Source of the DNA: a virus
Lineage: Duplodnaviria; Heunggongvirae; Uroviricota; Caudoviricetes
Strand: one strand, 5' to 3'
DNA: 7,041 nucleotides
Virus record (IMG/VR): IMGVR_UViG_2778261502_000011
Shown: positions 1-7,041 of the stretch, piece by piece
Numbering within the stretch: position 1 is the first letter of the stretch
Layout: the number at the start of each line of letters is the position of its first letter
The notes under the pieces: generated by a model
What the model saw: the letters and a program-made list of their open reading frames with translations, nothing else
Database searches by the model: none
What the model was told of the DNA's origin: nothing
Position numbers and translations under genes: made by a program

Positions 1-981
1 TTATAACGTCACTCCGCCTTTTAGTGGATTCAGAGCGACGGCATTTTGCAGATAGTCAGGCGCAAGGTGCGCATAGGCCATCGTCTGCTGAATGCTCGCA
101 TGTCCCAGAATCTGTTGCAGTGCGATTATATTGCCCCCATTCATCATGAAATGGCTTGCGAATGTATGCCGCAGGATGTGGGTTGCCTGATTGGGTGGTA
201 TATCAGGTTTCACTCTGCGTAAAATCCCGCAAAATTTCTCATAATCAACTTTGAATAATTTGGCGCTGGCCTCCTCTTTAACTTTTTTCTCCAGTTCCTC
301 AGAAATCGGCACGGTTCGCTTTTTACCGTTTTTGGTTTTCAGGAAGGTAACCCTGCAATTTGTAATCTGTGCTGGTTTTAGCGTGGCAACTTCCGTCCAT
401 CTTCCTCCAGTGCTCAGACATAAAAGCGCGACAAGTAAGTCATCACCAGCCAAAACATTTAACAGTTTTTCGATTTCTGCTTTTTCCAGGAACGTCATTT
501 CAGGGTTGGCCTCCGCCAGTGGCGGCAGTCCGTGAATTGGGTGTTGCCCGGAAAATTCATCCAATTGAATTAATTTTGTGAACATGCCGGATAATCGGTA
601 CATGTCACGGTTTATCGTTGCGGCACTGATACCATCACGTAGTCGCATGGAACGATAATCCATCAAAGCCCTTTTGCTCATCCTGCTCACTGGTATATCA
701 CCTATGCCGCTGATGGTTTTGAGTAGATGATTAAACTCTTTTGTTCCATGCTCGTGGTTTTGCCCGTGATATTTCCACCAGATGTCCAGCAACTCACTCA
801 AAGTCCGGCGGTCTGCTCGCTGGCCTCCCCATTCTTTCTGACTGGCATTGGCGATTGTGTATCGCTCAAATGCTAGTGCTTCAGCTTTTCTTTCGAATTT
901 CCTGCGGATGCGTTTTCCGTCGCGACCGCGAGGTCTAATGTCCACTTCATAGCGACCATCATCGAGCTTCTTAATTGCCAT
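1..981 (-). CDS. int: Tyrosine recombinase, P2-type phage integrase
   Basis: Minus-strand ORF with TAA stop at the reverse complement of 1-3. The ATG at the reverse complement of 979-981 is preceded by GGAGGG 7 nt upstream. The product starts MAIKKLDDGRYEVDIRP and carries the tyrosine-recombinase C-terminal signature (HILRHTFASH ... GH ... MAYAHL with the nucleophilic Tyr). An in-frame upstream ATG at 1011 (336 aa) has no Shine-Dalgarno sequence and is the less likely start. Confidence 0.93.
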   Translation of the reverse strand: MAIKKLDDGRYEVDIRPRGRDGKRIRRKFERKAEALAFERYTIANASQKEWGGQRADRRTLSELLDIWWKYHGQNHEHGTKEFNHLLKTISGIGDIPVSRMSKRALMDYRSMRLRDGISAATINRDMYRLSGMFTKLIQLDEFSGQHPIHGLPPLAEANPEMTFLEKAEIEKLLNVLAGDDLLVALLCLSTGGRWTEVATLKPAQITNCRVTFLKTKNGKKRTVPISEELEKKVKEEASAKLFKVDYEKFCGILRRVKPDIPPNQATHILRHTFASHFMMNGGNIIALQQILGHASIQQTMAYAHLAPDYLQNAVALNPLKGGVTL

Positions 982-1050
982 AAGAAAGCCCTCCGGCGCT
1001 GTATTCACCATCTTGGTAGCAAATGGTGAAAATGTAATCTTTATATAGAG

Positions 1051-1344
1051 TTAGCCAATCCTTTTCGCGGAGTGGTTGGACTCTGTTGACTCTGGCCCAA
1101 TGTGCGCGAGAGCCGGTGCGATTTGTCCTGCGTCCGGCGCGGTTTTATCTGTCATAAGCCATAGAGCATATTTTTGGAATGTGGGATGCATAGTGATTTT
1201 TAGCAAAGCTGTGCCACCGGGTTCAAAGTTTCCTCCTTCATATTTTTTAAGTGTGCTTAGCGGTAACTCTATGATTTCACAGAATTTTGATTGGCTTAGC
1301 CCTTCAGCCTCACGCAAGGCCTTAATCTTTTCGCTTAATTTCAT
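1051..1344 (-). CDS. C: P2 C-type immunity repressor (small HTH DNA-binding protein)
   Basis: 97-aa minus-strand ORF directly upstream of int and co-oriented with it. It faces the early operon across a short intergenic switch region. The protein (MKLSEKIKALREAEGLSQSKFCEIIELPLSTLKKYEGG ... GQIAPALAHIG) resembles the P2 C repressor as recalled, including the GQIAPALAH segment. Confidence 0.8.
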   Translation of the reverse strand: MKLSEKIKALREAEGLSQSKFCEIIELPLSTLKKYEGGNFEPGGTALLKITMHPTFQKYALWLMTDKTAPDAGQIAPALAHIGPESTESNHSAKRIG

Positions 1345-1403
1345 TTGACATGGTGCCTATATAGGGACTAAATTCCCTCAAAACTGGAACCTATATAGGT
1401 TCC
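1345..1403. promoter_or_regulatory. Putative lysis/lysogeny switch: early promoter with two palindromic operator-like repeats
   Basis: Plus strand shows a perfect -35 TTGACA at 1345-1350 and a candidate -10 TAAATT at 1369-1374 (18-nt spacer). The 10-bp palindrome CCTATATAGG occurs twice, at 1356-1365 and 1390-1399, flanking the candidate -10. The second copy sits inside a perfect 18-bp palindrome GGAACCTATATAGGTTCC (1386-1403). The leftward promoter for C/int was not pinned down. Confidence 0.45.
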
Positions 1404-1480
1404 ATTGATTTGAGAATAAACCAGCGTCTAAACGGTTTTGAGTGGTTTAGAAAGGGCTGGATCCTATGAGGGTACCATAT

Positions 1481-1753
1481 ATGGACGCTGAAAATTATGT
1501 GATTCAGTATCCGCTTGATGCGGTTCATGTGGATAAATTTGCTGATTTATTAGGGAAGCCAAAGACAGCCGTCAGTGAAATGGTGAAGGCAAATAAATTA
1601 CCAATTATTGAATTGCGTGATCCTTGCAAACCGAAGGCTCGTGCCGGTGAAAAATGGGTTTTCATTCCTGAGTTTAATCGCGCTGTACGTGAGGCGTTTT
1701 ATAACCGACCGGTTGAACAGCGTGATGCATGGCTTTTGTGGATGGGGTTGTGA
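1481..1753 (+). CDS. cox: Cox-like excisionase / switch regulator
   Basis: First plus-strand gene opposite C. The ATG at 1481 has GAGGG 7 nt upstream and gives a 90-aa product (P2 Cox is about 91 aa). The ORF extends to an upstream ATG at 1466 with a weaker Shine-Dalgarno. The C-terminus (RDAWLLWMGL) resembles the P2 Cox C-terminus as recalled. Confidence 0.78.
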   Translation: MDAENYVIQYPLDAVHVDKFADLLGKPKTAVSEMVKANKLPIIELRDPCKPKARAGEKWVFIPEFNRAVREAFYNRPVEQRDAWLLWMGL

Positions 1754-1755
1754 TT

Positions 1756-1926
1756 ATGAATGAGCCGCGTTGTATTGCTCAGTTATTGCGTAACGAAAGC
1801 CCCAGGGCGATTGACTTTACCATCACCCACGGGAAGGGTCGCAAGGGAATCATTATCCGCACCAAAAAACAGAGTCCGTTAAAAAAGGCTCTGACCTTTC
1901 TGAAAAGCCGGAGGGTCTGGAAATGA
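1756..1926 (+). CDS. Hypothetical small early protein (position of P2 orf78)
   Basis: ORF in the early operon; the six-frame ORF starts at 1729 but the ATG at 1756 follows the cox stop. Its stop TGA at 1924-1926 overlaps the ATG of the next gene (ATGA), indicating translational coupling. No motif recognised. Confidence 0.5.
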   Translation: MNEPRCIAQLLRNESPRAIDFTITHGKGRKGIIIRTKKQSPLKKALTFLKSRRVWK

Positions 1927-2423
1927 CAGTGATGACGCTCAATCTCGTCGAAAAACAGCCAGCAGCTATGCGCCGGATAATTGGTAAGCATCTTGCCGTT
2001 CCTCGCTGGCAGGATACATGTGATTATTATAATCAGATGATGGAGCGCGAACGGCTAACGGTTTGCTTTCATGCGCAGTTAAAACAGCGTCACGCAACGA
2101 TGCGTTTTGAAGAAATGAACGACGTCGAACGTGAACGGCTGGTTTGTGCAATTGATGAATTGCGTGGGGCATTCTCAAAACGCCGTCAGGTTGGCGCAAG
2201 TGAGTATGCATATATTAGTTTTTTAACAGTCAGTCAGCGTCGTACTTTATTTATGCATGCCGGATTGACTGAAAAAGAATTCAATCAGCCATACTGGCGA
2301 ATTAATGAAGAGTCATGTTACTGGCGTGATGCTTTATTCCGTGCATTACGTGAACTATTCAGTTTGTTTGAGTATGCACCGACAATTCTGACGTCGGTAA
2401 AACCAGAGCAATATCTGCATTAA
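1923..2423 (+). CDS. B: P2 gene B-like replication protein
   Basis: 166-aa ORF, the size I recall for P2 gpB, at the expected position after cox. GGAGGG lies about 11 nt upstream of the ATG at 1923. Confidence 0.7.
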   Translation: MTVMTLNLVEKQPAAMRRIIGKHLAVPRWQDTCDYYNQMMERERLTVCFHAQLKQRHATMRFEEMNDVERERLVCAIDELRGAFSKRRQVGASEYAYISFLTVSQRRTLFMHAGLTEKEFNQPYWRINEESCYWRDALFRALRELFSLFEYAPTILTSVKPEQYLH

Positions 2424-2486
2424 GTAATTAACCAGAGTTTTTAACGCACTTAATCGTGCGGGGCTTCTTTTTGCCTGGAGAAAGTC

Positions 2487-2711
2487 ATGCATACAGTTTC
2501 TGAAAATCAGTGCGGTAAATACGCATTACTGCTGCAACAGGCCAGAACCGAAGCACAGGCTGATGCTGCGACGCGCTTTTCTTCTCATCTTGACGCCATG
2601 ATTCGCCATATCACAAAGGCGGAGTTATCCCGCGTGGAGATAGTCGAGCTGCTCAGTCAGGAGTCGGAAAAATTTCACAATATCGGATTGTCTCGCGGGG
2701 AGGTGCTTTGA
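2487..2711 (+). CDS. Hypothetical small protein (P2 orf80 position)
   Basis: 74-aa ORF; ATG at 2487 preceded by GGAGAAA. Its stop TGA at 2709-2711 overlaps the next start. Confidence 0.6.
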
Positions 2712-3013
2712 TGTCCTGTTCTCATTCAGTTGTATTACTGAATAACGCCTTAAAAATCGCCGTTATGAAAAATGGCGATTTGTCTCTTATTCAACTTTGT
2801 CTTGATAAAGAAAAACGCGACATAACTGAATCTGTTATCGCGATTTATCAGAATGAATTAAACCTCCTGTCTGATGTGGTCAATTTACTTGTTAAACGCG
2901 CTGTATTTCACAAGCAAATCTCCTCCGTGGATGAACTGACGAAATTAACGACAGAAATCGCCAGCTATTGCGCTGATGAATTTAAGAAGCTGAACGACAA
3001 AAGGAGCTGGTAA
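2711..3013 (+). CDS. Hypothetical small protein (P2 orf81 position)
   Basis: ATG at 2711 with GGGGAGG about 8 nt upstream (the six-frame track starts at an in-frame TTG at 2708). Its stop TAA at 3011-3013 overlaps the next ATG (TAATG). Confidence 0.6.
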   Translation: MSCSHSVVLLNNALKIAVMKNGDLSLIQLCLDKEKRDITESVIAIYQNELNLLSDVVNLLVKRAVFHKQISSVDELTKLTTEIASYCADEFKKLNDKRSW

Positions 3014-3237
3014 TGCCGGACAACGTAGATTTTATTCAGGAACAACAGGCTGAATTACTGGAGCGCCAGATTAACGCGGCAAGGGTAAAACATTGCGGTG
3101 TTTCTGCGCTGGTTTGCGAAGAGTGTGACGCGCCAATACCTGCTGCCCGTCGTGCGGCTTATCCGTCAGCCACGCGTTGTGTTTCCTGTCAGTCAGTCTT
3201 TGAAGCAAAAAACAAACATTACCGGAGAATGGCATGA
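3013..3237 (+). CDS. TraR/DksA-family C4 zinc-finger protein (P2 orf82-like)
   Basis: 74-aa ORF with AAGGAG 7 nt upstream. It contains CEEC-(17 aa)-CVSC, the CxxC-x17-CxxC spacing typical of DksA/TraR zinc fingers. Confidence 0.75.
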   Translation: MPDNVDFIQEQQAELLERQINAARVKHCGVSALVCEECDAPIPAARRAAYPSATRCVSCQSVFEAKNKHYRRMA

Positions 3238-3509
3238 GTATTCGTATCGAAATTGGCGAACGTTATGTCGTTACCAGTGACAGCTTTCAGTTTATTCTCC
3301 ACGAGAAAAAGAGAGCGGAAAGCGGTAAAAACGCCGGTCAGGAATGGCTGGCGGTGGTTGGTTATTACCCGAAATTAAGCCAGCTCGTTTCCGGCCTGAT
3401 GCATCACGATATTCTGACCGGAAGCGCAAAGTCTTTTGCTGATTTAAACGCGCAGGTTGAGCAACTCAGCAAGCGTTGTTCAGAGGCTTTTGGCTCATAT
3501 GGCCGTTAA
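3234..3509 (+). CDS. Hypothetical small protein (P2 orf83 position)
   Basis: 91-aa ORF; ATG at 3234 overlaps the preceding stop, with GGAGAA upstream. It overlaps the start of the gene A remnant by 11 nt. Confidence 0.6.
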   Translation: MSIRIEIGERYVVTSDSFQFILHEKKRAESGKNAGQEWLAVVGYYPKLSQLVSGLMHHDILTGSAKSFADLNAQVEQLSKRCSEAFGSYGR

Positions 3510-3787
3510 AGCCTCCGGGCGTTTTGTCCCTCCGTCAGCATTTGCCGCAGGCACCGGTAAGGCGTTTACCGGTGCTTATGCATGGAACGCGCCACGCGAG
3601 GCTGTCGGGCGCGAAAGACCCCTTACACGTGACGAGATGCGTCAGGTGCAAGGTGTTTTATCCACGATTAACCGCCTGCCTTACTTTTTGCGCTCGCTGT
3701 TTACTTCACGCTATGACTACATCCGGCGCAATAAAAGCCCGGTATCCGGTTGCTGATGAGTGGTCGGTTTTTTCAATTAAACAATAA
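3499..3787 (+). pseudogene. A: Remnant of replication initiator gene A: N-terminal ~85 codons fused out of frame to the last ~12 codons
   Basis: From the ATG at 3499 the product reads MAVKASGRFVPPSAFAAGTGK...YDYIRRNKSPV, matching my recollection of the P2 gpA N-terminus, and stops at 3754-3756 after 85 codons. In the +2 frame the next codons read YPVADEW...* (stop at 3785-3787), resembling the gpA C-terminus. The junction lies at the short direct repeat CCGGT / CCGGT (3740-3744 and 3746-3750). A roughly 760-aa protein has been reduced to under 100 aa. Confidence 0.7.
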
Positions 3788-3839
3788 TGGCTACTGCCGC
3801 AGCGTTGTGGGAATGCTATAGTGTTTGTAGAATTATCCC

Positions 3840-3870
3840 ATGAAAAACAACTAATTAATCTGTTTTTCAT
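3840..3870. repeat. Perfect 10-bp inverted repeat (ATGAAAAACA / TGTTTTTCAT) with 11-bp spacer
   Basis: Read directly: ATGAAAAACA at 3840-3849 and its reverse complement TGTTTTTCAT at 3861-3870, in the AT-rich intergenic region between the A remnant and the methyltransferase. A T-run follows at about 3883-3889. It could be a protein-binding site or a weak terminator or hairpin; function is unknown. Confidence 0.5.
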
Positions 3871-3934
3871 ATTGAACTAATTTTTTATGGCCACAGTTGT
3901 TAAAAAGTGAGAACATAATCTTGTTCAAAACCTG

Positions 3935-3988
3935 CTTCTATATACGGAGGCTTTCGCTATAATACGCGGTCGGTTTTAGGAGGGGATA
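3935..3988 (+). promoter_or_regulatory. Putative promoter and RBS of the methyltransferase gene
   Basis: Consensus -10 TATAAT at 3958-3963 with only a weak -35 (CTTCTA at 3935-3940, 17-nt spacer). Shine-Dalgarno AGGAGG at 3978-3983 lies 5 nt before the ATG at 3989. Confidence 0.45.
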
Positions 3989-4933
3989 ATGCCAACAGTA
4001 GTTTCACTTTTTTCTGGATGCGGTGGTTCCGATGCGGGGGTTCTGAGAGCTGGCTTTGATGTGCTTATGGCCAACGATATCTTGCCGTATGCGCGCGATG
4101 TTTATATTGCCAATCATCCAGAAACTGATTACATTTTAGGCAATATTGCTGATGTAACTACTTTTCCTAAATCTGATTTGCTAGTAGGTTGTTATCCATG
4201 TCAGGGATTCAGCCAGGGTGGTGCGCGTAAGGCCGATCGAAAAATTAATACTCTTTATTTAGAGTTTGCTAGAGCTTTAAACAATATAAAGCCTAAAGCT
4301 TTTATAGTAGAAAACGTGTCTGGTATGGTTAGAAAAAACTTCGAGCATTTGTTATCTGACCAGATCAGGGTTTTTACTGAAGCAGGTTATGCTGTTTCAG
4401 CAAAAGTTTTGAATGCGGCTGAATATGGAGTAGCGCAGGAAAGAAAAAGAATATTTATCGTAGGAATCCGTAATGATTTCAAAGTTAAGTACGAGTTCCC
4501 TCAGCCAACTCATGGGCCGGCGACTGGCGTCAACTATGTTACTATTAAAGATGCTATAGGGCATTTACCTGAATGGCCAGAAGGTGAATTTTATGATATG
4601 GGGTTCCATTGGTATTATATGTCTCGCAATCGTCGCCAAGATTGGGATCAAATTTCAAAGACAATAGTTGCTAATGCAAGGCATATGCCGTTGCATCCTA
4701 TCAGTCCTTCGATGGAGAAAGTAAGAACTGATGAATGGAGGTTTGTTGAGGATCGGAGAGCTCGCAGATTCAGTTTTCGAGAGGCAGCACTATTACAAGG
4801 GTTTGAGGATCTAGTGTTTCCCGAAACAAATGCTGCAAGTCTTGGCATGAAATACACGGTGGTTGGTAATGCAGTGCCTCCGCCGCTTTTTGAAGCTGTA
4901 ACGAAGGCATTGCCAATAGAATTATGGGATTGA
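3989..4933 (+). CDS. DNA (cytosine-5)-methyltransferase
   Basis: 314-aa ORF with a strong RBS. It carries the canonical C5-MTase motifs in the correct order: FSGCGG (motif I, AdoMet binding), PCQGFS (motif IV, catalytic Cys), ENV (motif VI), QERKR (motif VIII) and GNAV (motif X), with a short variable region between VIII and IX for target recognition. Confidence 0.92.
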   Translation: MPTVVSLFSGCGGSDAGVLRAGFDVLMANDILPYARDVYIANHPETDYILGNIADVTTFPKSDLLVGCYPCQGFSQGGARKADRKINTLYLEFARALNNIKPKAFIVENVSGMVRKNFEHLLSDQIRVFTEAGYAVSAKVLNAAEYGVAQERKRIFIVGIRNDFKVKYEFPQPTHGPATGVNYVTIKDAIGHLPEWPEGEFYDMGFHWYYMSRNRRQDWDQISKTIVANARHMPLHPISPSMEKVRTDEWRFVEDRRARRFSFREAALLQGFEDLVFPETNAASLGMKYTVVGNAVPPPLFEAVTKALPIELWD

Positions 4934-4940
4934 TAATCTA

Positions 4941-5930
4941 TTAAGGCTCTGGATTTAATGTATAAAGTTCTTCTTCAAATTCGCGAAACCAATCAGAGGT
5001 AGTTATCGCTTCCCATTGGTTTGCCTTATCAAGTAGATATATGATCCTCAACCTATCTAATAATAATACACCAGCGGTTGCATGTGTGCTTACCCATTCG
5101 CCATTTGCTTCCCGATAGAAAACAGGCGTGAACATTGTTGATGGATGCTGGAAAGCAATTTGGAAATAGGTGGTCAGTTTTAACACGTTAGCCTCTAATG
5201 TTTTGCTTGGCCACCCTGTTTCTTGTGCACCACATTGACCAAGAATTCCATAGTTGCTAGTTTGACCATCAGGAAATTCCACTGTAGCAATTAGGTCAAA
5301 CCCAGCATCACCAGATGTGGGAGCTTTATTTATTTCCCTTGTGTTTAAACTACAAACTCCAAGATCTTTTCCTAAAATTTGTAGAGCATTCCGAAGATTC
5401 GTTCCATAATATTTTTGCCTATCATCGGAGTTAGCATCAAAAATTCTTACGGTGCCATGTGCAGGTAAGAGAGAAATCATTGCAACTTTACATACTCTGG
5501 CAAAGCTCTTTGCCCAACGTTGTGCTGCTCCTCTAATCGACTTAAAGGATCTAAGTCTAGAGCAGCAAAGGAGAAAAACATATATTCTTTGTTGTTGGTT
5601 TAGATTTTCTTTAATAATTATCTCATCACCTGAAATTATAAATGGATATATCTTTCCAAGAGCGCTTTCTCTATATTCGAGTTGTGTCCAAACATCTTCT
5701 AGTTGCTCTTCAAAACGATCATTTCTCTCTGCGTCTCCATCAATTTCTTCTTCAAAATTACATTCTTCATCAATTTCTTCAACACTTGTCATGCCGAATT
5801 TTCTTACTGAATCTAAATCATTTTTATGCAGAGAGTTACGTCCGGTATAATTAATCACCGTGAGTAACTCGGCTAAATCTGCAAACAAATGGGGAGAGTT
5901 GGGATGCATAACTCCTACTTCAAAAGTCAT
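4941..5930 (-). CDS. Uncharacterised protein, downstream partner of the ParB-family gene (function unknown)
   Basis: Long minus-strand ORF (track: 4941..5936, 331 aa) with three consecutive in-frame starts (GTG 5936, ATG 5933, ATG 5930). The ATG at 5930 has GAGGT about 4 nt upstream. The start overlaps the stop of the upstream gene (5920-5922), so the two are translationally coupled. The protein has an acidic segment (EEIDEECNFEEEIDGDAERNDRFEEQLED). I find no Walker A motif and no catalytic motif I can name. Confidence 0.75.
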   Translation of the reverse strand: MTFEVGVMHPNSPHLFADLAELLTVINYTGRNSLHKNDLDSVRKFGMTSVEEIDEECNFEEEIDGDAERNDRFEEQLEDVWTQLEYRESALGKIYPFIISGDEIIIKENLNQQQRIYVFLLCCSRLRSFKSIRGAAQRWAKSFARVCKVAMISLLPAHGTVRIFDANSDDRQKYYGTNLRNALQILGKDLGVCSLNTREINKAPTSGDAGFDLIATVEFPDGQTSNYGILGQCGAQETGWPSKTLEANVLKLTTYFQIAFQHPSTMFTPVFYREANGEWVSTHATAGVLLLDRLRIIYLLDKANQWEAITTSDWFREFEEELYTLNPEP

Positions 5931-7041
5931 CATCACCTCTGCTATTTTTCTCTGCTATTTCAGAACCTATAAGCTTAATATGTTTATTGATTCTTCGTGC
6001 TACTTCATGAGCCTGTCTATCATACTCTACTGTGGCAACCATGCCTGCTGCATCTATCAAAGCCGCTTCAACTTGATAAAGTAACTGGAGAAAGTCCTTA
6101 GTAATATCAGATGTCAATTGGTAGGCCACTGCGAGTGGAGCCCCCATTCGGAATTGCTCCAATGCCTTAGGGCTACTGACAACAGCAGCTAATTCTCTTA
6201 AATTACGTGACTCTCCAACACGAGTTTTTTTATCCTCACCTTTTTTATATAACCACTCAGTTAGCTCTTTTATTTCTTTGTTCTTTAAGCTATTAGAGTT
6301 GATAATAGGATGACTTGGTATTGTGTCTCCATCGTCTTCGATTGAAACTCCGACAAATTGGCCTAACCGCTCATCAGCAAGTGCTGTTGATAATACTGAA
6401 AATTTAATCGTTTCTTCATCTAGTTTTTCAATACCATAAAAATCATTTTCTTTAATGATTTCATACACCGCTAAAGCGTCTAGGTTACGCTTGATATGAT
6501 CCCTACGACTGCCAATAGCTCTGGCAACCTCATAGTAGCGTAGCATCGGATCCTGATTTGCATTGGTATAATCAAAAAGCTGTTTAATATATCGAGCTTT
6601 TGATAAGGGCTCCCATTGTTTGACACCAGTAATATGTCTGAAACCAAGATACGGAAGAATCTCTTCTCTTGTTTGGCGCTCAATGACAGGAACACGATCG
6701 ACTGTATGTTTTGCATTTGATGCAATTTCTCGTAGTCGAGCACTTGGATTTTCACATAGTGTCGGATCGCGTAATAATTTAACTGCGGATAGGCGACGGT
6801 TTCCTTCAACTACAATGTACTTCCCCGGCGCGACACTGTCAGGAATGACAATCAATGGTTCTCCAGGGAAAAAACCATTTTCCGCAATAGCACTCATTAG
6901 ATCTTCGATAGATGTTGAGGTTGCTATGTAGTTAATCATTCCCAATTGGTCACGAGACACGCCTTCAGGAAGTCTTGGGTTTTCTGTGTCAAGTTCCAAA
7001 TCATCTAGCGGAACATAAAGTATTTCTGAATCAGCAATCAT
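5920..7041 (-). CDS. ParB/Spo0J-family protein (ParB N-terminal domain plus HTH) with an uncharacterised C-terminal extension of about 180 aa
   Basis: 373-aa minus-strand ORF whose ATG is the reverse complement of 7039-7041, at the window edge. The N-terminal ~90 residues fit the ParB N-terminal domain pattern: ENPR (res 20-23), SIEDLMSAIAENGFFPGEPLIVIP (box I-like) and YIVVEGNRRLSAVKLL (GxRR arginine patch, nt 6784-6807). A box III-like VIERQTREEIL and an HTH-like YYEVARAIGSRRDHIKRNLDAL (res ~168-192) follow, resembling the Spo0J recognition helix region. No HNH or other nuclease motif was recognised in the C-terminal part. Confidence 0.8.
   Translation of the reverse strand: MIADSEILYVPLDDLELDTENPRLPEGVSRDQLGMINYIATSTSIEDLMSAIAENGFFPGEPLIVIPDSVAPGKYIVVEGNRRLSAVKLLRDPTLCENPSARLREIASNAKHTVDRVPVIERQTREEILPYLGFRHITGVKQWEPLSKARYIKQLFDYTNANQDPMLRYYEVARAIGSRRDHIKRNLDALAVYEIIKENDFYGIEKLDEETIKFSVLSTALADERLGQFVGVSIEDDGDTIPSHPIINSNSLKNKEIKELTEWLYKKGEDKKTRVGESRNLRELAAVVSSPKALEQFRMGAPLAVAYQLTSDITKDFLQLLYQVEAALIDAAGMVATVEYDRQAHEVARRINKHIKLIGSEIAEKNSRGDDDF

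Follow-up and report, generated by a model that had tools for sequence, protein, structure and literature searches.

The DNA analysed here (the window; one strand of 7,041 bases, numbered from its first letter) is the left arm of an Escherichia coli P2-like prophage, adjoining cpxP. Its genes and features are as follows.

1-981, minus strand: integrase, 100% identical to ATCC 8739 F1719_RS18935 (326 aa as annotated in the reference; the longest ORF is 1-1011)
1051-1344, minus strand: immunity repressor C homologue, 97 aa, with a helix-turn-helix (HTH), intact and identical to the ATCC 8739 reference
1481-1753, plus strand: cox homologue, 90 aa, intact; Cox family DNA-binding protein (PF10743 at the equivalent gene of contig L002, described below)
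1923-2423, plus strand: replication gene B homologue, 166 aa, intact (PF26815, Phage_RepB)
2487-3509, plus strand: homologues of orf80-83 (DUF2732, DUF5405, TraR/DksA zinc finger, DUF5405), all intact
3499-3756, plus strand: truncated gene A ORF, 82 gpA residues followed by SGC and a stop; phrog_91 N-terminus
3739-3750, plus strand: CCGGT-AT-CCGGT, with one CCGGT copy from each flank of the join
3742-3744, plus strand: deletion junction, a 3-bp overlap (GTA) common to A nt 244-246 and nt 2232-2234
3745-3787, plus strand: final 43 bases of gene A, in a different frame from the 5' part, stop codon at 3785-3787
3746-3773, plus strand: terminator-like hairpin and T-run at the natural end of gene A, retained
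3989-4933, plus strand: C-5 cytosine DNA methyltransferase, 314 aa, intact (PF00145, 5e-65; TIGR00675; PADLOC DruM2 and type II MTase models)
4941-5936, minus strand: cargo protein with no assigned function, 329-331 aa, intact (phrog_3984)
5920-7041, minus strand: ParB N-terminal-domain protein, 373 aa, intact (PADLOC PD-Lambda-5_A, 1.6e-28; TIGR00180 below cut-off; phrog_3694)

An intact reference for this element is found in E. coli ATCC 8739 (NZ_CP043852.1; locus L001), which carries the same sequence between cpxP and fieF. The ATCC 8739 prophage (NZ_CP043852.1 3844135-3876500) is complete, with genes for portal, terminase, capsid, lysis and tail proteins as well as D and ogr. With the exception of A, the ORFs of the window (int, C, cox, B, orf80-83 and the three cargo genes) match those of this prophage at every base, which agrees with an earlier note that had been made from the letters alone and had read Int, C, cox and B as intact. 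The att core of the integrase is a 47-bp sequence of the cpxP terminator. A further ORF of 56 aa (MNEPRCIAQLL...) can be found between cox and B at 1756-1926; it is the counterpart of P2 orf78 and is unannotated in the ATCC 8739 RefSeq record. Between the repressor gene and cox, positions 1352-1405 contain two copies of the palindrome CCTATATAGG (GGTGCCTATATAGGGAC and GGAACCTATATAGGTTCC), which may be half-sites of the operator for this immunity type. The start of contig L003, described below, corresponds to window position 1385 and falls between the two copies.

The cassette at 3989-7041 sits in the A-to-Q hotspot. Its methyltransferase is of the Dcm type, the product of 4941-5936 gave no Pfam, NCBIfam or PADLOC match, and no recognisable PD-Lambda-5 partner was found beside the ParB N-terminal-domain protein within the cassette. 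A diverged version of this three-gene layout is also present in the P2-like locus L015 and at least partly in L017, where the methylase and the start of a 309-aa gene are seen at the end of the locus. The cassette may represent an undescribed defence or restriction-modification variant. The cargo had earlier been described as complete and served by its own promoter. Its genes are indeed intact, but a sigma-70 consensus scan of 3400-4100, the region leading from A to the methyltransferase, gave no promoter; a perfect TATAAT at 3958-3963 is accompanied by a poor -35 hexamer.

Gene A is the one departure from the reference. A base-by-base comparison showed that window positions 1-3744 and 3742-7041 are each 100% identical to NZ_CP043852.1, and that 1,988 reference bases are absent between them. 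The reference gene encodes a 758-aa "replication endonuclease" (L001 23499-25775); the lost segment corresponds to nt 247-2234 of A, and only nt 1-246 and the last 43 nt remain in the window. The ORF at 3499-3756 encodes 85 aa, of which residues 1-82 are identical (82/82) to the ATCC 8739 replication endonuclease and are followed by SGC and a stop codon. The frame ending at 3787 reads YPVADEWSVFSIKQ and then a stop, which is the exact C-terminus of the 758-aa protein; this 3' remnant is out of frame because 1,988 is not a multiple of three. The earlier note had anticipated much of this, namely an ORF that begins like gpA and ends after 85 codons, an out-of-frame gpA C-terminus behind it, and a loss of roughly 2 kb at a join within 3740-3750. 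These points are confirmed by the alignment, in which the flanks map to the two ends of the full-length ATCC 8739 gene with a single gap and the junction lies at 3742-3744.

The bases shared at the join are a different matter. With a slash marking the break, the intact left site reads GCCCGGTA/CACGGG (CCCGGTA/CACGGG) and the intact right site reads TTCACGTA/TCCGGTT, and the only bases that they have in common there are GTA (3742-3744). By our own arithmetic, an overlap of at least 3 bp is expected by chance at approximately 5% of random joins. Both parental sites are centred on a TA dinucleotide, at A nt 245-246 (CCCGG-TA-CACGG) and A nt 2233-2234 (CACG-TA-TCCGG). The substrate had previously been taken to be a 5-bp direct repeat, with microhomology-mediated or slippage deletion between two copies of CCGGT, and two such copies do adjoin the join. 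The copy at 3739-3743 is left flank and the copy at 3746-3750 is right flank. Loss between direct repeats leaves a single copy of a sequence that was present at both parental sites, a pattern that is seen for GTA (3 bp) only and not for CCGGT. Slippage on CCGGT would have yielded a product reading GCCCGGTTGCTG, which differs from the one observed. Since each flank contributes one copy and both survive, where repeat-mediated loss would have left one, CCGGT was not the recombination substrate, and we find slippage between its copies hardly credible.

A further reading, under which the 85-codon ORF would be a naturally short and independent gene, is contradicted by related genomes. The 200 bases over the left breakpoint run continuously inside a full-length "replication endonuclease" in 1,599 of 1,615 E. 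coli records, so the short ORF is not a natural short gene. In the remaining 16 records, which are from complete genomes, the A gene is broken near nt 246.

The window corresponds to positions 6503-13543 of contig NLUV01000052.1 (L002) in the NCBI draft assembly GCA_002233275.1, with zero mismatches, and this contig is recorded in two samples. The exact 85-aa product, with identical DNA, also occurs in the Logan assembly SRR11484596 (L003), and together with one further similar contig the allele is found in three contigs in total. In a junction-centred BLAST search of 5,426 complete E. coli genomes, none of the 1,611 genomes with flank matches spanned the junction, and exact-junction scans of GTDB representative genomes and of JGI metagenome contigs were likewise empty. 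Both L002 and L003 derive from short reads and break near cos, which points to repeats and possibly to a second P2-like prophage, and it could be asked on these grounds whether gene A is really intact and the junction an artefact of assembly or sequencing. The same junction is nevertheless present in the NCBI assembly, in the second sample with the same contig, and in the independent Logan assembly, while analogous deletions at the same left site occur in complete long-read genomes. Because the contigs pass unbranched through the junction and an overlap of 3 bp is too short to produce a k-mer (de Bruijn) mis-join, we consider the allele to be genuine and an artefact to be exceedingly improbable.

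The 3' end of L003 coincides with L001 29274, where the P2 cos sequence of 19 nt (GGCGAGGCGGGGAAAGCAC; L001 29256-29274) has its final base, and L002 ends 47 nt beyond cos. Both ends lie just within the region where P2-like phages become conserved, which fits a repeat boundary and would imply a second P2-like element; alternatively, the L003 end could be the physical cos end of packaged DNA. On the chromosomal side, L002 1-6502 and L001 13499-20000 show 48 differences in 6,502 positions, but not one was seen in the prophage. This disparity suggests that the same phage entered two E. coli lineages recently, and that the deletion came later. The deletion itself appears to be recent, since it is all that separates the element from the intact ATCC 8739 copy over 7,041 + 292 bases.

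The consequences for replication are severe. In the intact protein, the Phage_GPA domain (PF05840) spans residues 133-462, wholly inside the deleted segment. The N-terminus of the 85-aa stub matches phrog_91 ("nicking at origin of replication", 1.2e-14), and the stub contains no Pfam domain. The nick at the P2 origin is annotated at 29892, equivalent to A nt 1859; the reference has the same 50 bp around this site, and they fall within the deleted nt 247-2234, so that the site is missing from gene A of the window. Because the catalytic domain is deleted and the origin is gone as well, the stub is a pseudogene remnant rather than a functional member of the gpA family. In P2, the action of gpA is restricted to cis, and the origin is part of gene A itself. 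It follows that the element can neither replicate nor be complemented, and, since a phage that lacks both A and ori cannot propagate, the deletion would have to have arisen in the prophage state, within the host lineage.

The product of gene A is itself a rolling-circle nicking-joining enzyme, and many of the right-hand deletion partners described below are concentrated close to ori, in the 3' portion of A. Both facts could be accommodated if gpA, as a rolling-circle initiator, had produced deletions of the type known from rolling-circle plasmids, in which one endpoint lies at the origin nick. The nick site (GCGCCTCG/GAG), on the other hand, is internal to the segment deleted from the window and is never an endpoint, and the junction sites are unlike the ori sequence. 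We therefore ruled out a deletion made by gpA at ori, an explanation that we hold to be very improbable.

The earlier note had gone on to suggest a grounded prophage kept for its immunity and cargo functions. The state of the element agrees with the first half of this suggestion, in that it is integrated (cpxP, int and the prophage interior are continuous on the contig), an essential function (A together with ori) is inactivated, and the immunity and cargo genes are intact. The notion of retention fared less well: we found no signs of long-term retention or selection (spread, age or purifying selection), there being zero substitutions relative to the intact copy and no occurrence of the allele in the 5,426 complete genomes. 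Judged from its sequence, the deleted allele looks like a recent, rare event rather than a domesticated remnant. Taken alone, this deletion is ordinary prophage decay. It does show how a single event can turn an active P2-type phage into an immune element that bears cargo but cannot replicate, and it cautions annotators that a short ORF labelled "hypothetical" behind orf83 in a P2-like prophage is a gpA stub.

The junction, however, has counterparts elsewhere. The top matches in the junction BLAST search were three complete genomes (L005, L006 and L007) with P2-type prophages at the yegR site, in which A is cut at the same nucleotide as in the window; the sequence behind the break comes from lysC, from the 3' end of P and from the beginning of M. 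When the 85-aa stub was used in a protein word-index search (68 candidates), 63 short proteins were obtained. Stub proteins were tracked against intact gpA, their foreign tails were mapped onto P2 and the ATCC prophage, and loci that had been read directly were added. We obtained 36 independent foreign-tail junctions with a left break in codons 42-83, comprising 13 at codon 82/83, 12 at codon 42/43, seven at codons 53-57 and four elsewhere, counts that give only rough relative frequencies because the word-index search is of limited recall. The break after codon 82 was verified at the DNA level in eight independent junctions (the window, L005, L006, L007, L015, L017, L018 and L020), and their right partners differ. 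Right-hand sites are also re-used, four of them with different left sites: the right site of the window, P2 30266-7, is joined in L010 to the codon-42 site, and the others are P2 30163-4 (L012 and L014), P2 29741-3 (L015 and L016) and P2 8377-9 (L005 and P0052).

Such recurrence could in principle reflect nothing but selection against a functional A acting upon random illegitimate recombination that has no site preference. The overlaps are short (0-5 bp), like those of E. coli microhomology joins, and frameshift alleles of A are common too. Among the core genes of defective P2-like elements, gpA is the one most frequently found as a pseudogene (PMC13586616), which makes selection for, or tolerance of, the loss of A plausible. 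What selection for A loss cannot do is set endpoints to single nucleotides, and 25 of the 36 junctions lie at just two codons; neither would it explain the four right-hand sites that are shared between different left sites. We consider random joining to be unlikely.

Several other features of the surveyed sequences are worth recording. The gpA fragments P0018, P0020, P0023, P0025-28, P0042, P0044, P0080-86 and P0096-97 are frameshift alleles whose tails represent an alternative frame of A; either A is also often inactivated by small indels, or such frameshifts are homopolymer sequencing errors. Further internal deletions are present in five of the prophage loci, at L006 8530-8535 (joining O to I), L007 6450-6456 (M to FII), L010 13636-13637 (Q to D), L012 3142-3144 (int to cox) and L015 2184-2185 (B to orf82). 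Their overlaps include TA in three of the five cases (GGTARAC, TA and ATA) and are without it in two (AAWCCG and TG). Many "complete" E. coli chromosome records begin at nt 1 of gene A of a P2-like element (H74, H79, H84, H91 and others; record positions 147-346), presumably because start-fixing software took A for the chromosome start gene.

Two of the gpA stubs carry tails from the opposite strand and are of the inversion type: P0022, which breaks at codon 71 and continues at P2 22757 (minus strand), and P0053, which breaks at codon 42 and continues at position 18099 of the ATCC prophage (minus strand). Because these joins are of the inversion type, breakage and rejoining is favoured over simple slippage. 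We regard site-preferential break-and-rejoin at TA sites as well supported across the prophages surveyed. For the window, we are accordingly rather confident of a single non-homologous deletion of 1,988 bp in a P2-like left arm, with a GTA overlap, that came about through site-preferential breakage and rejoining at TA and not through slippage.

A site-specific recombinase acting on pseudo-sites would also give site preference, and could be either a phage integrase, in an eduction-like reaction, or a serine invertase of the Cin/Pin type with a 2-bp TA crossover. Ten bases of the P2 attP core (reverse complement CCCTTACACGGG) agree with the codon-42 site, and the codon-82 site is similar to the core. 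An invertase of the recombinase family is among the products of the ATCC-type prophage, and an invertase would be in keeping with the two inversion-type joins. A 2-bp staggered crossover also explains the junctions of L005 and L015, where the left allele has GTG instead of GTA and the product retains the left TG against the right TA. The same hot spots are found, however, in carrier prophages that have three different integrases with unrelated att cores, which argues against integrase pseudo-site recombination; the att core of the window type (GACACCATCCCTGTCTTCCCCCACATGATGTGGGGGTTTTTTTTATC) is unrelated to the junction sites, and no endpoint lies at att. As for an invertase, none is seen in P2 itself or in L006, and the partner sites are not recognisable as inverted-repeat recombinase sites. 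Int-mediated recombination was rejected as a general mechanism once the att cores had been compared and the third integrase type had been found, and a recombinase of either kind seems to us a little less likely still than random joining.

Within the reading that we prefer, breakage and rejoining at preferred TA sites, the junctions share a partial sequence rule. Their overlaps consist mostly of TA with zero to three more bases. The joined TA dinucleotides of gene A are at nt 126, 171, 245, 370, 1708, 1741, 2130 and 2233, and others are in lysC, P, Q, M and D. Position +4 of the TA is G in 26 of 38 half-sites, the background being 24%; read on the opposite strand, this G is a C that lies four bases 5' of the TA. 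The symmetrical form C-N3-TA-N3-G occurs at 11 of 25 junction TA sites as compared with 5.8% of P2 TAs, the motif having been defined post hoc on mostly the same junctions. Ten of the 91 TAs of gene A have this form (nt 69, 126, 171, 245, 370, 710, 1708, 1741, 2130 and 2233), and eight of the ten are observed junction sites, both sites of the window among them. When a matrix was trained on right-hand sites only, the TAs at A nt 245, 171 and 126 took the second, third and fourth places of the 14 in A nt 1-300.

The rule does not hold throughout. L017, L018 and L020, whose junctions were seen after it had been set, match C-N3-TA-N3-G poorly, and the hot site at A nt 161 does not match the TA rule at all. 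A second protein search, for the predicted sites at nt 370 and nt 710, recovered mainly contig-end partials and frameshift alleles, together with one adapter-contaminated contig. In P0068 (an ENA contig of 865 nt), gpA residue 236 is followed by RSEEHTSELQS, a translation of the Illumina TruSeq adapter, making this a public metagenome contig with adapter read-through. A structural basis for the breaks is apparent at one position, the codon-82 site, where a hairpin (-7.6 kcal/mol, z = -3.0) places the break in its loop; because no other site has a convincing hairpin, hairpin structure cannot explain all break sites.

The TA rule resembles the cleavage preference of a known enzyme, a match in the literature that we found after the rule had been derived. 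In vivo, the motif at which E. coli topoisomerase I cleaves has a required C four nucleotides upstream of cleavage at a TA dinucleotide (Sutormin et al., 2022; PMC9352719). The sites of the window read CCGG/TA (top strand) and CGTG/TA (bottom strand) at the left and CACG/TA (top) and CGGA/TA (bottom) at the right, so that the C four nucleotides 5' of TA, in the form C-N3-TA, is present at both sites and on both strands. In other respects the two differ: the topoisomerase I motif is AT-rich and asymmetric (TCNTTA/T; PMC9352719), whereas the junction sites are GC-flanked and symmetric, and the position of TA relative to the scissile bond may differ between them by one base. In topA point mutants, short deletions and duplications that do not depend on repeats become more frequent at hot spots (PMC6954433). 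In the literature that we covered, we found no demonstration of kilobase deletions by topoisomerase I. Bierne, Ehrlich and Michel reportedly described, in 1997, topA-dependent non-homologous deletions at arrested forks.

The retention of TG in the L005 and L015 products fits a 2-nt stagger and not a 4-nt one. DNA gyrase was rejected on this reasoning, as its 4-bp stagger does not reproduce these junctions while a 2-bp stagger does; the gyrase Topo-Seq paper gives no central motif comparable with the junction sites.

The most specific candidate mechanism, albeit a weak one, is thus an aberrant rejoining between two cleavage sites of a type IA topoisomerase, topoisomerase I. Two staggered single-strand cleavages by such an enzyme could be followed by rejoining across sites, and the deletion in the window would then be the nt 245 x nt 2233 product of TA-site joining. 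We propose tentatively, as a possibility that we ourselves think more doubtful than probable, that P2-like prophages are repeatedly disabled by deletions, and by occasional inversions, that join a fixed set of TA dinucleotides through type IA topoisomerase cleavage and rejoining. If this were true, the grounding of prophages and illegitimate recombination over kilobases in E. coli would have a route that is directed by sequence. More generally, if the same few nucleotides repeatedly break A in unrelated lysogens, prophage inactivation would be partly sequence-programmed and not random. The catalogue of junctions also provides a testable handle on an old question, namely which enzyme is behind non-homologous deletions in E. 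coli.

In comparison with P2 (NC_001895; A at 28034-30319, nick at 29892), the intact ATCC 8739 relative has an A gene that is 96.2% identical at the DNA level, an identical ori context and the same gene order (int-C-cox-B-orf80-83-A-cargo-cos). The window differs from P2 in its integrase, att site, repressor and cargo, P2 carrying orf91-tin-old. Defective P2-like prophages that keep defence genes have already been described, with gpA as the core gene most affected (PMC13586616, NAR 2026). Like these grounded prophages (PMC13586616; reviewed in PMC6379469), the element in the window is integrated, has an inactivated A (termed "primase GpA" there), and retains intact A-to-Q cargo and regulatory genes. 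It differs from them in that a single precise 1,988-bp deletion has removed ori too, and in that it is otherwise identical to an intact phage, with no sign of long residence. The window is thus a new and very young example of the defective P2-like prophages with inactivated gpA. The new part that is worth following is not the deletion itself, which belongs to this known class, but the recurrence of both of its breakpoints in many unrelated prophages.

Follow-up and report, generated by a model that had tools for sequence, protein, structure and literature searches.

The window (the whole stretch of 7041 nt that was analysed) matches a P2-like prophage of E. coli ATCC 8739, whose genome, NZ_CP043852.1, was the sole 100% identical one. 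An earlier note, made from the letters of the window, had described its right-hand part as a cargo block of three complete genes, namely a C5-cytosine methyltransferase (MTase) gene converging on an operon for a ParB-like protein and a second protein, hereafter termed X. All three are present as described in the ORF list of the window, and the same CDSs are annotated by RefSeq in NZ_CP043852.1 (Table 1). The convergent stop codons of the MTase and X genes are 7 bp apart, the two minus-strand genes overlap by 11–17 nt, and the ATG of the ParB-like ORF is the final triplet of the window. The block is indeed richer in AT than the DNA before it (GC content 0.35–0.43 over positions 3800–7041 versus 0.44–0.53 upstream), and it does occupy the P2 tin/old slot: in the annotations of NZ_CP043852.1 and of phage HQ103 it is flanked by gene A, for the replication endonuclease, and gene Q, for the portal protein (gpA and gpQ), next to cos in a P2-like element, a position also supported by the annotation of vB_EcoM-12474III, Wφ and Salmonella 186-like prophages. 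The gpA–gpQ interval holds these three genes only; no helicase gene was seen in it and no ParA gene at the locus (window ORFs and NZ_CP043852.1 annotation), nor does the cassette contain a controller (C-protein) gene. The MTase leader displays a perfect TATAAT at 3958–3963 and an AGGAGG Shine–Dalgarno sequence 5' of the ATG, both being observations on the letters themselves; a consensus scan of positions 3788–3988 detected no full two-hexamer promoter.

Table 1. Features of the right-hand part of the window
Feature	Positions	Strand	Basis or role
Gene A remnant (P2 replication endonuclease; internal deletion in the window)	3499–3787	+	BLAST against NZ_CP043852.1
Intergenic leader of the MTase gene	3788–3988	+	read directly from the sequence
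C5-cytosine DNA methyltransferase, 314 aa	3989–4933	+	Pfam, TIGR00675, PADLOC and PDB matches
X, 329–331 aa (RefSeq start 5930, 329 aa)	4941–5936	−	predicted nuclease effector
ParB/Srx-superfamily protein, 373 aa	5920–7041	−	PADLOC, TIGR00180, PDB and phrog_3694 matches

The gene A remnant reported upstream of the block is real in the window but confined to it. There, the 5' 246 nt of the gene are joined at 3742–3744 to its last ~46 nt, with a frameshift. BLAST against NZ_CP043852.1 aligned window positions 1–3744 and 3742–7041, both at 100%, with positions 6226–9969 and 11955–15254 of the source locus (L001), i.e. 1985 bp internal to gene A are missing from the window, whereas the source genome has an intact gene annotated as a 2277-bp CDS. 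The deletion junction gave 0 matches in 5426 complete E. coli genomes and in IMG/VR.

The MTase is a C5-cytosine enzyme of the Dcm/HaeIII type: it matches full-length models well above their cutoffs (Pfam PF00145 DNA_methylase, 5e-65, 220 bits for a cutoff of 22; TIGR00675, 191.7 bits for a cutoff of 100.65) and possesses a complete set of catalytic motifs (P70-C71-Q, ENV, QxRxR as QERKR, and GNAVPP). Its closest solved relative is M.HaeIII (PDB 1dct, 2.8e-48, residues 4–308). The DruM2/MTase_II profiles of PADLOC also match; however, the Druantia type II or DISARM membership to which the DruM and DrmMII profiles point was rejected, given that the DruE helicase, DruF/G and DrmA/B/C are absent, and these matches express general C5-MTase similarity.

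The ParB/Spo0J-family label given earlier to the second protein stands at the superfamily level only. Its scores against Pfam ParB_N (13.3 bits, cutoff 26.3) and TIGR00180 (parB_part; 32.8 bits, 5e-8, cutoff 58.45) are below cutoff, which, together with the absence of a ParA gene at the locus, led us to reject both a canonical ParB (ParABS partition, CTPase clamp) and a partition system. The strongest match is to the PADLOC profile PD-Lambda-5_A (1.6e-28, residues 9–192), the alignment spanning profile positions 7–196 of 440 only; PDC-M38A was also matched (2e-21, residues 43–339), and our literature search found no description of 'PDC-M38'. The protein was assigned to phrog_3694 and has >2000 relatives. 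Alignment with 27 homologues revealed an N-terminal ParB-type domain (NPR, EGNRR and RH motifs, the first two being invariant), a ParB-like HTH at about residues 165–195 and a conserved helical C-terminal region. The GxRR patch, across which the PDB ParB 4umk aligns, is retained as EGNRR, and an invariant F-R-H-I-T-G occupies what we take to be the place of ParB box III (ENLQR in canonical ParB). Family members also weakly match ParB_N, and 5 of the 27 weakly match GmrSD_N (best E 6e-4), which the window protein does not. A HEPN domain in the C-terminus was considered on account of an Rx4H-like string (RRINKH) and rejected since its His is not conserved; no conserved HEPN Rx4-6H motif was present in the alignment. 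The protein is predicted to be a DNA-loading or sensing subunit, translationally coupled to X.

The earlier note saw no recognisable motifs in X, a view that has to be abandoned. The N-terminal half is helical and winged-helix, resembling winged-helix proteins and not SRA domains (no sign of an SRA-like 5mC-reading domain was found in X), and the C-terminal half has the PD-(D/E)xK restriction-endonuclease fold, with the signature GD210xGxD214...Q234-C-G...K245. Three independent lines place MspJI nearest to this fold. Among 61 diverse members, D210, D214 and Q234 are invariant and K245 is nearly so. The family numbers ~1200 clusters at 50% identity, and such conservation in a family of >1000 clusters argues for catalysis. 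In the D...QxK motif, Gly or Ala takes the place of the canonical lysine, so nuclease activity would need K245 as a substitute. Neither the window protein nor sets of 61 and 7 diverse relatives hit a family in Pfam, NCBIfam or PADLOC. X is the predicted nuclease effector of the cassette.

The trio is a real, horizontally mobile module. At every locus that showed both genes (19 in one survey, plus other contigs and phages), the ParB-like gene lies directly upstream of the X gene and overlaps it, and the divergences of the two proteins are tightly correlated (r = 0.95, n = 18). One orthologous C5-MTase lineage flanks the pair in about 20 of 24 informative loci (~80%); counting informative genome loci alone, the MTase adjoins in 12 of ~16, its orthologues in other taxa being 60–78% identical with the TRD region kept at 51–72%. 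It stands in two arrangements, either convergent to the pair or upstream and co-directional, and the flanked pairs span Gamma- and Betaproteobacteria (among them Salmonella, Burkholderia and Aeromonas), Acidobacteriota, metagenomic contigs and several P2-like phages (HQ103, vB_EcoM-12474, Wφ). The co-occurrence and synteny that the earlier note had proposed to check are thus seen across phyla and in P2-like prophages and phages. The settings are the P2 hotspot, prophage ends or the side of a Type I S subunit gene, and one locus also has vsr, which usually accompanies active C5 methylation. An apparently intact pair without adjacent MTase was found at three or four loci (L004, L014, L016 and probably L009). 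Among complete E. coli genomes about 1% carry the cassette, and the whole block is present in all 48 carriers. P2-like phages that form plaques have it too, diagnostic Yersinia phages among them.

As the earlier note had it, the layout is not that of a canonical Type I–IV R-M system, a partition system, Dnd, BREX or DISARM. Its further statement that the genes match no known defence system does not hold, given the PD-Lambda-5_A match and the fact that the cassette is already catalogued: the exact gene set appears ~99 times in the table of P2-hotspot loci of Rousset et al. 2022, including the exact ATCC 8739-type proteins. The same authors cloned the Wφ homologue as 'RM-like' (pFR107; mth + orf96 + orf98; from E. 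coli ATCC 9637) with its native flanks in MG1655 and challenged it with eight phages; the three further P2 systems that they report as protective do not include it. Neither the Wφ nor the ATCC 8739 version has a reported activity or mechanism, and a search of the literature on ParB, restriction and methyltransferase did not return a published characterization of the cassette. The Wφ system shares the three-gene architecture and the hotspot, and its gp96 and gp98 belong to the same PHROGs as the window proteins. Its MTase is 76% identical to ours, whereas the restriction-arm proteins are deeply diverged (gp96 and X are 25% identical at E = 2e-25 and share the GDxGxD...QC motif; gp98 and the ParB-like protein are 34% identical), and only the Wφ version was cloned.

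PD-λ-5, a validated, broadly active ParB/HEPN + methyltransferase system which its authors called a compacted RM+Abi system (Vassallo et al. 2022), likewise combines, in a prophage, a protein with a ParB-type N-terminal domain and a DNA methyltransferase. We rejected membership because neither the HEPN fusion nor the two-gene structure is found here: similarity is confined to ~190 N-terminal residues, whereas PD-λ-5_A fuses this domain to HEPN, and the effector is a third, separate gene coding for a conserved PD-(D/E)xK protein absent from PADLOC. The PD-Lambda-5_B profile is not among the MTase matches listed (25 of 63 PADLOC families). The 'ParB/DUF262 + DNA_methylase + HEPN' operons described in 2013, which Rousset et al. 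list for P2 hotspots too, are likewise three-component units of mobile elements in which a C5 methylase is combined with a ParB-superfamily protein and a nuclease effector; there the effector is a HEPN RNase, here a predicted DNase of restriction-endonuclease fold. Type II R-M systems built on a C5 MTase (e.g. HaeIII) resemble the cassette in that here, too, a monomeric M.HaeIII-type MTase gene adjoins and converges on a PD-(D/E)xK-fold gene. The classical Type II scheme has a stand-alone endonuclease of matching specificity that works without an accessory subunit; here the adjacent restriction-fold gene is always translationally coupled to an obligatorily linked ParB-superfamily gene, a controller protein is lacking, X departs from the canonical lysine position, and site-specific cleavage by it is putative. 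The GmrSD/BrxU/SspE enzymes, too, couple a ParB/Srx-fold subunit (a DUF262 ParB-superfamily NTPase) to a DNA nuclease, GmrS and GmrD being two coupled genes like our pair, but their nuclease is HNH/DUF1524 and they target modified DNA without a protective C5 MTase partner. Membership of the GmrSD/BrxU Type IV enzymes was rejected as the window protein has no GmrSD_N match and the cassette no HNH or DUF1524 domain. So was membership of the MspJI family (Type IIM/IV, 5mC-dependent): D and Q align, but overall similarity is weak, the K position is G or A, and in place of an SRA-like reader X has its winged-helix part.

We judge the chances about even that the block is a self-contained, horizontally mobile R-M-like module, carried as P2 gpA–gpQ cargo, in which the ParB-like protein and X attack unmarked DNA. 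The M.HaeIII-like MTase would mark lysogen and prophage DNA, probably at a short target site, and the two coupled minus-strand proteins would form the restriction arm: the ParB-superfamily protein may use its ParB-type N-terminal domain and HTH to bind DNA or load onto it, perhaps gated by a nucleotide, and X, through a putative interaction with it, would cut DNA without the mark as an MspJI/NgoMIV-like nuclease. Supporting this are the linkage and co-divergence of the pair, its association with one MTase lineage and the vsr neighbour, the fold and invariant residues of X, the N-terminal homology to the validated PD-λ-5_A, and the genomic settings with the block whole in 48 of 48 E. coli carriers. 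Against it, pFR107 is not among the protective systems, although a constitutive short-site Type II-like enzyme should restrict λ; the canonical lysine is lost in X, its substitution by K245 being a prediction; and pairs without adjacent MTase are difficult to square with an endonuclease that is constitutively lethal, unless these genomes encode the MTase at another site. The methylation-linked defence or exclusion module proposed in the earlier note thus survives in its first part, a methylation-linked nuclease module being the best reading, while its activity in defence is putative. The module may restrict directly, or it may provoke an abortive response like that of PD-λ-5.

The latter outcome is the core of a triggered RM+Abi module, in which the MTase would mark self, the ParB-like protein would sense DNA that is foreign or unmethylated, or else a cue from the phage, and X would degrade cell and phage DNA non-specifically, so that the infected cell dies and there is no classical restriction with epigenetic escape. 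PD-λ-5, with its homologous domain fused to a HEPN toxin and its RM+Abi label, and the parallel HEPN operons favour such a module, and two observations would suit an effector that is silent by default, namely that the Wφ version is not reported to restrict constitutively and that some pairs persist with no MTase beside them. We still regard it as unlikely: a restriction-enzyme-like fold with a winged-helix domain is not a typical Abi toxin, the Wφ version was not reported as protective at all, and no trigger is known.

The MspJI-like nuclease domain, the weak GmrSD_N matches in the family and the pairs devoid of MTase could also be accounted for by a modification-dependent (Type IV-like) nuclease, comparable to split GmrS/GmrD or MspJI, made by the ParB-like protein and X against modified phage DNA, the MTase being separate cargo that might, for example, shield the phage genome from restriction by other hosts; at Wφ, MTase divergence does not track that of the pair. 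This appears improbable, since tight linkage to a C5-MTase would make a 5mC-dependent nuclease self-destructive and since a single MTase lineage accompanies the pair at most of the informative loci, where the gene order takes two forms and the context is not always a phage; X, moreover, shows neither an SRA-like reader nor the GmrSD nuclease domain. Slightly more doubtful still is a role not primarily directed against phages, whether as a selfish addiction or maintenance module or as an epigenetic or regulatory cassette of the prophage, in which the ParB-like protein would serve DNA segregation or silencing and X would be a degenerate protein that binds DNA without catalysis. Partition-type genes do occupy about a quarter of P2 hotspots, and the missing lysine and the lack of reported protection by the Wφ version would agree with it, but no ParA or StbA partner is present, the conserved residues of X argue for catalysis, and both the vsr neighbour and the strictness of the MTase linkage accord with R-M logic. 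R-M systems are themselves addictive, so this explanation partly overlaps the R-M-like reading preferred here.

We tentatively raise the possibility, which we would not call probable, that the cassette represents a distinct and widespread R-M class in which a ParB/Srx protein, possibly a nucleotide-gated clamp or loader, reads the mark of a dedicated C5-MTase lineage and licenses a separate MspJI-like nuclease. If so, ParB-type DNA loading would be a new way to couple self/non-self discrimination to cleavage, with an interchangeable effector slot filled by a REase-fold protein here and by HEPN in PD-λ-5. Present defence-finder tools would miss the cassette, or call it an orphan MTase or a partial PD-λ-5 match. 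In plaque-forming P2-like phages the MTase would, in addition, change the methylation of phage and host DNA. If active, the cassette would add to the R-M repertoire a mechanistically different restriction arm, made of a ParB-superfamily subunit and a split REase-fold nuclease, would assign a function to two large families without a described one (X and the ParB-like protein), and would join PD-λ-5 and the 'ParB + methylase + HEPN' operons in one modular family.

The window is part of a P2-like prophage. Its cargo block matches E. coli ATCC 8739 (NZ_CP043852.1) at 100%, and both window segments align, each at 100%, to the surrounding locus of that genome. It follows int, C, cox, B, orf80-83 and the start of gene A, and its GC content drops to 0.35–0.43. 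In the ATCC 8739 genome and in Yersinia phage HQ103, whose DNA is 97% identical to the block, the order is gene A, block, portal gene Q, which confirms the tin/old hotspot position proposed in the earlier note. The gene A remnant proposed there exists in the window, where 1985 bp internal to gene A are missing in comparison with NZ_CP043852.1, with a 3-bp 'gta' microhomology at the junction and a resulting frameshift, but not in the known prophage: gene A is intact in NZ_CP043852.1, the sole 100%-identical genome, and a search of 5426 complete E. coli genomes and of IMG/VR contigs did not find the junction. The remnant thus belongs to the window and not to the known prophage; the junction is either a private deletion (the prophage then being replication-defective) or an artefact of the making of the window. 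An antisense ORF covers both the methyltransferase leader and the last part of gene A, and the HQ103 annotation has a 40-aa hypothetical CDS around this area; nothing marks this ORF as a gene. The position of the cassette in many complete E. coli RefSeq chromosomes implies that coordinate 1 of these records is where P2 gene A (2277 bp) begins; the assemblies were apparently opened at the prophage replication gene instead of dnaA.

Coordinates of the cassette, its genes and the loci compared
Sequence	Feature	Coordinates	Strand	Remark
Window	Cargo block (cassette)	3788-7041
Window	Gene A remnant	3499-3787
Window	Gene A junction	3742-3744
Window	Antisense ORF	3706-3870	-	54 aa
Window	C5-cytosine methyltransferase (MTase)	3989-4933	+	ORF
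Window	X	4941-5936	-	331-aa ORF; RefSeq start 5930, 329 aa
Window	ParB-like	5920-7041	-	373-aa ORF
E. coli RefSeq chromosomes (H3-H5, H9, H10, H13-H17, H21)	Cassette	2278-5531
Yersinia phage HQ103 (L002)	MTase ORF	8202-9146
Yersinia phage L-413C (L025)	ParB-like gene	207-1199		3'-truncated
Phage Wφ (L026)	Related locus	96-3266
Locus L004	ParB-like/X pair	6839-9008
Methylococcales L014	ParB-like/X pair	6851-8963
Methylococcales L016	ParB-like/X pair	6857-8861
Contig L034	vsr	3170-3619

The three ORFs stand as first described. The stop codons of the MTase and X genes converge with 7 bp between them, and the two minus-strand genes overlap by 11–17 nt. Upstream of the ParB-like gene, about 420 bp (NZ_CP043852.1 3853164-3853585) separate it from gpQ. 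By its profile matches (PF00145, 5e-65; TIGR00675 above cutoff) the MTase is a complete C5 enzyme, and its nearest solved relative, over a full-length alignment, is M.HaeIII. A single short target motif is predicted, GGCC-like at a first guess from this similarity. The ParB-like protein falls below the cutoff of curated ParB models and can be placed in the ParB family at superfamily level only; it is matched by the PADLOC profiles PD-Lambda-5_A (residues 9–192, 1.6e-28) and PDC-M38A (residues 43–339), and members of its family match both GmrSD_N and ParB_N weakly. An alignment of 27 homologues displays a ParB-like HTH segment and three motifs without variation, NPR, EGNRR (with R82 and R83 in the GNRR patch) and R-H-I-x-G; it has no conserved HEPN Rx4-6H motif. 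In the HQ103 GenBank record the MTase ORF is intact (99% protein identity) yet has no CDS, and the cassette genes that are annotated are all 'hypothetical'.

X had been described as lacking recognisable motifs, which is correct as far as named families are concerned: neither X nor 61 diverse relatives gave a Pfam, NCBIfam or PADLOC match, and X falls in phrog_3984 (function unknown). At the level of fold the description does not hold. The X family, which comprises 1191 representative clusters at 50% identity, has invariant D210, D214, Q234 and W242 and nearly invariant G209, C235 and K245. Its profile matches the catalytic segment of MspJI (4f0p; E = 0.014), with 'SGDgGlD...GQC' of X opposite 'SGDGGVD...GQAK' of MspJI, and MspJI was also the sole credible Foldseek match (E = 0.012, probability 0.97). 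These lines of evidence, each weak to moderate, agree with one another, and X is predicted to be a winged-helix plus PD-(D/E)xK protein. Since the position of the canonical lysine is occupied by Gly or Ala, K245 may serve as its substitute.

The distribution of the genes was analysed with one genome per species, which yielded 21 loci. The ParB-like gene lies directly upstream of X and overlaps it in all 19 loci where both are visible, and an orthologous MTase (60–77% identity, tblastn) adjoins the pair in 12 of about 16 informative loci, so that the trio does co-occur and stay syntenic in other genomes. The adjacent MTase is mostly convergent and downstream of the pair; the loci of Undibacterium and an Acidobacteriota MAG have it upstream, on the strand of the pair. 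The target recognition (TRD) region is 51–72% conserved among MTase orthologues, so that a single MTase lineage, probably with one specificity, accompanies the pair. Divergence of the ParB-like protein and of X is strongly correlated (r = 0.95, n = 18), and that of the MTase follows the pair (r = 0.78), Wφ excepted. Edwardsiella alone among the 21 loci has the cassette in the P2 hotspot, indicating that it moves independently of P2. Further trios are found in Salmonella 186-like prophages (same P2 hotspot), a Burkholderia integrative element, an Aeromonas prophage and two metagenomic contigs, where they form a co-directional MTase-ParB-X operon. One such operon is directly followed by a very-short-patch repair (vsr) gene, which classically accompanies a C5 methylase that is active. 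Three pairs without an adjacent MTase keep all conserved X residues: one (L004) has genes for an AAA ATPase and for the S subunit of a Type I R-M system as neighbours, and those of Methylococcales L014 and L016 are between housekeeping genes (nadA/guaA in one genome, prmC/cvfB in the other). In the P2-like Yersinia phage L-413C the ParB-like gene (62% identity over residues 9–303) runs into orf91, and X and MTase are gone; this locus reads as a decayed remnant of the cassette.

Phage Wφ has, at the same position, mth (76% identical to the window MTase) and homologues of the ParB-like protein (gp98, 34% identity) and of X (gp96, 25% identity, E = 2e-25). This disparity suggests either exchange of the MTase between deeply diverged pairs or far stronger constraint on the MTase. 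The Wφ locus was cloned as pFR107 and named 'RM-like' by Rousset et al. 2022 (PMC9122126), whose P2-hotspot table has about 99 entries of 'ParBc + DNA_methylase + hypothetical' with ATCC 8739-type accessions. Protection was reported for only three of eight additional P2 systems, namely DUF4238, a three-gene system without clear predicted domains and DprA-PRTase (PMC9122126); hence the RM-like clone was not reported as active against eight phages in MG1655. Supplementary file 6 of the same study contains a parallel architecture of ParB-superfamily, C5 methylase and nuclease genes with a different effector, and operons that combine HEPN genes with those for ParB and a methylase had been noted before (Anantharaman et al. 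2013, PMC3710099). The ParB domain of the cassette is, moreover, homologous to that of PD-λ-5, which was validated as 'ParB/HEPN, methyltransferase' in a host deleted for the mrr-containing region, as it required, and which, in its authors' view, is RM+Abi in compacted form (Vassallo et al. 2022, PMC9519451). Literature searches found no published characterisation of this cassette. The earlier view that it matches no known system must nevertheless be abandoned, as it is a catalogued, RM-like-labelled and PD-λ-5-related locus.

The idea of a methylation-linked defence module is partly supported. A methylation-keyed restriction module is the best-supported reading, to which we give about an even chance: the MTase would mark self DNA, the ParB-superfamily protein would act in DNA loading or sensing, and X would be the nuclease. 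In its favour are the strictly coupled pair, an MTase lineage that is dedicated to it and recurs in many contexts and in two gene orders, the neighbouring vsr gene, the fold that X shares with restriction enzymes, and a ParB domain homologous to one in a ParB+MTase system validated as a defence. Against a simple, constitutive R-M system stand the Wφ version, for which no protection was reported, the pairs without adjacent MTase, the missing canonical lysine and the modest structural scores. A triggered, Abi-like variant on the model of PD-λ-5 seems to us rather unlikely. Lower still we place a pair of Type IV-like character whose MTase is independent of it, a reading which the MTase-less pairs favour and the lineage that accompanies most others disfavours, and lowest a non-defence role in addiction or regulation.

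The test of the Wφ clone in K-12 may have been unfavourable to the system, because methylation of the M.HaeIII type is a substrate of McrBC, MG1655 carries both mcrBC and mrr (mcrBC+ mrr+), and ATCC 8739 serves as an 'E. coli C' strain, of a lineage regarded as restriction-less. The combination of a C5 MTase, a ParB-superfamily subunit and a split REase-fold nuclease is not the architecture of any characterised R-M type.

Follow-up and report, generated by a model that had tools for sequence, protein, structure and literature searches.

PD-lambda-5 is a validated two-gene "ParB/HEPN, methyltransferase" system of E. coli prophages (Vassallo et al. 2022, PMC9519451). Its authors read it as a compacted prophage RM+Abi system, and they cloned it in a host deleted for the mrr-containing region (PMC9519451). 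In P2-like prophages the interval between gene A and the portal gene Q is a defence hotspot, which holds old and tin in phage P2 itself and in which many anti-phage systems have been found (PMC9519451, PMC9122126). Table S5A of Rousset et al. 2022 lists an arrangement "DNA_methylase + hypothetical + ParBc", and their P2 hotspot system #2, annotated "RM-like system", was present in 1136 of 18,150 loci (PMC9122126). The terms "RM-like", ParB and methyltransferase were not found in the main text of that study (PMC9122126), nor were a test or discussion of such a cassette, a domain analysis of the partners or a mechanism. A literature search gave nothing specific on a system composed of a ParB-type protein, a nuclease and a C5-methyltransferase (MTase), or on a GGCC methylome of P2 lysogens.

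A ParB/Srx-fold nucleotide-binding domain is also combined with a nuclease in systems that read the modification state of DNA, GmrSD/BrxU, SspE (the DUF262 class) and DndB. The DUF262-DUF1524 enzymes are single-chain, HNH-type proteins that attack modified or foreign DNA, and they are not known to have a cognate MTase of the kind described here.

The DNA analyzed here, which we call the window, is a stretch of 7,041 nucleotides from the viral record IMGVR_UViG_2778261502_000011. It corresponds to the early region of a P2-like prophage that adjoins cpxP in E. coli ATCC 8739 (NZ_CP043852.1). The window and NZ_CP043852.1 are 100% identical except for a 1988-bp internal deletion in the replication gene A; the deletion junction lies at window positions 3742-3744, with a 3-bp microhomology, and gene A is full-length in NZ_CP043852.1. 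In the intact prophage, the genes for the MTase, a 331-aa protein and a ParB-type protein occupy the interval between gene A and gene Q. The window is organized as follows.

1-1011, minus strand: integrase
1051-1344, minus strand: C-type repressor
1466-1753: cox
1923-2423: gene B homologue
between the gene B homologue and the gene A remnant: DUF2732, DUF5405, TraR/DksA and DUF5405 genes
3457-3756, plus strand: remnant of gene A (P2 replication gene), left border of the hotspot; matches phrog_91 and phrog_12979
3958-3963, plus strand: putative -10 element TATAAT, a perfect hexamer, as read from the sequence
3978-3983, plus strand: strong putative Shine-Dalgarno element AGGAGG, 5 nt ahead of the MTase ATG, as read from the sequence
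3989-4933, plus strand: C5-cytosine DNA methyltransferase, 314 aa, predicted modification subunit (PF00145, M.HaeIII homology)
4934-4940: 7-nt spacer between the converging stop codons
4941-5936, minus strand: 331-aa protein (329 aa in RefSeq), predicted effector from fold prediction and profile comparison
5920-7041, minus strand: ParB/Srx-fold protein, 373 aa; NTP-binding domain at the N-terminus, then a helical DNA-binding region resembling that of ParB/KorB, and a helical domain at the C-terminus

The MTase is probably the self-marking subunit of an autonomous, mobile three-gene RM-like defence cassette located in the P2 A/Q hotspot. The evidence comes from the three proteins, from their comparison with known systems and from the distribution of the genes.

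A preliminary description of this DNA had placed a compact C5-cytosine MTase with intact catalytic motifs at 3989-4933, and the profile searches bear this out. The protein matches the Pfam family DNA_methylase (PF00145) from end to end, over profile positions 2-322 of 324 (E 5e-65, 220 bits against a cutoff of 22), and also TIGR00675, dcm (E 2.6e-56). Compactness, at 314 aa, is an accurate but ordinary feature, since M.HaeIII has 330 aa. The six C5-MTase motifs were all located, in the canonical order, on the plus strand.

4010-4027, plus strand: motif I, FSGCGG, aa 8-13
4196-4204, plus strand: motif IV, PCQ, with the catalytic Cys71
4310-4318, plus strand: motif VI, ENV
4436-4450, plus strand: motif VIII, QERKR
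4778-4804, plus strand: motif IX, REAALLQGF
4865-4879, plus strand: motif X, GNAVP

The MTase aligns with M.HaeIII (PDB 1dct) over the full length, including the TRD (residues 4-308 against 3-320, E 2.8e-48). Five M.HaeIII residues are listed as direct base contacts in a 2025 mutational study (PMC11879396). Three of them, S224, R225 and R243, are retained as S212, R213 and R231 in the window enzyme, while the other two, S219 and Q244, are both replaced by His. Given the HaeIII-type TRD homology and the three conserved contacts out of five, a GGCC-like target site is a reasonable prediction. Avoidance of GGCC as a footprint of this specificity was not seen in the window or the prophage, where the counts are close to expectation (17 observed in the window, 15-19 expected) and hence uninformative on the site. 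The best PADLOC families for the MTase are the C5 families DruM and MTase_II. Upstream of the gene the -35 element is weak, and a consensus promoter scan called no promoter there. Active m5C methylases are usually accompanied by a gene for Vsr mismatch repair, and in one related locus (L071) a vsr gene adjoins the MTase, which fits real m5C methylation.

The MTase converges on the minus-strand operon with 7 nt between the two stop codons, as had been noted: its TGA ends at 4933 and the stop codon of the 331-aa ORF is at 4941-4943 on the minus strand. There is no terminator between these stop codons, so the transcripts of the two sides must overlap. Within the minus-strand operon the ParB-type ORF overlaps the start of the 331-aa ORF by 17 nt, and the two genes are translationally coupled.

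The 331-aa protein has no match in Pfam, NCBIfam or PADLOC, and its PHROGs matches are solely to families of unknown function. An exhaustive profile search assigned its family 1,188 clusters at 50% identity. Among the best 150 cluster representatives, mostly of about 310-350 aa, there was no Rosetta-stone fusion to a ParB or MTase. On the basis of modeling, the protein is predicted to start with a winged helix, followed by a helical linker and, at the C-terminus, a nuclease domain of the MspJI/Mrr-type PD-(D/E)xK kind, with the catalytic core at the following position.

5193-5312, minus strand: predicted catalytic core, aa 209-248, G209-D210-x-G212-x-D214...Q234-C-G236...W242...K245...E248

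These core residues show little or no variation among 33 close and 39 distant homologues, and D210, D214, Q234, W242, K245, D294, R295 and R297 are kept down to about 25% identity. PDB searches with two profiles of close homologues (A1 and A2) gave nothing useful. A broad profile of distant family members (A3) reaches MspJI by sequence alone (E 0.013), aligning GDgGlD...GQCac with SGDGGVD...GQAKC, the stretch of MspJI in which the D...QxK catalytic motif lies; D214 and Q234 fall on this motif. One distant family member, and no other, matches Pfam Mrr_cat (E 0.005), and the fold match of the 331-aa protein to the restriction-nuclease-like fold is weak to moderate. In place of the canonical Lys of QxK there is Gly or Ala. 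Because this Lys is missing, nuclease catalysis by the 331-aa protein is not assured; the invariant K245 may be a substitute for it. The statement in the preliminary description that no recognizable restriction endonuclease is adjacent to the MTase is thus correct at the level of Pfam, but not at that of folds and family profiles, where one is predicted.

The Type IV nucleases of the MspJI/Mrr group are the best structural and profile match for this domain, with the shared GDxGxD...GQ pattern. Unlike them, the 331-aa protein has no SRA-like reader of m5C and begins with a winged helix, and it also lacks the QxK Lys. As its main reading we rejected an m5C-dependent (Type IV) nuclease, on account of the missing SRA-like reader and of the co-inheritance with an m5C MTase.

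The second minus-strand gene encodes a protein with the ParB/Srx N-terminal fold, whose fold matches include KorB, Spo0J and ParB and whose homologues are named "ParB/RepB/Spo0J partition protein" by RefSeq and other sources. Two motifs of this fold were identified.

6967-6984, minus strand: ParB box I-like motif, E20-N-P-R-L-P25
6784-6807, minus strand: ParB box II/P-motif, E79-G-N-R-R-L-S-A86 (GxxRxxA)

Residues N21, P22, R23, L24 and P25 of the first motif and E79, G80, N81, R82 and R83 of the second are invariant in 30 homologues, and box II is intact, as in ParB CTPases. The GxxRxxA arginine motif is needed for NTP binding in ParB-fold proteins, and DndB-like NTP binding is treated in the same work (PMC12704722). 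The association of a ParB/Srx nucleotide-binding domain with a nuclease-like protein in a modification-linked system recalls the DUF262 class and DndB. On the other hand, the motif reads EGNRR here and DGQQR in the DUF262 class, and neither partner of the MTase has a Pfam match to DUF262 or DUF1524, as would be expected for a GmrSD/SspE system.

The cassette is a relative of PD-lambda-5 and not a member of it. Both are prophage-borne, both have a DNA MTase as an obligate partner, and the ParB-fold N-terminal region of about 190 residues is homologous to PADLOC PD-Lambda-5_A (E 1.6e-28). However, the match covers residues 9-192 of the 373-aa protein and positions 7-196 of the 440 in the profile, whereas bona fide PD-Lambda-5_A proteins match the profile over its full length. 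In PD-lambda-5, component A is a protein of about 430-500 aa in which a ParB-like N-terminus is fused to a HEPN C-terminus; the C-terminal half of the ParB protein of the cassette is unrelated to this and unmatched, and the effector is a separate protein that has no PADLOC match, so that there are three genes instead of two. The MTases differ as well, the one in the cassette being a C5 enzyme of the HaeIII type while the Dam-like PD-Lambda-5_B is annotated as an adenine methylase. The 25 PADLOC families that score best with the window MTase do not include PD-Lambda-5_B; bona fide members score between E 1e-103 and 1e-118. Two phages proved to carry bona fide PD-lambda-5, Marinobacter phage AS1 and the P2-related Vibrio phage ValB1MD-2. 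In the latter, the ParB half and the effector half of component A are naturally separate proteins, which shows that the sensor and effector modules are separable; the MTase there is annotated as a DNA adenine methylase and matches PD-Lambda-5_B.

With classical Type II systems such as HaeIII (GGCC) the cassette shares a convergent, tight gene order, seen in many R-M pairs, a PD-(D/E)xK-type protein next to the MTase, and the form of a mobile, self-contained unit, and its MTase is a full-length M.HaeIII homologue. The MTase and the PD-(D/E)xK-like protein are adjacent and co-inherited, but the nuclease domain belongs to the MspJI/Mrr type, and its Lys is displaced from the canonical position. 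What is more, an ever-present third subunit, the NTP-binding ParB-fold protein, is translationally coupled to the nuclease, there is no controller protein, and intact pairs occasionally occur with no MTase. We infer that the cassette works like both PD-lambda-5 and a plain Type II system. Rousset system #2 occupies the same hotspot, and protein1 of its representative is 58% identical to the 331-aa protein, while the ParB and MTase of that representative are only 34% and 27% identical to the window proteins. The entry appears to pool several MTase-containing variants, this kind of cassette among them.

Whether the MTase is cognate to its neighbors or an orphan was examined from both sides. For the first set, anchored on the 331-aa protein, we collected 83 distinct loci from contigs of one genome per species, IMG/VR viral contigs and metagenomes. 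A HaeIII-like MTase is adjacent in 68 of them, that is, in 68 of the 73 informative ones, with these arrangements.

57 of 83 loci: HaeIII-like MTase convergent, gap of at most 100 nt
5 of 83 loci: MTase convergent, with an inserted gene
5 of 83 loci: MTase upstream and co-directional (MTase, ParB, 331-aa)
1 of 83 loci: MTase downstream and co-directional, a 42%-identical enzyme of the same type
5 of 83 loci: no adjacent MTase
10 of 83 loci: locus cut by the contig end

Wherever a locus of this set has room, the ParB-type gene lies directly upstream of the 331-aa gene and usually overlaps it. The second set comprised 80 viral (IMG/VR) loci anchored on an MTase 69-99% identical to the window enzyme, three of which end at a contig edge; both partner types are present in all of the 77 informative loci, so not one of these MTases is an orphan. 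MTase relatives detected by DNA similarity (at least 60% identity) occur in 226 of 5,426 complete E. coli genomes, and the three E. coli hotspots that we inspected, one for each identity class, all carry the trio.

The linkage is kept while the order and the surroundings of the genes change. The co-directional order MTase, ParB, 331-aa is found in L025, L026, L089, L096, L099 and L179, the whole cassette is inverted between Q and A in L028, and a gene or an IS is inserted within it in L009, L068, L071, L078, L083 and L092. In a Pseudomonas P2-like phage the cassette lies at a different position. Beyond P2-like phages the trio occurs in clearly chromosomal surroundings in Acidobacteriota, where its neighbors are GGT/MoxR genes, and in Undibacterium, and also in an Acinetobacter prophage that is not of the P2 type and in genomic islands that carry HipA, an integrase or a Mu-like transposase. 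Overall the linkage spans Gamma- and Betaproteobacteria and Acidobacteriota in four gene orders. The trio survives rearrangement and moves among phages, islands and chromosomes, and so behaves as one functional unit. The reciprocal linkage, together with the occurrence of the trio outside phages, strongly supports the view that the MTase is cognate to its neighbors and not an orphan.

The three proteins evolve at different rates. Measured against the window proteins in 69 loci, median identity falls from 73% (MTase) through 58% (ParB protein) to 51% (331-aa protein), and 65 of these loci follow that order. Among the partners there are two or more deeply diverged subfamilies, represented by the window and by gp96/gp98 of phage Wphi; these two are 25% and 34% identical to each other, and both are accompanied by MTases 69-99% identical to the window enzyme. 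The decay events strike the effector side or the whole cassette: in L029 an IS1 element interrupts the ParB gene next to an intact MTase, and in phage L-413C most of the cassette is deleted. Orphan MTases are the usual decay product of classical R-M systems. No orphan MTase remnants were seen in the loci examined, a pattern unlike that of classical R-M decay.

Intact-looking pairs that have no adjacent HaeIII-like MTase were found in L007, L012, L017, L019 and L074, and on a Bacteroidota plasmid. In L007 and L069 the neighboring methylase genes are type I hsdM/hsdS, one MTase-lacking lineage follows directly after type I hsdM-AAA-hsdS, and in L085 the MTase is only 42% identical. A constitutively active restriction nuclease should not be tolerated in this situation unless some other part of the genome encodes a protective MTase. 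Either a methylase protects in trans, or the pair is latent and awaits a trigger. If hsdM/hsdS and the L085 MTase are functional partners, then the pair reads no fixed site, and a guard or abortive-infection model fits better.

Such a model, in line with the RM+Abi reading of PD-lambda-5, keeps the MTase in the cassette but makes the ParB/nuclease pair a latent suicide or broad-spectrum effector instead of a site-specific restriction enzyme. Its trigger would be infection, sensed for example through unmethylated replicating DNA or a phage anti-restriction or anti-methylase factor. The intact pairs in the absence of an adjacent HaeIII-like MTase, which show that the pair is not obligatorily lethal, speak for it, as do the lineage right behind type I hsdM-AAA-hsdS, a position like that of PrrC-type guards, and the association of one pair type with MTases of different kinds. 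The ParB half is, moreover, homologous to PD-Lambda-5_A, in which a HEPN domain serves as the fused effector. The hypermodified DNA of T-even phages escapes classical restriction, and it is against T-even phages that PD-lambda-5 is most effective. This last observation on PD-lambda-5 is from PMC9519451. The effector in the cassette has, however, a fold of the DNA-nuclease type and not HEPN, and the coupling to one conserved MTase clade is nearly absolute, as self-protection against a DNA-targeting activity predicts. We consider this model unlikely.

Two other explanations would separate the MTase from a restriction function. Solitary phage-borne MTases are common, and the preliminary description had offered an orphan prophage methylase, shielding phage DNA from host restriction, as one of its two options; such an enzyme might also have an epigenetic role and lie by chance beside an unrelated two-gene defence system. 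The putative expression signals of the MTase itself, its opposite orientation, and the frequent presence of more than one system in a hotspot are in keeping with this. The option nevertheless fails against the distribution of the trio, which is intact in 77 of 77 MTase-anchored and 68 of 73 informative pair-anchored loci, extends across Gamma-/Betaproteobacteria and Acidobacteriota in four gene orders and into non-phage chromosomes, and includes both divergent partner subfamilies, that of the window and that of Wphi; we regard it as highly improbable. Still harder to credit is a maintenance function, in which the ParB-type protein and its partner segregate or stabilize the (pro)phage genome and the MTase marks the DNA for them. 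The names given to the homologues and the matches to KorB, Spo0J and ParB point that way. Yet neither the window nor any of the annotated related loci examined has a ParA gene, the mark of a ParABS system, and P2-like prophages integrate by means of their own integrase (1-1011 in the window). The partner resembles a nuclease, the location is a defence hotspot, and among functional relatives of the module the closest one is a defence protein that has been validated. The "plasmid partitioning system" reported by Rousset et al. in a quarter of P2 hotspots is a separate StbA/Plasmid_stab_B module, and we rejected its identification with the cassette. The other option of the preliminary description, an MTase cognate to neighboring genes that act as a restriction-like effector, is the one upheld by the reciprocal linkage and the predicted nuclease fold.

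If the MTase is the self-marking subunit of an RM-like cassette, the inferred sequence of methylation, protection and cleavage would be as follows. The MTase, expressed from its own promoter, would methylate a short, GGCC-like site in the DNA of host and prophage. The ParB-fold protein would bind a nucleotide (CTP, ATP or GTP) and, with the co-translated winged-helix/PD-(D/E)xK protein of 331 aa, form a restriction-like effector acting on incoming DNA that lacks the mark. On entry into a new cell, transcription of the MTase through the head-on, terminator-less junction could dampen or delay expression of the effector. Fast-diverging partners next to a slowly evolving MTase would fit an arms race centered on the effector. 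More tentatively, and with considerable doubt, we suggest that the ParB subunit might be a nucleotide-gated, possibly CTP-gated, DNA clamp that is loaded at unmethylated target sites, or passed on by the MTase, and then, sliding along the DNA, brings in or licenses the nuclease of the MspJI type. Were this so, the cassette would represent a class of restriction enzyme with a ParB-type NTP switch, beside the ATP-driven Type I and III and the GTP-driven McrBC enzymes, and its sensor module would be reusable with other effectors (HEPN, as in PD-lambda-5) and other methylases (C5, Dam-like, perhaps type I).

This type of cassette is already catalogued and abundant. In E. coli the pooled "RM-like" MTase cassettes rank second in frequency among the cargoes of the P2 hotspot (1136/18,150 loci, PMC9122126), and the nuclease partner belongs to a family of about 1,200 clusters at 50% identity for which Pfam has no model. 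Strains that bear the cassette are predicted to carry m5C at a GGCC-like site, which would have consequences for cloning into McrBC-positive hosts, for the host range of phages and for the design of phage therapy. If the proposed mechanism holds, it would tie a ParB/CTPase fold to the restriction of unmethylated DNA, explain many "ParB partition protein" and "hypothetical" annotations in prophages, and lead to a modular picture of sensor, effector and methylase that includes PD-lambda-5.

In three environmental loci related to the window, L009, L068 and L078, an extra gene of 310-320 aa lies between the 331-aa nuclease-like gene and the C5-cytosine methyltransferase (MTase) gene of the cassette, and in L071 a Vsr-type gene is placed at the same point.

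L009 7003-7935, inserted 310-320-aa gene
L068 2459-3391, inserted 310-320-aa gene
L078 6000-6962, inserted 310-320-aa gene
L071 4770-5189, gene for a Vsr-type very-short-patch repair endonuclease (FVDGCFWHGC motif, recognized by eye)

The N-terminal region 'YWWVNHKQTH...GGYIWSP' is common to the inserted genes of L009, L068 and L078 and looks like a PUA/EVE-type modified-base reader. A Pfam scan, run on the L009 copy alone, identified an HNH_2 nuclease domain. It is possible that this gene encodes a Type IV enzyme nested within an m5C-methylating cassette. A Vsr gene beside an MTase is typical of active m5C methylases.

The ParB/331-aa pair also occurs without the C5 MTase, in L007 (19-4332) and in L069 (Methylococcaceae). 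There the genes ahead of it are a type I hsdM, an AAA ATPase gene and hsdS, which point the same way and are separated from it by 507 bp; the stretch examined showed no hsdR. The pair may have exchanged its partner for a type I methylase, or the setting may be a mere island neighborhood.

In Vibrio phage ValB1MD-2 the related two-gene defense system PD-lambda-5 has its component A divided between two genes, a ParB half of 252 aa and a C-terminal effector half of 265 aa, followed by an MTase annotated as an adenine methylase.

L186 3132-5571, PD-lambda-5 with split component A

The split gives natural evidence for the ParB sensor and its effector being separable modules.

Two entries concern the annotation of the MTase.

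L002 2335-3279, MTase ORF left out of the annotation (Yersinia phage HQ103, NC_070908.1)
Window 3989-4933, plus strand, MTase

The HQ103 ORF is intact and 99% identical to the window MTase, yet it is unannotated in the RefSeq record. In PADLOC the window MTase scores best against DruM, a Druantia type II component (E 1e-113). Since further Druantia genes are absent from both the window and the intact ATCC 8739 locus, automated defense finders may make a misleading partial call here.

Compared with the otherwise identical ATCC 8739 prophage (L001), the window lacks an internal stretch of 1988 bp from replication gene A.

Window 3742-3744, gene A deletion junction (missing stretch, L001 6046-8033)

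The junction has a microhomology of 3 bp (GTA) and shifts the reading frame, so that gene A is destroyed. The junction did not occur once among 5,426 complete E. coli genomes. Either the prophage is defective and rare, or the junction is an artefact of the window's making.

The cassette itself was found in two states of decay.

L185 207-1199, cassette remnant (Yersinia phage L-413C)
L029 3833-5728, IS1-disrupted cassette (E. coli GF54)

In L-413C the cassette can be recognized in no more than the first ~200 residues of the ParB-type gene; the remainder is lost, and orf91 comes next in the annotation. An IS1 splits the ParB gene of GF54, with the 331-aa gene and the MTase intact. The P2-like prophage of E. 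coli WCHEC020031 (L027) is strongly degraded, with partial copies of gene A and of the portal gene, and its trio, of the diverged Wphi type, is intact, which suggests that the cassette outlasts the death of its phage.

Follow-up and report, generated by a model that had tools for sequence, protein, structure and literature searches.

A clamp-type ParB-fold protein in a P2-like prophage and its probable membership of a restriction-modification-like cassette with a nuclease-like partner and a C5 methyltransferase

The window analyzed here, a 7,041-nucleotide stretch of DNA from a virus of the Caudoviricetes, was 100% identical to the P2-like prophage of E. coli ATCC 8739. A cassette of three genes occupies the slot between gpA and the portal Q of this prophage. 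This slot is a defence hotspot of P2-like prophages (Rousset 2022), as had been supposed when the locus was first described as prophage cargo in a defence slot, and the cassette is catalogued in Table S5 of that study. In the ATCC 8739 sequence (NZ_CP043852), the interval 3849922-3853600 contains the trio together with about 420 bp of upstream DNA. The genes are as follows.

3989..4933, plus strand: C5 DNA cytosine methyltransferase (314 aa, WP_001143635.1; Pfam DNA_methylase at 5e-65, TIGR00675)
4941..5936, minus strand: partner gene (331 aa from a GTG; 329 aa as annotated, with the start at 5930)
5920..7041, minus strand: ParB-fold protein gene (complete open reading frame of 373 aa with its ATG at the window edge; the promoter is outside the window)

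The ParB-fold gene is the first gene of the operon and overlaps the partner gene by 11-17 nt. The methyltransferase gene is convergent with the partner gene, with 7 nt between the two stop codons.

The RefSeq entry for the ParB-fold protein is WP_000559726.1, a “ParB N-terminal domain-containing protein” with more than 2000 homologs. All of its features lie on the minus strand.

6676..7029, minus strand: ParB/Srx-type nucleotide-binding N-domain, residues ~5-122 (from the PD-Lambda-5_A match, conservation and hhalign)
6973-6990, minus strand: box I-like D18xxN21P22R23 (DTENPR, residues 18-23; from conservation)
6856-6879, minus strand: N55GFFxGEP62 of the N-domain (from conservation)
6793-6807, minus strand: box II E79GNRR83 (EGNRR, residues 79-83; from conservation)
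6442..6669, minus strand: helical DNA-binding region, residues ~125-200 (from Foldseek and conservation)
6613-6651, minus strand: family-specific motif YLGFRHITGVKQW, in place of ParB box III
6472-6516, minus strand: HTH IGSRRDHIKRNLDAL, residues 176-190
5923..6441, minus strand: C-terminal half specific to the family, residues 201-373; the AF2 model shows it as largely helical, with a single beta-hairpin
6196-6216, minus strand: GESRNLR with the invariant R279, in the C-terminal half
5923-5943, minus strand: acidic tail with a terminal Phe, in the C-terminal half

The original prediction had recognized a ParB-like protein in this open reading frame by its ENPR, EGNRR and HTH motifs, and all of these were present. 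Because D18, N21, P22, R23, E79, G80, N81, R82 and R83 were at least 95% conserved across 48 homologs with identity down to 24%, the motifs are not chance matches. When the protein was compared to Spo0J by hhalign, N21-P22-R23 fell on Q-P-R and G80-N81-R82-R83 on G-E-R-R. The segment that had been described as box III-like, on the other hand, was not ParB-like: the place of ENLQR is occupied by an invariant Y131-L132-x-x-R135-H136-x-x-G139-x-x-x-W143. Of the proposed CTP-pocket-like motifs, NPR and GNRR are conserved and box III has been remodelled. In ParB, box III (E-N...R) is required for CTP hydrolysis.

The extra C-terminal residues that had been counted at about 180 came to about 170. 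Within this half, the acidic tail was confined to a gamma/beta-proteobacterial clade of the homolog alignment. An RRINKH sequence fits the Rx4H pattern of HEPN domains; however, its His was not conserved among 46 homologs and the hhalign comparison was null, and the HEPN assignment was rejected.

To place the fold, we used an AF2 model of the protein (pLDDT 88). Its top Foldseek matches in the PDB were Caulobacter ParB-CTPgS (7bm8, E 1e-6), KorB (8qa9), Myxococcus ParB (7bnk), Noc (7ol9) and Spo0J (1vz0), each with a probability of 1.0, E-values from 1e-6 to 6e-4, and 220-270 columns that covered both the N-domain and the HTH. At the level of the predicted structure, this settles the fold of the first ~200 residues as a ParB/KorB/Noc-type nucleotide-binding domain followed by an HTH. 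The model was closest to the clamp-type ParBs rather than to DUF262 or DndB.

Sequence profiles gave mixed support. Pfam ParB_N (PF02195) matched at E=0.09 (13.3 bits, cut-off 26.3) and TIGR00180 at 5e-8 (32.8, cut-off 58.45), both below their cut-offs, while PHROG ParB-like families matched at 1e-7. A PDB search with the sequence profile of the family returned only a marginal match to box II (E 0.02). Among the PADLOC models, PDC-M38A spanned residues 43-339 and PD-Lambda-5_A matched residues 9-192 at E=1.6e-28. It had been suggested that profiles would separate a ParB from a DUF262 or DndB protein. DUF262 and DndB had no Pfam match to the window protein at E<=1; GmrSD_N was matched by one distant homolog, only at E 0.015.

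ParB/Spo0J, Noc and KorB, the best structural matches over the N-domain and HTH, also have box I Q/N-P-R and box II G-x-R-R in common with the ParB-fold protein. One possibility is a partition or maintenance parB that has been misplaced, or survives as a relic, and aids segregation of the prophage or of an episome. Its fold and HTH are nearest to those of partition ParBs, and some homologs are named “chromosome partitioning protein ParB” by NCBI. This explanation is nevertheless highly improbable. No ParA is present at the locus, and among 55 loci a ParA-type protein with a KGGxGK[ST] Walker A motif was found near only one, where it was unrelated and 2.8 kb away. Neither the Pfam nor the TIGR partition model reached its cut-off, and the conserved neighborhood is made up of a nuclease-like protein and a methylase. 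P2 integrates, and the putative partition cargo of its hotspot is a different, StbA-type cassette (Rousset 2022). The cassette further differs from ParB/Spo0J, Noc and KorB in having no detected parS, in the YLxxRH that replaces the box III ENLQR, and in its C-terminal half. The original prediction had likewise denied that this is a partition cassette; in agreement with it, a ParB-fold match was obtained and the homologs were not partition ParBs encoded beside a ParA.

Three parts can be told apart in the partner: a helix at the N-terminus that carries D20/E23, a winged helix at ~residues 30-112, and a putative Mrr/MspJI-like core of the PD-(D/E)xK type. As had been noted before, it has no Walker A motif. 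The following segments were mapped in the core.

5202..5315, minus strand: putative catalytic segment (from conservation and the MspJI alignment)
5286-5315, minus strand: SGDAGFD214LIA
5220-5243, minus strand: LGQ234CGAQE
5202-5213, minus strand: WPSK245

This family comprises about 1200 clusters at 50% identity. No Pfam, NCBIfam or PADLOC family matched the partner at E<=1, including searches with 49 members and distant homologs; three independent searches with the partner all pointed to MspJI. Its catalytic segment aligned with SGDGGVD334...GQ355AK357 of MspJI, and we take D334, Q355 and K357 to be the catalytic residues of that enzyme. D214 and Q234 of the partner align to D334 and Q355, an A/G stands at the position of K357, and K245 stands eleven residues later. 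Across 48 homologs (21-48% identity) D210, D214 and Q234 were invariant and K245 was at least 90% conserved. The partner is therefore a candidate for a winged-helix protein with a divergent Mrr/MspJI-like nuclease core. It resembles Mrr and MspJI in size, in its N-terminal winged helix and in its putative C-terminal D...Q-type PD-(D/E)xK core. It differs from them in lacking a Pfam Mrr_cat match, in having A/G for the canonical Lys of QxK, in its extra conserved N-terminal helix with D20/E23 and in being tied to a ParB-fold protein; moreover, modified DNA is the substrate of Mrr and MspJI, while the partner is linked to a methylase. A nuclease role had been offered as the alternative reading of the ParB fold itself; with its winged helix and Mrr/MspJI-like core, the partner is the better candidate for that role.

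The methyltransferase could be aligned with M.HaeIII over its full length, including the target-recognition region (E 3e-48), and the motifs FSGCGG, PCQ, ENV, QERKR and GNAVPP were all visible. Judged by its sequence, the enzyme is intact, HaeIII-like through the target-recognition domain and complete in its catalytic motifs. The frequency of GGCC in the window (17 sites compared to 15.3 expected) was uninformative as a restriction footprint.

The presence of a methyltransferase recalls PD-lambda-5, a validated defence system in which a ParB/HEPN protein and a methyltransferase form a “compact RM+Abi” (Vassallo et al. 2022), and the cassette might be a plain member of that system that acts through a HEPN RNase effector. 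PADLOC PD-Lambda-5_A models matched at up to E=1.6e-28, and hhalign returned a probability of 98.8% against a bona fide PD-lambda-5_A from Marinobacter phage AS1_27; the ~200-aa ParB-type N-domain and helical/HTH region are homologous in the two proteins. A methyltransferase is also encoded in both systems, and both are known from P2-like phages, PD-lambda-5 from other temperate phages as well. However, homology ends at about residue 200, where PD-lambda-5_A continues into its HEPN half and the ParB-fold protein into an unrelated one: against the separate HEPN-half open reading frame of Vibrio phage ValB1MD-2, the C-terminal half gave an hhalign probability of 0.06%, and a conserved Rx4-6H motif is absent. 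PD-lambda-5 has two genes, whereas the cassette has three, the additional one being an obligatory, separate winged-helix/nuclease-like gene that is matched by no PADLOC model. The methylases differ too. That of PD-lambda-5 is co-directional, belongs to the PD-Lambda-5_B family (bona fide B proteins match this model at 1e-103 to 1e-118) and is an adenine methylase by annotation in the Vibrio phage, while that of the cassette is a convergent, HaeIII-like C5 enzyme whose best PADLOC matches were DruM and MTase_II, with PD-Lambda-5_B absent among the best 25 of 63. PADLOC would not call the cassette locus, and we regard membership in that system as quite unlikely.

The gene neighborhood was tallied at 46 species-representative loci from many phyla. 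At every locus that could be assessed for it (43 of 43) the partner lay beside the ParB-fold gene; the coupling to a second protein in a defence hotspot, part of the original prediction, is thus obligate. A C5 methylase was adjacent at 20 of the 46 loci, from E. coli to relatives in Planctomycetota and Verrucomicrobiota at 24-27% identity, in many cases with gaps of 0-20 nt and with the genes either convergent or in one operon. Three loci instead had adjacent dnd phosphorothioation genes (dndBCD, dndA-E-D or DndC). Neither type of modification gene was found within about 3.5 kb at 13 loci, mostly of Bacteroidota and Riflebacteria, and ten loci were not assessable for a modification gene. The same trio was found beside pnp in Methylomonas, in integrase-flanked islands of Burkholderia and Pseudomonas, and in the phages Wphi and vB_PaeM-D14A. 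Its three genes thus travel together from one genomic setting to other, unrelated ones.

These data change how the ParB-fold protein is read. It had been proposed to be a sensor or effector, a view that agrees with the defence hotspot and the obligate partner but that overlooked the convergent C5 methyltransferase. Linkage to this methyltransferase across phyla shifts the reading from a sensor of unknown logic to part of a restriction-modification-like cassette. By sequence, an active-looking methyltransferase is closely linked to, and transferred together with, the putative nuclease gene or genes, as expected of a Type II restriction-modification system. The 13 solitary pairs indicate that cells can in some cases tolerate the pair in the absence of a linked methylase. 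In Wphi the methylase was 76% identical to that of the window while the pair was only 34% and 25% identical; modules have thus clearly been exchanged, and the genes may be linked less strictly than in classical restriction-modification.

It could be argued that the pair is a stand-alone, Type IV-like module that senses a feature of foreign DNA such as modified bases, in the manner of Mrr, MspJI, GmrSD and SspE, and that the methylase and dnd genes are independent cargo with anti-restriction or other epigenetic roles. The partner core resembles the modification-dependent MspJI, the ParB-superfamily NTPase domains of GmrSD and SspE sense modified DNA, and the 13 solitary pairs stand among housekeeping genes. 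We consider this unlikely since a C5 methylase is immediately adjacent at 20 loci, in hosts as far apart as E. coli and Planctomycetota: such tight linkage, across 24-100% identity and with joint transfer, is not expected of unrelated cargo. In addition, a 5mC-dependent nuclease next to a C5 methylase would be self-destructive.

Another possibility is that the partner alone is a Type II endonuclease and that the ParB-fold protein is a KorB/VirB-like, NTP-dependent repressor in the role of a C protein, delaying nuclease expression upon entry into a new cell. The best structural matches include KorB, which represses as a CTP-dependent clamp; the ParB-fold protein carries an HTH, and its gene is first in the operon, like those of many C proteins. 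Yet the pair is kept at 13 loci without a methylase to coordinate, and the gene overlap suggests stoichiometric co-production. A protein of 373 aa with a nucleotide pocket and a strongly conserved 170-residue C-terminal half is also far beyond the needs of a C protein. Finally, neither the cassette nor its upstream region yielded conserved operator-like repeats; parS-like or operator repeats and promoters did not rise above shuffled expectation there. A purely regulatory role is accordingly improbable.

Instead, we favor, with modest confidence, a defence cassette of three genes that works much like restriction-modification, spreads horizontally, is carried here as cargo of a P2-like prophage and has the ParB-fold gene as one part. 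Host DNA and the prophage itself would be marked by the methylase, with GGCC-like sequences as the probable target. The ParB-fold protein is probably dimeric and would bind DNA through its HTH, and its conserved NPR/GNRR/RH pocket may serve as a nucleotide-triphosphate switch that responds to CTP or to another nucleotide. Through this switch it could clamp or scan DNA and read the presence of the mark. On unmarked incoming DNA it would recruit or license the partner endonuclease to cut; on marked DNA it would be released or held inactive, much like DndI. The outcome would be a lysogen that excludes superinfecting phages. CTP binding by the ParB-fold protein, nuclease activity of the partner and defence by the cassette are thus what we infer from these features. 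According to a 2025 survey, the nucleotide specificity of the ParB fold is not predictable from sequence or from AF3.

DndI offers a precedent for the restriction-modification-like model because there, too, the activity of a ParB-superfamily NTPase is set by the self mark: phosphorothioate marks stimulate the NTPase of this ParB-superfamily nuclease and release it from self DNA. Counting against the model are the box III that is not conserved, the 13 loci that lack a nearby modification gene and the module exchange seen in Wphi.

By analogy, the cassette may share its logic with the DUF262 proteins GmrSD/BrxU, SspE and DndI, in which a ParB/Srx-fold NTPase coupled to a nuclease reads DNA modification. 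DndI pairs with the self-marking module DndBCDE, and three relatives of the pair likewise stand beside dnd genes. These enzymes, however, are single polypeptides that join a DGQQR-type DUF262 to an HNH (DUF1524) nuclease, whereas the cassette has a clamp-type ParB with an HTH, an EGNRR motif and a separate, putative PD-(D/E)xK-like nuclease. In Menshen (NsnABC) a ParB-superfamily protein with a DNA-binding domain is the proposed DNA sensor and the nuclease effector is separate, as in the cassette; in contrast, its ParB is of the DUF262 type, its transducer is an ABC ATPase and its effectors are mostly RNases, and the cassette has none of these. PADLOC gave no Menshen match at the window locus. 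In the literature we found no characterized system of a ParB, a nuclease and a C5 methylase, and nothing on PDC-M38 or on the mth gene of Wphi; a Tn-seq study with a possible bearing on methylase essentiality dealt with other restriction-modification systems.

ParB-type CTP switches have roles in chromosome and plasmid segregation, nucleoid occlusion and gene silencing. To our knowledge, the defence systems described so far have drawn only on DUF262, a more remote branch of the fold, in fusion with nucleases. In the cassette, by contrast, a ParB of the clamp type, with N-domain and HTH, always goes together with a restriction-nuclease-like protein. It could be speculated, as a tentative extension of the preferred model, that the pair constitutes a restriction enzyme of a new class, in which a true ParB-type, NTP-gated sliding clamp scans DNA in one dimension for epigenetic self-marks and licenses a separate Mrr-like nuclease, the same module being plugged onto C5 methylation in most lineages and onto phosphorothioation (dnd) in others. 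If true, the ParB clamp cycle would here serve for the first time to discriminate self from non-self, and, should the proposed logic hold, the cassette would provide a compact, genetically tractable three-gene system for studying how an NTP-gated clamp tells marked from unmarked DNA.

Most likely, then, the ParB-fold protein is part of an anti-phage system that resembles restriction-modification, and not of a DNA-partitioning system. The cassette is found repeatedly among the P2-like prophages of E. coli and may influence there which phages can superinfect. This reading would also account for the recurrent “ParBc + DNA_methylase + hypothetical” entry of P2 hotspot catalogues, an entry that current defence-finding tools miss.

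The 7041-base window comprises the left arm of a P2-like prophage. The integrase gene is followed by a C-type repressor, cox, B, orf80-83 and the start of gpA, after which three cargo genes lie between gpA and the portal gene Q:

1-1011, minus strand, integrase
3989-4933, plus strand, C5 DNA methyltransferase (cargo gene)
4941-5936, minus strand, 331-aa hypothetical protein, here called the partner (cargo gene)
5920-7041, minus strand, 373-aa ParB-fold protein, WP_000559726.1 (cargo gene)

The partner and ParB-fold genes overlap by 11-17 nt, and the methylase and partner genes are convergent, their stop codons 7 nt apart. Compared to the prophage of E. coli ATCC 8739 (NZ_CP043852; locus L001), the window is 100% identical save for 1,985 bp of gpA (L001 6958-8942) missing at window position ~3742-3744. 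What is left of this replication gene is its 3' end and its first ~100 codons (ORF 3457-3756). The gap may be genuine, in which case the prophage would be unable to replicate normally, or it may be a splice from construction of the window. Copies of the cargo with 97% identity are present in 46 further complete E. coli genomes, as well as in Yersinia phage HQ103.

The 5920-7041 ORF is complete and carries the ParB motifs named in the original prediction, in the same order, except in the box III-like segment, where the family has an invariant YLxxRHxxGxxxW of its own instead of the ENLQR of ParB. Matches to Pfam ParB_N (E 0.09) and TIGR00180 (5e-8) were weak and under cut-off, while the PADLOC PD-Lambda-5_A models matched residues 9-192 (best 1.6e-28). 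Among 48 homologs with identities down to 24%, the pocket residues D18 and N21-P22-R23 of box I and E79-G80-N81-R82-R83 of box II are at least 95% conserved; hhalign to B. subtilis Spo0J placed N-P-R on Q-P-R and G-N-R-R on G-E-R-R. The best PDB matches to the AF2 model (pLDDT 88) were Caulobacter ParB-CTPgS, KorB, Myxococcus ParB, Noc and Spo0J (E 1e-6 to 6e-4), with alignments spanning the N-domain and HTH, and sulfiredoxin and PadC scored far lower than this CTP-clamp family. The PD-Lambda-5_A match, the conserved boxes and the structural matches together bear out the prediction that the protein truly has the ParB/Srx fold. In a survey of ParB-CTPase folds from 2025, binders of CTP, ATP and GTP were reported, and nucleotide specificity was found to be unpredictable from sequence or AF3. 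The predicted "CTP pocket" is therefore treated here as a putative NTP pocket.

PD-lambda-5 was described by Vassallo et al. as "ParB/HEPN, methyltransferase", a compact prophage "RM+Abi" system, and was cloned in an mrr-deleted host. In a bona fide example from Marinobacter phage AS1, the A-family models cover most or all of a 486-aa A protein and the B protein matches PD-Lambda-5_B at 4e-103. Our ParB-fold protein aligns to AS1_27 with a probability of 98.8% but over residues 7-200 only. It does not resemble the HEPN half, and its apparent Rx4H has a His that varies among homologs. The window methylase is a C5 enzyme and not of the PD-Lambda-5_B family, a model absent from the best 25 of its 63 PADLOC matches. 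The cassette is therefore a sister architecture having the ParB module in common with PD-lambda-5, rather than a member of it. The PADLOC models recognise this N-terminal module of the cassette only. In Vibrio phage ValB1MD-2 (L059 2947-5386) the A protein is split into a 252-aa ParB-half ORF and a 265-aa HEPN-half ORF, followed by a Dam-like methylase, which shows that the ParB module is able to function when encoded by an ORF of its own.

Family members show good conservation of the C-terminal ~170 residues, which contain GESR279NLR and matched nothing known in Foldseek searches against the PDB. They end in an acidic tail whose last residue is Phe (RGDDDF, residues 367-373, window 5923-5943; consensus DDDxF) and which is conserved in the gamma/beta-proteobacterial clade only. 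This tail is similar to the DDDIPF at the C-terminus of SSB and might serve to dock the partner or host proteins. Residues 43-339 are matched by the PADLOC candidate model PDC-M38A (715 aa; E 2e-21), which therefore takes in part of the C-terminal half, a half not present in PD-lambda-5_A; a longer relative, possibly fused, exists among untested defence candidates. A literature search found nothing on PDC-M38A.

The partner family is large (~1200 clusters at 50% identity), yet scanning 49 members and distant homologs gave no Pfam, NCBIfam or PADLOC family. In Foldseek, the AF2 model (pLDDT 87) had MspJI as its top PDB match (E 0.02, probability 0.91), with BsaWI next, and a profile of 48 divergent members gave MspJI as its single best PDB match (E 0.059). 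The profile alignment sets the invariant SGDxGxD214...GQ234C on SGDGGVD334...GQ355AK357 of MspJI, whose catalytic residues are D334, Q355 and K357, a D...QxK variant common to Mrr. At the canonical lysine position the partner family has A or G; K245, eleven residues beyond it, is at least 90% conserved, and D20 and E23 on the N-terminal helix are invariant. Because three independent methods agree on MspJI and on the same motif, each with a weak score, we predict with moderate confidence that the partner is a winged helix joined to a divergent Mrr/MspJI-like endonuclease.

The methylase is intact in its motifs (FSGCGG, PCQ, ENV, QERKR and GNAVPP are all visible). Its alignment to M.HaeIII (E 3e-48) is full-length and takes in the target-recognition region, and a GGCC-like specificity is a reasonable expectation.

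The ParB-fold family has >2000 matches, with a typical length of ~370 aa and identities of 58-65% across gamma- and beta-proteobacteria. The same order of ParB-fold gene, ~330-aa gene and convergent C5 methylase recurs in unrelated surroundings, adjoining pnp in Methylomonas and in integrase-flanked islands of Burkholderia and Pseudomonas; the trio is transferred together. For 46 species-representative loci we called ORFs, ran a profile of each cassette protein against them and annotated the remaining neighbors by Pfam. Pairing with the partner is obligatory: it was present in all 43 loci having downstream DNA, from Proteobacteria, Bacteroidota, Planctomycetota, Verrucomicrobiota, Acidobacteriota, Riflebacteria and Bdellovibrionales. 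An adjacent C5 methylase occurred in 20 of the 46, including the most distant relatives (24-27% identity), and phosphorothioation genes took its place in three distant relatives:

L036 5974-12876, same strand, dndB-C-D beside the pair
L046 5992-11746, convergent, dndA-E-D beside the pair
L047 5974-9537, convergent, DndC-type PAPS reductase beside the pair

In 13 loci, one of which adjoins type I hsdM/hsdS, Pfam and the profiles detected no DNA-modification gene within ~3.5 kb of the pair; the other 10 were too short to judge. In a Methylococcaceae MAG (L012 935-8140) the pair lies directly downstream of an hsdM-like gene (NPPF motif) and hsdS of type I, which may be a further case of the pair joined to another kind of modification module, or just a defence island. 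A ParA-type ATPase was near only 1 of 55 loci. The original prediction was right that this is not a partition cassette and that the context is of the defence type, and it overlooked both the linked methylase and the nuclease character of the partner.

The cassette is best described as a putative member of the R-M-like systems that use a ParB/Srx-fold NTPase. The methylase would mark self DNA; the ParB-fold protein would bind DNA, read the mark by an NTP switch and then license the partner nuclease on unmarked DNA. We give this defence reading a little better than an even chance. Its main difficulty, taken strictly, is the solitary pairs. In Bacteroidota and Riflebacteria (L039-L045, L055, L037, L053) these are two-gene insertions among housekeeping genes (metH, acrB, PBP, sugar transferases), lacking a DNA methylase within ~3.5 kb. 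The solitary pairs keep two less likely alternatives in play: a stand-alone or Type IV-like module, and a KorB-like regulator accompanied by a simple restriction enzyme. Upstream of the solitary pair are a Mrr_cat gene in L043 and a DpnII/MboI-like REase in L053.

For the R-M-like reading, the nearest parallel in function is DndI, in which a ParB-superfamily (DUF262) domain is joined to HNH. DndI cuts DNA without phosphorothioate; the mark stimulates its ATPase and frees it from self DNA. In DndI both domains form one protein, whereas the predicted nuclease of the cassette is a separate one, and the unusual feature is this clamp-type ParB module with HTH beside a separate, predicted Mrr-like nuclease. 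A comparative-genomics reappraisal argued that the real restriction components of Dnd systems are diverse nucleases, fused to DNA-binding domains and recruited by the modification modules, and the dnd-linked relatives of the pair are consistent with this idea. Rousset et al. catalogue the exact cassette, outside the set of systems tested there, and a literature search found no paper characterising it.

Among phages, the plague-diagnostic Yersinia phage L-413C (L056 207-1199) has only a truncated ParB-fold gene, 62% identical to ~residue 303 and divergent after, that abuts orf91 and gpA with neither partner nor methylase at the locus; it therefore looks like a decayed remnant. The trio is present in Pseudomonas phage vB_PaeM-D14A, and in coliphage Wphi (L057 96-3266) this hotspot holds gp98, gp96 and Mth. 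Compared to the window, Mth is 76% identical, and identity falls to 34% for the ParB-fold gp98 and 25% for the partner gp96. The marking and cutting modules therefore have different histories, which suggests that modules are exchanged within the hotspot.

Follow-up and report, generated by a model that had tools for sequence, protein, structure and literature searches.

The protein encoded at 4941..5930 on the minus strand, to which we gave the working name X329, probably acts as the nuclease (effector) subunit in a conserved, restriction-modification (RM)-like anti-phage module of three genes located in the P2 hotspot, as judged from sequence comparison and structure modelling. The window, that is, the whole stretch of 7,041 nucleotides from a Caudoviricetes virus that was analysed (IMGVR_UViG_2778261502_000011), carries all 3 genes of this module, and its relevant features are the following:

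3989..4933, plus strand: C5 cytosine DNA methyltransferase CDS, 314 aa, convergent with X329 (Pfam DNA_methylase, 5e-65; TIGR00675)
4934..4940, no strand: 7-bp spacer between the convergent stops of the methylase and X329
4941..5930, minus strand: X329 CDS, ATG 5930-5928, stop TAA 4943-4941, 329 aa; phrog_3984, unnamed family
5031..5453, minus strand: predicted PD-(D/E)xK core of X329, Mrr/MspJI-like, aa about 160-300
Proposed X329 active-site codons, minus strand: D208 5307-5309, D212 5295-5297, D221 5268-5270
Proposed X329 active-site codons, minus strand: Q232 5235-5237, G234 5229-5231 (canonical Lys position)
Proposed X329 active-site codons, minus strand: K243 5202-5204, E246 5193-5195
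5601..5930, minus strand: N-terminal helical module of X329, aa 1-110, net charge -17, with family-invariant D18, E21 and R87
5920..5939, minus strand: coupling junction, with GAGG 5939-5936, X329 ATG 5930-5928 and ParB-like TGA 5922-5920
5920..7041, minus strand: ParB/KorB-like partner CDS, 373 aa, its start codon being the last codon of the window

The X329 gene and its family

The minus-strand ORF was listed as 4941-5936, corresponding to 331 aa when counted from GTG 5936, and the first-pass annotation had combined this length with the coordinates 4941-5930. The coordinates stand but the length does not, the two differing by 2 codons, as translation from ATG 5930 gives 329 aa (990 nt). On the combined evidence ATG 5930 is the better start, because it is the one chosen by PGAP (WP_089520486.1, 990 nt, same coordinates), because X329 homologues start with M-x-F at this position and because a Shine-Dalgarno-like GAGG lies 5 nt upstream of it.

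To judge from its 252 close homologues, at least 1206 distant clusters at 50% identity and a dN/dS of 0.10 between E. coli alleles, the ORF is a real gene under purifying selection. Nearly all members of the family measure 310-350 aa, and an alignment of 149 sequences has a mean column identity of 23%. The family is present in sequenced P2-like phages and, among complete E. coli genomes, in roughly 1% (48/5426). Two findings had been named beforehand as arguing against an effector, namely an ORF frameshifted or absent in relatives and homology to a housekeeping or phage structural protein; X329 proved to be intact and conserved in related loci, and no such homology was seen.

Searches with the single X329 sequence returned only a sub-threshold W_rich_C match in Pfam and nothing significant in NCBIfam, PADLOC or the PDB, a profile built from 30 close homologues gave only coiled-coil noise against the PDB, and in PHROGs the protein falls into phrog_3984, whose function is unknown. 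Scanning all 149 family members added isolated weak matches to Mrr_cat and Mrr_cat_2 (Pfam) and a weak match to PADLOC mREase_II in 3 of them. The original statement that the protein has no recognisable domain therefore holds for the standard libraries (Pfam, NCBIfam, PADLOC and single-sequence PDB searches). Despite the large size of the family, Pfam, NCBIfam and PADLOC offer no model for it, and its members are labelled hypothetical wherever they are annotated.

Predicted fold and active site of X329

Structure prediction followed by a Foldseek search, one of the checks that had been proposed in the first-pass annotation, pointed to a nuclease fold. The AlphaFold model of X329 is of high confidence (pLDDT 96.7, pTM 0.94) and contains the alpha-beta-beta-beta-alpha-beta core fold of the PD-(D/E)xK superfamily; its top Foldseek match was MspJI (E 8e-3, probability 0.99), followed by NgoMIV, Bse634I, FokI and AspBHI, all with modest scores. 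The 149-sequence family profile likewise retrieved the MspJI catalytic core from the PDB (E 0.01), a match that emerged only with this profile and not with that of the 30 close homologues, and in the resulting alignment D212 and Q232 of X329 correspond to the catalytic D334 and Q355 of MspJI. PD-(D/E)xK enzymes are characterized by an Asp where strand 2 begins and by a D/E/Q on strand 3, and these same 2 residues supply them. From profile and model, the C-terminal half of X329 is a predicted PD-(D/E)xK restriction-endonuclease fold of the Mrr/MspJI type, and the family is a previously undescribed but widespread group of predicted restriction-enzyme-like nucleases.

The motif itself, SGDxGxD212 ... 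GQ232-C-G, is of a divergent Mrr/MspJI type and becomes visible only with the family profile or the structure model, so that the earlier remark that X329 has no clear PD-(D/E)xK motif was right for the plain sequence but not beyond it. Among the 149 sequences, D212 and Q232 are present in every one, D208 in 147 and K243 in 146, and D221 is nearly invariant. The lysine position of QxK, occupied by G234 in X329, is by contrast Ala in 108/149, Gly in 25/149 and Lys in only 5/149. All 3 family members that have no K243 carry the canonical QxK (GQCKC, K234), an association between K243 loss and canonical Lys with a Fisher p of 1.9e-5, uncorrected for phylogeny. Such mutual exclusion of K243 and K234 in the 3 informative sequences would follow from a constant need for one lysine, and in X329 the role of the catalytic lysine has apparently passed from the QxK strand (G234) to K243 on the next helix. 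The lysine-relocation pattern, together with the profile and Foldseek matches to MspJI, lends support to the initial suggestion that X329 would be a cryptic nuclease effector.

The N-terminal half is of a different nature. The acidic segment already noticed near the N-terminus was confirmed by a net charge of -14 over aa 45-95 (-17 over aa 1-110), and in the model it forms confident helices rather than a disordered region. Structure matches also place a putative winged-helix-like module, with approximate boundaries, within this half. DNA binding by the N-terminal module is nonetheless unlikely, because it is strongly acidic.

The three-gene module and its possible mechanism

The gene for the ParB-like partner lies directly upstream of X329 and on the same strand in 56/56 evaluable loci, at identities of 25-100% (the locus counts come from 64 non-identical loci, 56 of them evaluable for the ParB-like gene and 54 for the C5 methylase). 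This partner consists of a ParB/Srx N-domain, whose NPR (aa 21-23) and EGNRR (aa 79-83) motifs are invariant, of an HTH region at about aa 164-192 and of a helical C-terminal domain without matches, and it resembles canonical ParB, KorB and Spo0J as well as the CTP-binding PadC; its structure prediction was run on database homologues. The nucleotide-binding motifs that form the NPR/GNRR pocket are intact, which suggests a nucleotide requirement of the system, and such a requirement would place it outside classical Type IIP. Residues 9-192 match the PADLOC PD-Lambda-5_A models (best E 1.6e-28), although the match spans only model positions about 7-196 of 440 and leaves the C-terminal half unaligned. 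In some sources the partner goes by the name of 'chromosome partitioning protein ParB', and ParB-like proteins have historically been called 'ParB-like nuclease'.

The start of X329 and the stop of the ParB-like gene overlap by exactly 11 nt (5920-5930). Related loci show overlaps of 11 nt (31 loci), 14 nt (14 loci) or 8 nt (4 loci), with small gaps of 16-22 nt in place of the overlap in about 6. Both the overlap of about 11 nt and the Shine-Dalgarno inside the upstream gene, on which the first-pass annotation had based its proposal of co-expression and shared function, can be read in the sequence, and the proposal is supported by the invariable co-location of the 2 genes and by an overlap that is mostly conserved in relatives.

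That annotation had considered the ParB-like/X329 pair, which stands, but not the methylase as a part of the system. As is typical of Type II RM systems, a methyltransferase gene (3989-4933) adjoins the predicted endonuclease gene in this window. Its product, a C5 methylase (PF00145) with full-length similarity to M.HaeIII (1dct, 2.8e-48) and a dN/dS of 0.05, probably serves for self-marking; the likeness to M.HaeIII weakly predicts a GGCC-related target site. The spacer 4934-4940 showed no terminator-like site, and since 7 bp leave no room for a terminator, the methylase and X329 transcripts must run into each other; a similarly tight convergent spacing occurs in 4 other loci (L002, L020, L037 and L046). 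A scan of 3700-7041 for promoters and terminators gave results at chance level, and the native promoter region upstream of the genes falls outside the window. The C5 methylase adjoins the ParB-like/X329 pair in 48/54 evaluable loci, in 3 gene orders (convergent in 40 loci, on the same strand and downstream in 4, on the same strand and upstream in 4), and the triad persists at 25-33% identity, including in phage Wphi and in a Pseudomonas phage. Vsr adjoins the methylase in 2 loci. The other 6 evaluable loci contain the pair with its active-site residues intact and no C5 methylase within 5-6 kb.

The genomic setting also agrees with a defence function. The locus occupies the hotspot of P2-type prophages that is flanked by gene A and the portal gene, and P2 hotspot #1 is a known anti-phage defence site (Vassallo 2022). 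This variable, non-essential hotspot otherwise carries old, tin and validated defence systems, and the module is also found outside phages, beside type I restriction-modification genes, IS elements and housekeeping genes. The hotspot, the PD-Lambda-5_A match and the frequent C5 methylase support the defence context on which the first reading of this DNA had made its effector proposal conditional. Literature searches for the ParB-like/X329/cytosine methyltransferase triad in anti-phage, CTP and Wphi contexts found no study, and the text of Rousset 2022 makes no mention of ParB or methyltransferase.

In the mechanism that we propose, the M.HaeIII-like methylase would mark host and prophage DNA, while the ParB-like subunit would recognise DNA and work as a switch or clamp that depends on an NTP, probably CTP, a role put forward because of its intact NPR/GNRR nucleotide pocket and its HTH. 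The ParB-like subunit would recruit or license X329, perhaps via the acidic N-terminal winged-helix-like module of the latter, and X329 would cut unmethylated incoming DNA. A more specific version, which we advance only tentatively and regard as rather doubtful, is that the ParB/KorB-like protein and X329 together represent nucleotide-switch restriction enzymes of a new class, in which a CTP-dependent ParB-type clamp would load at sites that the cognate C5 methylase has not modified, spread or slide, and deliver or license the PD-(D/E)xK nuclease with its relocated catalytic lysine. If true, this would be the first ParB CTPase clamp used for immunity as opposed to segregation or transcriptional control, and it would be widespread in Proteobacteria and P2-like phages (Wphi, HQ103, vB_EcoM-12474 and Pseudomonas D14A). 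With the predicted fold and a definable active site, a hotspot cargo that had been anonymous would become a three-gene defence system that can be tested and that current defence-system finders miss, and ParB/KorB-type nucleotide switches would be tied to DNA restriction.

The absence of the canonical lysine from X329 and the strong acidity of its N-terminal module count against the RM-like reading, and so do the 6 loci without a methylase, where a classical restriction enzyme that is always active would be expected to kill the host. These 6 loci favour instead a sensor-triggered, Abi-like effector, in which the ParB-like protein would hold the X329 nuclease inactive and release or activate it upon encountering phage DNA or protein, X329 would degrade DNA without self/non-self discrimination and the methylase would have a separate or auxiliary role. 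This explanation also draws on the homology of the partner's ParB domain to PD-Lambda-5_A, where it is fused to a HEPN-like effector, on the description of PD-lambda-5, an experimentally validated system of E. coli ECOR7, as a compacted RM+Abi system (Vassallo 2022), and on the sensor role of ParB-superfamily domains in GmrSD, SspE and Menshen, reviewed in PMC12065111. We nevertheless consider it unlikely: a methylase that is retained in 48/54 loci, whichever of the 3 gene orders is used and even where identity falls to 25%, behaves as obligatory self-marking partners typically do, Vsr stands beside the methylase in 2 loci and the sequences carry no sign of an inhibitory interaction. The same linked C5 methylase would put m5C into the host's own DNA and, with a partner that is not of the DUF262 type, makes it very improbable that the ParB-like/X329 pair attacks modified phage DNA as a modification-dependent (Type IV/IIM, MspJI- or GmrSD-like) system whose neighbouring methylase would be an independent prophage gene, for instance one evading host restriction. 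That possibility is suggested by the closest solved catalytic domains, those of MspJI and AspBHI, both modification-dependent, by the 3 family members weakly matching mREase_II, by the layout of a ParB-like NTPase plus nuclease in GmrS/GmrD and SspE (PMC12065111) and by the few pairs that occur without a methylase.

X329 could also be a catalytically dead restriction-enzyme-like fold, serving as a DNA-binding, specificity or scaffold subunit while the damage is done by the ParB-like protein or by a host factor. The replacement of the QxK lysine by Gly in X329 and by Ala or Gly in 133/149 family members would fit this role, as would the modest fold-match scores and the precedent of NsnA of Menshen, whose inactive restriction-enzyme-like domains serve only DNA binding (PMC12065111). 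However, D212 and Q232 never vary, and D208, D221 and K243 hardly ever, in a family with a mean column identity of only 23%, K243 and K234 exclude each other in the 3 informative sequences, and the ParB N-domain of the partner resembles CTP-binding ParB, KorB and PadC, not a nuclease, which makes a dead fold quite improbable. Finally, ParB-family proteins are classically partition proteins, and the ParB-like and nuclease-like folds could belong to a phage DNA-handling module acting as a partition, replication or packaging accessory. We find such a non-defence role hardly credible given that the locus has no ParA-type ATPase, that the hotspot is variable and non-essential and is shared with defence systems, that the module also occurs outside phages and that the pair is accompanied by a DNA methylase and in some loci by Vsr. 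A ParABS partition system was rejected, as the stretch from gene A to the portal gene is free of ATPase genes; beside the ParB-like/X329 pair, related loci carry methylases and not ParA.

Relation to known systems

Like PD-lambda-5, the X329 locus is a prophage-borne E. coli defence-type locus in which a ParB-like protein and an effector occur together with a DNA methylase. PD-lambda-5, however, has 2 genes, A being a ParB domain fused to a weak HEPN-like (DUF4145 / RiboL-PSP) C-terminus (aa 388-498) and B a Dam-like MethyltransfD12, whereas the X329 locus has 3, its effector is a separate PD-(D/E)xK protein without a PADLOC model match and its methylase is of the C5 class (PF00145) and convergent to the two-gene operon. 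Membership in PD-lambda-5 was rejected because effector, methylase class and gene number all differ, and by sequence the module is related to it only through the ParB domain. Should the ParB-like subunit be a CTP-gated clamp, a segregation mechanism would be extended to immunity, and this would also explain PD-lambda-5, which is validated but mechanistically unexplained.

The likeness to MspJI lies in the catalytic motif, since GDxGxD212 and GQ232 of X329 align with GDGGVD334 and GQ355 of MspJI at the same spacing of ~20 residues. In contrast to MspJI, AspBHI and Mrr, the QxK lysine is Gly or Ala in most X329 family members, with K243 apparently substituting for it; no SRA-like modified-cytosine reader is present in X329, whose N-terminal half is acidic, helical and winged-helix-like, and X329 is linked to a methylase rather than solitary as MspJI-type enzymes are. 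A classical MspJI-like Type IIM enzyme was rejected for the missing SRA domain and the linked methylase. In the NgoMIV / Cfr10I / Bse634I / SgrAI / AgeI family one catalytic residue comes from the neighbouring helix and not from the canonical strand, which parallels the relocation proposed for K243, although there an acidic residue is relocated and not a lysine. These enzymes share only 7-11% identity with X329, have no sequence-level match to it and are homo-oligomers without an NTP-binding partner.

The logic of an NTP-binding subunit controlling a separate nuclease is shared with GmrS/GmrD, SspE and BrxU, which combine a ParB-like DUF262 NTPase with a nuclease, and CglI/NgoAVII combines a C5 methylase with a nuclease and an NTPase. 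Pfam searches found no match to DUF262, the ParB-superfamily NTPase domain with the DGQQR motif, or to the His-Me finger nuclease domain DUF1524 in the ParB-like partner or in X329: the partner is of the canonical ParB/KorB type with an HTH, unlike the DUF262 proteins of GmrSD, SspE and BrxU, and X329 is a predicted PD-(D/E)xK nuclease, as opposed to the HNH/DUF1524 or PLD nucleases of NTP-dependent multi-subunit systems. The target of GmrSD, SspE and BrxU is moreover modified DNA, and none of them has a cognate methylase comparable to that of the X329 locus.

A close parallel in organization is gp98-gp96-mth of phage Wphi (with phrog_14650). Its gp96 belongs to a distant subfamily (369 aa) and is annotated merely as gp96/orf96, for which no functional study was found in the literature searched. 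It has 25% identity to X329 (E 6e-13) and keeps all the key residues; with gp98 upstream of gp96 and a convergent cytosine methylase, Wphi carries the same triad in the same P2-type hotspot as X329.

The X329 gene and its prophage setting

The minus-strand ORF encoding X329, the proposed nuclease, ends at 4941-4943 and starts either at 5936 (GTG, 331 aa) or at 5930 (ATG, 329 aa). The ATG is the likely start, since PGAP chose it, homologues begin with M-x-F there and a GAGG lies 5 nt upstream; the first-pass annotation, which had placed a 331-aa protein at 4941-5930, was thus right about the ORF but not about its length, as 331 aa corresponds to the GTG. The overlap of about 11 nt that it described with the upstream ParB-like gene was found to be 11 nt, the stop codon of that gene being at 5922-5920. 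Overlaps of 11 nt (n = 31), 14 nt (n = 14) and 8 nt (n = 4) recur across related loci, with small gaps in a few, indicating that the coupling is a conserved trait.

A word-indexed search retrieved 252 X329 homologues, all of around 330 aa and all annotated as "hypothetical", those of 50-60% identity ranging from Enterobacteria to Methylococcales, Burkholderiales and Pseudomonas, and an exhaustive profile search with the family yielded 1206 cluster representatives at E <= 1e-3 and 203 at E <= 1e-30, nearly all of 310-350 aa. Between two E. coli alleles, dN/dS was 0.10 in X329, 0.04 in its ParB-like neighbour and 0.05 in the methylase gene. Neither frameshift, absence nor homology to housekeeping or structural proteins was encountered, and X329 is encoded by a genuine, conserved gene.

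Apart from 1985 bp in the middle of replication gene A (6046-8030 of L001, the matching record), which it lacks, the window matches at 100% identity the left arm of a P2-like prophage inserted beside cpxP in E. coli ATCC 8739 (NZ_CP043852.1); the splice is at 3742-3744. Gene A is reduced here to its first ~82 and last ~15 codons, whereas it is complete in 48/48 complete E. coli genomes holding the region, where the match is always split in two across a span of 5330 bp. The missing stretch may reflect a genuine deletion in a different strain or editing of the window. Genes follow the order integrase, C-type repressor, cox, small early genes, TraR/DksA gene, start of gene A, C5 methylase, X329 and ParB-like gene, with the portal gene just past the window end in the matching record. 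The last three genes of the window thus lie in the variable stretch that separates gene A from the portal gene, described as a hotspot of anti-phage systems and carrying old and tin in P2 itself (Vassallo et al. 2022; Rousset et al. 2022). Positions 1-3509 are an ordinary P2-type early region.

Genes of the window (names in 1-3509 as given by PGAP for the matching record)
1-1011, minus strand: integrase
1051-1344, minus strand: HTH repressor
1466-1753 (PGAP start 1481): Cox-family protein
1923-2423: 166-aa hypothetical protein
2487-2711: DUF2732 protein
2708/2711-3013: DUF5405 protein, first copy
3013-3237: TraR/DksA zinc-finger protein
3234-3509: DUF5405 protein, second copy
3989-4933, plus strand: C5 cytosine methylase
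4941-5930, minus strand: X329
5920-7041, minus strand: ParB-like protein

Predicted folds of X329 and its partner

Searches of Pfam, NCBIfam, PADLOC and, with the single sequence, the PDB returned nothing for X329, in agreement with the earlier description of a protein lacking any recognisable domain, and PHROGs assigned it to phrog_3984, of unknown function. Single family members weakly match Pfam Mrr_cat and Mrr_cat_2 and the PADLOC methyl-directed REase model. The profile of a 149-sequence family alignment (mean column identity 23%) matched one solved protein family, the MspJI catalytic core (4f0p, E 0.01), pairing sGDgGlD...vvfGQC of the X329 family with SGDGGVD334...VVLGQ355AK357, which puts D212 and Q232 of X329 in the places of MspJI D334 and Q355, residues of the D...QxK catalytic motif. 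MspJI was also the first-ranked PDB match (Foldseek, E 8e-3, probability 0.99) of a very confident AlphaFold model built from the family alignment (pLDDT 96.7, pTM 0.94). These signals are individually modest, mutually independent and in agreement, and on this basis we assign a predicted restriction-endonuclease fold of Mrr/MspJI type to the C-terminal half (about aa 160-300). The N-terminal half was modelled as an acidic helical module with a winged-helix-like unit inside; the acidic segment noted previously carries a net charge of -14 over aa 45-95 and is modelled as a confident helix.

Invariant across the 149 sequences are D18, E21, R87, Y117, F143, D212, Q232, W240, R293 and R295, and nearly so G207, D208, G210, D221, C233 and K243. 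The lysine of the QxK motif is absent from X329, where the position is G234, and 133/149 members have A or G there. K243, on the next helix, is present in 146/149 and missing only from P0218, P0234 and P0239, all three with a canonical GQCKC (Fisher p = 1.9e-5, shared ancestry not being corrected for). A constant need for one lysine, which has moved in most of the family, would produce such a pattern; catalytic residues relocated to a neighbouring helix occur in the NgoMIV/Cfr10I group. Combined with the strict conservation of D212 and Q232, the lysine pattern argues that X329 is probably catalytically active and not a dead DNA-binding fold and, with the fold matches, supports the cryptic nuclease effector suggested in the first-pass annotation.

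The 373-aa partner matches the PADLOC PD-Lambda-5_A models across its first 190 residues only (best 1.6e-28) and TIGR00180 parB_part. Three motifs never vary across 43 orthologues: NPR (aa 21-23), EGNRR (aa 79-83) and RH..G...W (aa 135-143). The profile of these orthologues matches ParB of H. pylori and C. crescentus, a second matched stretch (aa 164-192) falling on the ParB helix-turn-helix. By these matches and motifs, the partner is a ParB/KorB-type protein with a predicted nucleotide pocket and helix-turn-helix. Its C-terminal ~170 residues (aa ~200-373; window 5923-6441, minus strand), the region differing from PD-lambda-5 protein A, are modelled with confidence as helices that no PDB structure matches convincingly, and are a candidate docking site for the nuclease.

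Association with a C5 methylase

We compared 64 non-identical loci (25-100% identity to X329), drawn from genomes, metagenomes, phages and contig look-ups. The gene immediately upstream, on the same strand, is ParB-like in all 56 of the 56 loci with enough sequence, although in one of them, L063, only a remnant is left. A C5 methylase lies inside the fetched flanks in 48/54 evaluable loci, placed convergently downstream in 40, downstream on the same strand in 4 and upstream on the same strand in 4, and the persistence of this association despite changed gene order points strongly to a functional link. In 2 distant metagenomic loci (L064 557-889, L065 467-883) the methylase adjoins a gene for Vsr, a very-short-patch repair endonuclease that usually accompanies C5 methylases; in L065 an HNH_2 protein lies between the two. 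The triad is also carried by Yersinia phage HQ103, E. coli phages vB_EcoM-12474II-V and, at another position, a Pseudomonas P2-like phage. In phage Wphi (L070, NC_005056.1, 96-3266), gp98, gp96 and mth form a distant version in the same hotspot, gp96 being 25% identical to X329 with all proposed catalytic residues conserved. These Wphi ORFs, sequenced long ago, are still annotated only by number.

The window methylase resembles M.HaeIII, whose site is GGCC, over its full length including the target-recognition region (1dct, E 2.8e-48), and its best PADLOC match is the Druantia type II methylase model DruM2 (1e-113). Its stop codon and that of X329 converge 7 bp apart (4934-4940), with no terminator-like hairpin in this spacer, and comparably tight convergent spacing in distant loci (L002, L020, L037, L046) suggests that the modification and restriction genes may be under transcriptional interference or antisense control.

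Six loci hold the ParB-like/nuclease pair with intact nuclease residues and no C5 methylase within 5-6 kb, next to a type I restriction-modification locus, IS elements or housekeeping genes.

Methylase-less pairs
L003/L027: pair preceded by a type I specificity subunit and an AAA_16 ATPase
L008: pair, then resolvase and IS605 OrfB
L032: pair after a transposase, ParB-like gene truncated
L011, L014, L052: pair between housekeeping genes

In the distant locus L063 (4236-5001; P0200, 27% identity) the nuclease-family gene stands alone, with only a ~38-aa ParB-like remnant detectable upstream (4723-4836), and may be a decaying copy within a defence island. Its surroundings include a SwaI-like gene and a restriction-modification gene of Eco57I type.

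Mode of action and relation to known systems

The best-supported reading, which we consider reasonably probable, is a restriction-modification-like defence module in which the methylase would mark self DNA, the ParB-like subunit would supply DNA recognition and a nucleotide-dependent switch, and X329 would act as the nuclease effector. The existence of pairs lacking a methylase speaks against constitutive activity of the nuclease, which leaves room for a sensor-triggered variant like the model proposed for PD-lambda-5, although we regard it as fairly unlikely. That X329 is a catalytically dead adaptor is improbable, the K243/K234 pattern and the invariant D212 and Q232 speaking against it; modification-dependent restriction seems less probable still, and a role outside defence very improbable.

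The locus is probably a defence system of the restriction-modification-like kind that combines a nuclease family not described before with a partner of ParB/KorB type, and in which a ParB-type CTP switch may drive restriction. Our literature search found no paper on the triad, though one may still exist. Among named systems PD-lambda-5, which combines ParB/HEPN with a Dam-like methylase, comes closest; it shares the ParB domain and the concept but differs in effector type, methylase class and gene number, differences that rule out membership. X329 itself appears similar to Mrr/MspJI-type nucleases, but has neither the canonical lysine nor the modified-base reader. In pairing a ParB-like protein with a nuclease the module also resembles GmrS/GmrD and SspE, although its ParB-like partner does not belong to DUF262, nor its nuclease to the HNH type.
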